Shown here piece after piece: positions 1 to 64,000 of a stretch of DNA of 64,000 nucleotides (position 1 is its first letter; each line of letters starts with the position of its first letter). Location of the stretch: contig JACZWU010000003.1 of NCBI GenBank assembly GCA_022571985.1, positions 120,860 through 184,859 of the forward strand. The letters run 5' to 3'. The stretch comes from Candidatus Zixiibacteriota bacterium. Its GTDB lineage: Bacteria > Zixibacteria > MSB-5A5 > GN15 > FEB-12. The notes beneath the pieces are model-generated. The model did no database searches, was not told where the DNA came from, and was given only the letters and a program-made list of their open reading frames with translations. Made by a program: the position numbers and the translations under genes.

Positions 1-1
1 G

Positions 2-529
2 GAAGAATTCTCTCCCGGCAAAGAAAAGGGCATTATCTTAAATCAGTATCCGATTCCCGGCACAAAGGTAAAATCCCAGCGCGCCATCAAATTTATTATC
101 TCGCTTGGACAAAAACTTGTGCCAATTCCGGAATTGTCCGGCTTGTCGGTGCGGCAGGCGATGCTTGATCTGGAGACCGCCGGTTTGGAACTGGGTGAGA
201 TTGCCTGGGCGCATTCCGATACTTTGCCTGAAAAAGTTGTGGTCTTTTCTTACCCGGCCGGCTCAACCGAAATCCCGCTGGGCTCGCCGGTTAACATTAT
301 GGTCAACCGCGGGCGGGCCTCGAACTTTACTTATATGCCGCGAGTGGTTGGCATGCAGCTAAGCGAAGCGGAAATGCTTCTGGAAGAAAAGATTTTGAAA
401 CTGGGGCTGGTAACTTACCGCCGCGATGAAAACTATCTGCCCGAAACGGTACTGGAGCAATCCGAGAGAGAAGGCAGCGAACTTGACAACTGGACCGAAA
501 TAGATCTGGTGGTCAGCAGCACGGAGTGA
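2..529 (+). CDS. PASTA domain-containing protein (5' partial)
   Basis: Frame open from base 2 (EEFSPGKEKGIILNQYPIPG...); repeated PASTA signatures (VPIPELSGLSVRQA..LE..GL, MPRVVGMQLSEA..LLE..LKLG, VLEQS). Confidence 0.85.
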   Translation, partial: EEFSPGKEKGIILNQYPIPGTKVKSQRAIKFIISLGQKLVPIPELSGLSVRQAMLDLETAGLELGEIAWAHSDTLPEKVVVFSYPAGSTEIPLGSPVNIMVNRGRASNFTYMPRVVGMQLSEAEMLLEEKILKLGLVTYRRDENYLPETVLEQSEREGSELDNWTEIDLVVSSTE

Positions 530-548
530 TGTCTCTTATAATTCACGA

Positions 549-784
549 GTAGGTCGAAACCCGCCTCCTGGGTGTGGTTTCGACACCTTCTTACCGTTAC
601 TTTCGTGAGTGAGTAGGTCGAAACCCGCCTCCCAGGTGGTGTTTCGACATTTAAACTAATCTTTGGATTCACATTAAACAAAACGAGCAGGTCAAAACCT
701 CACGATAGCGGGATGGTTTCGATATCTTCATTGCCTTACTTTCATGAGTAGGTCAAAACCCGCCTCCTGGGTGTGGTTTCGACA
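549..784 (+). repeat. Four direct copies of a ~37 bp GTAG-type REP palindrome upstream of the RAYT gene
   Basis: GTAG-GTCGAAACC(CGCCTCCTGGGTGT)GGTTTCGAC at 549, 613, 687 (degenerate, GCAG) and 748; stem GTCGAAAC/GTTTCGAC. Confidence 0.9.
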
Positions 785-818
785 TTCTTTCTCTATTTCA
801 CATATCGATAGCAGACTA

Positions 819-846
819 TTGCTACCAGGATATTCTTCTATATACT
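819..846 (+). promoter_or_regulatory. Putative sigma70 promoter of the RAYT gene (probably leaderless mRNA)
   Basis: TTGCTA-16 bp-TATACT, then 6 nt and the ATG at 853; no Shine-Dalgarno visible. Confidence 0.5.
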
Positions 847-852
847 TGTTAC

Positions 853-1356
853 ATGACAAACATAAGACGATATTTTCGTGATGGCGACGTCGTTTTCGTA
901 ACCAATGTTACGCATAATCGCATGCCAATCCTTGTAGATAATTTTGACCTGCTTTGGAAAGCTGTCGAAACAACCAATCTGAAAACTCGATTCGAAATTA
1001 TTGCCTGGTCTATTTTACCTCACCACTTCCATATGATAGTTGACCCCAAAAACAACAATCTTTCGTCACTTATGAAGCGTATAAAACTATCGTTCTCTTG
1101 GCACTATCGAAAAAGAGCTGGTTTGGTAAAAGGACGAGTCTGGCAGAATAGATTTTGGGACCATATTATCAGAAGTGAAGAAGATTTGAATAAACATATC
1201 GACTATATACATTACAATGCGGTTAAGCATGGGTTGATTTCAAACACCATCGATTGGAAATATTCTTCATTTCAAAATTATTATGAGGATGGACTATATT
1301 CGAAGGATTGGGGCTCAACTGAAAAATTCTCATTTTCTGGAGAATTCGGTGAATGA
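853..1356 (+). mobile_element. rayT: REP-associated tyrosine transposase (RAYT/TnpA-REP, HUH Y1 family)
   Basis: FVTNVT..R N-terminal motif, HUH motif LPHHFH, WQNRFWDHIIR, YIHYNAVKHGL..DWKYSS; flanked by GTAG REPs in inverted orientation. Confidence 0.9.
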
Positions 1357-1368
1357 GGTGCATTAGGA

Positions 1369-1405
1369 TGTCGAAACCTCACCCAGGAGGCGGGTTTCGA
1401 CCTAC
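1369..1405 (-). repeat. REP copy downstream of RAYT, inverted relative to the upstream copies
   Basis: TGTCGAAACCTCACCCAGGAGGCGGGTTTCGACCTAC is the reverse complement of the 549 repeat with one mismatch. Confidence 0.9.
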
Positions 1406-1506
1406 TCCAACAAAGGCCTCATTTGGGCCTCGTGCCCAAGTTTTTTTATCAAGCTAACCCCTTTATACGGCTTGTTTTAGGCTATTCGGGGAATCTTTTA
1501 AACTCC

Positions 1507-1534
1507 TTGCAAATATTTCGGTATTTACTATATT
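1507..1534 (+). promoter_or_regulatory. Putative sigma70 promoter upstream of the ffh operon
   Basis: TTGCAA-16 bp-TATATT in AT-rich context. Confidence 0.45.
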
Positions 1535-1629
1535 AATGGGCTGTGGTAGGCGGCTAAGGTTGAAGTATGCGCTGGTGAGAGGTTATTTTGCTCTCCACTT
1601 GAGATACAAAGCTGCCGAGCCTTGTTAAT

Positions 1630-1811
1630 GGGGCAGATGGGGACATCTGCCGCCCACGAAATTATGAAAACAGTTTGTAGGTCAGGAGCCTTGTGCTCCT
1701 GACGGTAACATCAAGAGTCAGGACTGCAAGAGTCCTGACCTACAAAAATTTTGAAACAAGTACACTTTGACCCTTCGACCCCGGTCGGGACTGTCGCAGG
1801 CTCAGGGTGAC
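1630..1811. repeat. Cluster of REP-like palindromes in the ffh leader
   Basis: GTGG-type hairpin 1630-1657 (minus strand); inverted GTAG pair (REPIN) 1677-1743; CCCTTCGAC...GCTCAGGGTGAC element 1771-1811. Each recurs in 9.9-10.6 kb. Confidence 0.8.
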
Positions 1812-1842
1812 TAAGAATAAATGGTGTGTATAGATAAAAGTT

Positions 1843-3171
1843 ATGTTTAACAACCTGTCGGAAAAATTAGAAAGCGTCTTTAAGAAGCTTCGCTCTGTCG
1901 GCAAGCTCTCGGAGAAAAATATCCAGGAGTCAATGCGCGAGGTCCGTCAGGCCTTGTTAGAAGCGGATGTTAATTATAAAGTCGCCCGTGATTTTGCCAA
2001 AGCTGTGCAGGAAAAAGCTGTCGGACGAGAAGTCCTGGATTCTATTGATCCCGGGCAGCAGGTCATAAAAATAGTTCATGACGAACTGGTTGCACTTTTG
2101 GGGGGCAGTGCCGAGCCTCTGGCTCCGGTTGATAATCCACCGACTGTTTTTTTGATCTGTGGTTTACAGGGTTCAGGGAAAACAACTCTGGTCGGCAAGC
2201 TGGCTTTGATGTACAAGCGCAAAGGTAAAAAGACGCTGGTTGTAGCGGCCGACATATATCGTCCGGCGGCGGTCAAGCAGTTAAAAGTTCTGGCAGACTC
2301 AATTGACGTTGAACATTTCTATCTTGAAAACAAAACCCCGCAAGAGATATGCAGCGCCGCTCTCAAGTATGCTGAGAAAAACTTTATCGATCTTGTAATC
2401 TTAGATACTGCCGGCCGAATGCATGTTGACGCCGAAATGATGACCGAGATAACCGAAATAAAAGAGCAGACCAGCCCTCATGAAATTTTACTGGTGGCGG
2501 ACGCCATGACCGGTCAGGATGCTGTCAATGTCGCCAGAGAGTTTAACGAACGTCTGAGTATTACCGGCGTTGTACTTTCCAAGCTTGATGGTGACGCCCG
2601 TGGCGGCGCGGCGCTATCTATCCGTCAGGTAACAGGCTGCCCGATTAAGTTAGCTTCGGTGGGCGAAAAGCCGGGAGATCTGGAAGTTTTCCACCCCGAC
2701 CGTCTGGCCTCCCGCATTCTGGGCATGGGCGATATTGTCGGCCTTGTGGAAAAAGCACAGGAGCATATTGATCTAAAAAAAGCCGCCGAGATGCAGGAGA
2801 AACTTCTTAAGGCACATTTTGACTTTGAGGATTTCTTAGAGCAGATGGCTCAGTTAAAAAAGATGGGGCCGCTTGAATCAATTATGGGCATGATTCCGGG
2901 AATCGGCAAAGCCATGAAGAATATTCAGGTTGATGAAAGAGCCATGGACCGCATGGTTGCTATCGTACAGTCGATGACAATCCAGGAAAGACAAAACCCG
3001 CACCTTCTTGATGGTTCACGCAAAAAAAGAATAGCGATTGGCTCGGGCAACTCGGTGCAGGCGGTCAATCAATTGATTAAACAGTTTAATGCAATGCAAA
3101 AAATGTTCAGCAGTATGAATAAAGGTAAACGAAAAGGCATGTCAAAAAGTATGATGCCGTTTTTTAATTAA
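1843..3171 (+). CDS. ffh: Signal recognition particle protein
   Basis: GLQGSGKTT, DTAGR, SKLDGDARGGAALS, Met-rich C-terminal M domain. Confidence 0.98.
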   Translation: MFNNLSEKLESVFKKLRSVGKLSEKNIQESMREVRQALLEADVNYKVARDFAKAVQEKAVGREVLDSIDPGQQVIKIVHDELVALLGGSAEPLAPVDNPPTVFLICGLQGSGKTTLVGKLALMYKRKGKKTLVVAADIYRPAAVKQLKVLADSIDVEHFYLENKTPQEICSAALKYAEKNFIDLVILDTAGRMHVDAEMMTEITEIKEQTSPHEILLVADAMTGQDAVNVAREFNERLSITGVVLSKLDGDARGGAALSIRQVTGCPIKLASVGEKPGDLEVFHPDRLASRILGMGDIVGLVEKAQEHIDLKKAAEMQEKLLKAHFDFEDFLEQMAQLKKMGPLESIMGMIPGIGKAMKNIQVDERAMDRMVAIVQSMTIQERQNPHLLDGSRKKRIAIGSGNSVQAVNQLIKQFNAMQKMFSSMNKGKRKGMSKSMMPFFN

Positions 3172-3190
3172 TGTTATGGAGGTTATTTAG

Positions 3191-3703
3191 TTGGCAGTAC
3201 ACATAAGACTTCGTCGGATGGGTAAAAAGAAACAACCTTTTTACCGGATTGTGGCCGCAGACCACCGCCGTGCCCGCGACGGCCGCTTTATTGAAATTTT
3301 GGGAACTTACAATCCGATGACCGTACCGGCCAAGGTGACGTTGTTGGAAGATAAAGTCACCAAATGGCTTAACGAAGGTGCCGAGCCATCGGATACGGTC
3401 AGCACTCTGTTCACCCAGATTGGCTTTACAGAAAAGTATCTGAAACTCAAAAAGGGTGAAGATGTTTCTGCAATTGAAATCAGGACAGAGATAACAGAGC
3501 GTCGCAAAAAAACTAAAGGGATGAAAAAGGCTGTCGCCGCCGAAGCAGAGGCCAAAAAAGCCAAAGCAGAAGAAGCGCCTGCTAAAGTTGCTACGACAGA
3601 ATCAGCTCCCGCAGAAGAAGCTGCCCACGAAGAAAAGGCTGCGCCCGCCGAAGAAACAGCTCCCGCAGTAGAAGCTGATAGCAAAAAGGAAGACAAAGAA
3701 TAG
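3191..3703 (+). CDS. rpsP: 30S ribosomal protein S16 with long Ala/Glu-rich C-terminal tail
   Basis: [41 protein letters not shown] start with GGAGG RBS; canonical operon position. Confidence 0.97.
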
Positions 3704-3796
3704 ACAGAAATTCGTGATAGTTGAAATTCATATTGATATGAACCGACCTGAATCTAATTTTGGAACTCAAACGAGTATGTAAAGGGGTACCCAAAA

Positions 3797-4027
3797 ATGA
3801 AAGAATTTATTGAGTACATCGTCAAGAATCTGGTAGACAATCCGGATGCAGTAAATGTTGTCGAAATTGAAGGAACCCGTACCACGGTTTATGAACTGCG
3901 GGTAGGCGAGGGTGACCTGGGCAAAGTTATTGGCAAGGAAGGCAAAACAGCCAGATCAATCAGGACTATACTCTCAGCGGCCGCAGCCAGACAAGGCAAA
4001 CGGGCTGTACTGGAAATTCTCGAATAA
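3797..4027 (+). CDS. khpA: KH domain RNA-binding protein KhpA
   Basis: [17 protein letters not shown]; lies between rpsP and rimM. Confidence 0.93.
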
Positions 4028-4029
4028 CA

Positions 4030-4551
4030 TTGGCGGCCGATCAAGAGTTTGTGACGGTTGGACGTCTGGGACGGCCACGGGGGTTGAGTGGAGAAATTTT
4101 TGTGACTCCCCTTACAGATTTCCCCGAGCGTTTTGAAAACATTAAGGAGATTTTTGTAAGCAGCAAGAAAGACTGGGAAAAGAAGAAAGTTGTTTCGAGC
4201 AAACTTGTATCGGGACGCCCGGTATTGTTGTTTGAAAACATAAACAGTCCCGAACAAGCATCGCGTCTGACCAACCGTTTCCTGGCAATACCGAAAAATA
4301 TGGTAATGGAGCTGCCTGAAGGCAGCAACTATATATTTGACTTAATTGGCTGCCAGGTAATTGATGAAAACACAGGCGAAACGATTGGCATGATTACAGA
4401 TGTGGAACTGTTCCCGGCCAACGACGTCTATATGATTGAAACTAATGACGGCAGAATTAAAAGCCTGCCGGTAATTGAAAGATATGTTAAAAAAGTTGAC
4501 GCTGATTCAAAGAAAGTGTTTGTCGATCCCTCGGGGATGATTGAACAGTAA
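4030..4551 (+). CDS. rimM: Ribosome maturation factor RimM
   Basis: VGRLGRPRGLSGE, LPEGSNYIFDLIG, ANDVY; synteny. Confidence 0.95.
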   Translation: MAADQEFVTVGRLGRPRGLSGEIFVTPLTDFPERFENIKEIFVSSKKDWEKKKVVSSKLVSGRPVLLFENINSPEQASRLTNRFLAIPKNMVMELPEGSNYIFDLIGCQVIDENTGETIGMITDVELFPANDVYMIETNDGRIKSLPVIERYVKKVDADSKKVFVDPSGMIEQ

Positions 4552-4553
4552 AG

Positions 4554-5306
4554 ATGAAATTTGAAATTATTACATTATTCCCTGATTATTTTGTGCAGTC
4601 GCTTAAACAGTCCCTGCTGGGTAAAGCAGTAGCTGACGGACTGGTAGAATTTGAGATAGTCGACCTGCGCAAATTCACGACTGACAAACACCGCACGGTT
4701 GACGACACTCCCTTTGGCGGCGGTGGCGGTATGGTTTTAAAAATCGAACCGCTTGATCAATGTTTAGCTTCCTTAGGCTATGAGCACAAAGTAAACGCAG
4801 AAAAAAGTGACGGTTCAAGGATTATGCTGACTTCAGCCGCTGGCGAAACATTTAATCAACGAAAAGCCATAGAATACTCCGGCTGCCAGAGGCTGACTAT
4901 TATCTGCGGGCATTATCTGGGAATAGATGAACGATTATCAGAGCTATACAATGTTGACGAAATTTCTATTGGCGATTATGTCTTAACCGGCGGCGAACCG
5001 GCTGCAGCTGTGATAGTTGATGCCGTAGCCCGGCTGTTACCCAAAGTTCTGGGAAATTTCCAGTCGGCCTTAGGTGATTCCTTTATGGATCAAATTACCG
5101 GCACACCGGTCTATACCAGGCCGGCTGAGTACGAAGGCTTGAGTGTTCCCTCGGAATTGCTTTCGGGCAACCATGAAGAACTGAAGAAATTTCGCAAAAG
5201 AGCAGCCATTTTAAAATGCTCCAAAAACAGACCTGACCTGTTACGAAATATGGAAATAACTGATGAAGATTTAGAACTATTAAAAAACGTAAAAAGCGAA
5301 AAATAA
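4554..5306 (+). CDS. trmD: tRNA (guanine37-N1)-methyltransferase
   Basis: VDDTPFGGGGGMV, CGHYLGIDER, SIGDYVLTGGE, YTRP. Confidence 0.97.
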   Translation: MKFEIITLFPDYFVQSLKQSLLGKAVADGLVEFEIVDLRKFTTDKHRTVDDTPFGGGGGMVLKIEPLDQCLASLGYEHKVNAEKSDGSRIMLTSAAGETFNQRKAIEYSGCQRLTIICGHYLGIDERLSELYNVDEISIGDYVLTGGEPAAAVIVDAVARLLPKVLGNFQSALGDSFMDQITGTPVYTRPAEYEGLSVPSELLSGNHEELKKFRKRAAILKCSKNRPDLLRNMEITDEDLELLKNVKSEK

Positions 5307-5345
5307 TATTTTATATAAACTTTTTCTAAAAAGAGGTAAATTAAT

Positions 5346-5858
5346 ATGAAAAGAGTACAACAGATAGAAAAGAGCTATTTGACCCAGAACTTGCCAGAAT
5401 TCTCTTCTGGTGACACTCTCCGCGTTCACGTAAAAATTAAAGAAGGTGACAAGGAAAGGATTCAGGTTTTTCAGGGAATAGTTATCAGCCGCCGGGGCAG
5501 CGGCACCGGCGCTACATTTACAGTCCGTAAAATGTCGGCCGGGATTGGCGTCGAAAGAATTTTCCCGCTACACTCACCCAACATCGACAAAATTGAAAGA
5601 ATCAAAATCGGTTCTGTGAGGCGCGCCAAACTTAATTATCTGCGTGAACTAACCGGCAAGTCCGCCAGAATCAAAGAGCGGATAGTAGACTCCACTAAAA
5701 AAACCACTAAAACAGTTGCCGAAGCTGTCAAAGAAGAAAACGCTGAACCTAAACTTAATGAAGTCCCTGAAGTTTCAGCAACTGCTGCTGACAGCGCTAG
5801 CGAAGACACTACTGTGCAGCTTGATTCGGCAGAAGAGACTGAAGCAGCTAAGAAATAG
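5346..5858 (+). CDS. rplS: 50S ribosomal protein L19 with acidic C-terminal extension
   Basis: [44 protein letters not shown]. Confidence 0.97.
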
Positions 5859-5887
5859 TTTATAGTATTTGATTTGCTAAATGATTG

Positions 5888-5921
5888 AAGCGTTCTCTCA
5901 AATTGATTGAGCGCTTTTTTT
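5888..5921 (+). terminator. Rho-independent terminator after rplS
   Basis: AAGCGTTC...GAGCGCTT stem followed by a T run. Confidence 0.65.
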
Positions 5922-6510
5922 ATTCTGCTATTAGAATCGTAAAAGTAGTATTGCCGTATTTTCGCTGGTCTTTTATTCTGAAATCCAATGACTCTATACT
6001 GTCGGTCTCAGAGCTGTCGTGCTGACAAAGCAAAAACCCGCTATCCGCAAGAACCGGATTTTCCCGCAGGCATTTCAGGGTCTCGTCTATGATGCCTTTA
6101 TACTGAGGCGGGGCTATCATTATAATGTCAAACTTTTCGTCTGATGATTTTAATTTCGGCAGAGCCTTAAAAACATCATCGCAGCGGCAGAAAAGCTTAT
6201 CACCAATATCAAATACGTCAGCCTGAGCGTTAATCGATTCAGCCAGTCTGGGCTCCTTTTCGACCCCCACAGCTTTGACCACGCCCCTTGATACGGCCTC
6301 AAATAGGTAACTTCCGGTGCCGCTGAACAGGTCCAGATAGCTGGCATCTGCCAGATAAGGCACCAGAAAATCAAAAATAGAACGCCGTATTCGTGATAGC
6401 GGCGGGCGGGTAATGCCCAGATCCGGCGCTGTTATTATCCTGCCTTTTAATTGTCCGGCAATGACTTGAAAGCTGAAGTCAGCTGCTGTGTCTGTTTTCT
6501 TTTTGGGCAT
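5920..6510 (-). CDS. rsmD: 16S rRNA m2G966 methyltransferase RsmD family
   Basis: VIAGQLKGR, TRP, LDLFSGTGS...EAVSRG, APPQY (DPPY-like), RKYGNT; ATG at 6510 preferred over GTG at 6528. Confidence 0.85.
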   Translation of the reverse strand: MPKKKTDTAADFSFQVIAGQLKGRIITAPDLGITRPPLSRIRRSIFDFLVPYLADASYLDLFSGTGSYLFEAVSRGVVKAVGVEKEPRLAESINAQADVFDIGDKLFCRCDDVFKALPKLKSSDEKFDIIMIAPPQYKGIIDETLKCLRENPVLADSGFLLCQHDSSETDSIESLDFRIKDQRKYGNTTFTILIAE

Positions 6511-6635
6511 ACTATTCGTAAATGTCACTTTCCTGACTTTAATATCGATTGCAAAAAGCTAACGAGATTGGCTGTCATAGTCGATAATTAAATTAAGAGT
6601 TTTTATTGATTTAAGGTGGCAAAATCGGCTATCAA

Positions 6636-7304
6636 ATGACGATGCCAACACGAATGAAACAAAATAATCAGCAAACCATTATTGATTTATCCCACATGGA
6701 AGAGATGCTCCGCGACAAGGGCTACCAGACTATCTGCGGCGTCGACGAAGTCGGCCGCGGTCCTCTGGCCGGTCCGGTGGTAGCAGCAGCAGTCATATTG
6801 CCGGCTGGTGTCGTAATCGAAGGCTTAGCTGATTCAAAGAAGCTGACCAGCAGCAGACGTGATGAACTGTTCGATGAAATTGTCAGCCTGGAAATCCCCT
6901 GTGCGGTCGGTATTATTGATAACGAAGAAATCGACCGGCTGAATATTTTGAAAGCATCACTGCTGGCCATGAGAAAAGCGGTGACCGACTTAAAAGAAAC
7001 TCCGGAAATTGTTCTGGTTGATGGCGATTATCCTATTCCCAAAATTCCTCATCCGCAGCTTTCTATAATTAACGGCGACAATCTTTGTGATTCGATAAAG
7101 GCGGCCTCGATAGTAGCTAAAGTTACCCGCGACCGCATTATGGACCGCTATGAAAAAATGTATCCCGCCTTTTCTTTTTCTCAGCACAAAGGATATTATA
7201 CTGCGGCTCATATGAGCGAGCTGAAAATGCACGGTCCCTGCGACATTCACCGCAAATCGTTCAGGCCGGTGGCAGAATTAGTGGAGCAGTATGCCCTCAC
7301 CTAA
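6636..7304 (+). CDS. rnhB: Ribonuclease HII
   Basis: GVDEVGRGPLAGPV, DSKKL, VDG, AASIVAKVTRD, HRKSF; exact start uncertain. Confidence 0.96.
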   Translation: MTMPTRMKQNNQQTIIDLSHMEEMLRDKGYQTICGVDEVGRGPLAGPVVAAAVILPAGVVIEGLADSKKLTSSRRDELFDEIVSLEIPCAVGIIDNEEIDRLNILKASLLAMRKAVTDLKETPEIVLVDGDYPIPKIPHPQLSIINGDNLCDSIKAASIVAKVTRDRIMDRYEKMYPAFSFSQHKGYYTAAHMSELKMHGPCDIHRKSFRPVAELVEQYALT

Positions 7305-7674
7305 GAATAGAAAACCAGAAAAAGACAGAGTCAAAATTGGGCGCAGCTATGAAGAACTGGCAGCCCATTTTTTTTTGGATAGCGGCTATCTGATTCTTAA
7401 CAGGAACTATCGCGCCGGTCAAAAAGAGATAGATTTAATTGTTCAAAAAGGAAACATGCTGGTCTTTGTGGAAGTTAAGTCAGCCTCATCGACTAAATTT
7501 GGCCATCCGGCAGAGCGGGTCGACAAAAGGAAGATTTCTAATCTGGTTCATGCTGCGCAGCAATATCTGATCGAAAACAAGGTCGAGGGCTGCGACCTTC
7601 GCTTTGACGTGGTGACATTTGTAGGGGGAAAGCTGGAGCACTATCCGGCCGCCTTTGAAATTGAAGAAAATTAA
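7291..7674 (+). CDS. yraN: YraN family (UPF0102) endonuclease-like protein
   Basis: EIDLI...LVFVEVK, RFDVV; typical position after rnhB. Confidence 0.9.
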   Translation: MPSPKNRKPEKDRVKIGRSYEELAAHFFLDSGYLILNRNYRAGQKEIDLIVQKGNMLVFVEVKSASSTKFGHPAERVDKRKISNLVHAAQQYLIENKVEGCDLRFDVVTFVGGKLEHYPAAFEIEEN

Positions 7675-8057
7675 CTGTCCGGAGTGAATACGCTTTTTAT
7701 AGTATCAGGCGTTGCTTTTATAATCGAATCTTCAATAGCCACCAGCGAATCAACATAGAATTTCACAAAACCGGCATAGCCGACATACTTTTCGGCCTCA
7801 TTCTTGTATTCAGACAAGAAAGACTCTATTTCGTCGATTGTTGTATTCTGAGCTGTCAGGAGTGATTCCCGGAAAGCTATATATTTTTCAGGCTCATCCT
7901 TGAATTTGGCCGTGGCCAGCCAGGATTGGGCTGTTATCAGGGCATATTTTTGGGATAATTCCCTATTTTGAGCTGTTTTGTAGTTGCCGTAGATAAAATA
8001 TGCGGACGGAAGCCCGATAATAGCGGCCAACAGCAGCAACCTTTTAAACCAGAACAA
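7671..8057 (-). CDS. Hypothetical membrane-anchored protein
   Basis: 128 aa ORF with N-terminal hydrophobic helix; fills the gap between yraN and ispG. Confidence 0.7.
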   Translation of the reverse strand: MFWFKRLLLLAAIIGLPSAYFIYGNYKTAQNRELSQKYALITAQSWLATAKFKDEPEKYIAFRESLLTAQNTTIDEIESFLSEYKNEAEKYVGYAGFVKFYVDSLVAIEDSIIKATPDTIKSVFTPDS

Positions 8058-8136
8058 ATTAGCGCCAACTTTCTGTTGCAGTTATTTGTTTAAGATGATA
8101 AACTACATGGTGCGAAAAATGGGGTCAACAAGATAG

Positions 8137-9234
8137 ATGCTGAAGCTTGAATTTCCGATAAAAAGGCGAAAATGCCGGGTTATAAAAATCGGCGAAGTTT
8201 TAATCGGCGGCGGTTTTCCTATCGCCATACAGTCGATGACAACCACCGACACCCGCGATGTCGAGGCTACGGTCGCCCAGATAAATCAGCTTTATGATGC
8301 CGGCTGTGATATCGTGCGCATTTCTGTCTTAAATCACGATGCCAGCCATCACTTAAAGAAAATACGCCAGACGGTAGACAAGCACAGACCACTGGTGGCA
8401 GATATTCATTTTCAATATAAACTGGCTCTAAATGCTATCGAAGCTGGTTTTGAAAAAATTCGCATTAATCCAGGTAATATCGGCGCTGAGTGGAAAGTGC
8501 GCGAAGTTACCAAAGCAGCCCAGGAAGCTTATGTGCCGATTCGCATCGGTGTAAATTCCGGCTCACTCCCCAAAGACCTGCTTAATAAATATGGCCCTGA
8601 AGATCCCATAGCATTTGCCGAAGCCGCCATGCGCGAAGTGCATGTTTTAGAAGATATGAATTTTGAAAATATCGTTATCTCGGTTAAATCGACCAACACC
8701 CAGACAGCTTTCTGGGCCTATCATATGATTGCTGAAAAATGTGACTACCCGCTGCATGTCGGCATTACCGAGGCCGGCACCCTCAATACCGGCTCAATCA
8801 AATCTTCAGTCGGCATTGGCGCTATTTTAATGACCGGTGTCGGTGATACTATCAGGGTATCGCTTAGCGCCGACCCGATTCACGAAGTCAAAGTCGCCAA
8901 ACAGATTCTTACCTCCTGCGCTCTCAGTCAGGAGGGCCTCGAAGTTATCGCCTGTCCTACCTGCGGACGCTGTCAGATTGATATGATTCCGCTGGCTGAA
9001 GCTATTGAAGCCAAGACGCGTAATATTAAAACCAAGCTCAAAGTTGCCGTTATGGGTTGTGCAGTCAACGGCCCGGGCGAGGCCGCCGCAGCCGATGTCG
9101 GCATTGCCGGCGGTGATGGTCAGGCTTTGCTTATCAAAAAAGGCAAGATAGTCAAACGTTTTGACGAATCGATGCTTGAGACGGCGCTCTTAGACGAAAT
9201 CGAAGCCATGACCGGCGAAAAAGTCGATAGGTGA
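8137..9234 (+). CDS. ispG: 4-hydroxy-3-methylbut-2-en-1-yl diphosphate synthase
   Basis: IQSMT, PLVADIHF, RINPGN, RIGVNSGSL, GDTIRVSL, CPTCGR, MGCAVNGPGEA. Confidence 0.97.
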   Translation: MLKLEFPIKRRKCRVIKIGEVLIGGGFPIAIQSMTTTDTRDVEATVAQINQLYDAGCDIVRISVLNHDASHHLKKIRQTVDKHRPLVADIHFQYKLALNAIEAGFEKIRINPGNIGAEWKVREVTKAAQEAYVPIRIGVNSGSLPKDLLNKYGPEDPIAFAEAAMREVHVLEDMNFENIVISVKSTNTQTAFWAYHMIAEKCDYPLHVGITEAGTLNTGSIKSSVGIGAILMTGVGDTIRVSLSADPIHEVKVAKQILTSCALSQEGLEVIACPTCGRCQIDMIPLAEAIEAKTRNIKTKLKVAVMGCAVNGPGEAAAADVGIAGGDGQALLIKKGKIVKRFDESMLETALLDEIEAMTGEKVDR

Positions 9235-9278
9235 CGTAGTCACTTTTTCTCTGACGATAATTTAGCGAGGATTACAAT

Positions 9279-9524
9279 ATGAGAATGCTTGATGCAGATA
9301 AGCAGGCTGAGGTGTATACTTTTCAGTTATATTTGGCTCCGAACGAAGCTAAAGAATTGATTACCGAACTTGAAAAACTCTTAAAAGACCCGGAAGCCAA
9401 CGAACATTTTCATGTTGGATTAGATACTGGCAGAGATTTTTCCTGTTCCTTGATTACAGATAACAAGATGAAAGATGTTTCTGGCTACACAAAGTTGGAG
9501 CAGGAGATTCTAAAGAAAAGATAA
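9279..9524 (+). CDS. Small hypothetical protein
   Basis: 81 aa ORF with GAGGA RBS, protein-like composition, EHFH motif. Confidence 0.65.
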   Translation: MRMLDADKQAEVYTFQLYLAPNEAKELITELEKLLKDPEANEHFHVGLDTGRDFSCSLITDNKMKDVSGYTKLEQEILKKR

Positions 9525-9538
9525 TTCCACTTTGATCG

Positions 9539-10677
9539 CCGGGTGCCCCACCCCCTCGGCTACACTCGGGACGATGCCTTTTAGGTGGGTTCTAGACTAT
9601 GCTTGAATGGCAATTGAAGAGTCATGCTGAGCGGAGTCGAAGCATGTAAATAGAAAAGATGGATTCCAGCCTGCGCTGGAAAGACAAAAAGAGACTGGAA
9701 TGACAGGTCCTACCCCTCCGGTTTGGTTGGGCGGGTGGCCCACCCCTCGGCTACGCTCGGGACGACGCCTTTTAGGTGGGTTCTAGTGGCACTCAAAAAT
9801 TGGAATTAGACACGAAACTACTACAAATTTAATATAGCCTGGTGCCCATCGCTTGTAACATCGGCGGGTGGCCCACCTTTTAGGTGGGTTCCTGTGGCAC
9901 TCAAAAGTGTTTTGTGGGCGACAGATGTCCTCACGCTGTCCTGAGCGAAGTCGAAGGGTCTGCCCCATGTGGATGAAAAGATGGATTCCAGTCTGACCCT
10001 TCGACAAGCTCAGGGTGACTCGGTGTGGTAGCCCACAGCTTGCTGTGGGATCATAACGACTTGAAGATGGATTCCAGCCTCCGCTGGAAAGACAAAAGAA
10101 AGATTTGCCCTGAGCCTGCGACAGTCCCGACCGGGGGTCGAAGGGTGACGTTTGAACGAAGATGGGTTCCAGCCTCCGCTGGAAAGACAGAAAGAAGTAT
10201 CTGTGCGCGGCAGATTCCCTCTTCTGCCGCTTGGCTCAAAAAGTCAATCTATTGGAATCCGTAAACTCTGTGGGTTTTGGGTCGCCCACGGAACGACGAA
10301 GAAACTACGACTCGATAGTTTATTCTTCGTATTACCGACTGGATTCCGGAACAAGTCCGGAATGACGGGATTGGGTCACCCACTATTAGTCATGCTGAGC
10401 GGAGTCGAAGCAAGTTTCTATAGAAGATGGATTCCAGCCTGCCCCCCTATGGGGACTAAAGCTGGAAAGACAGAAAGAAGAATGGCAATCTTGTAGGTCA
10501 GGAACCTTGTGTTCCTGACTATTGCTATCTGCGAAGTGTCAGGACTGCAAGCCCTTCGGCTTCGCTCAGGATTGTAAAGTCCTGACCTACCAAAGATGGA
10601 TTCCCGCCTACGCGGGAAAGACAATAAAGGCGAAAATAACAATTGGTCAGGGTGGCCCACTTTTCAGGTGGGTTCCT
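9539..10677. repeat. Intergenic array of multiple REP-like palindrome families with nested insertions
   Basis: AAGATGGATTCCAGCCTnCGCTGGAAAGACA-type copies at 9656, 10064, 10159, 10424, 10593; GGGTGGCCCACC-TTTTA-GGTGGGTTC x4; GTCATGCTGAGCGGAGTCGAAGCA at 9621 and 10389; GTAG REPIN 10493-10590; other hairpins. Confidence 0.9.
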
Positions 10678-10679
10678 GG

Positions 10680-12353
10680 CTACCCCTCAGGTTTGGCCGG
10701 CGCGACCATGACCGACTTTTCGCGCTCGACTGTAACCAGGCCTGGTTTAGATTTGCGCGGTTTGCGCACATATTTACGCGGGGTATACAACACCGGCACC
10801 AGTGTATCTTTACGGGCCTTACTAAAGTATGCTGCCACAGCCGCGGTTTCTTCGATCTCGCGCCTGGATGGCTCAAACGATTTATTAGGGAATTTGAGCA
10901 CCACATGCGAACCGGCGCACTGCTGGGTGTGAAACCAGAGTTCGTACGGTTTGGCAAAGTCAAAAGTTGTGCGGTCGTTATCACTTCCATCGCGCCCGAC
11001 AAATATTTTTACGCCGGATTTAAGCTCGTATTCTTTGTAGGGCAGGCGCTGGAAAGTTTCCGAAACTCCCCCCTCTTTGGGCATAATTTCAGCCAGTTCC
11101 GACTGGTATTGATTTTTGGCTCTTTCAAAATTTGACTCTAAATCGCTCTGGATGCGCAGCAGATTTTCAAGTTCCAGATTAGAGATTTCAAAGCGGCGCT
11201 TCATCTGCTCTAAGCCCTCGCGGGCTTTACGATGCTTTTGAAAATACTTTTCGGCGTTTTTAGCCGGGGTGAGGGCCGGGTCTAATTTGATAGTTAGCTT
11301 GGCGCTGGAGTCCAGATAGATATCATCGAAGGTTATTTCTTTGGTTCCTTTTTTGATATTGTTTAAGTTTATCTGAATAAGCTCAGCCATTTTTTTATAT
11401 GTTTCATAGTCTTCGGCTTTTTCTATTTCCGTTTCGATTTTTGCGATCCGTTTTGTGAGGCGCTTAATGGTGCGCTTAAGAGCGTTCGTGATAGTCTTTT
11501 CTTCGCTGGCCTGCTCGACAATAGACTGACGACGCCTAGTCAGTTCCTGCACAGCAACAGACAGAGTCTTGAATTTTTCCGACTGTGATTCCTGACTGGA
11601 CAGCTTAAAGGGATAAACTTCAATAGCGCCGGCTATTTGATAAAGATACCCTACAGATGCGCTCTCAAAAAGCTTGGTAAGTTCTCTGATATTTTTTGAC
11701 AGCTGCTCAAAATTATTTTCTGACAGACTTCGGAAATCTTCATCTTCAAGGCCGCTTCGTTTGACCAGCTCTGAGGCTATGGTTTTGTTGACACCAAATA
11801 GCTGCTTCTGCAAAAACTGTCTGACAGAATAGAACCTCTGGTTCTTTGTGGACTGTTGAAGTTTGTCAGCTGAAAGGTCAATGGGAGAGACTGCATCGGG
11901 GAGTTTTGGCTGCTGATATCTGGCGCCTGGGCTGTATTCTCTTTTTCGCAAGGTAGCCTGAATAATATCATCTTTATCAGTCAGCCAGATATTGCCGTTG
12001 GGACCGATTGATTCGAACACCAACTGCCGCTTTGTTCTGTCATTCTCTATTGTGATTTGAAAGATGCGGTCAAAGCCGAGTTGTTTGATTTCTGTTATTG
12101 TTGCCCCAACCATGTCAAATATCGGCCAGGGTTTTTCCTTTGTTTCTACTTTTACTTTCGAGGCCGGCACGCAAAAGGTACCGAACCCGGCCGGATGAAA
12201 AACAAAACCGATAGCGCCTGTTGATTTATCTTTTTTGATAAAGATATAGGCCGCGCGTTCCTTCTTGTAAAACTCTGTTGACACAATTGTTCCGCCCAGG
12301 ATTGTGTTGGCTAATTCTTTTACGAGTGACAGAATGTGAAAGGCGGTTTGCAT
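10680..12353 (-). CDS. rqcH: NFACT/Rqc2 family protein (RqcH/FbpA-like)
   Basis: Q.GFDRI, coiled coil, NAEKYFQK, C-terminal NFACT-R domain (IFVGRD..DND..T...LWFH....GSHV, YT.RKYVRKP....PGLV). Confidence 0.88.
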   Translation of the reverse strand: MQTAFHILSLVKELANTILGGTIVSTEFYKKERAAYIFIKKDKSTGAIGFVFHPAGFGTFCVPASKVKVETKEKPWPIFDMVGATITEIKQLGFDRIFQITIENDRTKRQLVFESIGPNGNIWLTDKDDIIQATLRKREYSPGARYQQPKLPDAVSPIDLSADKLQQSTKNQRFYSVRQFLQKQLFGVNKTIASELVKRSGLEDEDFRSLSENNFEQLSKNIRELTKLFESASVGYLYQIAGAIEVYPFKLSSQESQSEKFKTLSVAVQELTRRRQSIVEQASEEKTITNALKRTIKRLTKRIAKIETEIEKAEDYETYKKMAELIQINLNNIKKGTKEITFDDIYLDSSAKLTIKLDPALTPAKNAEKYFQKHRKAREGLEQMKRRFEISNLELENLLRIQSDLESNFERAKNQYQSELAEIMPKEGGVSETFQRLPYKEYELKSGVKIFVGRDGSDNDRTTFDFAKPYELWFHTQQCAGSHVVLKFPNKSFEPSRREIEETAAVAAYFSKARKDTLVPVLYTPRKYVRKPRKSKPGLVTVEREKSVMVAPAKPEG

Positions 12354-12416
12354 AATGAAAATATAATATAGAGTTTAGGCGTCAGGCAACTTAAGAGAGT
12401 CGCTTGCCGGTTGTGA

Positions 12417-13814
12417 CTACTTCTTTATATTTGGCTTGACCATATCTGCGGGTCGGACTTTCTGGTCAAACTCTTCGGCTGTCATCAGTCCCAGCGCGAC
12501 TGCTGCTTCTTTTAGGGTGGTGTCATCCGCGTGAGCTTTTTTGGCGATTTTAGCGGCGTTGTCGTAGCCGATGTGCGGGTTTAAGGCCGTTACCAGCATC
12601 AGGGAATTATCAAGATACTCTTTGATTTTGGCATGGTTGGGCTCTATTCCTTGAGCGCAGTTTTTTGCAAAACTATCGCAGGAATCAGCTAGTAACCGCA
12701 GTGACTGCAGCACGTTGTAGATTATCATTGGTTTGAATACATTGAGTTCAAAATTACCCGAGGCGCCGCCAATGTTTACAGCAACATCGTTACCCATGAC
12801 CTGGGCGCAGACCATTGTCATCGCCTCGCACTGGGTCGGGTTGACTTTGCCCGGCATAATCGACGAGCCCGGTTCGTTGGCCGGTATAATAAGTTCGGCA
12901 AAACCGCCGCGCGGACCGGAAGCCATCCAGCGGATATCGTTGACGATTTTCATAAGCGAGACCGCAATAGTTTTGAGGACGCCCGAAAATTCGACCATGG
13001 TGTCATGACTGGCTAAGGATTCAAACTTATTGGGAGCTGTCACAAACGGCTGGCCTGCCAGTTCTGAGATTTTTGCTGCGAACTTAACGGCAAACTCCGG
13101 ATGGGTATTAATACCGGTACCGACTGCCGTGCCGCCCTGAGCAAGCTGATACAATCTTTTTTTAGCATCGCTGATTCTGTCTAAGCTGTTTGAAAGCATG
13201 GTGACATAACCGGAAAACTCCTGTCCTAATGTCAGCGGGGTGGCGTCCATTAAATGCGTCCGGCCAATTTTGATAATATCTTTGAAACTTTCTGATTTCT
13301 GTTTAAGTGTGTCGCGCAAATTTGTTATAGCAGGGATTAACCGCCTGTGGATTTCTTCAATAGTAGCCACGTGCATAGCCGTCGGGAAAACATCATTGGA
13401 CGACTGCGACTTGTTGACATCATCATTGGGATGCACCGGTGTTTTTGAGCCAATCTTTCCACCGGACAGTTCGATGGCGCGGTTGGAAATTACTTCGTTA
13501 CAGTTCATATTTGTCTGGGTACCCGAGCCGGTCTGCCAGATAACCAGCGGGAAATTGTCATCGAGTTTACCTTCGATAACTTCTTCGGCCGCCTGGATTA
13601 TCATATCCCGTTTGTCAGCGGCTATCAAGCCGAGCTCGGAGTTGACCAAAGCTGCGGTTTTCTTAATCAACCCCAAGGCCCGGATAATTTCGCGCGGCAT
13701 TTGTTCACTACCGATTTTGAAATTTTCTAAAGAGCGGGCAGTCTGGGCGCCGTAATATTTATCAGAGGGGACCTTAATCTCCCCCATCGAATCTGACTCT
13801 GTACGAAATGACAT
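12417..13814 (-). CDS. fumC: Fumarate hydratase class II
   Basis: [39 protein letters not shown]. Confidence 0.97.
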
Positions 13815-13957
13815 ATTGCCTCCGAAAGCTGTTATGTTGCTTCAAGTTCCGGCCCAGTATGGCCGGCATTTTCAAAAAAGGACTTGTAAAACAACAATCA
13901 GGTCTATATATTTACAGGTAATCATAAGCAATACATTTCAAAAAGGGAATCCAAATT

Positions 13958-14923
13958 ATGGACTGTAAAATAAAGAAAATTTACTTTCTGGTATTTGTGG
14001 TTGCTGTCTTTTTTACGGCAAGTCAAGTTTTGGCCGCCACAGCTTCTTTGATCGAGCTCTTTGACGGCACAACTTATGAAAATGTTAAATTCAGGGCTGA
14101 TAAATCTTACAAAGTAATCAGCTTTAAAATAGACGGTAAGAAAAAGAATATCAGCTTTACGGATATTTCAAGAATACTCGACAACAATGGAGAAGATGTT
14201 ACCGCCAGATATCTTGGCAAGTACCTGAGGACCAGCCAGACTGCACAGAGCGAAGCTGTGGAAACTGTCCAGAAAAGGGAAGACTGGCTGGGTGAAACCG
14301 ATCCTGTCAGAGAAAAATATAATAAGCCGCTCTGGAGTGTGGCCTTTCCGGTAAGTGTCAATTTCAGCATTCCCGCAGGCAGTTATTACCAGGGGTTTAA
14401 GGCCGGTGTGGGATTTACAGGTGAAATTTTGATTGCAATCAATAGAAATCTTTCGCTGCGGGGTACGGTTTCCAAATCCGGCATGCAGGACGACTTAAAT
14501 GAGATTGCTCCCGGGTTTAGAATAATTGATGACAACCTCAAGTTTAATGTCTGGAAATATTTTATTTCATTACAATTCAGCAACGGCCCTAACTGGTCGG
14601 CCAATAAAAAGATGGGACTTTACGGTTTCGGTGGAATTGGCGCAGTCTCTCATAAACTCACCGGAGCGGCAATTATACAGGACCCGTTCACAGACTCAAT
14701 GTTCATTATAATCGGCTCAGGTGAAGGCGAATCGAAACTTGCCTTTACATCCGGCTTCGGCTTTGTTGGTCTGCTCTCCCCGTCTTTTGGAATAGAATTT
14801 GGGGCCACTCTTGATATGATAATGATTGGCACCAGACAGAACACCGTTGCCTTTGACCCCTATGGAAATGTTGAGACTGCCTTACACATGGATTTTCACG
14901 TTGGCCTTATAACTTTTTTGTAG
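13958..14923 (+). CDS. Outer-membrane beta-barrel domain protein
   Basis: Signal peptide, C-terminal alternating amphipathic strands rich in Gly and aromatics. Confidence 0.65.
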   Translation: MDCKIKKIYFLVFVVAVFFTASQVLAATASLIELFDGTTYENVKFRADKSYKVISFKIDGKKKNISFTDISRILDNNGEDVTARYLGKYLRTSQTAQSEAVETVQKREDWLGETDPVREKYNKPLWSVAFPVSVNFSIPAGSYYQGFKAGVGFTGEILIAINRNLSLRGTVSKSGMQDDLNEIAPGFRIIDDNLKFNVWKYFISLQFSNGPNWSANKKMGLYGFGGIGAVSHKLTGAAIIQDPFTDSMFIIIGSGEGESKLAFTSGFGFVGLLSPSFGIEFGATLDMIMIGTRQNTVAFDPYGNVETALHMDFHVGLITFL

Positions 14924-14956
14924 CCAAATAGTTTAACTAAAACCGGGGAGTAAATT

Positions 14957-15535
14957 ATGAACTTTTGGAAAAGAACTTTACCGCTTTTTGCCGTCATGGC
15001 AATACTTATTGCCGGTGGCTGTGCCAAAAACTACCGCATCACTCACGAACTGGAAGCACCCATTGATAGAATAGCAATCGCAACAATAGGTGAGATAGTA
15101 GATATGCTTCCTGAAGATTTTGAAGAAGGCAAGAAGCCTACTACCGAGCAGATTGAGGCGTTTAAGTTTCATCTCACCAAGCAATTGCGAAACAAGGAAA
15201 TTTTTGCTTCAGTGGCCTACGATGAACCTGATGCTCAGTATGTTGTTGAGGGTTCTATTTTGCAATTCAAAAAAGGCAGCGGCCTTGTTCGTGCATTGAT
15301 TGGTTTCGGTATCGGCAGCGCAAAAGTGACTACTGAATTGAGGCTGATTAGAAGAGCTAAGAGCCCCGAAGAACAGGACGAAGTGATATTCGCCGGCAAT
15401 TTTAAACAGACAGTTTCAGATTGGACGGAATCTGGCGACAAGATTTTTGAACGGGTCGCCAAAGATTTTGCCAAAGTTCTCAAGAAGAGAATGAAAAAAT
15501 TACAAAAAGAGATGAATTCCGGAAAAGACAGCTAA
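14957..15535 (+). CDS. Lipoprotein, DUF4410-like
   Basis: Lipobox-like IAGGC; KGSGLVRALIGFGIGSAK motif typical of DUF4410. Confidence 0.7.
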   Translation: MNFWKRTLPLFAVMAILIAGGCAKNYRITHELEAPIDRIAIATIGEIVDMLPEDFEEGKKPTTEQIEAFKFHLTKQLRNKEIFASVAYDEPDAQYVVEGSILQFKKGSGLVRALIGFGIGSAKVTTELRLIRRAKSPEEQDEVIFAGNFKQTVSDWTESGDKIFERVAKDFAKVLKKRMKKLQKEMNSGKDS

Positions 15536-15581
15536 GCATAGTTCATCTGTCTGTTTTAATGAAAAAGCAACCGCCGGCTAT

Positions 15582-17156
15582 TTAAGAGTTCTCCTCTTTG
15601 GCAATCTGTGCCAGTATTTTGGAAAACTGCCCGGAGCCGTCGCCGGCATCTTTCATCTGAGGAAACAGAATAACGTCCCGGATAGTCTGCTGATTGGTCA
15701 AAATCATGACCAGCCGGTCAATGCCGAAACCGAGCCCGGCGGTAGGGGGCATGCCGTAGGCCAGGGCCGTCACAAAATCATCATCCAAAGGCTGGGCTTC
15801 TTTGTCACCGGCTTCCAGAGTTTTGCCCTGCTCCATAAACCGCTGCAGTTGGTCGATCGGGTCGTTTAGTTCGCTGAAGGCGTTACCCGTTTCCTGTCCG
15901 GCAATGAAAAGCTCAAAGCGCTCAGTCAGACGGGGGTCATCGCGATGCTTTTTAGCCAGAGGTGAGATTTCTACCGGAAAATCTGCCACAAATGTCGGCT
16001 GCACTAAAGTATGCTCTACTTTTTTTTCCCATAAGGCTTCGATTACTTTGCCGCGGTTGATTAAATCTTCGCCATCTACTCCGTGTTCTTTGGCGGTCTT
16101 TTTTGCTTCTTCAAATGACATCTCGGTAAAATCAACGCCGATGGCCTCGTTGATTGAGCCAATCATGGTGATCCACTTGAATTTTGGCTCAAAGTCCAGT
16201 TCTTTGTCGCCATATTTTATTTTGTAACTTCCATGGATTTTAAAAACTACATCCCGTAATAACTCTTCAAAAAGCGCCGCGATATCTTTGTAGTCGGCGT
16301 AGGCCCAGTACATTTCTATCATTGAAAATTCCGGGTTGTGCAGCCGGCTTAAGCCCTCGTTTCTGAAATCTTTGCAGAACTCCCAGACTTTATCGAAGCC
16401 GCCGACAATCAGGCGTTTCAGATAAAGCTCGTCGGCGATGCGAAGAAACATTTCTTTGGCCAGTTTTTCGTGATAAGTTTTAAACGGTTTAGCGGCAGCG
16501 CCTCCGTAAAGCGGCTGAAGAATCGGCGTTTCCACTTCGAGAAATCCTTTACGATTTAAAAAATCGCGAATTGTCTGAATAATTTCTGTCCGTTTTCTGA
16601 AGACTTCGCGCACTTCGGGACTGACTATCAAATCAGCATAGCGTCTGCGGTAACGGGTTTCGACATCGGTCAGACCGGCATGTTTATCAGGCAGCGGGTG
16701 CAGTGATTTACATAAAATTTCGAAGCTGGCGACTTTGATGGTTTTCTCTCCGGTGCGGGTGGTAAACATCGTCCCCCGGCAACCGACAATGTCTCCCAGA
16801 TCCAGGATATCAAATCGCTGGAAGCTCTTTTCTCCGACATCGTTAGTTTTTAAGTAAACCTGAATTTTTCCGCTTTGGTCGTGGACATCGGCAAAAATTG
16901 ATTTGCCCATTTTGCGTTTGAGCATAATCCGGCCGGCTACTGCTACCTCGGTGGCGCTTTCGGCAAGTTCGTCAAAATTTTTATGTACTTCTGCGGCGCT
17001 GTGTGTCCGCTCGTATTTATAAGGATAGACGTTTATGCCTTCTTCTTCGAATTTGAGAACTTTACTGCGGCGGATCTTTACTAACTCCGCAAGCGGTTTT
17101 TGGGTTTCGGTTTTATTGTCGCTCTGATTTTGATTTATACGTTTTTCGTCTGACAT
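15582..17156 (-). CDS. lysS: Lysine--tRNA ligase (class II)
   Basis: OB-fold AGRIM..R.MGK, FLEVETP, FRNEG...HNPEF, ERFELF, GMPPTAGLGFGIDRL. Confidence 0.98.
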   Translation of the reverse strand: MSDEKRINQNQSDNKTETQKPLAELVKIRRSKVLKFEEEGINVYPYKYERTHSAAEVHKNFDELAESATEVAVAGRIMLKRKMGKSIFADVHDQSGKIQVYLKTNDVGEKSFQRFDILDLGDIVGCRGTMFTTRTGEKTIKVASFEILCKSLHPLPDKHAGLTDVETRYRRRYADLIVSPEVREVFRKRTEIIQTIRDFLNRKGFLEVETPILQPLYGGAAAKPFKTYHEKLAKEMFLRIADELYLKRLIVGGFDKVWEFCKDFRNEGLSRLHNPEFSMIEMYWAYADYKDIAALFEELLRDVVFKIHGSYKIKYGDKELDFEPKFKWITMIGSINEAIGVDFTEMSFEEAKKTAKEHGVDGEDLINRGKVIEALWEKKVEHTLVQPTFVADFPVEISPLAKKHRDDPRLTERFELFIAGQETGNAFSELNDPIDQLQRFMEQGKTLEAGDKEAQPLDDDFVTALAYGMPPTAGLGFGIDRLVMILTNQQTIRDVILFPQMKDAGDGSGQFSKILAQIAKEENS

Positions 17157-17182
17157 CTGTTCTTTTCTTCTGGTTCAGATTG

Positions 17183-17686
17183 TTATTTTATTTTCTGCTC
17201 AAACATCTTTACTACGTTTGCCGGAACCAGGTCTGCTACATTGCCGCCATGGCGAGCGACATCTTTGACGATTGTCGAAGAAAGATAGACCCAGGACAAC
17301 GAGGGCATTAGAAAAACCGTTTCTACATTTCTAGCCAGTTTACGGTTCATCAGGGCCATCTGAAACTCGTATTCAAAATCCGAGACAGCTCTCAGTCCGC
17401 GGATAATTGCCACCGCTTTTTCACGCTGGGCCAGTTCAGCTAAGAGTCCCTCGAATCCGATTACTTTCAGTTCGCAGGCCATACTTTTATCGGCGCTGGC
17501 CTGTTTGACCATGTCTAAGCGTTCTTCGAAACTGAACATGGCTGATTTTCCGGCAGATTTTGAAACAGCAATTGTCAGACTGTCAAAGAGATGGCAGGCA
17601 CGTTCCATCAGCGAAATATGGCCGTTTGTAACCGGGTCAAATGTCCCCGGATAAATAGCCATTCTTTTGCTTTTATTTTCGCTCAA
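17183..17686 (-). CDS. coaD: Pantetheine-phosphate adenylyltransferase
   Basis: YPGTFDPVTNGH, IRGLRAVSDFEYE, SSTIVK. Confidence 0.97.
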   Translation of the reverse strand: MSENKSKRMAIYPGTFDPVTNGHISLMERACHLFDSLTIAVSKSAGKSAMFSFEERLDMVKQASADKSMACELKVIGFEGLLAELAQREKAVAIIRGLRAVSDFEYEFQMALMNRKLARNVETVFLMPSLSWVYLSSTIVKDVARHGGNVADLVPANVVKMFEQKIK

Positions 17687-17761
17687 TATATAGTCCGCAC
17701 TTTTTTGTATATCAGAAAATCTGTCGTGGCAAAATATAGAAGAGGTACGAAGCAGGCAAGT

Positions 17762-18610
17762 TTATTCGGTCGTCAATCCCAGCGCTACCAGGAAATCTAT
17801 AGCGGCTATGCCTGTTTCTGAGACTGAGTCAGACAGGCAGGAAAGCCTTATAGCAGGCTCACTTACCTTTAGTGCCAGTTTGCGCTCGAGTATTTCAATA
17901 TCTTCGTCAGCAAAGGAATGACCGCAGATATAAAGGCTTGCAAGTGCAGCATCCGGGTAATGTCTGCCAAGAGAGTTGAGCTTAAAATTCAGGAAAGTTT
18001 TCAGCTCAGCTGCTAATCTGAAAATATCCCTGTCGCTGCCGCTGGTGAGCCTTTGCCAGTCAAAATGTCCCAGGGCAACAATCCTTTTATCATAAATGAA
18101 ACAGAGCGAAGCTCTATTGACTGAAAAATCTGTCAGGCACATCAGGCCACCCGGCTGATTATCGCAGTAGCATAAAAATCCAAGACCGAGGGCCACCGCT
18201 CTCATCTTAAAACCTGATATATTGTTCTCTTTAGCCAGCAGATCAGACAGCACGGTTCTTCTGGTAAGAAGACAGATGAAGCGGTTCTTCTGGTTGGTCT
18301 CTATCGTATCATAGCAGAACTGTTCGGGATCATCCGGCAGGGAGTGTTTTAGCTCAAACTTAATTTGTTCGTCTATTTTACCGGCATCTGGGTTGGCGAT
18401 GCTGACCTCTTTGACCATCACCAGATTATCCGCTATAGAAAAATAGTTTTTAGATCCGTTTAGTGCGGTTTCCGGCCGCACTCTTTCGTCAATTAAATGC
18501 GAGGAAATCGAAATTATGCTGGCACCATTCTCGGTTATAGCCACTTCGACAGCCTTGCGCCGGCCTCCGGCAATATCCAGTCCTAATATTCTATCGCTTG
18601 GGTGGTCCAT
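17762..18610 (-). CDS. Divergent PilM/actin-like fold protein
   Basis: ILGLDI N-terminus, LTDFS..RASLCF, LYICG motif resembling PilM; weak overall similarity. Confidence 0.5.
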   Translation of the reverse strand: MDHPSDRILGLDIAGGRRKAVEVAITENGASIISISSHLIDERVRPETALNGSKNYFSIADNLVMVKEVSIANPDAGKIDEQIKFELKHSLPDDPEQFCYDTIETNQKNRFICLLTRRTVLSDLLAKENNISGFKMRAVALGLGFLCYCDNQPGGLMCLTDFSVNRASLCFIYDKRIVALGHFDWQRLTSGSDRDIFRLAAELKTFLNFKLNSLGRHYPDAALASLYICGHSFADEDIEILERKLALKVSEPAIRLSCLSDSVSETGIAAIDFLVALGLTTE

Positions 18611-18975
18611 TTGTTTATTTTTAAGTAAGGTTTCAATTTTTCAAATTTTTTGGCGCCAATACCGGAAACTTCGGTAATGTCTACTTCTTTTTCAAATCTA
18701 TGGTGCTGCCGATATTCGATTATTCTATCAGCTAAAACTTTGCCCACACCCGGTAAAAGTTCCAGCGAATCAGCCGGTGCGGTGTTGGGGTCCAGCACAA
18801 AGATACCGGCTAATTTCCGCTCCGTCTCGTCAATGTAAACCTTAAAACCCGGTGGAGCCGAGCTGGGTACAGAAAACGACTTTACAAACAGGTAGCCGGC
18901 CATTATCAGTATGCTGCCACTGAGAATCGCCAGAAATTTTAACTGCCTTGACGAAAATTCAAAAAACCGATTCAT
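18583..18975 (-). CDS. comEA: ComEA family helix-hairpin-helix DNA-binding protein
   Basis: N-terminal TM helix; PNTA..DSLELLPGVGKVLADRIIEYR...EVSGIGAKKFEKLK. Confidence 0.88.
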   Translation of the reverse strand: MNRFFEFSSRQLKFLAILSGSILIMAGYLFVKSFSVPSSAPPGFKVYIDETERKLAGIFVLDPNTAPADSLELLPGVGKVLADRIIEYRQHHRFEKEVDITEVSGIGAKKFEKLKPYLKINKWTTQAIEY

Positions 18976-19030
18976 AATTTTAATATAAGATTTACTTACA
19001 GAAAGTAAGACGAAAAATTAAAAATGGCAA

Positions 19031-19594
19031 CTATTCTGAGCTGTTCTGGTTGTCCCGAATTGTTCCTGAGACCCGATTAAGAATTTTGATGCGGGTCAGA
19101 CCCGGGTCCGTTTCCATGCCCCAGCCGGTGATGACATCACCGTCTTTGGTAATCCTGACGAAAGCGTCAGTTTCGATTTTATCAGTATTAAAATTCCAGA
19201 AGAGGTAATCAGTTTCGAGTTTGGAGCTGTCGTCGGTTGTGACTACCACATTGCCGTAAACATAAAGAAGCTTGCTTCTTTCCCGTATAATCCCGGAATC
19301 ACCAACCAATTCTGTTTTAAGCTGACCGAGAGAATCAAAAAAATCAATTTCCAGCTGATAGGCCATAGTCGAATCTTGAGCTTCGAATTTCAAAAGTCTC
19401 TCAGCTATAATTTCTGTTGTTACTACCTCTCTTTCATAGAGATAAATGGTGGCTCCCCGTAATTCTGAGTCAGGGATTAGAGTCTGATTTGCAGTAGAGT
19501 CGGAGTCCAAAGAGACTTTTTCTTCTCTGGAACAACCGGAAATAACAACTGCCATGAGAGATAAGAGAGCTAATATGTAGAAACTTTTTTTCAT
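19031..19594 (-). CDS. lptC: LPS export periplasmic protein LptC
   Basis: Lipobox ISGC; GNVVV....SKLETDYLFWN...KIETDAFVRI.....ITGWGM; next to kds genes. Confidence 0.85.
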   Translation of the reverse strand: MKKSFYILALLSLMAVVISGCSREEKVSLDSDSTANQTLIPDSELRGATIYLYEREVVTTEIIAERLLKFEAQDSTMAYQLEIDFFDSLGQLKTELVGDSGIIRERSKLLYVYGNVVVTTDDSSKLETDYLFWNFNTDKIETDAFVRITKDGDVITGWGMETDPGLTRIKILNRVSGTIRDNQNSSE

Positions 19595-19657
19595 TCTATC
19601 TTTCTAAGTTAAAGTCAGGGCGCCAAATGTCGTCAATTTGCCAAAAATGTCAAGTCC

Positions 19658-20569
19658 TTAATCAGCCTCTGGCGCCGTATGCCAGCGGTTGTGCATCCAG
19701 ATCCATTGTTCACGGTATTGGTCGATTAGTTCTTCGAGGACGTGGTGGCAGTCCAGGGTCGTCCGGACAATATCAACTTTTGAGCCTCCCTTATAAGTAT
19801 ATGTTATCGGAATCTCGGGTTTGATAATTACCTGATACCTGCCCAGATTAGTCCTGACACAGACCATAGGAATAAGAGCTGCGCCGGTCCTGGCGGCTAT
19901 AATCGATTGTCCCGCAGGCACTTTGGAGAGGCGGCCGAATGTCGGCAGGAAAACAGACCTGAGCTTAGTAGAATCCAGATCGATCGCCGCTCCAATCGCC
20001 CCCCCGGCTCTCAGCCAGCTGATAATTTTTTGAGGCGGCTCAGTAGAATCAAAATTGACGATACCCATTTTCTGGCGTTTTTTTAGAAGCAGATTATTAA
20101 GTTTTGAGTCGGCCAGTTTTCTGCCGATTGCTCCTACTTTATACCCAAGCTTAGCCAGATAAGCGGCCAGCAGCTCAAAATTCCCTAAATGCCCGGTAAT
20201 CCCCAGCACTCCTTTGCCTCTATTGTAAGCACGGTCAAAATATCTGAGCCCACTACAATCTACAACTTTTAGAATTTCATCCGAATGCGAAGAGGAAAAC
20301 CTCATCAGGTCGGCAATGTTTCTGCCGCTACTTATATAAAATGTTCTGCCGATCGATATTTTTTCATTGGCGCTCAGAGAATTTTCGTAGGCAATAGAAA
20401 GATGTCTGAACATTCTTATCTGGTCGCGGGTAACAATTTTATAAGCCAAAAGCCCCAGCCAGCTTCCGGCAAAAAGCGCCAGTGGCCGCGGCAGGTAATT
20501 AAACAAACGATCGAACATAACAGCAATGCTGTAAACTGATTTTCGTCGAAATTCTTGAGCAAGTTTCAT
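19658..20569 (-). CDS. Lipid A lauroyl/late acyltransferase (LpxL/HtrB family)
   Basis: GHLGNFE, AARTGAAL, EQWIWMHNRW. Confidence 0.88.
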   Translation of the reverse strand: MKLAQEFRRKSVYSIAVMFDRLFNYLPRPLALFAGSWLGLLAYKIVTRDQIRMFRHLSIAYENSLSANEKISIGRTFYISSGRNIADLMRFSSSHSDEILKVVDCSGLRYFDRAYNRGKGVLGITGHLGNFELLAAYLAKLGYKVGAIGRKLADSKLNNLLLKKRQKMGIVNFDSTEPPQKIISWLRAGGAIGAAIDLDSTKLRSVFLPTFGRLSKVPAGQSIIAARTGAALIPMVCVRTNLGRYQVIIKPEIPITYTYKGGSKVDIVRTTLDCHHVLEELIDQYREQWIWMHNRWHTAPEAD

Positions 20570-20645
20570 CAGGCTCTTCTCACTCTATTTCATTGAAGTG
20601 CTATAACAAATAAATCAAAGAATTATTTGTCGGCCATGTGAACAA

Positions 20646-21611
20646 TCAGACAAGTTTCGATTTGAGAATATCATGAAGGTGAATTATGCCGATTAGTTTT
20701 TGATTTTCGTCTACTGTCGGAAGTTGTGAAATCGAATGTTTTTCCATAATCGCCAGGCCGGCATCAAGCACCGCCGACTGCGCTATGGACTTCGGATTTT
20801 TTGTCATGACATCTTCGGCTTTATATCTAAACAGTTCCTGGTTCTGTTCTGCCAGCCTTCTTAAGTCGCCATCGGTAAAAATCCCGGCTATTTTATCTTT
20901 GTCATCTTTGATAACAACGCAACCCAAACGCTTGGACGTCATCATAAGAATCATTTCTTTCATGGAAGCGTCTTTATTGACCAGCGGAATGTCATCGCCG
21001 GTGTGATGCAGCTCAGAGATAAGTTTGACCAGCCTCATGCCCAAAAATCCACCCGGGTGAAGAGCTGCAAAATCATCCGCTGTAAAATTTCTGGCTTTGA
21101 GCAAAGCAATTGCGATGGCGTCGCCCATTACCAGAGCCGCTGTAGAAGACGAGGTCGGCACCAGATTATTCGGGCAGGCTTCTTTGTCTACGGAACAGTC
21201 CAGTGGAATATCGGCGCGTTTATATAATTCTGAGTTTATCGTGCCACACAGTCCTATTATCGTTACCCCAAGTCTGCGGGCAGTTGCCAATAGCAATTCT
21301 ATTTCGCCCATCTGTCCGGACTTGGAAATTAGTAACATAACATCGCTGGCGGCAATCAGCCCCAGGTCGCCGTGCATGGCATCGGCCGGATGTAAAAACG
21401 ATGAAGGAATTCCGGTTGAATTAAATGTCGCACTGATTTTTTTTCCAATCAGTCCGGACTTGCCCATACCGGCCACCACCACCCGCCCCTGGCAGTTTAA
21501 GATTGTCTCGACCGCCCGGTTAAAATTTTGATCGAGTCTGTCGGCCAGCGCCGCTATGGCCTCTGCTTCTATAGAAATAACTTCTTTGGCCAGTTTGAGA
21601 TAGTCTGTCAT
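20646..21611 (-). CDS. kdsD: Arabinose 5-phosphate isomerase (KdsD/GutQ)
   Basis: GMGKSGLIG, HPADAMHGDLG, EACP..L.PTSS, HPGG.LG, two CBS domains. Confidence 0.95.
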   Translation of the reverse strand: MTDYLKLAKEVISIEAEAIAALADRLDQNFNRAVETILNCQGRVVVAGMGKSGLIGKKISATFNSTGIPSSFLHPADAMHGDLGLIAASDVMLLISKSGQMGEIELLLATARRLGVTIIGLCGTINSELYKRADIPLDCSVDKEACPNNLVPTSSSTAALVMGDAIAIALLKARNFTADDFAALHPGGFLGMRLVKLISELHHTGDDIPLVNKDASMKEMILMMTSKRLGCVVIKDDKDKIAGIFTDGDLRRLAEQNQELFRYKAEDVMTKNPKSIAQSAVLDAGLAIMEKHSISQLPTVDENQKLIGIIHLHDILKSKLV

Positions 21612-22138
21612 TGCAAAAATTCCTTAGGGTCTTTTTCTACTGCTTCGAAGTAATATTCCAGAACTTCCCGCACGGCGCCATTTCCTCCGCTCTTGCTTGT
21701 TACGAAATCAGCGCTGTCTATTAACTCTGCAGCCGAATCCGCTACGGCTATGCCCAGGCCTGCTTTTTTTACCAGGCTGACATCCAAAATTTCGTTGCCG
21801 ACAAAAGCTATTTGATCGTAGCCTAAGTCGAGTTTCTGCAGCAGCGGTTTGACCATTTGAACTTTTTCTTTATACTCCTGCAAAACATGCTTGACGCCAA
21901 GGTCTTTCATTCTTGATTCGGTGGCTTTTGAATAACGACTTGAGACAATAGCAATCTCCAGTCCGGCCCGCATGGCCAGCACCATAAAAAGACCGTCAGA
22001 GATATTAAACTTTTTTAGTTCAAAGTTGTCCGGCCCAATATAGATGCTGTCATCGGTCAGTACACCGTCAACATCGAGAGCTAACAACTTTATTTCTTTT
22101 AGTTTTGCTTTTAGTTCTGTCGCTGAAAGTTTTGGCAT
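21608..22138 (-). CDS. kdsC: KDO 8-phosphate phosphatase (HAD family)
   Basis: LDVDGVLTD, F...DG, GG.GAVRE. Confidence 0.92.
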   Translation of the reverse strand: MPKLSATELKAKLKEIKLLALDVDGVLTDDSIYIGPDNFELKKFNISDGLFMVLAMRAGLEIAIVSSRYSKATESRMKDLGVKHVLQEYKEKVQMVKPLLQKLDLGYDQIAFVGNEILDVSLVKKAGLGIAVADSAAELIDSADFVTSKSGGNGAVREVLEYYFEAVEKDPKEFLQ

Positions 22139-22143
22139 AATTG

Positions 22144-22944
22144 TTAAATTGAAACTGCTCCTCTCACTTTCATAACCGCCAGCAAGAGCGATTCAATTTT
22201 ATCCAGAGGCAGCATGGCGCCGGAATCCGAAAGAGCCTCTTTCGGGTTAGGGTGCGTCTCCACAAATAAGCCGTCAATGCCCACCGCTGCCGCTGCTTTG
22301 GCCAGAGCTTCTGCAAATTCTGGCTGACCGGTCGAGGTGCTGCCGCTGCCGCCGGGAAGCTGCAGAGAATGAGTAGCGTCAAAGACAACCGGCAGGCCGG
22401 TCTCTTTCATTATCAGAAGTGAGCGAAAATCCACGACCAGGTTATGATAACCGAAGGTGGTGCCGCGCTCGGTCAGCATCACTTTTTTCGAATTTGCTTT
22501 TTGGGCGATATGTCTCATGTCTTCGGGTGCTAAGAACTGTCCCTTTTTAATATTGACCCATTTGCCGCTGGCGGCGGCCTGTCGGACCAGTTCTGTCTGC
22601 CGGCTCAAAAAAGCCGGAATCTGCAAAATGTCGGCAACTTGCGCGGCTGCAGAGATCTCGGCGGTCTCGTGAATATCAGTCAATATGGGTAGTTGAAATT
22701 TTTCGCGGATTGTGCTTAAGATTTTTAAGCCTTCATCTATGCCGGGCCCGGAATATGATTTTCCGGAAAGCCGGTTGGCTTTGCTGTAAGAAGATTTGAA
22801 AACCAGCGGGATTTTGAGTCTGTCTGCGATTTCGGCCAGCTTTTCGGCAACTCGCAGACACAGCTCTTCGGATTCTGCGACACAGGGGCCGGCGATGACA
22901 AAAAACTGGCCCTGTTCGATTTTGGCTATAGTCTTCTCTGGCAT
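22144..22944 (-). CDS. kdsA: KDO 8-phosphate synthase
   Basis: IAGPCV.ES, KANR.S, QIPAFLSRQT, KKGQF, ERG..FGY, DATHS, ETHP; ATG at 22944 preferred. Confidence 0.96.
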   Translation of the reverse strand: MPEKTIAKIEQGQFFVIAGPCVAESEELCLRVAEKLAEIADRLKIPLVFKSSYSKANRLSGKSYSGPGIDEGLKILSTIREKFQLPILTDIHETAEISAAAQVADILQIPAFLSRQTELVRQAAASGKWVNIKKGQFLAPEDMRHIAQKANSKKVMLTERGTTFGYHNLVVDFRSLLIMKETGLPVVFDATHSLQLPGGSGSTSTGQPEFAEALAKAAAAVGIDGLFVETHPNPKEALSDSGAMLPLDKIESLLLAVMKVRGAVSI

Positions 22945-23001
22945 CTGGCAAATATAGTGCAAGATTCGGTAAAAATCAGTCTTTATCGAAAAGCTGTAAA
23001 T

Positions 23002-23364
23002 TTACGGTATAATCTGGCGGAAATACCAGACGACTTCGTCTCCCGGGCCGATTTTTTTCAGATTTGAAGCCATAGCGCCCATAGTATCATTTACCGAATA
23101 AACCCAGAAATAGCCGTCAAACTGGTCAACAGAATTTATCGAAGCTACGAAATACCCCTGTGCTGTCTTATCGTATTCTACCGGGCCCTGGGCTACTGTC
23201 AGGTCAAATACGGTTGTGGAATCCTCGGCAGTCAGCTTTAGAGTCAGGCTGTCTTTAGGAGCGGCTGCATCGGAGCCGGAATCTTTTTCTTTTTTGCCAC
23301 CGCAGGAGGCGATCAGCATAATAGCCAAAAGCAGACCAAAACTCGCCAGTAAAATCTTTTTCAT
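23002..23364 (-). CDS. Lipoprotein with DUF4430-like domain
   Basis: Lipobox IASC; GYFV.SIN......FWVYSVN.......GD.V.W.F. Confidence 0.75.
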   Translation of the reverse strand: MKKILLASFGLLLAIMLIASCGGKKEKDSGSDAAAPKDSLTLKLTAEDSTTVFDLTVAQGPVEYDKTAQGYFVASINSVDQFDGYFWVYSVNDTMGAMASNLKKIGPGDEVVWYFRQIIP

Positions 23365-23537
23365 TCTTAGCAGACCCTTCTAATAATAAACGCGAACAGT
23401 CGCGCAAAATTTTCTAATTCCCAAGTCAGCTATATTTATGGCGGTTTGTCAATCTTTTCTTGCCGTCTTTTTTAAGTTGCCCGAAAGCTTTAAGCAAATG
23501 ATTTTTGTTCCAGAGTAGTTATGGGAAAGCTAAGTAT

Positions 23538-24431
23538 ATGAAATACGGCAAAATAATTGAAGATTCTTTCGGGCTGGGCTGGAAATATAAGTCGCTCTGG
23601 TTTTTTGGCTTGTTTGCAGGTTCGTTCGCGGAATTTAATTTCAATTACAAAACAGAGCAGCAATTGGACATCGACTCGATAGAATTTGAATCTTTCGAGC
23701 AGCTGTTTGCCTTTTTCTCTGAGTATTTGGCGCCAATTTTACTTCCTGTCATATTTCTGACACTTGTACTTTCTGCAATGCGCATCATTTGTTCCCCCGC
23801 ACTGATTGATGGAGTTAACAAAATCACGCGTGGCGGAACTTACAAATTCTGGGGTTCTTATTCACGAGGGTTAGATTTTTTCTGGAGATATCTGGGACTT
23901 AACGTTTTGTTTGCTGCGGTCATGGTAGGCATGATCATAATCTTATTTGGGATTGCTGTTATGATTCACTGGCTCATGATTTTTTTGATGTTCCCGGTTA
24001 TTATGATCTTTGGTTTTGTCGGCAGCACAGTTTTTGGACTGGCCGAGAGATCTCTGGTAGTTCGTGATAATTCTATCGGTGATGCGCTGGAAGAAGGCTG
24101 GGTTCTTTTTAAGAATAACATCGGCAAGTGCATAGTAATAATGCTGATAGTATTCGGTCTGGCTATGGGCCTGGCGATTGTTCTGTCGCTTCTGGGATTA
24201 ATGTTTTATTTTCCTATTAATTTTATCGTAGGCGGCATTACTGAAAATATCGCACTTACTTTTGTACTTGCTTTTATTTTGGGACTACCGGTTTCTGTTT
24301 TTCTGGGTGGCTTTGCAGGCACATTTTTCCACTCACTTTATACTTTGTTTTATTTCGGACTGGTTGACCCCTCAACTCCCTATGCCGATCAACCTCCAGC
24401 AGCACCAGCACCGACTCCGACACAACCATAA
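23538..24431 (+). CDS. Integral membrane protein, about 6 TM helices
   Basis: W..K.LWFFG start, repeated hydrophobic helices, Pro-rich tail; ATG at 23538 preferred. Confidence 0.8.
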   Translation: MKYGKIIEDSFGLGWKYKSLWFFGLFAGSFAEFNFNYKTEQQLDIDSIEFESFEQLFAFFSEYLAPILLPVIFLTLVLSAMRIICSPALIDGVNKITRGGTYKFWGSYSRGLDFFWRYLGLNVLFAAVMVGMIIILFGIAVMIHWLMIFLMFPVIMIFGFVGSTVFGLAERSLVVRDNSIGDALEEGWVLFKNNIGKCIVIMLIVFGLAMGLAIVLSLLGLMFYFPINFIVGGITENIALTFVLAFILGLPVSVFLGGFAGTFFHSLYTLFYFGLVDPSTPYADQPPAAPAPTPTQP

Positions 24432-24472
24432 GGTCTTAAGTGTATAAGATTAAAAGGGGTAATTGTTAAAAT

Positions 24473-25660
24473 ATGAAAAAGATTTTTGCTGTCTGCTTGT
24501 TGATTTTACTGGCTGCCTGTGCTGTAAGCGCTCAGCAGACCTACTACTCACTTTTTAGCTATGATAGTTTTGTGCCGGCAGTATCGATTAACGATCGCGC
24601 TGTGGGATTACAAAGTTCGCTCTATCCGGAGATGTACAAAAACCGTTCGGCTGAACGGGATATCCGCTGGGTCACAGAAAATGACAGCAGCCTGATTGCC
24701 TTCTGGCAGCAGACGGGTGACACTATTCTGCATATTATAACCGAGCTTTCCGGTTTTGAATGGGTCGAAGCTGAGTTTGAAATTTATTTTATCAGGCACT
24801 ACCCCACGCCCGGTTCCGGCAACCCCATGATTCTGGCACTTGATGGTGTCGGTTTTTCTCCGATGATTGAAGCTGTTCCCGATGATGTCCGCTGGTATTT
24901 GAATCTTACATTTCAGTTATCGCGCCGGCTTTTGTCTCAAGCAGAGCGCTCCGAAGACGCCCTGAGTTACGCCATATCGCGTCACCCTCTGATGCGCCCC
25001 ACCGCATACCGCCGTGATAATCTGGCTATGCTTTTGGCGCTGACTACCTGCCAGAATATTTTCGGCTATGATTCGGCCAACACAGCTTATGAATCGATAT
25101 ACTGGAGTCGTCATTTTAAGGGCAAAGAGACATTTGAACGGTTTTTCAGAAACAAATGGATACTGTCGCCCTCGAGAACTTTGGCCGATAGAATTCTGGA
25201 TGAACCGCTTAACTCAAATATAGTCAACGCCACCCGTCCGCCGCGGGTGAGACGGCCAAAACCAAAGCAGCAGACGCCTTCAGCTATTGCCGGAATCTCT
25301 GCCACCGGCCGCCTTGGCTTTTCTATGAAATACAACCAACTTGGTCAGCTTGTTGTCGATACGCTGGATATTTTCCGTCTGGGCTACGCTAACGGACTTC
25401 GCTCAGGCGACAGGATACGAAGAGTCGAAGGTAAGATCATAAAATCGTTTCGAGATTTAGTCGGCAAGCTCTTAGCTGGACTCGAACAGGGTGGTGCTGA
25501 GATCGAAATTACCCGCGCTGGTGAGTCAATGTTTTTAGTGTTCCAGCCGATGCTGCTGCCGGAGTTTGAGGAAGATTATTACGAAGAAGACCCGGAGCTT
25601 GACTCCCTGCTATTTCCGGACGAAGACTTTTCTGAAGAAGACGATTATGATGATGAGTGA
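24473..25660 (+). CDS. Exported protein with C-terminal PDZ domain and acidic tail
   Basis: Signal peptide (AVSA-Q); GRLGF...GLRSGDRI..VEG....I.R.G. Confidence 0.75.
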   Translation: MKKIFAVCLLILLAACAVSAQQTYYSLFSYDSFVPAVSINDRAVGLQSSLYPEMYKNRSAERDIRWVTENDSSLIAFWQQTGDTILHIITELSGFEWVEAEFEIYFIRHYPTPGSGNPMILALDGVGFSPMIEAVPDDVRWYLNLTFQLSRRLLSQAERSEDALSYAISRHPLMRPTAYRRDNLAMLLALTTCQNIFGYDSANTAYESIYWSRHFKGKETFERFFRNKWILSPSRTLADRILDEPLNSNIVNATRPPRVRRPKPKQQTPSAIAGISATGRLGFSMKYNQLGQLVVDTLDIFRLGYANGLRSGDRIRRVEGKIIKSFRDLVGKLLAGLEQGGAEIEITRAGESMFLVFQPMLLPEFEEDYYEEDPELDSLLFPDEDFSEEDDYDDE

Positions 25661-25682
25661 GGGGAGTCGTGGTGTCAGATTG

Positions 25683-25925
25683 CGTCATTCCACGCTTGTC
25701 GTGGAATCCAGCCGGTAATACAAACAACTCAGTCAAAAGTATTGTCTCTAACGAATGACCGTCCCATAGCTGTGCATTTCGTGTTGAGCTATACTAACAA
25801 CTGACGACAGACCCTTCGACAGGCTCAGGGTGACTGTCGCAGCAAGCGGGTCGAATCATCGACGCCCACTCTCCTGTTTCCTGCCCACCTTTCGACTAGT
25901 CTCAGAACAAGCGCAGGAATGATAA
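25683..25925. repeat. CGTC/TGTC-type REP-like palindromes between convergent genes
   Basis: CGTCATTCCACGCTTGTCGTGGAATCC at 25683; CCCTTCGACAGGCTCAGGGTGAC at 25812; TTCCTGC..GCAGGAATGA with internal insert at about 25878-25922. Confidence 0.75.
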
Positions 25926-25985
25926 AAGGGGAGGAATTCGCAAACTCCCTCCATTTACGCATCAGCATGAAACAGGCTACGCCTG

Positions 25986-26801
25986 CTAATAACTCCTGAA
26001 CTGATAGCCATCTGAAGTTATGATATTTACTTTTACCAAATTGCCCGACTGATTTTCATACGCCTGCACTAGATTGCTTAAAGCTGTGGTGTCGCCGGTG
26101 TAATTGTAGATGTACGAAAACAGAGAATCTGTGCCTATTGATGGACCAAGGCCCAAAATAGAATCAATCGCATTTGTACTGTCTATAAAGAAATAACCAT
26201 AGTGACCCGTTGAAAGCGTGTCCGGAGTAGCGCCCAAACTTTCCAGCGAATCAAAAAATGTCAGGGCGCTGTCTCTTAAGACCGGGTCGTTATAGCCGGC
26301 CTCGCCCCAGATAGTATTTGCTGGCACTCTGTACAAAATAGAACGGACAATGTTCGTCCAGGTGCTGTCGCCGTTCAAAATTTGGATAGTTGAATCGGTT
26401 AGTATCAGCTGGGCCGAAACTGTCACTCTGTCGACCGTGATAGAAAAATCGTAGCTGATATTGACTAAGGCACCCAGAATGACTATAGCCGCAGCAGGCG
26501 CAAAACCATCCAGACAAAATGTGAGGTCGGAAATTCTCGTAAAAGTCAGAGCCAGCGTATTGGAGGTTGTACTTAGATCATATTCTATGAGAAAATTGGC
26601 GCAAGGGAAAATTGAATCGGTAACGCAGCGGAGCTGCACACTGCGTAGGCCGTTGTCTAAGTTTTCAAAAATCTCGATGTTGATGACGGTGTTGATGCTG
26701 TCAATTTCGGGGCCGATTATGACTTCTTTGGTGTTATCGCAGCCGAGCGACACGATAATCCAGAGTGACAAAAGCACAAACAATATTATGATTCTTCGCA
26801 T
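25986..26801 (-). CDS. Hypothetical lipoprotein
   Basis: Signal peptide with SLGC lipobox; beta-rich sequence with three further Cys. Confidence 0.75.
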   Translation of the reverse strand: MRRIIILFVLLSLWIIVSLGCDNTKEVIIGPEIDSINTVINIEIFENLDNGLRSVQLRCVTDSIFPCANFLIEYDLSTTSNTLALTFTRISDLTFCLDGFAPAAAIVILGALVNISYDFSITVDRVTVSAQLILTDSTIQILNGDSTWTNIVRSILYRVPANTIWGEAGYNDPVLRDSALTFFDSLESLGATPDTLSTGHYGYFFIDSTNAIDSILGLGPSIGTDSLFSYIYNYTGDTTALSNLVQAYENQSGNLVKVNIITSDGYQFRSY

Positions 26802-26874
26802 TTATAAACCCAGTATTTCTTTCTGTTTATAGTCTCAAACATAGGATTTTGCGCCGTCAAAAACAAGAATTCCC

Positions 26875-26966
26875 TGTCATTGCGAGGAGCGAAGCGACGA
26901 AGCAATCTCATATCATTCAGCGGTGAGAATGCCACGTTACCGCCCAGGCGGCAACTCGCAATAACG
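26875..26966. repeat. Inverted pair of TGTCATTGCGAG-type palindromic repeats
   Basis: TGTCATTGCGAGGAGCGAAGCGACGAAGCAATCTC ... GAGAATGCCACG...CTCGCAATAACG. Confidence 0.75.
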
Positions 26967-27121
26967 TTTCCAGGCAGGAGCTAAAACAAGAAAAACTTTT
27001 CGATCTTCCCCTCGTATAAGTACCGAAATAGCTGTTGGCTGGCCTGTCTTTTGGCCTTATTATAGACAAATATTACAGATATCTTATGTCCAAACTCTTG
27101 CTCAAAATAAGGACGAATAAA

Positions 27122-30100
27122 ATGACCAAAATGTTAAAAGTTCTGCTTGCTTTATTCCTGACGTTTGTCTTAGTCACGCCGGCCTTCTCACAAATTTCTC
27201 TGAATGATTTAACTGAAGATCAAAAGATCGCCTCGTTTGAGACCGAAGCGGTATATATAAATCAAGATGGCAAACGTATCGGCGCGCGGTTCCGTCATAT
27301 TCCCAGTCAGTTCGTGCTGGATATTTTGCGGATTCAGTCTTTGCCGCAGGCCCTTATGTGGGTCAATACACCGCCGCCGACCGACCAGGGAGAGCCTCAT
27401 ACGCTGGAGCATTTATTGTTGGGAAAAGGTACCAAAGGCCGCTATGTGGCCAGCCTTGAGGACATGTCGCTGGGCAGCAGCTCGGCCTTTACTCAGCAGA
27501 TTCGTACCTGTTATCATTTTAATACTTCTGCCGGCAGCGAAACTTTTTTCAATCTGTTTGAAGCCAAGCTCGACGCCATGATTCATCCAAATTATTCCGA
27601 TGAAGAAATCCGCCGCGAAGTTCGCAATATGGGCGTTGCCGTAAATAACGAGGACGGTTCAAAATACTTAGAAGAAAAAGGGACTGTCTATAACGAAATG
27701 GTCAGTTCGTTTGAGCGGCCCTGGGGAAATCTTTATTTCAATCTTTTGAAAAATGTCTATGGCGACGGTCATCCGCTGTCTTTTTCAGCCGGCGGGCTGC
27801 CAGCTGCAATCCGCACCATGCAGCCCGAAGATATCAGAAATTTTAGAGAAAGATATTACCATCTGAATAATATGGGTGCGGTTCTGTCTATCGGTGATGA
27901 AATCTCACTTGCTGATTGTCTGAAGAGCCTTTCTCAAATTTTTGATAGAATTGAACCAAATTCAAAAGCGGGCGTTGATCCGGCCGAGTTTGCCGCAGGC
28001 CTGCCCCAGGCGTCACCAGCAGAACAGGGAAAAATAGCAACGGTAGGCTTTCCGCATTCAAACGAGAATGAACCGGGACTGTTAGTTTATGCCTGGCCGC
28101 CCGAAAGAGATTTGAGCCTCAACGAATACCTTTTGTTTAATCTCTTCGTTGAAAATCTTGCCTCGGGGCAGACCTCAAATTTGTACAAGCGCTTTATTGA
28201 TTCGCAAGAGCGGCTGCTGGATATCGGGGCCAGTTCGTCGTTCGGCTGGATTTCTGACCATCCGGGGCAGGCGCTGTTTATCGGGTTTCGTAATGTCAGC
28301 CGTGATGCTACCGGCGAAAAGATGATTGACTCGGTGCGCTCAGTTATTATAAGAGAGATAGAAATGATTTCATCGTTTGCGGATAACTCTCCTGAACTGT
28401 TTGAGTTCAACGAGCGCCTGCGGTCTCTCTCGATCAATAACAAAAGAGAAATAAAAGAGTTTCTTAATTCACCCCCCCGCTTTGGCTATCGCGGAACCGG
28501 CTCAAGGTGGTTCGATCATCTGCAGCTGCTAAAAAATGAAAAAGGATTTGAGCGCGATGTTTCCGGCCAAGCTGCTTTTGCATTTGTTGAGCAGATGCTT
28601 GACTCTAAAGAGAATTTCTGGCACAAGCATATTACGAATTGGAAACTTCTGAGCACGATTCCTTTTGGAGTAGCCACCCATCCTGACCCCGAACTGTTAA
28701 CCAGAAGCAACAACTCTCGTGCAAAAAGAATAGATGATTACGTAGCGGAGCTTCAAGCAAAGTACAAATCAGACAGCAGGGAAGCCGCCATCGCAATCTA
28801 CGAAAAAGAATATGCCAAGAATACTGAGATTATAGACGCCGAGGCTGCCACCATCGAGATGCCCCCGTTTGTAGAAAACCCGCCGCTGACGCTTGACGAC
28901 CAGCTAAATTATTCGGTCGAGAAACTTCCGGGCGGAGGCGACTGTGTTTATTCCCGTTTTGATAATATTTCAAGTACAACCGTTGGACTTGTTTTCGATT
29001 TATACTCGGTGCCGGAATCACTGCTGGTCTTTCTGCCGGTATTACCGACTGTCATGACCCAGATTGGCGTTATCAAAGACGGGCAGCCGATTTCGTTTGA
29101 TGAAATGAATCAGGCTATAAAAAGAGACATTCTGGGACTTAACGCTTACTTTTCTACCGGAAACCGCACCGAGCGCGTTGGTCTGACTGTAGAAGCAGCT
29201 GGCGGCGACAAAACTGAAACCAAAAAAGCTCTTGACTGGCTCAGCACAGCTTTGTTTTCTCCGAACTTAGGCGAAGCTAATCTGCCTCGAATCAGAGATG
29301 CAGTAGATTTGAAACTTAAGTCTTTGCGCAATCGCATGCGCGGCTCTGAAGAAAGCTGGGTAAATGAACCGATGTACGGCTACTGGCGACAGCACAATCA
29401 GCTCTTTTTGAGTGCCCGCTGCTTTTTGACACAGGCGCATCTGGTTCATCGTCTGCGCTGGATGTTAAAATCTGCCGGCGACCCGGATCAGTTTATTTTC
29501 TTTGAAAAGTTTATGGGTCTTTTGTCGAACGAACTTGCACGTTTAAACCGAGAGCAGGTTCAGACGCTTCTTGCTGCGCTTTCTTCGAGTGACAACGAAA
29601 CCCAACCTATGCAGCCTCTGGTACTAATGCTCAACCCTGCTCCCGAAGATGCCAGGCAGCTGCTGGCGGATGCTTTCGGAGATTTAACTCAAAGCCTTTC
29701 TGATATCCCCGACAACAGTTTGTCAAAAGATTTAGTTTATCTTTGCAGTCAGATAACTGCTGATCTGAAGAAAGCGCCGGCCGATGTGCTTGGTTCTTTG
29801 AATCACCTGCTCGAAATAATCAGGCATCAGGATAACGTTCGCGCCTACATTGTATCAAATGAAGAAAATAAAAAAATAGCAATGCGTAAACTAACCGGCA
29901 TTGTCAGCAGACTTGCTGACGGAGAGGCCGAGAGATACGACTATAATAGTTCGCCGCTCATTAATCAACGGCTGTCTGAACGGACGCCTTTGTCGTCAAA
30001 GCCGGTCTGTATCGGACTGGTCAATGAAAACACCCGTTCAGGTGTTCATAACAACACTTCTGACTGTGCCTCTTACGAAGAAACTGACAGGGAGACACTA

Positions 30101-30694
30101 TTGAAATTTTTGTCGGCTCGCCTTTATGGCGGCGGTGGAGCGCACTCTATGTTTATGAAGACCTGGGGTGCCGGGCTGGCTTATTCCAACGGCCTTAGAA
30201 GTAACGAAAACGACGGCCGTTTGATTTACTATGCCGAGCGCTGTCCTGACCTGGCTCAGACAATGCAATTTGTCATAGACCAGTTGGAAAATGCCCCCTA
30301 TGACCCGTCGCTGGCTGATTACGCCGTCTCACAGGCTTTCACCGGAATTCGATCGGGCTCGACTTATGATTCGCGCGGCGAAGCGATGGCGGCTGATCTG
30401 GCCGATGGTCTGACACCTGAAATTGTCAAACGATTCAGAAGCAGCATATTAAATTTGCGAAAAATCGAAAACCTTTATGACAAACTTCATAAGCGAATGG
30501 CTTCAACTTATGGCGAGGTTCTCCCCGGTTATGGCCCGACAACAAAAGAAGCCAATCAAAACTCCAATGCTGTCATTTTTGTGATCGGCCCGGAGAAACA
30601 GCTGACTTCTTATGAGCAATATCTAAAGAGTGTGGAAGATGACATCACGCTTCACCGCATTTACCCCAGAGATTTCTGGATAGTGGCAAATTAG
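27122..30694 (+). CDS. Exported M16 family zinc metallopeptidase (presequence protease-like)
   Basis: Inverted zinc motif HTLEH, KGTVYNEM, GG.P..I, C-terminal GLAY; signal peptide from ATG at 27122. Confidence 0.82.
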   Translation: MTKMLKVLLALFLTFVLVTPAFSQISLNDLTEDQKIASFETEAVYINQDGKRIGARFRHIPSQFVLDILRIQSLPQALMWVNTPPPTDQGEPHTLEHLLLGKGTKGRYVASLEDMSLGSSSAFTQQIRTCYHFNTSAGSETFFNLFEAKLDAMIHPNYSDEEIRREVRNMGVAVNNEDGSKYLEEKGTVYNEMVSSFERPWGNLYFNLLKNVYGDGHPLSFSAGGLPAAIRTMQPEDIRNFRERYYHLNNMGAVLSIGDEISLADCLKSLSQIFDRIEPNSKAGVDPAEFAAGLPQASPAEQGKIATVGFPHSNENEPGLLVYAWPPERDLSLNEYLLFNLFVENLASGQTSNLYKRFIDSQERLLDIGASSSFGWISDHPGQALFIGFRNVSRDATGEKMIDSVRSVIIREIEMISSFADNSPELFEFNERLRSLSINNKREIKEFLNSPPRFGYRGTGSRWFDHLQLLKNEKGFERDVSGQAAFAFVEQMLDSKENFWHKHITNWKLLSTIPFGVATHPDPELLTRSNNSRAKRIDDYVAELQAKYKSDSREAAIAIYEKEYAKNTEIIDAEAATIEMPPFVENPPLTLDDQLNYSVEKLPGGGDCVYSRFDNISSTTVGLVFDLYSVPESLLVFLPVLPTVMTQIGVIKDGQPISFDEMNQAIKRDILGLNAYFSTGNRTERVGLTVEAAGGDKTETKKALDWLSTALFSPNLGEANLPRIRDAVDLKLKSLRNRMRGSEESWVNEPMYGYWRQHNQLFLSARCFLTQAHLVHRLRWMLKSAGDPDQFIFFEKFMGLLSNELARLNREQVQTLLAALSSSDNETQPMQPLVLMLNPAPEDARQLLADAFGDLTQSLSDIPDNSLSKDLVYLCSQITADLKKAPADVLGSLNHLLEIIRHQDNVRAYIVSNEENKKIAMRKLTGIVSRLADGEAERYDYNSSPLINQRLSERTPLSSKPVCIGLVNENTRSGVHNNTSDCASYEETDRETLLKFLSARLYGGGGAHSMFMKTWGAGLAYSNGLRSNENDGRLIYYAERCPDLAQTMQFVIDQLENAPYDPSLADYAVSQAFTGIRSGSTYDSRGEAMAADLADGLTPEIVKRFRSSILNLRKIENLYDKLHKRMASTYGEVLPGYGPTTKEANQNSNAVIFVIGPEKQLTSYEQYLKSVEDDITLHRIYPRDFWIVAN

Positions 30695-30703
30695 GAGAAC
30701 TTT

Positions 30704-31381
30704 TTGGAAAATATGGAACCTACCCGACTTTCACTAACCGAACAGCTCAAACAGATGAGAGTGCGAAACCTGTCTACTGCAACTGCTGAATCAAAACGAA
30801 TCGGTCAGCAGATAATGGAGGAGCTAAATAATTTTAATATCGCCAATACCCATCTTAAAGCGGGGGACGCCGCACCTCTGTTTGAACTACCCGATGCCTA
30901 CGGCCGCATTGTAAATCTGGCGGACTTGCTCAAGCAAGGTCCGGTTGTTGTCAGTTTTTTCAGAGGCGCCTGGTGTTCTTTTTGCACGGCTGAACTCAGG
31001 TCGCTGCAACAGAACTTATATGAAATCATGCAGCTAAAATCCTCTCTGGTGGCTATTTCACCGCAGACCCTTGATAAGTCGCTCTTGACAGTTGAAAAAA
31101 ATGAACTGACGTATGAGGTGCTTTTAGATTTAGCAAATAAGACCGCCCACCAGTTTGGCATTGCTTATAAAGTTCCGGAGCTAATGAACAATATCCTGGC
31201 TGGCAGCGGCGTCAACCTCGAGGAGTATAACGGTTCCGAAAAATTTGAACTGCCGGTTCCGGCGACATATGTGGTGGATACTGCCGGCATTATAAAATAC
31301 GCCTATGTAAATCCGGACTATTCGCAGAGGGCAGACCCAATTGAAATTATTGGGGCTCTTCGCCGGTTAAGAACAAACTAA
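30704..31381 (+). CDS. AhpC/TSA peroxiredoxin-like protein
   Basis: GD.AP.FELPD, FFRGAWCSFC, VAISPQ, LPVPATYVVD, DYSQRADP. Confidence 0.9.
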   Translation: MENMEPTRLSLTEQLKQMRVRNLSTATAESKRIGQQIMEELNNFNIANTHLKAGDAAPLFELPDAYGRIVNLADLLKQGPVVVSFFRGAWCSFCTAELRSLQQNLYEIMQLKSSLVAISPQTLDKSLLTVEKNELTYEVLLDLANKTAHQFGIAYKVPELMNNILAGSGVNLEEYNGSEKFELPVPATYVVDTAGIIKYAYVNPDYSQRADPIEIIGALRRLRTN

Positions 31382-31401
31382 CTTACCCGTGTAATACTGC
31401 T

Positions 31402-32370
31402 TTACTTAATTAGTTCAGTCTCCGGGAAAAAACTCACCCAGGCAAACCAGTAGGCGGAGATAACAGGAAAAGCTTTGGCAGTCTGATCATTGATTTCTAT
31501 CTTGCCGGCCAGCCTTAATGAATCGGGCAAAGCAAAAGCAGCTACGGACATTTCGGATACATCGTATGACAAATAGATGCGCTTCGAATCATTTACTATC
31601 AGCGCAAATCCGTTTTTCTTAAGATAGCTTTCAGAAACCGCGAATTCACTGTTTTCAAAACGAATGCCGTAGATTTTATCTTTACCGGCCAGCCTTTTGA
31701 AATTATCGACTCTGCCAAAAATACCCAGCTTTTCTTTGTCGGCAAAGTAAGAGACATAACGAGCACCATCAATTTTATTGGTACTATCGGCTGGCTTTTT
31801 CAGGAGCTTCCCATGGGGGTACTGTTTTTTAAAAGCAGCAAATGTAGTGTGGCTAAAAGGGACGGTCTTGAGTTTACTGCCTTCCATTTTACCCTGAATA
31901 CATATTCCTGAAATTTGAGACCAGAGCGACTTGGTTTCTAAATCCTGCATGACCAGGGCGTCCTGCCAGAGTGATCCGGAGGCTTGAAAGGTGTAACGTT
32001 TGTTATCGATTTCGGCGGCATAAACTATGCCGGTAAAACAAAGTGGTCACCAGGTTACGGCGATGGCAGCCCCGCCTATCTGTTCGTTTACAATTTCGTG
32101 ATGATCCAGATGCCAGGTGCTGTAACCGCGGGCATCGTCACCTCTGACTACGACCAGCAGCGGTTCGTCGGCGTAGTAAGTTTTTTCCGCTTCAGTTACA
32201 GAAACGAACTGCGGCTCAAAAATTGCCGGTATACCGCCGGGTTCGAGCAGGGTGTACATGGTGTGTCCCTGAATCTCTGTTTTTTTTGGCTCAGAACGCT
32301 GCGCCAATACCGAACTGGTCAACAGCATGGCAAATAACAGCACAGATACTAATCTGTCTGGTTTAAACAT
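31402..32370 (-). CDS. DUF3179 family selenoprotein (in-frame TGA at 32049-32047 read as Sec, motif W-U-P-L-C), 322 aa
   Basis: ORFs 32047-32370 and 31402-31950 are in the same frame and joined by an open segment (PLCFTGIVYAAEIDNKRYTFQASGSLWQDALV); TGA aligns with Cys of LTYCPLT in the adjacent paralog; SECIS-like hairpin follows. Confidence 0.88.
32016..32032 (-). promoter_or_regulatory. Bacterial SECIS-like hairpin
   Basis: CGGCATA-GTT-TATGCCG, 14 nt downstream of the TGA. Confidence 0.7.
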
Positions 32371-32444
32371 TTTTAATCCCTTTCTCTATCAAATAAGGAA
32401 TGAAAACAGGTCATTTTACACAACAATAATTTTGGCAATCGTAC

Positions 32445-33569
32445 TTACGAACCGGGATTACCATCCGTAACATCCTGAGCCTCGATCGAAAATATATTGA
32501 GGTCAGGATAAAATGCGGCCAGAGCGAACCAATAGGCAATAAATGAAGTTGTGGCTGTTAACTGCTGGCCCTCTCTCGGTCCGCTGACGGCAACTCCAAA
32601 AATATCCCACTTGTTACCTTCTGTATCCTCAAGTATTATCGGCAGGGAGTTTTGAACTGCCTTAAATGTCAGCACAGAATCATCAGACAATTTGCGACTG
32701 AAGACGACAGCCAGGTTTTTGCTGCTGCTTCCGGCGGCAACCACCGGCAAACCGTTAAAATCATGAACGAAAATATTGAGGCTGTCGGCAAAGTCTGAAA
32801 TTCGATATGCTAAAGCGTTTCCATCGACAATTAAGCTCAACACACGTTCTTTGCCCGGAAGTCTGGAGTCGCTGTTTGATACCGGAAACAGCAGCCGAAA
32901 TTGATTTGTCCGGTAATCACCATAAGGATATCTGCCATAGGGACGTGAAAATCCGGTGTTGGTAGAGACGACCAATGTATTGGGATACAATTCTTTCCAG
33001 GTTTTCCAGGTCGTTTCGACAATATTAAACAATTGCGGTGTTTGCCCAATCAGCTCACCGTTGACACACTGCAATTTCATCTGTGACCAGTTGCTTTGAG
33101 TTAATCTGTCATACGGGATAAGATTAGTGTTGTACAATAATCCGGAGACGCCAAAGGTTGTTTCGGTTCCATTTATTATTCTGTTCCAGGCCACGGCGCT
33201 TCCCGTAAGCGGACAATAGGTAAGGGCAAAAGCATTTGAAGCGATTTTGTCGTTTATAATTTCATGCCAATCTAAGATAGGATGCGGATAAGCCCTGACG
33301 ACATTGCCAATTTTAATACCGACAACAAGATCATTATCTGATAGATATGAATTAGCAGGATCATCTGCCGCTATGAATACAGGCTTATCAACTGAGGGAA
33401 TGCCGTCCCGCCCGGGGCCGCCGTCAAAGACTTCGTTCACCGGAATCAACCAGGCCGAAGGATCTGAACTGGCACCTCCCAGTGATGAACTATCATCGTC
33501 ACTGCAGCCAGAAATTAAAAACAGAACTATGAAAACAAAAGCTGTTCCGAAAATGTATTGCTTTTTCAT
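32445..33569 (-). CDS. DUF3179 family lipoprotein (Cys form)
   Basis: Lipobox ISGC; GGPGRDGIPS...F, RAYP..IL.WHEI.ND, TYCPLTGS, FGVSGLLYN.NL..YDR.T.S.WSQ, YWFA..AFYP. Confidence 0.9.
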   Translation of the reverse strand: MKKQYIFGTAFVFIVLFLISGCSDDDSSSLGGASSDPSAWLIPVNEVFDGGPGRDGIPSVDKPVFIAADDPANSYLSDNDLVVGIKIGNVVRAYPHPILDWHEIINDKIASNAFALTYCPLTGSAVAWNRIINGTETTFGVSGLLYNTNLIPYDRLTQSNWSQMKLQCVNGELIGQTPQLFNIVETTWKTWKELYPNTLVVSTNTGFSRPYGRYPYGDYRTNQFRLLFPVSNSDSRLPGKERVLSLIVDGNALAYRISDFADSLNIFVHDFNGLPVVAAGSSSKNLAVVFSRKLSDDSVLTFKAVQNSLPIILEDTEGNKWDIFGVAVSGPREGQQLTATTSFIAYWFALAAFYPDLNIFSIEAQDVTDGNPGS

Positions 33570-33580
33570 CAGTTGCTCCT

Positions 33581-34561
33581 TTAGAATGGAAATTTTATGT
33601 CTTTATCCGGCGGTGAGATCGTATAGAATAGTGAAAATGAAATCGTGTAGCTGGTTGTAAGTTGGGTACCGTTCAATTTCCTGTACAGAGGCAGTTCGCC
33701 TTCGCCCCGAACTCCAAACTTTTCATAAATATTCAAGTTGAGTCCGGGCACAAAATTCAGCCATTTGCCGCCGCTATTGTTAACATCATTATTATCAAAG
33801 GCATCTGCCTTAGTTGATCTATATCGAAGTCCCAAATTGTAATTTATGGTGGTCATATGATTGAAATTAACAGCCAGTGATGTTACCAGTTCATTGCCAA
33901 ATCTGTAGCCAAGCGGACTTTGGCCGAACCTGTCATTAGTTCCGTTAAGCCGGTACGAAAAAGTTGAATATACAGTTATGGGAAATTTTGTAAACAATCC
34001 CTGCTGGGCATGTCCCCACAATACCATATCCCAGGCCCCGGTACCAAGCTGCATATCAGCAGCTAACAAAATGTTATTACTTCTTATATCCGACCGACCT
34101 ATCGGTACTTTAATACCGCCGCCAATGGATATTTGTCTGCGGTTTTGTATTGACTGAGGTAAAACGGCGTATTTTAGAAGGAGCAGACCATCTCCAATTC
34201 CGCGGGTGCGCAAAATTTCACTAATTGAAAAGTTGGATGTTGTCTGGCGCTGCTGCTCCAGCAGAGTAAAAATTGCTGAGACTGAAAAATGTTCAGTCAG
34301 ACCATAATTGATTTCAAAAAGTCCTGTTCGCACCCGGCGACTGCGAACATCATCATCTAATTTTTCGCTGCCGCTATATACATTTGTAATAGAACTGAAT
34401 TTATAAGTCAGCCCGAAATGCCAGACTCCGGTAGGTGTTGAAGGAATTTCAAGGGAGCTTAGAAGCGGCGCTCCGCCGCAGCTGCAAGCCTGAGCCCCGA
34501 CCGCCGAAGGCAGGTTAAGTAAAACTACGATTGTCAAAACCAGGGTAGAAAAAATTTTCAT
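33581..34561 (-). CDS. Outer-membrane beta-barrel transporter-family protein with N-terminal CSC motif
   Basis: Signal peptide then AQACSCGG; GIGD, K.P.G, QLGTGAWD, NSGG.W, LPLY..LNG.QL. Confidence 0.8.
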   Translation of the reverse strand: MKIFSTLVLTIVVLLNLPSAVGAQACSCGGAPLLSSLEIPSTPTGVWHFGLTYKFSSITNVYSGSEKLDDDVRSRRVRTGLFEINYGLTEHFSVSAIFTLLEQQRQTTSNFSISEILRTRGIGDGLLLLKYAVLPQSIQNRRQISIGGGIKVPIGRSDIRSNNILLAADMQLGTGAWDMVLWGHAQQGLFTKFPITVYSTFSYRLNGTNDRFGQSPLGYRFGNELVTSLAVNFNHMTTINYNLGLRYRSTKADAFDNNDVNNSGGKWLNFVPGLNLNIYEKFGVRGEGELPLYRKLNGTQLTTSYTISFSLFYTISPPDKDIKFPF

Positions 34562-34864
34562 TGACGTGACTCCGCCCCCCGGTTCACTCTCATAAAAGAT
34601 ATCAATATATTAAAACGCCTCAACTTCCATTAAGGTTCAGTTTAATCTATTCATTATGTTAGTCGCTAAATTTACCAGAGTGTTACATATGACTGCCAAA
34701 TTGTTTTTAAGGTATTGAAAGACAATGCCTTACTCTTTACAGGGGAAGCTGCTAAATCGAAATGAGTGTTGATTAATACTTTAACCTAATTCGAAAAAAC
34801 CGTTCCTGGTATGACTGTGATAGGGTTATAATCTATAAATAGAAAGGACAATGAAAGAATAACA

Positions 34865-35740
34865 TTGCTCGGAGATTGTCACTTGAAATTATTACTAAGA
34901 ATCACAACTCTTGCCGCTTTATCTTATTTCTTTATTTTTAATCTGCAGGCGCAACCACAGAGATATAATAAATACAACTGGGCGAACGATTACGACTTAA
35001 GCTCTGCCCTCATAAATCACATTCCCTTACCAACCGGATATAAAAGAACCGCCGTAGCAGCTGACAGCTATGCTGACTGGTTGAGACATCTTCCGGTAAA
35101 AGACGGACGGAAAACAGCTTATACTTACGACGGCAGACCAGCCATGTCCGAAGATGTAGTTTTTGCTGTTTTAGATATTGACATTGGCACCAAAGATTTA
35201 CAGCAATGCGCCGATGCAATAATACGCCTGCACGCCGAATATCTGTACACACTCGGTAAATACCGTGACATAAAATATAATTTTACCAGCGGCGACACCT
35301 CCCGCTACGTCAACTGGATTAAAGGTTATCGGTCACTTGTAGATGGTAACGAGGTCAGCTGGACAAAATCGGCAACGGTGGACTCAAGTTATAAATCTTT
35401 TCGGAGTTATCTTGAAGATATTTTTATGTACGCCGGAACATTCTCGTTAGAAAAAGAAATGGACAGTATTAAGTCATACGGCAGTATTCAGATCGGTGAC
35501 GCTTTAATACTTCCCGGATTCCCCGGCCACGCCGTTATGGTAGCAGACATTATTTTCAACCAAGCATCAGGAGAAAGCTCGTATCTTTTTATTCAAGGCT
35601 ATACACCGGCACAGGATATTCACGTTATCAAAAATCCTTCACGGCAGGACGGTTTACCCTGGTTCGAATTGAAAGCCAATCAAAATCTACAAATAATGCA
35701 CTGGATATTTGATGAAAAAAACATAAGGCGATTTAAATGA
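34865..35740 (+). CDS. DUF4846 family exported protein
   Basis: P.GYKR, WLR.LP, DIG.KDLQQCADA.IRL.AEY, YAGT.SL, GFPGHAV.V.D, PAQDIH; start uncertain. Confidence 0.85.
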   Translation: MLGDCHLKLLLRITTLAALSYFFIFNLQAQPQRYNKYNWANDYDLSSALINHIPLPTGYKRTAVAADSYADWLRHLPVKDGRKTAYTYDGRPAMSEDVVFAVLDIDIGTKDLQQCADAIIRLHAEYLYTLGKYRDIKYNFTSGDTSRYVNWIKGYRSLVDGNEVSWTKSATVDSSYKSFRSYLEDIFMYAGTFSLEKEMDSIKSYGSIQIGDALILPGFPGHAVMVADIIFNQASGESSYLFIQGYTPAQDIHVIKNPSRQDGLPWFELKANQNLQIMHWIFDEKNIRRFK

Positions 35741-35781
35741 CGCTACGGGCTAAACAGTTTACAGAGATTCAATTCTAAGCC

Positions 35782-36183
35782 ATGTTTTACCGAATTTTAG
35801 CAGATGCGATAATGGTCATTCATTTGGCCTGGATAATTTTTATGATCTGGGGGTTCGCGCAGACGATCAGGGGTTTTTTTCATCCGAAGTTTTTTGAGCG
35901 CTGGCTCTTTAGAACTATTCATTTATCCGGGATTCTGTTTGTGACCACGTTGGAAATATTGGGCAAATACTGCCCGCTGACTCTTTGGGAAAATACGCTG
36001 AGAAGTCATTACAATCCAGAAACCGATTACCCCGGTTCATTTATCATAAAGCAAATTGAACAAATGATTTACCCCGATGTCTCGCCGTTGGTTGTAATTA
36101 TTCCAACCATACTAATAGCAGCTTTTACTCTGGCAGTATTTGTCTTGAAACCTCCGGCAAAACTTATGACCTTGTTCAAATGA
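35782..36183 (+). CDS. DUF2784 family membrane protein
   Basis: LAD...IHL..I.F, HL, CPLT.WE..LR, SFI......IY. Confidence 0.85.
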   Translation: MFYRILADAIMVIHLAWIIFMIWGFAQTIRGFFHPKFFERWLFRTIHLSGILFVTTLEILGKYCPLTLWENTLRSHYNPETDYPGSFIIKQIEQMIYPDVSPLVVIIPTILIAAFTLAVFVLKPPAKLMTLFK

Positions 36184-36641
36184 ATAACATGAAAGACAAT
36201 ATTGACTCTCTCGACCGACACATTGCCAACTGGATGTACAAGTATGGGATGCTGGTTCTGCGCCTTTCGCTGGCTGTAGTTTTTATCTGGTTTGGAGCCT
36301 TGAAGCCATTGGGGATCAGCCCGGCCGAAGAATTGGTAAAGCGCACAGTCTACTGGTTGCCGCCAGATTTGTTTTTGCCCCTGCTTGGCTACTGGGAGGT
36401 CGCAATAGGTGTCTGTCTTTTGTATCGACCGTTCATTCGAGCGGCAATACTATTATTGTTCCTGCAGATGCCCGGAACAATGCTGCCATTAATACTTTTA
36501 CCCGACGTCTGTTTTACGTCATTTCCGTTTGGTCTTACTTTAGAAGGTCAGTATATCATTAAGAACCTGATTTTAATAAGCGCCGGACTGGTAATAGGCG
36601 GCACTGTGCGACTTAGAAACGATAAAAGTCATTTAATCTAA
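36180..36641 (+). CDS. DoxX-like membrane protein
   Basis: LRLSLAVVFIWFGALK, G..EVAIG, TLEGQYIIKNL. Confidence 0.8.
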   Translation: MNNMKDNIDSLDRHIANWMYKYGMLVLRLSLAVVFIWFGALKPLGISPAEELVKRTVYWLPPDLFLPLLGYWEVAIGVCLLYRPFIRAAILLLFLQMPGTMLPLILLPDVCFTSFPFGLTLEGQYIIKNLILISAGLVIGGTVRLRNDKSHLI

Positions 36642-36657
36642 AAATTGAGGCTAATAA

Positions 36658-37326
36658 ATGAAAGAGTATAAATTCCTGCCTTTGAGTACATACCAGGAAT
36701 ATCCTCCCGCAGAAATGAAAGCGCGCGCAAAAGGATTTTATGCCGAGATGAAACGTCGCCGCACCATCCGCGAATTTTCGACTAAACCTGTGGCCCGGGA
36801 AATAATCGAAAATTGCCTGATGACTGCCGGCACTGCCCCCAACGGCGCCAATATGCAGCCCTGGCATTTTGTAGTAGTCAGCGATGCCGAAATTAAAAGG
36901 AAAATCAGGGTCGAAGCGGAAATAGTAGAAAAAGACTTCTACGAAAATCGTGCTCCTGATTACTGGCTGGAAGCGCTAAGGCCTCTGGGCACCGACAAAG
37001 ACAAGCCGTATCTGGAAGAGGCCCCTTATTTAATAGTTATTTTTTCGCAAAGGTACACGCTTGCCGAAGACGGCAGTAAAAAACATAATTATTATCTGCC
37101 TGAATCGGTCGGCATTGCTACCGGTTTTTTGATTTCCGCCATTCACAACGCCGGACTGGCTTGTTTAACCCACACTCCCAGCCCGATGGGTTTTTTGAGA
37201 AAAGTTCTGGACCGCCCCAAATACGAAACTCCCTTTTTGGTGCTGGTAGTCGGCTATCCCAGCGAAGACGCCAAAGTGCCGGATATCAGCAAAAAAAAGT
37301 TAGAGGAAATAGCTACTTTTATCTGA
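36658..37326 (+). CDS. Nitroreductase family, iodotyrosine deiodinase-like
   Basis: [27 protein letters not shown]...KPYLE.AP.LI, YL.ESVGIA.G, LTHTP. Confidence 0.85.
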
Positions 37327-37335
37327 ACATTTAAA

Positions 37336-38502
37336 TTAGTAGCGAAAAATTGCTGCCACAGATTTTTTGTCGGGCATTTTATCGCGCGACAAAGGATAGA
37401 CCACGCCGTGGTTTATCAAAGTGTGGACAGCGGCGAAATCCAGCAGGTCTTCGTCGCCGGCATCATGCTGGTCGTGTGCTTCGACCTGATTTGAGTACTT
37501 ATAGTACTTACCCCACCTCTGTTCGTTTATTGCTACAAAAAGCGTGTCTATTCTTTTGTTATTTGCGGCCGGAATTATTTGTTCCAGTTCGGTAACTGCC
37601 TGAACGCTGCCTAAGCTATACAACGTTTCAAATTTCTGAACCGCTGTTTTTTGCGACTTTTCAAAAATCGGCGAAGCTATTTTCCAAGCCTTGTCATGCA
37701 GCTCCGAAGCCGGCAGATAGTCCGGGTTACCGACGATACCCTCACTTACAAGCTGTGCATAGCGGCTGGCTTCACGGTAAATTGGTAAAAGATAATCCAC
37801 GCCGGCGATAACCAGCGGAGAGTTTTTACTTTTAAGAAATTCGCAGACGCCCTTGTCTACCTGTTGAAAATATCTCAAGAGTCTGTCTTTTTCATCGGGG
37901 TCACCGGCACCGGTTCCAAAATACTGGGCGTCCCGTTTACCGCCATGCCTGGGAGCGCCGGTGTGGTATTGAAGTTCTTTTTGGGGAAAATCATATTTTA
38001 AGGCTTCTGCCAGACTGCCGGGCACGCCATCAATATTAATTTCACTGGCACTATATTTTGTGCCTTGAAGCAAGCGGACTTTATTTTTGCTGAAAGCCAG
38101 CAGGTAAAACAAGCCGTCTTCGCTGAACATTGGCAACAGAGGTTTTATATGAAACCGTCCGGAAACAAGTGCCAGTTCCTTGAAATTGAGAGGTAAACGG
38201 TAATGAAAAAATTCATTTTCAGATCTAAACAGCGCCAGCCCCTGGCTTTGATTTCTCCAGAACAATGTTTCGTCTACATATGTTTTTAAGGGTGATAAAA
38301 GATGTTTGACTTGTGACGGGCGCAAGTCTGTTCTGTTCAGCTTTTCAGATACGATACGAAAAAGATTTTTGTAGCGAATTTGGTTTTGTCCGACTTCGCT
38401 GCCCGACACAAATGTCGGCAAATAAATCGAAATACAGTAACTCTCCTGAGTTTCCATTAAAGCACTGAGATCTCGTGTTGTCAAAAGGTCCATAACTTGC
38501 AT
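37336..38502 (-). CDS. Bacterial archaeo-eukaryotic release factor family (baeRF3/7-like) protein
   Basis: CISIYLPT, GLALF, F.IKPLL, YF.QVD, PLVIAG, G.VY......MP......AIFRY. Confidence 0.8.
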   Translation of the reverse strand: MQVMDLLTTRDLSALMETQESYCISIYLPTFVSGSEVGQNQIRYKNLFRIVSEKLNRTDLRPSQVKHLLSPLKTYVDETLFWRNQSQGLALFRSENEFFHYRLPLNFKELALVSGRFHIKPLLPMFSEDGLFYLLAFSKNKVRLLQGTKYSASEINIDGVPGSLAEALKYDFPQKELQYHTGAPRHGGKRDAQYFGTGAGDPDEKDRLLRYFQQVDKGVCEFLKSKNSPLVIAGVDYLLPIYREASRYAQLVSEGIVGNPDYLPASELHDKAWKIASPIFEKSQKTAVQKFETLYSLGSVQAVTELEQIIPAANNKRIDTLFVAINEQRWGKYYKYSNQVEAHDQHDAGDEDLLDFAAVHTLINHGVVYPLSRDKMPDKKSVAAIFRY

Positions 38503-38557
38503 GTCTGTTTAAGACAAAACAATCTACTCTAACATCTAATAGGCTTTGTCTCCCTTT

Positions 38558-40003
38558 TCATTTTCGCTTCGGTTTATAATAATGAGTCGACTGTCCTTCA
38601 AACATCTCAGCCGCCTCCATAACTGTTTCTGAAAGAGTCGGATGGGGATGAATGGTCAGCTCTAAGTCTGAAGCAAGAGCTGCCATTTCAATCGCCAGAA
38701 CGCCCTCTGTGATAAGCTCGCCGGCGCGTGGGCCGGCAATGCCGACACCCAGAATACGGCCGGTTTTGGCATCAACTATATGTTTGGTGAGACCATCGGA
38801 GCGGTCAAGGGTTACCGCCCGCCCCGAAGCTCTCCAGGGGAATTTTAAAATTTTAACATCCCGCCCCGATGCTTTGGCCTCTGTTTCGGTCAGTCCGCAC
38901 CAGGCAATTTCAGGATCTGTAAAAACTACGGCCGGGATTGCTTTCGGTTCAAAGACCGTTTTTCTGCCTGCGATTACTTCCACCGCTACTTTGCCTTCAT
39001 GCGAAGCCTTATGCGCCAGCATCGGCTCTCCGGCAACGTCGCCAATAGCAAAAACCGAGCTTTCAGCTGTGCGGCGCTGTAAGTCTATTTTTATAAAACC
39101 AAACTTATCTGTTTCTGCCTTTATGTTTTCAAGACCAATATTTTTTGAATTCGGCTGGCGGCCGATTGATATCAAAACTTTACCAAACAGCTGTTCTTTC
39201 TTTTCTGTTTGGCTACCATCGTCACTCTCGAAACTTACCTTGATACCGCTTTTTTCTTCTTTAAGACCGACAACTTTTGTTTTAAGCAAAATGCTGTCAA
39301 ATATGTTTTCAATTCTTTTGAATAGCTCTGCTGCCAAATCACGGTCGGCTCCGGGTAAAATTCCATCGGTCATTTCCACAACCGTAACTTTGGAGCCAAG
39401 TGCGGCATAAACTGTCCCCATTTCCAGGCCAATATAGCCTCCGCCAATTACCAGTAGACTTTTGGGAACATTATCCAAGTTAAGAGCCGTGGTTGAGTCC
39501 AGTACATTTTTGCTGTCGATTGAAATGCCGGGAATTTGTGATGGCGAAGAACCGGTGGCTATGATGGCGTTTTCAAACGACAGCTTATAAGATTCGTTGT
39601 CGTTAATTTTTATTTTGAGCGTGCCGGAATTTTCAAAAGTTGCCAGTCCTCGTAGATGCTCGACTTTTCTAAGTTTGGCCAGTTGTCCTACTCCGCCGGT
39701 TAATTTGCTGACGACATCGTCTTTCCAGCTTCGAAGTTTACTCAGATCTATTTTAGGTTTGCCAAAATCTATCCCGAAGTTTTTAGCGTGCTCTGCTTCG
39801 CGAATAATTTCCGCCGCGTGTAAAAGTGCCTTTGATGGAATGCAGCCGTGATAGAGACAGACTCCGCCGGGGTTCAGCTCGGGGTCAACAATTGTAACTT
39901 TCATGCCCAAATCAGCAGCATGAAAAGCTGCCACATAGCCTCCCGGTCCGCCCCCGATGACTACTAACTGTGTCGATTTATCTTTGGCGTTTACAACTGT
40001 CAT
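38558..40003 (-). CDS. lpdA: Dihydrolipoyl dehydrogenase (E3)
   Basis: GGGPGGY, GGVCLYHGCIPSK, GGGYIGLE, HPHPTLSE. Confidence 0.97.
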   Translation of the reverse strand: MTVVNAKDKSTQLVVIGGGPGGYVAAFHAADLGMKVTIVDPELNPGGVCLYHGCIPSKALLHAAEIIREAEHAKNFGIDFGKPKIDLSKLRSWKDDVVSKLTGGVGQLAKLRKVEHLRGLATFENSGTLKIKINDNESYKLSFENAIIATGSSPSQIPGISIDSKNVLDSTTALNLDNVPKSLLVIGGGYIGLEMGTVYAALGSKVTVVEMTDGILPGADRDLAAELFKRIENIFDSILLKTKVVGLKEEKSGIKVSFESDDGSQTEKKEQLFGKVLISIGRQPNSKNIGLENIKAETDKFGFIKIDLQRRTAESSVFAIGDVAGEPMLAHKASHEGKVAVEVIAGRKTVFEPKAIPAVVFTDPEIAWCGLTETEAKASGRDVKILKFPWRASGRAVTLDRSDGLTKHIVDAKTGRILGVGIAGPRAGELITEGVLAIEMAALASDLELTIHPHPTLSETVMEAAEMFEGQSTHYYKPKRK

Positions 40004-40012
40004 TTATCAATT

Positions 40013-41335
40013 CTATTTATCCACGAACAATGTTAAAGGATGTTCAACCGCTTCGCAGACCCAGCGCATAAAACGGGCGGCATCGGCGCCGTCGTTGGCA
40101 CGATGGTCGTACGACAGTGACAAAGGCATAATCAGTCTCGGCACAAATTCGCCGTTGACATAGACCTGCTGCATAGAGGCTCTGCTGACGCCCAGAATAG
40201 CCACTTGCGGCCAGAGAACTATCGGGGTGAAATTTATGCCGCCGATTCCCCCTTGATTTGAAATAGTAAATGTGCCGCCATCGAGTTCGTCCGGGCTGAT
40301 TTTTTTAGCGCGGGTACGCTCGGCTATATCTATCAGTTCTCTGGCAAGCTCGACTATGCTTTTACTATTAATATCGCGAATGACCGGCACCAGAAGGCCC
40401 CGGTCGGTATCCGCGGCAATTCCGATATTGCAGTATTTTCTGTATACAATTTCACTGGTCGCGTCATCTATACTGGCATTAAAGCGGGGAAATTTAATAA
40501 CTGCCTCGGCGATAACTTTCATCAGTATCGAAGTTACCGTAAGTTTGACTCCGTCATTTTTGTGGCGCTTATTAAATGTCTTGCGAAATTCTTCAAGCTG
40601 AGTTATATCGGCCTGATCAAACTGGGTAACGTGGGGAATTATTGACCAGGAATAGCCGGTACCTTTGGCAATAAGCTCTCTGACGCGGGACATTTTTTCT
40701 CTTTCAATTTCTCCCCACTTGCTTAAATCCGGCAGAGGCATAAACTGACGGGCGCCGGATGGTTCTGCGCCTCTGGCCAGTACCAGGCGTTTTACAAAGG
40801 CTTTAACATCTTCGTCGGTAATACGCTCTCCCGGACCGGTTCCGGAAACTTTGTTGATATCCGCTCCCAGCTCCCGCGCTAAACGCCTGACAGTGGGCGA
40901 TGCCGGAGCAGAATCAGACGCTACCGGTATATCTTTAAGCGGCTCTGCTTTAGTTTTTACTAAAGCCGGAGCTTCTGCTTTTATTTTTTCCAGTGCTTCT
41001 TGTTTTGGTTTGCTGGCTGCAGGCTCTTTTTCTTTTTCATCTGTAACAGTCGGAGCAGACTTTTCTTTTGCTTTTTCTATTTTAGACTGAGCGGCAACTT
41101 CGGTTTCGATTTTTATTATAACTTTGCCAATACTTACGGTATCACCTTTGGCAATCAAAATTTCGCTGACTGTTCCCGCAAACGGCGAGGGAATATCAAC
41201 TACCGCTTTGTCGGTTTCAAACTCAATTAAGCCCTGCTCTTCTTTGACCAGCTCACCTTCGGCAACTAAAATATCAATCACAGTCCCTTCGGTAATGTTT
41301 TCACCTATATCAGGAATACTGACTTCTTTAATCAT
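40013..41335 (-). CDS. aceF: Dihydrolipoamide acetyltransferase (E2), single lipoyl domain
   Basis: ETDKA lipoyl site, ASP.VRRLARELG, GGTFTISN.G, SYDHR..DG. Confidence 0.92.
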   Translation of the reverse strand: MIKEVSIPDIGENITEGTVIDILVAEGELVKEEQGLIEFETDKAVVDIPSPFAGTVSEILIAKGDTVSIGKVIIKIETEVAAQSKIEKAKEKSAPTVTDEKEKEPAASKPKQEALEKIKAEAPALVKTKAEPLKDIPVASDSAPASPTVRRLARELGADINKVSGTGPGERITDEDVKAFVKRLVLARGAEPSGARQFMPLPDLSKWGEIEREKMSRVRELIAKGTGYSWSIIPHVTQFDQADITQLEEFRKTFNKRHKNDGVKLTVTSILMKVIAEAVIKFPRFNASIDDATSEIVYRKYCNIGIAADTDRGLLVPVIRDINSKSIVELARELIDIAERTRAKKISPDELDGGTFTISNQGGIGGINFTPIVLWPQVAILGVSRASMQQVYVNGEFVPRLIMPLSLSYDHRANDGADAARFMRWVCEAVEHPLTLFVDK

Positions 41336-44003
41336 GGTGCGGATTCAATTTTTGAGGATTAATGTCTAAGTCTTTGTACGCTTTGGTAACTACAGATTTT
41401 TCAACTGTGCCCTGTTCGGCCAGCTGAGTTAGGGCAGCTATGGTTACAAAGCGGTGATCGATTTCGAAGAAGTTTCTGAGCGCAACTCTGGAAGCAGAGC
41501 GGCCGTAGCCATCGGTGCCCAGTGCTGCCAGTGGTCCGGGCAGCCACTTGGCGATTGAGCAGGGCAGCGATTTTAGATAATCAGACGAGGCGACAAAGAC
41601 GCCGGTTTCGTCTTTGAGTACTTCAGAAATATACGGAAGTTTCTGCTCTTTATCGGGGTTCAGCAGATTCCATCTCTCGGTCTCTATGGCATCGTGATAA
41701 AGTTCTTTGTAACTGGTCACGCTCCAGACATCGGCTGAGACGTCATATCTTTCTTCAAGAATTTTCTGTGCCTTTATGACTTCGTTGATAATTGTGCCGC
41801 TGCCAAATAAGTGCGCTTTACTTTTAGATGGATGCGATGATTTGCTGAAGCGATAGATGCCTTTCAATATGCCTTCTTCTGAATCCTCTGGCATCTTTGG
41901 CATTTTGTAGGTTTCATTCATAACGGTCAGGTAATAAAACAGATCTTCCTGTTTGACGAACATTCTGTTTATACCCTCTTTGATGATAACAGCCAGTTCA
42001 TAGGCAAAGGCCGGGTCGTATGCTTTCATGTTAGGCAGCGCGTAGGCATAGACGTGGCTGTGACCGTCCTGATGCTGCAGTCCCTCGCCGTGCAGGGTGG
42101 TTCTGCCGGCTGTACCGCCTAATAGAAAACCGCGCACCTGAATATCTCCGGCAGCCCAGATAAGATCGCCAATTCTCTGAAAACCAAACATTGAGTAAAA
42201 AATAAAAAATGGAATCATATTAATGCCGTGCGAGGCATAGGCGGTGCCGGCAGCAATGAATGATGACATTGAACCGGCTTCTGTAATTCCTTCTTCTAAA
42301 ATCTGACCATCAGTCGCTTCTTTGTAATAGAGCAGCGTTTCTCTGTCAACCGGCTCATAAAGCTGACCGACCCGTGAGTAAATGCCGACTTTTCTGAAAA
42401 GAGATTCCATGCCAAAGGTACGGGCTTCATCCGGTACAATCGGAACTACATATTTGCCGATTTTCTTGTCAGCCAAAAGTTTTGACAAAAGCTGTACGAC
42501 TACCATGGTAGTGGCAACTTCCCGCTCACCGCTGCCTTCATAAAATTCTGAAAAAATTTCGTCGGGAGGAGGTTTAATCGGGTCGACAGACACGATTCGC
42601 CTCGGTACAAAGCCCCCTAACTCTTCTCTGCGCGCGCGCAGATATTGCATCTCTTCACTATCGTTGGCAGGTTTATAAAAAGGCGCTTCGGCTACATCGG
42701 CATCTGAAATTGGAATGCCGAATCTGGTACGGAAGTCACGCAGTTCCTGTTCGTTCAACTTTTTTTGCTGGTGGGTAACATTTCTGCCCTCACCCGCTTC
42801 ACCCAGCCCGTAACCTTTGATAGTTTTGGCAAGTATCACGGTCGGCTGGCCGGTATGTTCGACTGCTTTTTTGTAAGCTGCGTAAACTTTTTCCGGATCG
42901 TGCCCGCCGCGATTGAGCTTGTGCAGCTGTTCATCGGATAAATTACTGACCATTTCAGTCAGCTTCTCATATTTTCCGAAAAAACGCTCTCTGATATATT
43001 TACCACCGGAAACCGAATATTTCTGGTAATCGCCGTCAACAGCTTCTTCCATTCTTTTTACCAGAGTGCCGTCATCGTCCTGCTCAAAAAGCGGGTCCCA
43101 GCCGTCTCCCCAGATAACTTTGATAACATTCCAGCCTGCCCCGCGGAAAGCAGCTTCAAACTCCTGAATAACTTTGCCGTTACCCCGGACAGGTCCGTCG
43201 AGTCGCTGAAGATTGCAATTCACTACAAAAATCAGATTATCCAGCTTTTCACGGGAGGCCAGGGTGATGGCTCCCAGCGATTCCGGTTCATCCAGTTCTC
43301 CGTCGCCCAAAAAAGTCCAGACTTTGGGGCCATCAGTATCTTTTATACCTCTGTCTCGCAGATAGTGATTGAATCTGGCCTGATAGATAGCCATTATTGA
43401 TGACAGCCCCATTGAAACTGTCGGGAACTCCCAGAAGTCCGGCATCAGGCGGGGATGCGGATACGACGAAAGACCGCCACCATCACTTAGTTCACGCCGG
43501 AAATTTTCCAGATGCTTGAGAGTCAGCCTGCCTTCTAAAAAGGCCCGGGCATAAATCCCCGGTGCGGCGTGCCCCTGGAAATATATCTGGTCACCCTGAT
43601 AATTTTCTCCTTTGCCTCTAAAAAAGTGATTGAAACCGACCTCGAGCAAAGTCGCCGCCGAGGCATAAGTTGAGATATGCCCGCCAATACCGGCCGACTG
43701 GCGGTTGGCCCGGACCACCATAGCCATCGCGTTCCAGCGGATAATGCTCTTTATGCGGCGTTCGATTTTGCGGTTGCCGGGATAGACCGGTTGTTCCTCG
43801 ACCGAAATCGTGTTTATATAGGGAGTGTTGGCGGTAAATTGTAGGGGCACGCCAAGCTGCTGCGCCCGCAGCTGGAGTTTTTTCAAAAGCTCCACCACTC
43901 GCTTGGGTCCCTGGTTTTGATAGATATAATCTATCGATTCCAGCCACTCTTTATTTTCAAATTCTAACTGTTTGACTATATCATGCGGGTCTTTGACGGC
44001 CAT
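41328..44003 (-). CDS. aceE: Pyruvate dehydrogenase E1, homodimeric type
   Basis: IRWNA.AMV, GLSSYPHP.LMP.FWEFPTVSMGL, GDGE.DEPES, NCNLQRLDGPVRGNGK, GEGLQHQDG. Confidence 0.97.
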   Translation of the reverse strand: MAVKDPHDIVKQLEFENKEWLESIDYIYQNQGPKRVVELLKKLQLRAQQLGVPLQFTANTPYINTISVEEQPVYPGNRKIERRIKSIIRWNAMAMVVRANRQSAGIGGHISTYASAATLLEVGFNHFFRGKGENYQGDQIYFQGHAAPGIYARAFLEGRLTLKHLENFRRELSDGGGLSSYPHPRLMPDFWEFPTVSMGLSSIMAIYQARFNHYLRDRGIKDTDGPKVWTFLGDGELDEPESLGAITLASREKLDNLIFVVNCNLQRLDGPVRGNGKVIQEFEAAFRGAGWNVIKVIWGDGWDPLFEQDDDGTLVKRMEEAVDGDYQKYSVSGGKYIRERFFGKYEKLTEMVSNLSDEQLHKLNRGGHDPEKVYAAYKKAVEHTGQPTVILAKTIKGYGLGEAGEGRNVTHQQKKLNEQELRDFRTRFGIPISDADVAEAPFYKPANDSEEMQYLRARREELGGFVPRRIVSVDPIKPPPDEIFSEFYEGSGEREVATTMVVVQLLSKLLADKKIGKYVVPIVPDEARTFGMESLFRKVGIYSRVGQLYEPVDRETLLYYKEATDGQILEEGITEAGSMSSFIAAGTAYASHGINMIPFFIFYSMFGFQRIGDLIWAAGDIQVRGFLLGGTAGRTTLHGEGLQHQDGHSHVYAYALPNMKAYDPAFAYELAVIIKEGINRMFVKQEDLFYYLTVMNETYKMPKMPEDSEEGILKGIYRFSKSSHPSKSKAHLFGSGTIINEVIKAQKILEERYDVSADVWSVTSYKELYHDAIETERWNLLNPDKEQKLPYISEVLKDETGVFVASSDYLKSLPCSIAKWLPGPLAALGTDGYGRSASRVALRNFFEIDHRFVTIAALTQLAEQGTVEKSVVTKAYKDLDINPQKLNPHHD

Positions 44004-44411
44004 AGCTCTTTCCTCGTTTTGGGTGCGCTGCTGTAAATTTATTGTATCAGCGGCATTTTATTCAGCATAATTTAACAATTGCCAGCGGCAGTCTCAACAA
44101 GTTTTATTGCTTAAGATTGTCATTATCTGGGGGGAAAATAGCAGCAATTTTCCGGTATGCCCATACTTTAGAAGTCGAAATCCGGTTCACAAGTCTGGCA
44201 CAAGCAAGCATGCCTCTACGCTAAGTCACATCTCTTCTTTGGTAGTCGTCCACAATGTAATACTGGCAGGCATAGCCCTACACCTTGCCATAAATTCTCA
44301 GAACAAGGCTCCATATTTCGCTTTGAAAACTGGATTCTGTTTTCTATTTTTGAGATTGAATCTATTAGATTGATCCGGGCTCAGTTTTTTTTACAACCAT
44401 AGGGAGGCACG

Positions 44412-46340
44412 ATGAGCAGGCGTGTGTATCTATTTGCTGTATTATTTCTTTGTCTAACTACAACTTTAGCTTTTGCCGGTAATAAACCAAAATGGGGCAA
44501 AATCAGTGAGGCCGAATGGGCCACTCCCCTGCCGGAGAACTATCCTGATGCGAATGTCATAATCCTTTTCGATATTGGCGAGATGGAAATCGAACCGGAC
44601 GGCATCTCTTTTTATCGGCATGTTCGTATGAAAGTATTTAATGACGCCGGCGCCAAAGAAGTGGGAGATATTGCCATCTGGTATCGGAAGGGTGATAAGA
44701 TCAAAAGTCTCAAGGCTCACACTATAACACCCGACGGAAAAAAGCATAAAGTTAAAGGCGGCAATATTCAAAAACAAGAGCATGGCAATAGCCGTACCAA
44801 AACTTTTTCTTTTCCCCATGTCGAGCCGGGTGCTATTTTAGAATACAAATTCCGCAATTTTAACGATCGTTTTTCGGCACTGGATTCCTGGGAATTTCAT
44901 AACAAGCAATACACGCTTTCTTCACAATTTTCACTGACGCTGGCACCGGGGTTTATTTATTCATCCGCTTACAATAATATCCCTTTGCCATTTCAGGAAC
45001 CAACCGAAGAAATTAACGCACTGAACAAATATAAAACCTTTACCTGGACAATGACCAATTTACCTCCTTTGCGCGATGAGCCAATGAGCGGCGCCATTTA
45101 CAATTTCGAATCATCGTTGAAAAACCAGCTTGTTTCCTACACCAGCGCCTATCAGTTTGTAGCTTTTGTGGAAGGCTGGCAGGATCTTGGTGAAGTTTTC
45201 ACTAAGCAAGTGATTAAGAAATATATAAGAAAAAGCAAAGGGTTAAAAGAACTTGTGGCATCTTTGACAGCAGACGCTGTAGACGAAGACGCCAAAGCGC
45301 TGGCCATATATAAATTTGTACGTGACAGTATACAGACTACCAAAGCCGACGTCAGTACCTGGTTTTATAATGACAACGTTGAAAAAGCGCTGAAAACCAG
45401 AGAAGGTACCGTAGAGGAAAAAAATGTGCTGCTGGTTGCCATGTGCCGCCAGGCCGGCTTTCAGTCGTGGCCGGTTCTTATTGCTACCAGTGACTATGGC
45501 GTCTTCAGCCCGAAACTTTATCAGCTGAGTCAGTTTAATCATATTATTGCAGTAGTGGATTTTTCCGATGGCGGCGCTATTGTTGATGCTTCCAGTAAGT
45601 ACTGCCCTTTTGGCGTCTTGCCGCCGACCTGTCTTGTCGATGGAGGATTTTTATTGGACGGTGAAAAGTCTAAAATAATTACGATCAGGCCGGCCCCGCC
45701 AAAAAGTTACCGGCTCGATAATAATTATATTACAATTGATGACTCCGGCCTGGTACACTGTTCGACAGCAATAACGCTTAGCGGTTACTTTACCCACAGA
45801 TTTGGCGAACAAATCGAAACAAACGAAGAAGAGGATTTTATTGAAGATGTTCTGCTGGCTGACCTTGAGGCAGAGTTTGATCTGATAGATTTTGGAATTG
45901 AACAGAAAAGAGAAGAACAGGTAATCGAAATTTTTGCAACCTACACCAGCAAAGATTTGGTAGAGGTTCTTGACGGCAACTTGTTTTTCACACAACCAAC
46001 TCTGGTACTTAACACCAATCCCTTTGTTGATAAAAAGAGATTTTTCCCTATAGATTTTCAGTTTCCGTGCACTTACCATACTAAAACCAGTTATTCGGTA
46101 TCCTCAAAATATACTCCGGTAGACATGCCCAAAGATATCAATTCTAAAACCTCTATCCTGAATTTTCACAGAGTCAGCTTTGTTGACAGCTTCAATGTGA
46201 TAATCGAAAGCAGGCTGGTTATTAACAGCACCCTGGTCGGTCCGGTCTATTATGAAGGAATCAGAAGGATTTTCGAAGAAATTGAGCAGGCCAACAAAGA
46301 ACAGATTGTTTTTGCACCGGTTGAAATCAAGAATGACTAA
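44412..46340 (+). CDS. DUF3857/transglutaminase-like exported protein (no catalytic Cys)
   Basis: Signal peptide; F.FP.V..G.ILEY; GTVEEKN where the paralog has GDCKD; FNHII. Confidence 0.82.
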   Translation: MSRRVYLFAVLFLCLTTTLAFAGNKPKWGKISEAEWATPLPENYPDANVIILFDIGEMEIEPDGISFYRHVRMKVFNDAGAKEVGDIAIWYRKGDKIKSLKAHTITPDGKKHKVKGGNIQKQEHGNSRTKTFSFPHVEPGAILEYKFRNFNDRFSALDSWEFHNKQYTLSSQFSLTLAPGFIYSSAYNNIPLPFQEPTEEINALNKYKTFTWTMTNLPPLRDEPMSGAIYNFESSLKNQLVSYTSAYQFVAFVEGWQDLGEVFTKQVIKKYIRKSKGLKELVASLTADAVDEDAKALAIYKFVRDSIQTTKADVSTWFYNDNVEKALKTREGTVEEKNVLLVAMCRQAGFQSWPVLIATSDYGVFSPKLYQLSQFNHIIAVVDFSDGGAIVDASSKYCPFGVLPPTCLVDGGFLLDGEKSKIITIRPAPPKSYRLDNNYITIDDSGLVHCSTAITLSGYFTHRFGEQIETNEEEDFIEDVLLADLEAEFDLIDFGIEQKREEQVIEIFATYTSKDLVEVLDGNLFFTQPTLVLNTNPFVDKKRFFPIDFQFPCTYHTKTSYSVSSKYTPVDMPKDINSKTSILNFHRVSFVDSFNVIIESRLVINSTLVGPVYYEGIRRIFEEIEQANKEQIVFAPVEIKND

Positions 46341-48219
46341 ATTAAATTTTTCAAAATTTACTTTCACTATATTTGTCTCTCTGATTCTGTTTACAACTGG
46401 TACCATTGCCACAGATGACAAGTCTGCCAGGTGGGACTTCATCAAAGAACATATCGAAGTTAAAGGCGAACGCGTTATAGTTCGTACGCATCGTCAGATT
46501 ACAATCAATAATGCAACCGGTGTCGAGCATTCAGTACTCTATTTTTTTGAAAATAAATTTAAACGTTTAAAAAAACTTAAAATCATACTGAAAGACTTAA
46601 ACGGTAAGACGATCAAAGAGTTAAAGAAGAAAAACTTGAAAAAAACATGCGGATTTGGCGCCTCTTTTCAAGTGTTTGATGATATTTGTTATTATAAATT
46701 TGAGCCCACCCCGAAAAGTTATCCTTTCAGTATCGAATATTCATTCGAAAAACATCTTAAGAACAAGTTTTACCTGCCGACTATTTTCATTCCTACAAAA
46801 TTGCCGATTACTTCAGTCGCCTGCACGCTTATTTATCCGGCCGGCGTCAATATCAGGCACAAAACTTATGCTCTGCCGATGGAAACGATCGAAATCAATA
46901 TTGGCAACAAAATGGCTCTAATATGGAATGGCTCGGATATCGCTCCTCTGGATTTTGATACATTGAGCGCCCTCGATTATGACAGGGCGGGACAGATAAG
47001 TCTGGTTGCGGATGAGTTTGAATTTATAAAATCCAGATTCTTTGGAGCTTCATGGAAAGAGATTGGCAGGTGGGACGCCGGCGTTATTAAAACGCGCTAC
47101 GGCTGGAACAGAATCAAAGCCGAAGAGTGTGTGACCGATTTTGATTTTGAGCTTCTGAAGAATGCTCTTGATGGTGTAACCAGTGACTACCGCTATGTCT
47201 CAATTTCTATTGGTGTTGGTGGCTGGAGACCGCGCCGGTTTGAGGATATCATAGATACCAAGTATGGGGACTGCAAAGATTTTTCGATGCTTTTAGTTCG
47301 TGAGCTTAGAAGCAAAAATGTTGAAGTATATCCGGCTAACATCTTGACTCGGTCTGATGGGAATAAGATCGATACATCTTTTCCATCCTTTAGATTTAAC
47401 CATCAAATATCGGTAGCGGTAACCTCTAATGATACTATCTGGATGGATCCGACCTGCCGGACCTGCCCGCTGGGTGTTATCCCCTGGCAAGACCAGAACA
47501 ACTACGCCCTTATAATAACCGATACCGGCGGAGTTCTGGCTCGTACTCCCACTTCAAAAGCGGAAGATAACGCCATAGTAAGAAATACGAAAATCATGGT
47601 TGACAGAAATTTGATAGTTCATTCTGAGATTGTCACAAAATATACCGGGCAATTGAGTCAGGGATGGAGGAACTCTTTTGAACAAATGACAAATCAAGAG
47701 CTTATTCAATTTGGCGAGTCAATGCTAAAGAGCAAAGGCTCCGCCTCAGAAATTATTGAGATTTCGTATCAAAATCTTGAAAATTTATATGAACCACTCT
47801 ATCTGACTATCAAAGCAAAATCTGTTAAACCACTGCGGTCTGTCAGGAATACGGTCTATCTCGACCCGTGTCTGGTGGAGCCGGGCATCTGGTTTACTGA
47901 TTCAGACTATGATCGTATTCGCCCGATAAAACTTCGCTATCCTCGTCTTGTTATAGACTCTGTCTGGCTGTCGGTTGACTCTGGTTTAACAGGAGCAGAG
48001 TTTGTGCTGCCATCGGCCGACACCTTAAGAAACGATGTCGGCTTCTGGAACATCAGCACGGACTTATCGATTTCAGGTTCTTTAAAGCAGCCGCTACTAA
48101 TTTCTGCTTATGCTCTTGAAGCTCCAGTAATAGAACCTAAGGAATTCGCACAGCTTAAAGAATTAGTGAAAACAGTAGCAAATCGAGATAAACGTCTGGT
48201 AAAAATCAAGCTGAAGTAA
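46333..48219 (+). CDS. DUF3857/transglutaminase-like exported protein (Cys-His-Asp intact)
   Basis: RYVSISIG.GGW.P, YGDCKD, FNH, WMDPT; ATG at 46333 overlaps the upstream gene end. Confidence 0.82.
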   Translation: MTKLNFSKFTFTIFVSLILFTTGTIATDDKSARWDFIKEHIEVKGERVIVRTHRQITINNATGVEHSVLYFFENKFKRLKKLKIILKDLNGKTIKELKKKNLKKTCGFGASFQVFDDICYYKFEPTPKSYPFSIEYSFEKHLKNKFYLPTIFIPTKLPITSVACTLIYPAGVNIRHKTYALPMETIEINIGNKMALIWNGSDIAPLDFDTLSALDYDRAGQISLVADEFEFIKSRFFGASWKEIGRWDAGVIKTRYGWNRIKAEECVTDFDFELLKNALDGVTSDYRYVSISIGVGGWRPRRFEDIIDTKYGDCKDFSMLLVRELRSKNVEVYPANILTRSDGNKIDTSFPSFRFNHQISVAVTSNDTIWMDPTCRTCPLGVIPWQDQNNYALIITDTGGVLARTPTSKAEDNAIVRNTKIMVDRNLIVHSEIVTKYTGQLSQGWRNSFEQMTNQELIQFGESMLKSKGSASEIIEISYQNLENLYEPLYLTIKAKSVKPLRSVRNTVYLDPCLVEPGIWFTDSDYDRIRPIKLRYPRLVIDSVWLSVDSGLTGAEFVLPSADTLRNDVGFWNISTDLSISGSLKQPLLISAYALEAPVIEPKEFAQLKELVKTVANRDKRLVKIKLK

Positions 48220-48236
48220 CTGGAGAACTTCATAGG

Positions 48237-48695
48237 TCAGTCTTTTTTCGGCCGTGTATAGACAACGCCGTGTTCAATATAGAATTTAAGCAGAGTTGCG
48301 GCTTCACCCCAGCCTGAAGCACAATCTAATATCATGGCGCGGGCTGCAGGCGTGTTCACATAGCCGTCTTCAGTTATAGTCAGAACCGTCCCGCCATGCT
48401 TTTCTTCGAGTTTGAAGCGAATAGTCGTTTCGTTACCTTTTGAACCCCATTGAAATGAGAAAAGGCTGGGTCTGTTTGCTTCGACTACTTTGCCCGGAGC
48501 AGACATACTATAAGAATCCGGTCCCCAGTCTTTCCAGCTGAAGGTGCATTCTCCGCCCGGTTTTAAGTCGAGAACCATACCAGTCGTAAAAAACTTATCC
48601 CACTCTGCTGCCGTAGTAATTGTATCATAGACTTTTTCAGGCGAGGCCGCGATAAAAGTCCGCTGCTTTATTTTGCCGTCAAAGAGCTTAGTCAT
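48237..48695 (-). CDS. SRPBCC/AHSA1-like domain protein
   Basis: I.A.PEKVY..., DLKPGG, F.W, GT.LT.TE.G, GW....LK.Y.E. Confidence 0.88.
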   Translation of the reverse strand: MTKLFDGKIKQRTFIAASPEKVYDTITTAAEWDKFFTTGMVLDLKPGGECTFSWKDWGPDSYSMSAPGKVVEANRPSLFSFQWGSKGNETTIRFKLEEKHGGTVLTITEDGYVNTPAARAMILDCASGWGEAATLLKFYIEHGVVYTRPKKD

Positions 48696-48810
48696 TTTTA
48701 AATCTCCTTACAGAATAATATGACTTTTCCGGCCAATCGCAATTTTTAATAAAAGGATGTGCTATTATTTGGATAAAAAGGCGAATCCTGCGACAATGCT
48801 ATAGAAATAT

Positions 48811-48850
48811 AAAAAATAGGGCGAAGAGCGCCATGGCCCTTCACCCTATT
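48811..48850 (-). terminator. Rho-independent terminator of the 50937-48873 operon
   Basis: Minus strand ATAGGGTGAAG...CTTCGCCCTAT followed by a T run. Confidence 0.75.
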
Positions 48851-48872
48851 ATAAATCAATTCTGATTACTAC

Positions 48873-49646
48873 TTAACCGACTCGTTTTGAACGGACTCCA
48901 AAATCCACGTTGTCTTTGACCCATTCAAAAAACCGGTCCTGCTCTTCAAAGCGTTTGTTCGGCAGTAAAATCTTGGAGTCTTTCCAGGAGACAAGAACTT
49001 CCGCATCCTGAGTCCAGATTTTAACGCGCGAACGTTTTACTTTGGTCTGCCAGTTTCTGCCCACTACTGCGTCAGTATACAAAAGACGCAAGGTGACCGA
49101 TCTGGAAAGTTTCTCAAGCGGCCTTAAGACTATGCTTGAAAAATCGGTCTTGCCGTTGCGTTTGATATCTGGAATGCCGTCGCTGAGCATTACCACCGAT
49201 ATCGGCCTGAGAGCCAGGTTTTTGTTTTTGACAGTCAGTGCAACTTGCTCAAAGAAAGCGTTGTAATCGGTAAACGGATTAGGGTTTTCCTTGGGGAAAA
49301 TTTTCCGCAACTCCGTTTCGATTTCTTTGACAGATTTATTCTGAAACGACTGGATGGGGAAAAACGTTTTTGGTTCGTTAGTTTTGGCGCCGCCAATAGA
49401 GCTGACGAACAAAACATTAGGAACTTCCATACCGCCCAGTCCGTGCAAATGACCATAGATATAGTGCGCTAAGAATTCGATAGAATCATCGAAATACTTA
49501 CCATTCATAAACGACCCGCTGATATCTACGCCCACGAACATACACAAACGCGGATTCGGTTTGCCAGTCGTCATACTGCAGCCGCTCAGGACAATTGCGG
49601 CCAGCACGATTGTCACTAACAGAGATTTATATCTGGACATTGTCAT
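48873..49646 (-). CDS. VWA-like lipoprotein
   Basis: Lipobox LSGC; MIDAS-like VDISGS, TD, VVMLSDG. Confidence 0.75.
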   Translation of the reverse strand: MTMSRYKSLLVTIVLAAIVLSGCSMTTGKPNPRLCMFVGVDISGSFMNGKYFDDSIEFLAHYIYGHLHGLGGMEVPNVLFVSSIGGAKTNEPKTFFPIQSFQNKSVKEIETELRKIFPKENPNPFTDYNAFFEQVALTVKNKNLALRPISVVMLSDGIPDIKRNGKTDFSSIVLRPLEKLSRSVTLRLLYTDAVVGRNWQTKVKRSRVKIWTQDAEVLVSWKDSKILLPNKRFEEQDRFFEWVKDNVDFGVRSKRVG

Positions 49647-50937
49647 GCTCCCGTTGCTGTTCTGTCTGAGGAACTGCCGGCGACTGTACTGATACTGGCG
49701 ACGCAGTTGTGACAGAAGGTTTAACTGCGACCGGCGGCGGCTCGCTTTGCTGGATATTTTTCATCAAAGTCCTGGTGTCTGTTACAGCCGACATCGACTT
49801 AAACGGCAACTCAAAAAGATGTTTCGAATTGAGCAGCAGCGTACAAAAGTTAAGCGCCGCGGCTACTATCTGCAGCGGCGGCAGCATCAAGTCGGCCATG
49901 ACTTCTTCGCCTTTGGCGCGCATCCAGTCCATCTCATACTTGATGCGGTCAACAAATTCCGGGGATATACTGACCAGTCTGCTGGTATTGCTGCCATTCT
50001 GTCTGAAGACCACCACACCTTTACCCTGTATCAGATACAAAATGGTGGGCGTGCCATGAGCAGCAAACAGGAACCACGTCAAACTTCTGATTCCAAACCA
50101 GACAAAGCAGGAAATTGCCAGCGTCCCGAAGATACCAAGTTCAAAACTTTCTGAATACTGTGCGAACCACGGCACCAGCGAATCGACAAATTCACGATAC
50201 AAGAACAGAACTTCGACAAACAACACTACAGCTTCAATAGCGCCTATCCCAATTATGGAATGGAAGTTCTTTTGCTTAACAGAATCAATTAAGTTTGACA
50301 GCACCGCGTAACTTCCCAGCACTATAAAGAACAGGAAAGTAAACAAAGGAACTCTGACAACATTAAGCTGCAGCTGTTCTCCGGTAATATTTGAGAAGAC
50401 GTCAAGCACCAGCGGCGTCATGACATAAGTAAAAATAGTCGCTTCAACAAGGCACCAGAAAATGGTCATAAAGACAGCCAGCCAGGGCACAGGTGAACTC
50501 AGTATATTCTGGCTCATGCTCTTAAACATACGAAACGGAGTAAAGAGTATTTCTTGAACCAGTGACCAGAGAGCCATCGCGGTAATTTTGGCAAACTCTA
50601 AAACAGCCACCACAAAAGTGAAAGCGAACTTAATAATGCCGCCCCAGAACATTACGATGGACTTTCCGAGATCCCACCAGGTTATAATGAGGCTGGTCAG
50701 AAACTCCCGGCGGTTCTGCCGAATGACAACTGTCAGGAGACAGGCAATACTGGCCCAGCAGCCAAGAATTATGGCCATGACCGGCAGCAAGAGGAAAATT
50801 CTTTTGGCGGATTGAATCCAAAATTGGTCAGTTGCCGCCCAGGCAAAGTAAACAAAACTCTCCTGAAAAAAGAGCGGAAAAAACAAAACCGAAAAGACAA
50901 TTTTCAGGATGACACTAGATTCGCTATTCATAATCAA
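49627..50937 (-). CDS. Polytopic membrane protein of unknown function
   Basis: About 8-10 hydrophobic helices; AGGAGG RBS; overlaps the start of the VWA gene. Confidence 0.8.
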   Translation of the reverse strand: MIMNSESSVILKIVFSVLFFPLFFQESFVYFAWAATDQFWIQSAKRIFLLLPVMAIILGCWASIACLLTVVIRQNRREFLTSLIITWWDLGKSIVMFWGGIIKFAFTFVVAVLEFAKITAMALWSLVQEILFTPFRMFKSMSQNILSSPVPWLAVFMTIFWCLVEATIFTYVMTPLVLDVFSNITGEQLQLNVVRVPLFTFLFFIVLGSYAVLSNLIDSVKQKNFHSIIGIGAIEAVVLFVEVLFLYREFVDSLVPWFAQYSESFELGIFGTLAISCFVWFGIRSLTWFLFAAHGTPTILYLIQGKGVVVFRQNGSNTSRLVSISPEFVDRIKYEMDWMRAKGEEVMADLMLPPLQIVAAALNFCTLLLNSKHLFELPFKSMSAVTDTRTLMKNIQQSEPPPVAVKPSVTTASPVSVQSPAVPQTEQQREHDNVQI

Positions 50938-51167
50938 TGCCTCCTTTCTATGGTAAATTGAGGGTATAAGACTATGAGCGATAATCCTTTTATCGGCCTC
51001 TTTCTACCAATATTGAAAACTATTTTCGATTATTATTGCACATGGCAAACCGTAACGGGGCAATGTTTTGAAGGCTAATTGTTCAATCTTTGAGCAGCAC
51101 CGAAGAGACGCCTGAGTAGTAGCTGCTTATCTAATATAAATGACCATGAATATCTGGAAACAATAGT

Positions 51168-52463
51168 CTATTGCTTTTTCATATACTCAGCTATTTTTTC
51201 TGCCAGCATGTCACCGTCAAGCCGAGGGGAGATCTCTTCAGAAATTCCGATCTGATTCATAAAAAAGTCCGGATAAGACGGAATATCACCCCAACTGTCA
51301 TTTTTGTCATAGAGAAAATAAATATCCCAGGCTACGTTTGCTATATCTATAACTTCCTGCCACTCAGCGCCGGTTCGTTTATACCTGTCCCAATAATATG
51401 ATACGCGCGGGTCATCAAATTCTGTGGAGCGCAAATAGGCTGAGTACTTATCATCTGACTGCAAAATATCAATCCAAATTACATATATAACTAAATCATC
51501 ACCAAGATTAGCGCTAATTGCATCCTGAACGACGGAGAACCCCCGTCTGCAACCCGGTCACGTTGGCGATAGTAATGTTATTAGTCTGACTTTGCCGCTG
51601 TCTTTTTCAAAAGCTTCCTGCAACTGCCCAAAATCGAGCAGGTCACGGGTGCGTAGCGTGTCAGCACCTAAATCGGCATAGGTTTTTCCTACCGACTCTG
51701 GTGGTGCATAATTACTGATCTTTAGTTGGGAGATTTTATTAGTTTCATCAAACTTCATATAAAATCCCATTGCCTGACCCTCAAAATAAATCGGTAAGAG
51801 AACACTCGAAGGGTCATTAACTTCTAACTTGCCAGTTTCAATCAATTCTCCCCATCTGCCGTGCATTTGTGCTATGAATGAATGATAGTCTTCAACAGTC
51901 TTGTCATCGTCATCGTCATCGTCTTTCTTCATTAAGGATAATATTAGTTCAGCGTTAGTATCTCTGAATGCCTCGGCAAATTGATCGGCATAAGGCTGGT
52001 AGCGTTCCTTAATTTTGCGCTTTTCATGATCGCTCAAGTCCAGGCCCGAAGGATCCGCTTTATGGGAGTACCAGCTTAAACGCTCGATTTTGTTATCACT
52101 ATTGATACGAATGTGAAGGTCTAGCTTTTCGCTTTCTGTCTCGACGAAAACAAGCGCCCTGCTGCCATCGGGACTAATATCGGCGCTGTGAGATATTATT
52201 GAGTCCTGCTCATCCACACCGACATCCAGTATATTTTCGATTTTCTCAAGCGTAAATTTTCCTTTGAGCTTTTCGCTGAAATTTTCCCGATAGGCAACGG
52301 CATCTTTTTTATTATAACTCGTCACCAGTTTGTCGATTATCAGCTGCAGGCTTGAAGCTTCATTCTGAGCTGTCGAAGCTCCCGGAAACATGGCAAACAT
52401 CACGGCACATAACGCGACTGCCGCAGCCAATCTCGTAATTGTGGTTTTAATATTTTGGCTCAT
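51168..52463 (-). CDS. Exported thioredoxin-fold selenoprotein (TGA at 51560-51558 read as Sec, motif T-U-P-G-C) with two N-terminal repeat domains, 431 aa
   Basis: ORFs 51558-52463 and 51168-51464 are in frame; readthrough gives VRLITLLSPT-U-PGCRRGFSVVQ...VIYVIWIDIL; SECIS-like hairpin 10 nt after TGA; signal peptide and AGGAGG RBS. Confidence 0.87.
51531..51547 (-). promoter_or_regulatory. Bacterial SECIS-like hairpin
   Basis: GACGGGG-GTT-CTCCGTC, 10 nt downstream of the TGA. Confidence 0.72.
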
Positions 52464-52487
52464 TCATTTGCCTCCTGTAGTTCATCA

Positions 52488-53474
52488 TTAGTTCCTAGTG
52501 CCCGGAACAGTAAATATATCAGGCTTTTTGTTCTGTTCGTCATGTCCAAAAATGCTAATGCCAGTTGACAGTCCGAAACGAAGATTCCATTTTTCGGTCA
52601 ACTGTACGTCTGTGACGTTAATATAAACTGGCAATTGAAATTCTGTCCAAAGTCGGATTGCTGATTCGCCGTCTCCAACTAGAGTTTTTGAACCTCCTGC
52701 GATAGCATAGATCCAGCTGCCGCCGCTGTTTGGAAACAGGCTGCCGCTGATTTCGTCCTGAGATCTGCTGACAGCCAGCATACCAAGATTAGCTGTGTAG
52801 CTTCTCCCCAGCGGAGCGTAATTAGTTTCCAGTACATAACTATAGTGATTTCCTGTTCTTTGATTGTTCGATGAAGATGCCACTACCTGGCGAGCGAAGA
52901 ATTTGCCGGTCAGAATCCAGCCGGGAGAAATCCCAGCAGCAATTATCAGGCTGGCTATAGGGTCTACGGTGCCACTTGCAAAATTACGTTCATCAGTCAT
53001 GACGTTTGTCACACCGCCGCCTACCGGAAAAGTAGCGCCTAGTGCTACCTGTCCGTTTACTGGCTTTGAGAACAACCTCGTGCCAAAGAACAGTTGTGCC
53101 GTGACCGATAGATCGCCGAAATTCGTCTGGGTTCGGTCAAGCGATTTGTTAACACTTCGATTGATAATCAGCGGCACCGAAGCAGACAGACTAAGATGGT
53201 TTGAAACTCCGAATGACATTGAGGCAGAGATTATATGCGACTCTGTCTTCTGCTTAAGTGTATCAACCAAGGTTACTGTCCCGCTGCGCAATCTGTCCCT
53301 GCGAGTGAAGGCATAATCCAGACCAAGGCGAAGATCGCCCTGGTGGATAATTGTACTAACTGATCTGCCGACCGGCAGATTGGGTGTGCTTCAGAGAGCT
53401 CATTGAGCTTCAGCAGATTCAACCAGCCAGACTGAAGTTAGTAGTAATCCGGCAATAGCCCAATTTCTAATCAT
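52488..53474 (-). CDS. Outer-membrane beta-barrel transporter-family protein with two in-frame TGA codons (U-A-L-U at the mature N-terminus), 328 aa
   Basis: ATG at 53474 with AGAGGT RBS gives MIRNWAIAGLLLTSVWLVESAEAQ-TGA-AL-TGA-STPNLP..., in frame with ORF 52488-53291; homologous to 33581-34561, which has AQACSC at this position; SECIS-like hairpin follows. Confidence 0.8.
53363..53380 (-). promoter_or_regulatory. Bacterial SECIS-like hairpin
   Basis: ATCTGCC-GGTC-GGCAGAT, perfect 7 bp stem 10 nt after the second TGA (53393-53391). Confidence 0.75.
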
Positions 53475-53503
53475 CTGTCTACCTCTATCGTTTAGTTGTA
53501 ACA

Positions 53504-53827
53504 TCAATGACTTTCTTGCCGGGCTGCTTGTATCGCCCTGCTTAGAAGTTCTTTTGGTGGAATACCCGACTGACTTTCAGCTGTGCGATAAATTCGGCAG
53601 CGCATCGAATACTGCGTAGTAGCATCTTCTTCTATTTCTAAGTCTTTTCCGTTTACTCTGACTGAAGGTGAACCGAGGAATCTTTTCGCTACCGCATCAT
53701 CATTGTCCACAACTGTAACGACTTCAATTTTAACATCGTCGCCAAGTTTAGACATAGTTTCGCGAATCAACTTTTCGGTCGGTTCGCTATTTGGGCAGCC
53801 ATCAAATACGAGCAATTCTATTTTCAT
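53504..53827 (-). CDS. Small thioredoxin-like protein (DUF2703-like)
   Basis: IELL.FDGCPN, FLGSPSVRVNG.D, CRIY, GIP; ATGA overlap with the upstream gene. Confidence 0.8.
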   Translation of the reverse strand: MKIELLVFDGCPNSEPTEKLIRETMSKLGDDVKIEVVTVVDNDDAVAKRFLGSPSVRVNGKDLEIEEDATTQYSMRCRIYRTAESQSGIPPKELLSRAIQAARQESH

Positions 53828-54426
53828 CTGTTCCCTCCATTTTCTTCAACGAGTTCTGCAAGGTATCCAACCGATGCCAAAGCTTCGTTAATAACATTTA
53901 AGTCGAGCTGGTCTTGATTATACCAGATGTAAGCTCTGCTTTCGATAAAACTAGATTTGACACTATCAACCAATCCGGTAGCGGTAATGGCACCGTTGAT
54001 CGCTATTTCACAGCCACCGCAAGTCATACCCTCTACTTTGAAAACGGCTAACTGAGCCGATGACGCACTTACCATGACCCGGTTGCTGTCTGTACCGAGG
54101 ATATAAGGATAAACCGACCAGACGAAAAAGCCCGATACAACCAAAGTTGAAATAGTTAACATTATTTTTGTAAAGCTGCTGCCGGCCATTTTGCAGCCGG
54201 TAGTCTTGCATTTTTTCTTTTCACGAAAATACAGCCAATAAGAAAATAGAACTCCCGTTGCCGCCAGCGGCATTATAAACCACTTCACAGATCCAAGCGT
54301 AGTTGAAAAACCTGCCACACCCGCTGTTCCTATTCCCAAGAGTGACAAACCAAGCAGGGCCAGCGGAAGTACGCAGCACGACGAGGCTGCTATCGCTGAC
54401 AGAATTGAAACTTTTTTAGCGTCCAT
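53824..54426 (-). CDS. MerT-like transporter fused to a C-terminal HMA (MerP-like) domain
   Basis: ASSCC..PL in TM1, loop CKTTGC, three TM helices, then VEGMTCGGC. Confidence 0.85.
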   Translation of the reverse strand: MDAKKVSILSAIAASSCCVLPLALLGLSLLGIGTAGVAGFSTTLGSVKWFIMPLAATGVLFSYWLYFREKKKCKTTGCKMAGSSFTKIMLTISTLVVSGFFVWSVYPYILGTDSNRVMVSASSAQLAVFKVEGMTCGGCEIAINGAITATGLVDSVKSSFIESRAYIWYNQDQLDLNVINEALASVGYLAELVEENGGNR

Positions 54427-54437
54427 ATTTTTGCTCC

Positions 54438-54857
54438 TCAGGCTTTGATTAGTTCATCAAGAATCGGACAGTCTTTTAATGTTTTTAAATTCACGCATTG
54501 TGAGACCAAATTGGATAAAGTCCGTTCCATCGATTTTAAGTTTCTGATCTGAGATTGTATTTTATCCAAACGGTTCGCGGCAAACTCTCTTACTTCATCA
54601 CAGCCGCGGACTTTGCCGTCTGCCATGCTCAATAGTACTTTGATATCGTTAAGGCTGAAACCTATCTCTTTAGCACGCCTGATAAAACGCAGCCTGAAAA
54701 CTGCATCTTCATTATATAGGCGGTAGTTAGATTCAGTTCTTTCGGGCTCAGACATCAAGCCCAGTCGTTCATAATAGCGAATAGTCTGAGCGTCTGTTGC
54801 CGATTTTTGAGCAAGAACACCAATAATCATTCTGTCTTCCTTCATTAAATTATTCAT
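54438..54857 (-). CDS. MerR family heavy-metal-responsive regulator
   Basis: IG.LA......QTIRYYERLGL..P.RT.SNYRLY, FIRRAK..GFSL..I; three Cys (GCDEV, QC........CPIL) as in MerR/CadR/PbrR; start could be 54857, 54845 or 54830. Confidence 0.92.
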   Translation of the reverse strand: MNNLMKEDRMIIGVLAQKSATDAQTIRYYERLGLMSEPERTESNYRLYNEDAVFRLRFIRRAKEIGFSLNDIKVLLSMADGKVRGCDEVREFAANRLDKIQSQIRNLKSMERTLSNLVSQCVNLKTLKDCPILDELIKA

Positions 54858-54863
54858 ATATAT

Positions 54864-54894
54864 ATACTACCTTATAGTTTGCTATAAGGTTCAG
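54864..54894 (-). promoter_or_regulatory. MerR-type promoter/operator
   Basis: Perfect dyad ACCTTATAG-N4-CTATAAGGT (54869-54890) inside CTGAAC-19 bp-TAGTAT. Confidence 0.8.
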
Positions 54895-54963
54895 GTAAAT
54901 TTTTATTTTTTTTGAATAATTATTATCGCTAGCTGGCGGCAGGCATAAAGCGTTGTTATATAA

Positions 54964-56160
54964 CTACATATGGCGAGTAAGCTGGAATTCGAAAAAATCG
55001 TCATCTCTCAAATCGTAGAGTAATTCTCTGCTCGTCTGATTAAAAAAGCCCCTGAATTCTATATCCAATGACCACCAGTCACTTAGACGTGTGCCCATTT
55101 CAACAAAGGCCAGAACCGAGCCAATTTTGGTATCGATAATCAATCCTCCCAGTATATCAGTGCCGCTGACATTATTAAAGACCAGCCGCCCGCCTACAAG
55201 AAGGTCATGTTCAAAGGGAGTAAAGCTGCTTCCGCGGTCATCATACATATATTCAATGAGTAGCCCCAGATCATATTGGGAGCCAGACACCCCCACCAGA
55301 GTGTATTCGAAGCCGCCGGTAAAGGCATGTTTTCTGTCATCAAACGAGGCATCAATTGACAGAGCCTCAAGTTTCCAGATCCAACCTCCGCTTACATAGA
55401 GCAGATCCAGCCCTAGTCGTTTTGTTTGATAATAATAGGGCGCCAGTTCAATTTGGTTGCCCGGCTTAAATAGCGGCTGAAAAAGTGGCTGCCTTTCTGT
55501 TCCGGAAAAAAAAGACAGTCCGATATCGTATTGACCTATTGTATGATACCAGCGCACAGCCCAGTCCTGATGCCACTCTCTGGCATCGGATTCATATAAT
55601 GCTTTATCAGTATTGATTGGCAGCGACGGTCTCAGACGGCCATCAACTCCGGCGAATGTTCTCTCCCTGAAATAAGGCAGCCAGAAAAAATCAAACGTCC
55701 CGAAGTTACTAAGCCAGGTAGTTTGCAGCATCGGCTGGCCAAGTTTGTCTTCGCCGTCAATATTTTCGATCCAGTCGGTTTGATTTATTATATCTACCAG
55801 ATGAAGTCCTTCGGTCTGCCCCCAAAATACTTTGCGAAAGCCGATATTAAAATCCCAGTCAGAAAATCTCTTCTGCCAGAACAATTCACGCCAGTCAAAG
55901 TGGCTGCGTTTGCTGTCGTTTGCGTCCAGACGGACGAAAGGTACTATTACCAGCTGTACATTTCTATCTGTCCAGTCATGATAGTATTCCAGCTCGGCGG
56001 AAATAGATCCAAACAGCTTGTCATCTACATTATATGCTGAACTGCCGGGAAACAATCTTGTCTCGACAGAGAAATCATAAGTTATCTCTTCGCTGGCGAC
56101 TTGATCGGCTGGTATAATTGAAGCGAAAAATAAAAACGTAAAGAAAGAAACAGATCTCAT
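54964..56160 (-). CDS. Outer-membrane beta-barrel protein associated with MMPL/LolA-like module
   Basis: Signal peptide; R..FD.RE.FW, KVFWG.TE..HLVDIINQTD, EDKLGQPM; amphipathic strands. Confidence 0.8.
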   Translation of the reverse strand: MRSVSFFTFLFFASIIPADQVASEEITYDFSVETRLFPGSSAYNVDDKLFGSISAELEYYHDWTDRNVQLVIVPFVRLDANDSKRSHFDWRELFWQKRFSDWDFNIGFRKVFWGQTEGLHLVDIINQTDWIENIDGEDKLGQPMLQTTWLSNFGTFDFFWLPYFRERTFAGVDGRLRPSLPINTDKALYESDAREWHQDWAVRWYHTIGQYDIGLSFFSGTERQPLFQPLFKPGNQIELAPYYYQTKRLGLDLLYVSGGWIWKLEALSIDASFDDRKHAFTGGFEYTLVGVSGSQYDLGLLIEYMYDDRGSSFTPFEHDLLVGGRLVFNNVSGTDILGGLIIDTKIGSVLAFVEMGTRLSDWWSLDIEFRGFFNQTSRELLYDLRDDDFFEFQLTRHM

Positions 56161-56164
56161 ATTA

Positions 56165-56986
56165 TTATCGTACCGACTTCAGTACATTCTGCTTAAAGTC
56201 TTTCTCACTCAAGCCCGTTTTAAATTTGTATTGACTAAACAGAAGAGTAGTCGATTTGCCGGTCTGATGGTTAATCATTTCCATTCTGTTTGCACGCCAG
56301 AATTTGTCAAGATATTGTTTGTAGTCATGTAATGTCAGCGTTTTTAAAAGCGATCCTTTGCGGTCATAGTATTCGAGTTTCTCTGGAATGTACAATACTT
56401 TATCAATCCAGACAATTTGTTTAGTGTAGCCGGAGTTTTTATCTGTCGGAATCCGTTCCACCACAAAACAGGCCGCGCCGTTTAAAGTGTCATCCTTGAG
56501 ATATCTGTAAGTATATTTTTCAACTTCCTGTGAAGACAAATCTTCATAGGCAAACTCGCTGCCCATAAACGGACCCGATTTATTATTGGACGCTATCCGC
56601 TTGACCCGCTTCAGCGCCGGCAGATAAATCCACTGGTCATCCTGTCCTTTAACATGAGTGTAGGACAAGAAAGCTGTGCCTTTAATATCGCGCGGAGTGT
56701 CAAAAATTATCAGGCTTTTGTCACCATCGCCGGTGACTTCCAGAGTCCGCATCCTGATAATACGCTTACTCTCCTGGCCATGGCGATTGCGCAGTATCAT
56801 TTTCATAGAGGCGGTGTTGTCTATAAATCCGGAATCCCGCCGGTCAATTTCCCGGGCGATACGAAGCCCTTCTTCCTCCGGTGTGGCATTAGCATGAGTG
56901 GCAAGCGAGGCCGTCGATAGAAATATAAGCAGCATTAATTGCTTCATGCGATTGACAAAAAATAATCTTTCTGAATCCTTTATCAT
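56165..56986 (-). CDS. Outer membrane lipoprotein-sorting (LolA-like) protein
   Basis: DDQWIYLPALKRVKRI, FMGSEFAYEDL, YYDRKG.LLKT. Confidence 0.9.
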   Translation of the reverse strand: MIKDSERLFFVNRMKQLMLLIFLSTASLATHANATPEEEGLRIAREIDRRDSGFIDNTASMKMILRNRHGQESKRIIRMRTLEVTGDGDKSLIIFDTPRDIKGTAFLSYTHVKGQDDQWIYLPALKRVKRIASNNKSGPFMGSEFAYEDLSSQEVEKYTYRYLKDDTLNGAACFVVERIPTDKNSGYTKQIVWIDKVLYIPEKLEYYDRKGSLLKTLTLHDYKQYLDKFWRANRMEMINHQTGKSTTLLFSQYKFKTGLSEKDFKQNVLKSVR

Positions 56987-57002
56987 TTCGTTATCCCTTT
57001 AG

Positions 57003-59384
57003 TCATGTTTTTTGAGCAGCCAAATCAGAATTGACTTCTTCAGCTTCGTCGCTCGCACCATTTGATTTTATATTTTTTGATCTGTCTAAGGCAAGCAAAA
57101 GGGCTGGAAGTAGCAGAAAATCTGCGATCAAGGCAAAGGCAATAGTCAAAGCCGCCAGCTGCGCCAGGTCTGAGTTGAGTTTGAAATGCGAAGTTGTCAG
57201 CACCAGAAATCCGGCAACCAGCACCACCGATGTAATAAATAAGGCCCTGCCTACAGTATTAAAAGCATAGCGCACAGAATCTGCCGGCGAGAGACCTCTT
57301 TCTCTTCTGGCTCTCAGATATTTATTTAAAAAGTGCACGGTGTCATCGACTACAATGCCGAGAGTCATGCCTACTACCGAAGACTGCGCCATGCCCAGTT
57401 CTCCGACCAAAAGCGCCCAGGCGCCAAAGCCCAAAACCATTGGCACCATATTCGGGATTACACTTATCAGTCCATACTTGATACTGCCTAGGGCTATGAC
57501 CATGCACAAGGTAATCAAAATAAGTGCAATGGCTGAGCTGTTTATCATACTCAAAACTTGCCTTTTTGACAGATGCGAAAACATCAAAGCAGAACTAGAG
57601 GCAGCTGCAAACATTTCTTTGGGCGCATGATCAATAAGCCATTTTTCACCTTGCTCAGAAAGCGCTATCAATTCCGCTGACGGCAAAGTCTTACAGATAA
57701 TAGTCATTCGTGTTGATGACTTGTCAACACTAATCATATTGTTTAAGTCCAGCCCGTAGGGCAGAGACATTTCATACAATAAAGTATACTGGGCGGCCAG
57801 GTTACGTTCGTCCGGAATGCGATAGTATGTCGAATCGTCGCCATGCATGTTCATGTTCAGCCGTTTCATTACTAAGCCGAAATGACTGACATACACAACG
57901 CCCGGTAGGGTCTTGTAAAACTCCGCCAGACTGTCCAGCTTAGACAGATACTCAGGCTCGGCAATACCGCCTTCTTCTCCTGAGCCTATTGAATGCTCAA
58001 TCGATCCCATGCCGGTCAAATGTTCGCTGGCAAAATCGGTGTCTGTGCGAAATCTTATGGTAGTATCAAAAAACTTAACAAATTCATCGTTTAATTTGTT
58101 TTGCGGAACCATAACGGCCGCAAATATTACTATTACTGCCGAACCAATTAAAATCAAGCGATGCCTGCCAATGACCCAGTCAGCCCAATCACCAAAGATG
58201 TTTGACTTTCGTTCCTTTTGCTGACGGACTTTTATAGGTAGTAGTGACAGAACGGCCGGCAGAAATGTTATTGAAAGAAGAAAGGCAACAGTTACTCCCA
58301 TCGCCGTAATATTACCTAAATCGCGATAGGGGGGTGAGTCGCTGAAATTGAGACTCAAAAAACCTATGACAGTAGTCAGGCTGGTCAAAAATACCGGCAC
58401 AAAATTTACCCGCAAACTTTCTATAATAGCATCTTTCCGCGAACGACCAAATCGCATCTCCTGAAGCATCGTGACCAGCAGGTGGATACTGTCTGCCACC
58501 GCCAGAGTCATTATCATGGTCGGTGCCTGGGCCGAGAGTGGTGTAAGCTGCACTCCGAACCAGCCGGCCATGCCTACTGCTGTTGCCGCAGAAAAGCCTA
58601 TTAATAGTACAGTTGTCATAGTCCCCCAGAATGAACGAAGCAGGATTATCATCAGGAAGACGATCATTAAAAACATCAAAGGAAATACAGTCACAAGATC
58701 GCCCTGGGTGGCGCTGACAAAAGCATTATTGATCATGACCATGCCGGTCAGATAAATTTTTGTACCCGGATATTTATTTTCTAAGCTGTCCGCCAGGGCA
58801 GTAGCTGCTGCTGCTGTTGATGGAACCTCGTTTAGGGATTCACCTGGAAGATGAATTGTAACATTTACGCCGGCCAATTTTCCATCATTGGAAACTAAAT
58901 GGCCTTTTAGCAGCGGCTCATTTATGGCTATCAGGCGCACTTTTGCCAGTCCCTCCTGACTGATCGCATCGGCATCTTCAACCAGATCTGCGACTATCAG
59001 GTCATCGCCGTCAGCTTCGGAGTGCTGAAAGTTGGTGACGCCATCGACACGAATTGCAAACGGAAGCAGCCAGCTCTTTTCTGTAAGTTCTGCAATAATC
59101 TTGACTGACTGCGCACTAAACGGATCGTGATCCGGGACGTCTATTACAAATAGAATATTATCGTTTCTTGTATAGACATCCTGCAACTCATTAAACGCCA
59201 GAAGCTGCGGATTATCTTCTGAGAAAAAAACCCGATAGTCTGTAGCAAGTTCGATGAAGCGCGCACCCGAAGCGGCTAAAGCAATCAGGACAAGAAGCCC
59301 GACTATAACAGCCCAGCGGTACCTAAGAATAAACTTACCGTACCTGCCGCCAAACCCATTGCCGTTTTGATTATTACTTTCCAA
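57003..59384 (-). CDS. MMPL/RND superfamily transporter
   Basis: Two-fold RND topology; LAVADSIH, LTSLTT.IGF.SL, GIVVDDTVHF, LLPALL; TTG start. Confidence 0.92.
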   Translation of the reverse strand: MESNNQNGNGFGGRYGKFILRYRWAVIVGLLVLIALAASGARFIELATDYRVFFSEDNPQLLAFNELQDVYTRNDNILFVIDVPDHDPFSAQSVKIIAELTEKSWLLPFAIRVDGVTNFQHSEADGDDLIVADLVEDADAISQEGLAKVRLIAINEPLLKGHLVSNDGKLAGVNVTIHLPGESLNEVPSTAAAATALADSLENKYPGTKIYLTGMVMINNAFVSATQGDLVTVFPLMFLMIVFLMIILLRSFWGTMTTVLLIGFSAATAVGMAGWFGVQLTPLSAQAPTMIMTLAVADSIHLLVTMLQEMRFGRSRKDAIIESLRVNFVPVFLTSLTTVIGFLSLNFSDSPPYRDLGNITAMGVTVAFLLSITFLPAVLSLLPIKVRQQKERKSNIFGDWADWVIGRHRLILIGSAVIVIFAAVMVPQNKLNDEFVKFFDTTIRFRTDTDFASEHLTGMGSIEHSIGSGEEGGIAEPEYLSKLDSLAEFYKTLPGVVYVSHFGLVMKRLNMNMHGDDSTYYRIPDERNLAAQYTLLYEMSLPYGLDLNNMISVDKSSTRMTIICKTLPSAELIALSEQGEKWLIDHAPKEMFAAASSSALMFSHLSKRQVLSMINSSAIALILITLCMVIALGSIKYGLISVIPNMVPMVLGFGAWALLVGELGMAQSSVVGMTLGIVVDDTVHFLNKYLRARRERGLSPADSVRYAFNTVGRALFITSVVLVAGFLVLTTSHFKLNSDLAQLAALTIAFALIADFLLLPALLLALDRSKNIKSNGASDEAEEVNSDLAAQKT

Positions 59385-59527
59385 TCTATATTTCTTTCTT
59401 TAAAAAACCAGGATGATCTGCATCTTCCGCATGTATGAAATACAGTCCATCCGGTCTGGTTTTGTTGTTATATATTCGTTTCTATATGTTTTATTTTCAA
59501 TATTCATTTTTGTTTGTTGATAGGCTT

Positions 59528-60148
59528 TTAGGTAATCGATTCTACCTGTTTAGCCCTGAGAGAATCAAGGTATATGATCAGTTGCTCACCACAGCGAACA
59601 AAAATCTTTCCATCGTTAGAAGTTTTGGCCATGCCGATTGCACCTTCAAAACATGCTACAATAAAACAGGCGACATTGCTGGTATCTACATCAGGCCTGA
59701 CATATCCGTTCTTGATTCCAAGAGAGAAAACTTTGGACAAACCGTCCTGCCAGGCTTTGAGAACCTCATTTAGTTTCAAGCGAAAACCTTCGTCGATTCC
59801 GGACATTTCATGAGCCAGATTCGCCAAAGGACAGCCCTTTATTACGGCTTGTTTGGGAGTATTCTTGATTAGTTCAGCCATGCTGTCTATCAGAGCATCA
59901 ATCGGATTTTCACTTTTACTGAGCGGGTCCAGCCAGCGCTCTTTCATCAGAGGCCTAATTACCTCATCTATTACAGCATAGCCAAGCTCGGTCTTGCTTT
60001 TGAAATGATGATAAAGCGCCCCTTTGGTGGTGCCGGCTCTCTTGATAATTTCATTCATGCTGGTGGCCTGAAATCCATAGCTGTGGATTTCTTCAAAAGC
60101 AGCTTGAATTATTTTTTCTCTGGTGGCGCTGGCATTTCTAATAGTCAT
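59528..60148 (-). CDS. TetR/AcrR family regulator
   Basis: GFQATS...I...AG.TKGALYHHFKSK; GCPL.NLA.E. Confidence 0.93.
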   Translation of the reverse strand: MTIRNASATREKIIQAAFEEIHSYGFQATSMNEIIKRAGTTKGALYHHFKSKTELGYAVIDEVIRPLMKERWLDPLSKSENPIDALIDSMAELIKNTPKQAVIKGCPLANLAHEMSGIDEGFRLKLNEVLKAWQDGLSKVFSLGIKNGYVRPDVDTSNVACFIVACFEGAIGMAKTSNDGKIFVRCGEQLIIYLDSLRAKQVESIT

Positions 60149-60167
60149 AATTTATTCACTTTTCCTT

Positions 60168-60189
60168 ACAGACCAACCGGTCGGTATGT
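60168..60189. promoter_or_regulatory. Putative TetR operator palindrome
   Basis: ACAGACCAACCGGTCGGTATGT imperfect dyad just upstream of tetR; related sequence at 59442-59461. Confidence 0.65.
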
Positions 60190-60422
60190 ATAACAGCATA
60201 AGTAGCTGAATTGTTTCCAGACTTTCGAGTTTATTTTTAATAAAATTTATATGTTTAGTTAAGTCACTGAATAACAACATATTATAAATTACGGTTTTGG
60301 CGTTTCTCTGACATATTAGGCCGGTAATCTGCGCAATATGTGATTGAGAATTTCAACAAAGTCTCAATTATTTCGTATAAAATATTTGAAAAGATATTCA
60401 AACTGTCAAAGGAGTACCAGCC

Positions 60423-60833
60423 ATGACCGACAAAAAATCCCAAGATCAGAAGGAAATTCTTGAACATATTCATTCCATCTTCAGCTCATTTATAAATCGA
60501 GACCGAGATGCCATCCAGAATGCACATACCGAAGATTGGAAAGGTTTTCTGGTTTCCAGCACTTTGATAGAGCGAGGAATCGATGCCTATATGTCGAATG
60601 TTGATAAGTCATTCAAAAATTTCAGGGGAGTAGGTTTCGAGATACTCGATTCTGAGATACAAATCTATGACAGCATTGCCATCGTCTATTATGTAGCCAG
60701 ATATGACTACAAAAATGATGCAGGTGAAACTCATTCCCTGCCGCTTCGGTCGGTGGATATTTACAGGCGGGAACCAAACGGCTGGATTCAATGCGGCTCA
60801 CATATAACTATAATTCCAACAGATAAAGTCTAA
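60423..60833 (+). CDS. NTF2-like (DUF4440/SnoaL-like) protein
   Basis: AGGAG RBS; IQIYDSIAIV.Y, RSVDIYRR...GW.....H. Confidence 0.82.
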   Translation: MTDKKSQDQKEILEHIHSIFSSFINRDRDAIQNAHTEDWKGFLVSSTLIERGIDAYMSNVDKSFKNFRGVGFEILDSEIQIYDSIAIVYYVARYDYKNDAGETHSLPLRSVDIYRREPNGWIQCGSHITIIPTDKV

Positions 60834-60895
60834 GACGAAAGAGAATCAACACCGCCTGAAATTATTAACCCGTTATTTACTGAATAGAAATTGAA

Positions 60896-61846
60896 CTATT
60901 CATTTTCGACTCTATTCAAAAAGTCACCAATAGCTTTGATATCGGCCTCGACGTTATCTTGCATGGTCAGGTGCCCGGCGTTTTCAATAATTACCAGTTC
61001 GGCACCCGGAATGAGGCTCTGGTAATATTTCGCAGTTGCGGGAGTAGATATATCATACTCACCGGTAATTAGTAAAGTCGGCAAATTGATTTCACTAAGT
61101 CTTTCAATGCGATTGTATCCAGCCAGAGTTCCGGTAGAGTGAAAATTATAAGGACCAAACATATATACTCCCATGCTGTGATTCATTGTGGCAAATGCCT
61201 GGTTCAGTTCATCGGACCAGGGCTGTTTACGCGCAAAGAACTGCCCCAGGAATACCATTATTGCCGGCATGTAATCAGGGGAATCTAGAGTGCCTTCCAG
61301 TTCATTTTTCTTTATCACTTTCGAGATCGAGTCCGGAAGTGTCTCCAGCAGTTTCACCTTATCTTGAAAGTATCTTTCAATACTTAGTACAGGACTTGCC
61401 AGAATAACACTTCGTACTCCCGCTGGTTTGCCAAGCATATAATCAGTCGCCAACATGCTGCCCCAGGAATGTCCGTACAAGTGAACTTGTTTTAAGTTCA
61501 GTGCTTTTCGTACAGCTGCAATCTGTTCAACAAACTTTTCGATTGTCCACAAGGCTGTATCTGAGGGACCGGGAGAGTTGCCGCAGCCAAGTTGGTCAAA
61601 AAACACTACCGGGCGCTGGTCCGCCAGAGCTTCGAGAGGTCTCAGATAAATACTCGAGACTCCGTACCCGCCGTGAAGCATCAATAGGGGAATGCCGGTG
61701 CCACTACCGACTATTTTGTACCACACTTTCCCGCCGGTCACTTCAACAAAGCCTTCACCCGCTGACAGGCTATCGGTCTGGCCGTAGCCCAAGACAGTAA
61801 CTATCAGATAACTGAAAAATACTAGAACGAATATTAATCTTTTCAT
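60896..61846 (-). CDS. Exported proline iminopeptidase-family alpha/beta hydrolase
   Basis: Signal peptide; LHGG, DQLGCGNS, GHSWG, GEYD, AGH. Confidence 0.88.
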   Translation of the reverse strand: MKRLIFVLVFFSYLIVTVLGYGQTDSLSAGEGFVEVTGGKVWYKIVGSGTGIPLLMLHGGYGVSSIYLRPLEALADQRPVVFFDQLGCGNSPGPSDTALWTIEKFVEQIAAVRKALNLKQVHLYGHSWGSMLATDYMLGKPAGVRSVILASPVLSIERYFQDKVKLLETLPDSISKVIKKNELEGTLDSPDYMPAIMVFLGQFFARKQPWSDELNQAFATMNHSMGVYMFGPYNFHSTGTLAGYNRIERLSEINLPTLLITGEYDISTPATAKYYQSLIPGAELVIIENAGHLTMQDNVEADIKAIGDFLNRVENE

Positions 61847-61918
61847 GGTCGACCCTTTCTGGAATAAGACTAAGTTGGCATCTTTGGGCAGCTAAGTCCA
61901 CAACAATTTATTGTGTTA

Positions 61919-62332
61919 TCAGGCCTTATTCTGGATTAACTCTTTTAGCTCAGCTATCGACGTTGTCACATAGGCCACCTGCAGTTCTAAGCGCTTAATT
62001 TCTCTTCTGATGGCGTTTTTGCTCATCTCCATCCAACTCCAGATTTTGATTGCCGAAACTCCCGAAAGTGCAAAAAAGCAAACGGCCCCCCAAAGAATCA
62101 TTTCCCGCACGCGTCCGGTGTCCAGGAACTTGATGGCCGCAAACACTGCCACAACCATCAGAAATAACATGGCTATTATCGAGCCATAGACCAGCCATCG
62201 TGAACGTCCTTGAAAAAGAGACATTGCCTCCGCAAATGACGACTGCTCTCCTCCTACACTCTCAAAACGGGCGGCATCTTCCTTACTCAAGGCTTCTCTA
62301 ATCATGCTGTCAATTTCGTTTTCTTTCATCAT
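61919..62332 (-). CDS. Putative anti-sigma membrane protein (DUF6768-like)
   Basis: Two TM helices, KIWSWMEM.KN.I.REIKRLELQV; overlaps the ECF sigma stop. Confidence 0.75.
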   Translation of the reverse strand: MMKENEIDSMIREALSKEDAARFESVGGEQSSFAEAMSLFQGRSRWLVYGSIIAMLFLMVVAVFAAIKFLDTGRVREMILWGAVCFFALSGVSAIKIWSWMEMSKNAIRREIKRLELQVAYVTTSIAELKELIQNKA

Positions 62333-62886
62333 ATACTCCTGTCTATTAGTTTTCTTAATTGTTCTCGCGCTTTAGATAAACGAGATTTTACTGTCCCTTC
62401 TGGTACTACCAGGCAGGAAGAGATTTCTGATACTGGACGATCTTCTAGGTAGAACATCTTCAAGATAGCATGTTGCTCTGCGGGCAATTTTGTTAGCGCC
62501 TCTCTTAGAAGTTCAATCTGATTATCGAAACTTATTCTGTTAGAAGAAATTTGTTTAGACGTTTCGACTTCTTCAGTCGACTCTTTTATCAATGTGTGCT
62601 CTCTTTTTTTCTTTCGAATCCAGTCAACAGTACGCGCCGAGGCGATCCGATATATCCATTGTCCAAAGGCAGCGGGGTCGTCGAGACTTTTTAATTTTCG
62701 GACAACTGAAACCCAGATCTCCTGCATGACATCGGCGGTATCGTCGCTGTTACCGGTCTGCCGGAATACAAATCGCGCCAGTCTCATCTGCCAGCGACTG
62801 ATAAGCTCTTTGATGGCATTGGCTTCTCCGCCCTGACATCGCAGCACCAGCAATTCATCATAAATTTGTTCCGTGGATCTTTTCAT
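62329..62886 (-). CDS. ECF RNA polymerase sigma factor
   Basis: DVMQEIW, F..WIYRIA....DW.RK, EI...L.VPEGTVKSRL..AR; ATG at 62886 preferred. Confidence 0.92.
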   Translation of the reverse strand: MKRSTEQIYDELLVLRCQGGEANAIKELISRWQMRLARFVFRQTGNSDDTADVMQEIWVSVVRKLKSLDDPAAFGQWIYRIASARTVDWIRKKKREHTLIKESTEEVETSKQISSNRISFDNQIELLREALTKLPAEQHAILKMFYLEDRPVSEISSCLVVPEGTVKSRLSKAREQLRKLIDRSI

Positions 62887-63040
62887 CGCTTTGAATCTAA
62901 GGTCGCTCGAATTTACCCTTCGGTTCAATGTTTTTTTACAGAAATTATTGCAATATTAGAGAAAAAGTAGAACTGAGCGCTGATTCTTCTAATGATGAAG
63001 GAGAGAAAACCAACAGAGAACTAACGAGCTCTACTTGAGC

Positions 63041-64000
63041 TTAAAACCGCTTCTGATAAATATGACAATAGGGCGATTGGCCGTTCTTGGCATAGTAGTC
63101 CTGATGATAATTTTCACCGTCCCAAAACGTACCGGCTTTGGCCAGTTCTGTGGCGACATCAAATCCTTTACCTTTCAGAATCTGGATAAGGTTTTCGAGA
63201 ATTTCTTTCTCATTGTTATCTGAATAGAACATGGCCGAGCGGTACTGGTCACCAATGTCCGGACCCTGGCGATTAACCTGAGTCGGGTCATGAATTTCAA
63301 AAAAGAAACGCGCCAGTTGCTCGTAGCTAATTATAGACGGATCGAATTCGATTTCCACAGTTTCGGCGTGTCCGGTATTCCCGTTGCAAATTTCTTTATA
63401 TGTCGGATTATTGGTGTGACCGCCCATATAGCCGACTGAAGTTGCCAGTACTCCTGCGACGTCTTTTAAGAGATGCTCCGTCCCCCAAAAACAACCGCCG
63501 GCAAAATATGCTTTCATTGTGGTGGCCTCTTGACCAGCGGGAATAAAGTTCATCGAAATTGAGTTAACACAGTGACGGATATTTTTGTCGGTCAGCTGCT
63601 CTCCTAGGAATACATGCCCCAGATGCCCGCCGCATTTGGCGCAGGTGATTTCGGTCCGGCGGCCGTCGGCATCAAGAGTCCTTTTGACCGCACCGTCGAT
63701 TTCATCGTCAAAACTCGGCCAGCCGCAGTTGGAAGAAAATTTATCAGACGAATTATAGAGCGGGGCATCGCACTGCTTGCAGGTGTAAGTTCCTTCAGCA
63801 GAATGCCTATCGTATTTACCACTTGAAGCCGGCTCGGTGCCTTTGTGAACTATTACTCTTTCTTCTTCGGGCGTCAGTTTATTTAAGGCCATCTTATTCT
63901 CCGATTTTTCAGTAGTATAATCTTTGGACTTCATCGTCATTGGTGCCAGCCCAATCATTACAACAGCAGCAATTATTGCCCAGATAAAGCCAGTTGAAAT
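63041..64000 (-). CDS. msrAB: Bifunctional methionine sulfoxide reductase MsrB-MsrA (probably 5' partial)
   Basis: GTE, C..C...L, GWPSF, HLGHVF, RHCVNS (MsrB); AGGCFWG, GHAE, YHQDYY (MsrA); frame stays open to the window edge through a hydrophobic segment. Confidence 0.93.
   Translation of the reverse strand: MSTGFIWAIIAAVVMIGLAPMTMKSKDYTTEKSENKMALNKLTPEEERVIVHKGTEPASSGKYDRHSAEGTYTCKQCDAPLYNSSDKFSSNCGWPSFDDEIDGAVKRTLDADGRRTEITCAKCGGHLGHVFLGEQLTDKNIRHCVNSISMNFIPAGQEATTMKAYFAGGCFWGTEHLLKDVAGVLATSVGYMGGHTNNPTYKEICNGNTGHAETVEIEFDPSIISYEQLARFFFEIHDPTQVNRQGPDIGDQYRSAMFYSDNNEKEILENLIQILKGKGFDVATELAKAGTFWDGENYHQDYYAKNGQSPYCHIYQKRF

Follow-up and report, generated by a model that had tools for sequence, protein, structure and literature searches.

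Introduction

The classical mer operon (Tn501/Tn21, merR-merT-merP-merA) combines a three-Cys MerR sensor and a dyad promoter with a 19-nt spacer with a MerT transporter, which carries CC in its first helix and a Cys pair in a basic loop, and with the HMA domain of MerP. The merR-merTP-merA loci of Zixibacteria (G154/G155) have the same sensor and promoter type. The locus described here, an operon in a 64,000-nt stretch of a Candidatus Zixiibacteriota genome (the window), shares each of these sensor, promoter and transporter features. In contrast to the classical operon, merA is missing from the genome and merR leads the shared transcription unit; the operon further encodes a DF family thioredoxin-like protein, a protein of the outer membrane and a periplasmic thioredoxin-fold protein with a Sec/Cys pair. 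We know of none of these three from classical mer operons.

In the mer scheme drawn in Figure 1 of PMC8261052, the outer layer is crossed by diffusion only. The use of selenocysteine (Sec) in mercury-type transport is already known from MerT-like, MerT/CopZ fusion-like (NF045683) and UxxU (HMA; NF041115) selenoprotein families, in which, as in the SAO system of Haft (bioRxiv 10.1101/2022.07.06.499078) and in the present locus, Sec replaces Cys in the metal-ligand pairs of proteins for transport or chaperoning. A UxxU motif and truncated database products are common to the NF045683/NF041115-type proteins and this locus. Unlike them, the MerT and HMA parts here are Cys forms, with weak matches of 34.9 and 39.6 bits to the two models (cut-offs 375 and 95), and Sec is carried by an outer-membrane barrel and by a TlpA-like protein, a placement that differs from known soft-metal selenoproteins. 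Sec in outer-membrane barrels has been listed for the GSU2204 family MtrB/PioB-type barrel (NF041027) and the FCYXU-motif TonB-dependent receptor (NF049945) in a 2026 selenoproteome review (PMC13188914). These differ in family and size from the barrel described below, which neither model matches, and neither has two Sec at the mature N-terminus, judged by the motifs in the review table.

We rate as slightly better than even the chance that the operon is a selenium-assisted, merA-less, MerR-controlled system for handling Hg(II)/soft metals. The products of its barrel gene and fifth gene are both genuine selenoproteins that await curation. No NCBIfam model matches either at E<=0.1, save two chance-level matches, and neither family has a counterpart in the 2026 review table (PMC13188914). 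A preliminary description of the window did not recognize this architecture as described; Sec in mercury-type transport as such is not new.

Operon Organization and Promoter

Five co-directional genes follow a MerR-type promoter in the order merR, MerT-HMA, DF, barrel and gene 5 (Table 1), separated by 11, -4, 29 and 24 nt. The preliminary description had given the same tightly coupled arrangement and the same gaps; both were reproduced, and the 19-nt spacer and dyad bear out its MerR-type promoter. The 29-nt gap requires that the barrel start at ATG 53474, behind GAGG, and becomes -4 nt if the start is TTG 53507. For merR, the more likely start is ATG 54830, behind GAAGGAAG, giving 130 aa and correcting the earlier longest-ORF call. 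The promoter is absent from the sigma-70 scan list because its spacer is 19 nt, and the scan accepts spacers of 16-18 nt only. A dyad occupies the equivalent place in relatives, where its arms covary between clades (ACCTTATAG/CTATAAGGT, CCTGTA/TACAGG and CTATAC/GTATAG). The terminator scan found no intrinsic terminator 3' of gene 5.

Table 1. Features of the operon (positions are those of the window)
Feature	Position	Strand	Details
MerR-type promoter/operator	54869..54899	-	TTTACC (54899-54894), 19 nt, TAAGGT (54874-54869)
Operator dyad ACCTTATAG-CAAA-CTATAAGGT	54890-54869	-	perfect 9-4-9; promoter assigned by reading, coordinates checked
merR-like metal sensor	54438..54857	-	139 aa as longest ORF; Pfam MerR, MerR_1, MerR-DNA-bind
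MerT with C-terminal HMA (MerP-like) fusion	53824..54426	-	200 aa; profile matches
Cytoplasmic thioredoxin-like DF family protein	53504..53827	-	107 aa; Cys form (DGCPN ... RCR)
Outer-membrane 12-strand barrel selenoprotein	52488..53507	-	339 aa from TTG 53507; likely start ATG 53474
Barrel Sec codons U36, U39	53391..53402	-	TGA 53402-53400, TGA 53393-53391; translation and alignment
Barrel SECIS-like hairpin AUCUGCC-GGUC-GGCAGAU	53363..53380	-	10 nt past second UGA
Exported selenoprotein, gene 5	51168..52463	-	431 aa; signal peptide; Sec302-x-x-Cys
Gene 5 Sec codon U302	51558..51560	-	TGA at matching codon in 9/9 aligned Sec-type relatives
Gene 5 SECIS-like hairpin GACGGG-GGUUC-UCCGUC	51531..51547	-	13 nt past UGA

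Mercury-Type Sensor and Transporter

Among metal-sensor models, merR scores highest with TIGR02051 MerR (130 bits; cut-off 150.85), against 117, 110 and 105 bits with the CueR, ZntR and CadR-PbrR models. Its closest solved relatives include 4ua1 (E 7e-32) and 5crl ('Mercuric resistance operon regulatory protein'), and all three of its Cys align. The Cys motifs of MerT-HMA are CC (first membrane helix), CKTTGC (basic loop) and GMTCGGC (HMA domain). It reaches 82.8 bits with NF033556 MerTP_fusion (cut-off 180), 32.4 bits with PF00403 HMA, above cut-off, and 19.8 bits with PF02411 MerT, below cut-off. The MerR, MerT and MerTP models all score below their curated cut-offs.

The merR and MerT-HMA proteins are 64% and 66% identical to their counterparts in another Zixibacteria genus (G155), whose genes immediately precede a true merA (563 bits), and 42% and 59% identical to a second merA-adjacent pair (G154). 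Sequence comparison supports an Hg-type sensor and transporter, orthologous to the merA-linked pair. Profiles from Pfam and NCBIfam and the solved relatives bear out the identities first proposed for both genes, and the original reading of Hg, Cd, Cu or similar now leans on a sensor and transporter of Hg type. The same anatomy could serve another cognate metal, such as Cd(II), Pb(II), Zn(II), Cu(I), Ag(I) or Au(I), in a general soft-metal defence. The MerR score below the equivalog cut-off, the closeness of the CueR, ZntR and CadR-PbrR models, and the second and fourth ranks among solved relatives of 5gpe ('Transcriptional regulator, MerR-family'), which we take to be PbrR-like, and 6jgf CadR are compatible with such a role; both structures presumably use the same three-Cys pattern. 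The HMA part also matches HMA-domain and NF041115/CopZ models, and a CsoR-like metal repressor occurs in one related cluster (G025). However, this alternative is unlikely given the identities to both merA-linked pairs, MerR as top solved relative and top NCBIfam model alike, and the use of MerC, a mercury-type importer, as the alternative transporter in a sister clade.

The merA gene, which the preliminary description had found missing from the window, was not found elsewhere in the source genome either, where no protein exceeds 360 bits with TIGR02053 (cut-off 454) and the top paralogue has no C-terminal Cys pair. The genome gave no match to hgcA, and none to merB in a search without a working control. 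Because the genome has no merA, imported metal would not be volatilised. Hg(II) import without MerA looks harmful, an observation that sits awkwardly with the preferred reading.

Import without volatilisation would suit a system that scavenges a needed trace metal made scarce by sulfide, and the sequencing runs in which the stretch occurs carry the label marine sediment metagenome. By general chemistry, selenolates could out-compete sulfide for the metal. However, MerR-type activators turn on their genes at high metal, which is a detoxification logic, whereas a metal usually represses its own uptake system, and the orthologous regulator/transporter pair belongs to a merA operon. Scavenging, one of the two roles first proposed, fits a MerR-type activator poorly and has a slim chance of being correct.

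Selenocysteine Decoding

The Sec machinery presupposed by the preliminary description is present in the source genome (97.6% complete), with selA (506 bits), selB (342), selD (390) and tRNA-Sec (71) each above cut-off. Its selD gene itself carries one TGA, and 258 of 285 Zixibacteria genomes have a selA match above cut-off. Sixteen genomes retain both barrel TGAs, the most distant at 26% identity. They are invariant in alignment A5 (columns 1-3 and 10-12; 15/15 barrel sequences), and the motif U-(A/G)-L-U is read in 15 sequences with identity as low as 26%. Among the 14 barrel places at E<1e-40, all 13 that reach the N-terminus have both codons; the remaining one is interrupted by the end of its contig and continues N-terminally, with two TGAs, on another contig. 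The gene 5 TGA is retained across 12 genomes, and in both genes coding conservation extends to either side of the TGAs.

The hairpins behind these codons show compensatory changes. In the barrel hairpin, 92.9% of cells are paired versus 24-56% with the partner slid, both-sided changes affect 3 of 7 pairs (7 cells), and covariation is 0.275 versus 0.173 when shuffled, with 0/500 shuffles as high. The gene 5 hairpin has 94.4% paired cells and both-sided changes in 2 of 6 pairs (4 cells); covariation is 0.315 versus 0.196, with 2/500 shuffles as high. Rfam finds no SECIS family in the region, standard gene callers give only fragments, and one gene 5 homologue is split over two frames (G089), as might be expected if the TGAs were ordinary stops and the region consisted of fragments, pseudogenes or separate short genes. 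However, the unread barrel would lose its signal peptide and first strand (model residues 58-76), which lie upstream of any TGA-free start, and the unread thioredoxin fold of gene 5 would end at its active site. With the same codons conserved over 16 and 12 genomes, both hairpins covarying and the full machinery present, ordinary stops are scarcely credible. On this comparative evidence, all three TGAs are genuine Sec codons, in keeping with the in-frame TGAs and SECIS-like hairpins originally reported. The fragmentation of the last two genes by gene callers, also reported then, extends to their database homologues, which are N-truncated at the TGAs for the barrel (26/26) and end at the TGA for gene 5 (22/22).

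The Barrel and Gene 5 Selenoproteins

The AF2 model of the barrel (mean pLDDT 74, pTM 0.70) has as its top Foldseek match the COG4313 channel 4rl8 (E 1e-10, target TM-score 0.71). The barrel itself has no Pfam match; two of its relatives (L075, L076) exceed the PF13557 cut-off. On this modelled fold, it is a divergent COG4313/PF13557 (Phenol_MetA_deg) 12-strand outer-membrane channel, similar to Pput2725 (4rl8) in strand number and size (about 300 residues) and in the segment before strand 1, which lies in the lumen of Pput2725 (PMC4493636). The claim of an outer-membrane barrel with U-x-x-U gains from both the structure match and the conserved double TGA. Unlike in Pput2725, the pre-strand segment, about 22 residues long and almost invariant, opens with Sec-x-x-Sec; the predicted mature N-terminus reads Q-U-A-L-U-S-T-P-N-L-P-V-G-R-S. 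The AF2 pLDDT of the Sec segment is 26-34; by analogy with solved COG4313 channels, where this segment is on the periplasmic side of the lumen, it may lie within the barrel lumen, as do the N-terminal ~14 residues in the 4rl8 paper (PMC4493636). Cysteines are not mentioned in the available text of that paper. Among N-terminally complete barrel-clade representatives, 90 of 94 have a Cys pair within the first 75 residues (CC 53, CxC 16, Cx4C 17, other 4). The CC, CxC and Cx4C pairs of these relatives occupy the same mature N-terminus as the Sec pair, with spacings unlike UxxU.

Gene 5 comprises two NTF2/DUF3887-like domains (about 38-133 and 145-251; 28.7 bits with PF13026 DUF3887, below the cut-off of 31.8) and a C-terminal domain (about 262-431) that no Pfam or NCBIfam thioredoxin model matches. 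In the AF2 model (pLDDT 78), this domain is a TlpA/ResA-like thioredoxin fold, with Foldseek matches to DsbF, ResA and TlpA-like thioredoxins (target TM-score 0.6-0.7), and U302, in the motif LLSPT-U-P-G-C, is placed at the start of a helix after a strand. Export, a thioredoxin fold and a UxxC pair at the start of helix 1 link it to TlpA, ResA, DsbE, DsbF and the UxxC thioredoxin-fold selenoproteins in the 2026 review table (PMC13188914). It differs from them in its motif LLSPT-U-P-G/A-C-RR, its two N-terminal domains and its mer/DF linkage. Fold and Sec codon agree with the exported U-x-x-C thioredoxin-fold protein first described; the equivalence to Cys breaks down in three distant relatives with Ser-x-x-Ser (SPTSADS or SPTSASS).

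The DF Protein and Genomic Neighborhoods

The DF protein scores 105 bits with NF049942 DF family (seleno)protein (cut-off 70), 26.3 with PF13192 and 21.7 with PF10865 DUF2703, slightly below cut-off, which refines the earlier DUF2703-like thioredoxin call. It occurs in 30 of 285 Zixibacteria genomes, with a TGA at 1 of 32 places. DF is also encoded in an ars-type cluster (L106) and may therefore serve more generally as a redox partner. Together, merR, MerT-HMA and DF are a three-gene core common in the phylum, to which the selenoproteins have been added here. Both are accessories, because the merR-transporter-DF core occurs without them (L102, L104, L107, L108) and gene 5 follows merR-merTP-DF without the barrel in G090.

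In 10 of 16 genomes, at 33-89% identity, the barrel lies together with merR and a merT or merC gene. For example, another clade has merR-DF-MerC (PF03203, 46.7 bits)-HMA/Trx-barrel, and the G025 cluster holds merR, a Grx selenoprotein, a CsoR-like repressor, MerTP and a CcdA-like electron conduit. The expected merR/merT linkage is borne out at these loci, with merC as a second partner, and not at the other six (G152, G154, G155, G250, G121, G043), whose neighbors include sodium:alanine-type symporter and DinB-like genes. The Sec barrel and mer-type transport genes nonetheless share a real evolutionary tie.

These exceptions invite a reading in which the selenoproteins carry no metal, the barrel being a hydrophobic or S/Se small-molecule channel with a redox-active Sec pair, gene 5 its reductase or oxidoreductase, and the mer neighborhood or regulation merely shared. 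COG4313 channels are tied to uptake of hydrophobic molecules, not metals, in the available text of PMC4493636; gene 5 has a reductase-like fold, the G025 cluster its electron conduit, and the partners of Cys-type barrel paralogues are other exported Cys-motif proteins (DUF3179, DUF1573-like) rather than mer genes. Such a role is nevertheless improbable, since the barrel recurs with merR and two importer types, UxxU and CxxC pairs beside HMA/MerT are classic soft-metal ligands, and a UxxU metal-binding selenoprotein family is already in NCBIfam.

Proposed Mechanism

For the preferred reading, Hg(II)/soft-metal handling, we infer a relay from outer-membrane Sec through a periplasmic Sec/HMA step to MerT, and its inward direction. 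Hg(II) in sulfidic sediment would be bound by sulfide and thiols, and the N-terminal diselenolate would capture it at or within the barrel channel. Ligand exchange could then hand it over in the periplasm, to the Sec/Cys site of gene 5, to the HMA Cys pair or to both, and MerT, with its Cys-Cys pair, would deliver it to the Cys pair of DF in the cytoplasm. By general chemistry, a metal leaving a diselenolate for dithiol ligands moves uphill, a point against the relay. Alternatively or additionally, gene 5 may act as a reductase that keeps the diselenol reduced. The metal might finally be sequestered, or reduced by a non-MerA agent. In deep-sea sediment, merT and merR were the most transcribed mer genes according to the available text of PMC12484752.

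Operon organization and promoter

The five genes of the operon (listed below) follow a MerR-type promoter and are tightly spaced. Intergenic gaps of 11, -4, 29 and 24 nt had been claimed in the preliminary description, and measurement returned the same values, the third being counted from the barrel ATG at 53474. The promoter elements are separated by a 19-nt spacer and overlapped by a perfect 9-4-9 dyad, ACCTTATAG-CAAA-CTATAAGGT, which is kept at the equivalent position in relatives, with arms that covary between clades. This promoter is absent from a consensus sigma-70 scan because the spacers in that scan were limited to 16-18 nt. The sigma-70/terminator scan found no terminator 3' of gene 5.

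Features of the operon and of other genes in the window, with positions within the window
Feature	Position	Strand	Remarks
Operon including promoter	51168-54899	minus	Five co-directional genes
Promoter element TTTACC	54899-54894	minus	Read upstream of merR
Promoter element TAAGGT	54874-54869	minus	Read upstream of merR
merR	54438-54857	minus	Start probably ATG 54830, preceded by GAAGGAAG
MerT-HMA fusion (MerTP)	53824-54426	minus	
Gene 3 (DF)	53504-53827	minus	Small thioredoxin-like protein
Barrel	52488-53507	minus	339 codons; two in-frame TGAs (U36, U39)
Gene 5	51168-52463	minus	431 codons; one in-frame TGA (U302)
Exported protein	54964-56160	minus	398 aa; no Pfam match; upstream of promoter
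LolA_like protein	56165-56986	minus	PF17131, 231 bits; upstream of promoter
Multi-pass membrane protein	49627-50937	minus	436 aa; no Pfam match; downstream of operon
Cys-type barrel paralogue	33581-34561	minus	326 aa; no Pfam match
DUF3179 protein	32445-33569	minus	PF11376, 296 bits
Flavoprotein disulfide reductase	38597-39970	minus	481 aa; 291 bits with the MerA model

Selenocysteine decoding

On sequence grounds, the three in-frame TGAs of the operon are assigned with high confidence as selenocysteine (Sec, U) codons, and the selenoprotein calls, taken alone, are very probably correct. The decoding machinery, which the preliminary description had named as a point to be confirmed, is present in the window's genome (97.6% complete, 2.93 Mb, 17 contigs), with selA, selB, selD and tRNA-Sec all above their curated cut-offs. 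Across the 285 Zixibacteria genomes searched, selA exceeds its cut-off in 258, every barrel-bearing genome among them. The selD gene of the window's genome (G000:C10:144517-145437, locus L010) has one in-frame TGA itself and thus encodes a Sec-type SelD.

Fragmentation of the last two genes by standard annotation had also been claimed, and database entries for both are indeed all cut at the TGAs. All 26 barrel homologues (204-280 aa, covering 57-82% of the barrel) begin after the TGAs, and all 22 gene-5 homologues (267-301 aa) end at the TGA. A barrel start downstream of the TGAs was rejected, since the signal peptide and first strand would be missing, and a gene-5 product made without read-through would be cut off at the thioredoxin-fold active site.

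The codons are conserved. In a six-frame search of the 285 genomes, in which barrel places were counted at E<1e-40 (n=14), both TGAs are present in all 13 places that extend to the N-terminus; the fourteenth runs off the end of a contig, and two TGAs are present on the separate contig that contains its N-terminal part. Coding conservation on either side accompanies both barrel TGAs in 15 of 15 aligned sequences and the gene-5 TGA in nine of nine aligned Sec-type relatives. In the barrel of genome G025, a third TGA is a true stop. Just past the signal peptide, the 15 barrel sequences, down to 26% identity, share the motif (A/G)(Q/G)-U-(A/G)-L-U-x-S-(P/R)-x-(L/S)-(P/S)-V-G. Barrel relatives have a co-located N-terminal Cys pair, but its spacing is CC, CxC or Cx4C. 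The gene-5 site corresponds to the CxxC position of the fold, but the sole TGA-free sequence relatives have Ser.

SECIS-like hairpins, likewise claimed, were found downstream of the second barrel UGA and of the gene-5 UGA, both with covariation. The barrel hairpin, AUCUGCC-GGUC-GGCAGAU (loop GGUC), starts 10 nt past the UGA; among 14 distinct sequences, 92.9% of cells are paired, against 24-56% with a slid partner, two-sided changes occur in three of seven pairs, and none of 500 shuffles reaches the covariation score. The gene-5 hairpin, GACGGG-GGUUC-UCCGUC (loop GGUUC), starts 13 nt past the UGA, with 94.4% of cells paired, two-sided changes in two pairs and a score reached by 2 of 500 shuffles. 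Rfam returned no SECIS family in 51000-55100 at E<=10, the two matches there being due to chance.

Read contigs from four runs (marine sediment or metagenome) are short pieces of related strains, and in three of the runs all 30 bins are covered. Among the 40 contig differences from the window that were listed (486 more exist), none falls on the three TGA codons, and no inference is drawn from this count. No RNA run containing the stretch is listed; the mark 'RNA?' on one run is a guess and does not constitute evidence of expression.

A probable mercury-type sensor and importer without merA

The regulator matches the MerR Pfam domains, and its top NCBIfam model is TIGR02051 (MerR), at 130 bits against an equivalog cut-off of 150.85; CueR, ZntR and CadR-PbrR models give 117, 110 and 105 bits, respectively. 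Among solved structures, its closest relatives are 4ua1 (E 7e-32), a MerR-Hg structure from Bacillus, and 5crl, which bears the name 'Mercuric resistance operon regulatory protein'. Three Cys of both chains, the Hg(II) ligands, align with three Cys of the window MerR. A MerR with these three Cys and a dyad-bearing promoter with a long spacer are features that the operon shares with mer operons, although the TIGR02051 score stays below its cut-off. In the MerT-HMA fusion, the first hydrophobic helix contains CC, a basic loop contains CKTTGC and the HMA domain contains GMTCGGC; its scores are below curated cut-offs (NF033556, 82.8 vs 180; PF02411, 19.8 vs 32.9). Gene 3, which is a Cys form in the window, scores 105.1 bits with NF049942, 'DF family (seleno)protein', and so passes the cut-off of 70. 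A 2026 review lists 'hypothetical protein DF' among recently found selenoprotein families (PMC13188914).

The absence of merA, claimed for the window, extends to the whole genome, where no protein scores above 360 bits with the MerA model (cut-off 454). Four MerA-like flavoproteins were considered as MerA and rejected, all being below the cut-off and the best lacking the C-terminal CC pair. The flavoprotein disulfide reductase in the window is one of these four paralogues and is not MerA. A system feeding mercury methylation was rejected as well, because the genome has no match to hgcA (NF040863). The genome gave no match to merB (PF03243), a weak result, as control genomes gave none either.

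Within the phylum, true MerA occurs in only 2 of the 285 genomes, G154 (474 bits) and G155 (563 bits), in both cases after merR and merTP. The window MerR and MerTP share 64% and 66% identity with the G155 pair, and 42% and 59% with the G154 pair. Identity to these merA-linked pairs is the strongest argument for an Hg(II)-type sensor and importer in the window, and for a replacement of merA in the window operon by DF and the two selenoproteins. The G155 locus (L100, G155:C10:261000-280000) reads merR-merTP-lipoprotein-merA, its MerA having an NmerA domain and, at the C-terminus, SCCAG; the G154 locus (L101, G154:C17:68000-84000) reads merR-merTP-merA-AhpD-like.

Sequencing runs that contain the stretch carry the label marine sediment metagenome. 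According to one study, merT and merR without merA are abundant in marine sediments, and these two are the most transcribed mer genes in deep-sea sediments (PMC12484752).

DF may have a general role as redox or thiol partner in metal(loid) systems, because one locus of the phylum (L106, G266:C1:122500-130900) holds a DF gene within an apparent arsenic cluster. The order there, with names assigned by reading only, is ArsR-like regulator, DF, ArsC-like phosphatase-type reductase, Cys-rich methyltransferase-like protein and ACR3-like carrier.

The barrel and its Cys-pair relatives

The barrel matches no Pfam or NCBIfam family, PF13557 included. Its AlphaFold2 model, based on 25 sequences, has ~12 strands (pLDDT 74, pTM 0.70), and a Foldseek search ranked 4rl8, the COG4313 channel Pput2725, first (E 1e-10; target TM-score 0.71-0.73) and FapF next. 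The 12-strand fold of a COG4313/PF13557 channel is thus predicted by the model. PF13557 (Phenol_MetA_deg) is passed by two distant relatives, L075 (24.7 bits) and L076 (41.2 bits), and by three of eight Cys-type representatives. The structure report of the COG4313 channel (PMC4493636) places the ~14 residues that precede strand 1 inside the barrel lumen, towards the periplasm; the corresponding segment of the window barrel has ~22 residues and is nearly invariant. Model residues 22-52 have pLDDT <50 and the Sec segment 26-34; because this segment was modelled without confidence, its placement in the lumen is suggested by analogy only.

When 1.84 billion cluster representatives were searched with a barrel profile, 2,494 proteins matched at E<=1e-3, of which 707 also passed E<=1e-10 and 24 passed E<=1e-30. 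Truncation at the N-terminus affects almost all of the best matches and marks them as Sec forms. Among the best 150 of the 2,494 matches, 94 are N-terminally complete, and 90 of these have a Cys pair inside the first 75 residues (CC 53, CxC 16, Cx4C 17, other spacings 4), although a few of the Cys may belong to signal peptides. Typical motifs directly past the signal peptide are AQGCCSxGxP, AQTCSCAGAPLL and ASCGSxxCPID. Because a Cys pair is common in this clade, the UALU pair of the window barrel can be seen as the selenium version of a general N-terminal feature, with different spacing.

The Cys-type barrel paralogue in the window carries 'AQACSCGGAP' (mature N-terminus 'QACSCGGAP') and lies directly upstream of the DUF3179 protein; this pairing of a CSC-type barrel with a DUF3179-like protein recurs in loci L062, L065 and L066. 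DUF3179 is a selenoprotein family in other organisms according to the 2026 review (PMC13188914). CC-type barrels ('NCCAP' start) occur at eight loci of the phylum (L052, L053, L054, L057, L058, L059, L061, L063), seven of which, all except L063, have a ~130-aa lipoprotein gene just upstream. Further upstream, six of the eight (L052, L053, L054, L058, L059 and L063, where it is cut) encode a ~260-aa exported protein, absent from L057 and L061, whose motifs we read as probably DUF1573-like. At L053, an ABC transporter ATPase comes next. At L056 (G027:C3), a Cx4C-type barrel ('ASCGAAVCPLN') adjoins a small exported Cys-rich protein ('CQNKKCCCDHSG').

Gene 5

In the gene-5 model (pLDDT 78), a signal peptide is followed by two NTF2/DUF3887-like domains and then by a thioredoxin-like domain at the C-terminus, which matches DsbF, ResA, TlpA-like thioredoxins and ScoI (Foldseek target TM-scores ~0.5-0.7). 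In this model, U302 lies at a helix start after a strand, the CxxC position. Gene 5 has the features of a TlpA/ResA-like extracytoplasmic thioredoxin, with a predicted thioredoxin fold, an X-x-x-C pair where helix 1 begins, and an export signal. None of the Pfam and NCBIfam thioredoxin models matched it. The signal peptide can be recognized from the sequence; relatives L083 and L085 have a lipobox-like LIGC/IIGC.

Sec-type relatives of gene 5 occur in 12 genomes. Five of the 12 are in mer operons, four within the genus and one in G090, where no barrel lies between. In G012, the relative directly follows DF; in G155, it is full-length and Sec-type, ~5.7 kb from the mer operon and behind an ABC-transporter cluster. 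The short flanks examined for the remaining five contained no mer genes. In three distant relatives that lack the TGA, the site reads SPTSADS or SPTSASS, with neither Cys nor Sec.

The homologue at G089:C7 (L031/L081) lies in two frames (residues 1-172 and 174-431), through a frameshift or an assembly error. An Asp run, KKDDDDDDDK (51900-51925, residues ~179-187), varies in length among strains; 6 nt are missing at 51903 in contigs of two runs, and L079 has two Asp fewer.

Proposed mechanism and its novelty

The operon is a metal-sensor-controlled unit with one encoded protein per envelope layer. Soft-ligand pairs are found as Sec-x-x-Sec in the outer membrane, Sec-x-x-Cys and Cys-x-x-Cys in the periplasm, Cys-Cys in the inner membrane, and two invariant Cys in the cytoplasmic DF. 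Our composite reading, which we favor by a modest degree, is that of a selenium-assisted, merA-less operon for the handling of Hg(II) or a like metal. The barrel diselenolate would capture the metal at or in the channel, and ligand exchange would then move it inward to MerT and DF. On general chemical grounds, metal transfer from Se2 to S2 sites is uphill. Gene 5 may be a diselenide reductase, instead of or besides a carrier.

To our knowledge, no outer-membrane step is accepted in mercury biology, and MerA is central in most models. Bioinformatic work has already described Sec in mercury-type proteins, in the form of MerT-like selenoproteins (10.1101/2022.07.06.499078, PMC13188914) and in the SAO system of Haft (10.1101/2022.07.06.499078). 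NCBIfam already holds two Sec mercury-type families, NF041115 (UxxU HMA) and NF045683. Two outer-membrane selenoprotein families are also listed in the review, namely GSU2204 of the MtrB/PioB type and an FCYXU TonB-dependent receptor (PMC13188914). No COG4313/PF13557 selenoprotein, gene-5-like family or outer-membrane mer component was found in NCBIfam release 20, Pfam, the PMC13188914 table or the literature, the last covered as main texts and mostly outside subscription journals.

One joint reading, offered tentatively, goes further. The UALU barrel might be both the first dedicated outer-membrane mercury-type component and the selenium form of a large unrecognized COG4313-like class (the 2,494 representatives at E<=1e-3). 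Its N-terminal Cys/Sec pair would serve as an in-channel metal 'hook' that passes thiophilic metals to periplasmic Cys/Sec proteins (gene 5 and HMA; DUF3179 and DUF1573-like proteins in the paralogous clusters), and selenium-based capture would replace MerA chemistry in Zixibacteria. 

The locus provides a concrete, testable alternative to MerA-centered models, in which two new selenoprotein families are added to a merR-merT/merC-DF core. [quoted passage not shown] Diselenol metal sites are also relevant to mercury capture and sensing.

Linkage to mer genes across the phylum

The proposed association of the barrel with merR and merT neighborhoods recurs in the phylum, the barrel being joined to mer-type genes in 10 of 16 genomes; the other six (G152, G154, G155, G250, G121 and G043) have no mer-type neighbors beside it. 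Within the genus, the order is merR-merTP-DF-barrel-gene 5 (L030-L032, L079, L080). A clade at ~50% identity has merR-DF-MerC (PF03203, 46.7 bits), then an HMA or thioredoxin-like protein and the barrel (L033-L035, L068, L109). The three-gene core also occurs without either selenoprotein (L102, L104, L107, L108). At 33% identity, the neighbors of the G025 barrel are CcdA-like, merR, thioredoxin-like, glutaredoxin selenoprotein, CsoR-like repressor, MerTP and AhpD-like genes. The glutaredoxin selenoprotein of this locus (L073, G025:C17, 3197-3430 as oriented; 77 aa, PF00462, 'QPGUIFC') directly follows the Sec barrel, and the CsoR-like repressor (PF02583) and then the MerTP fusion come after it.
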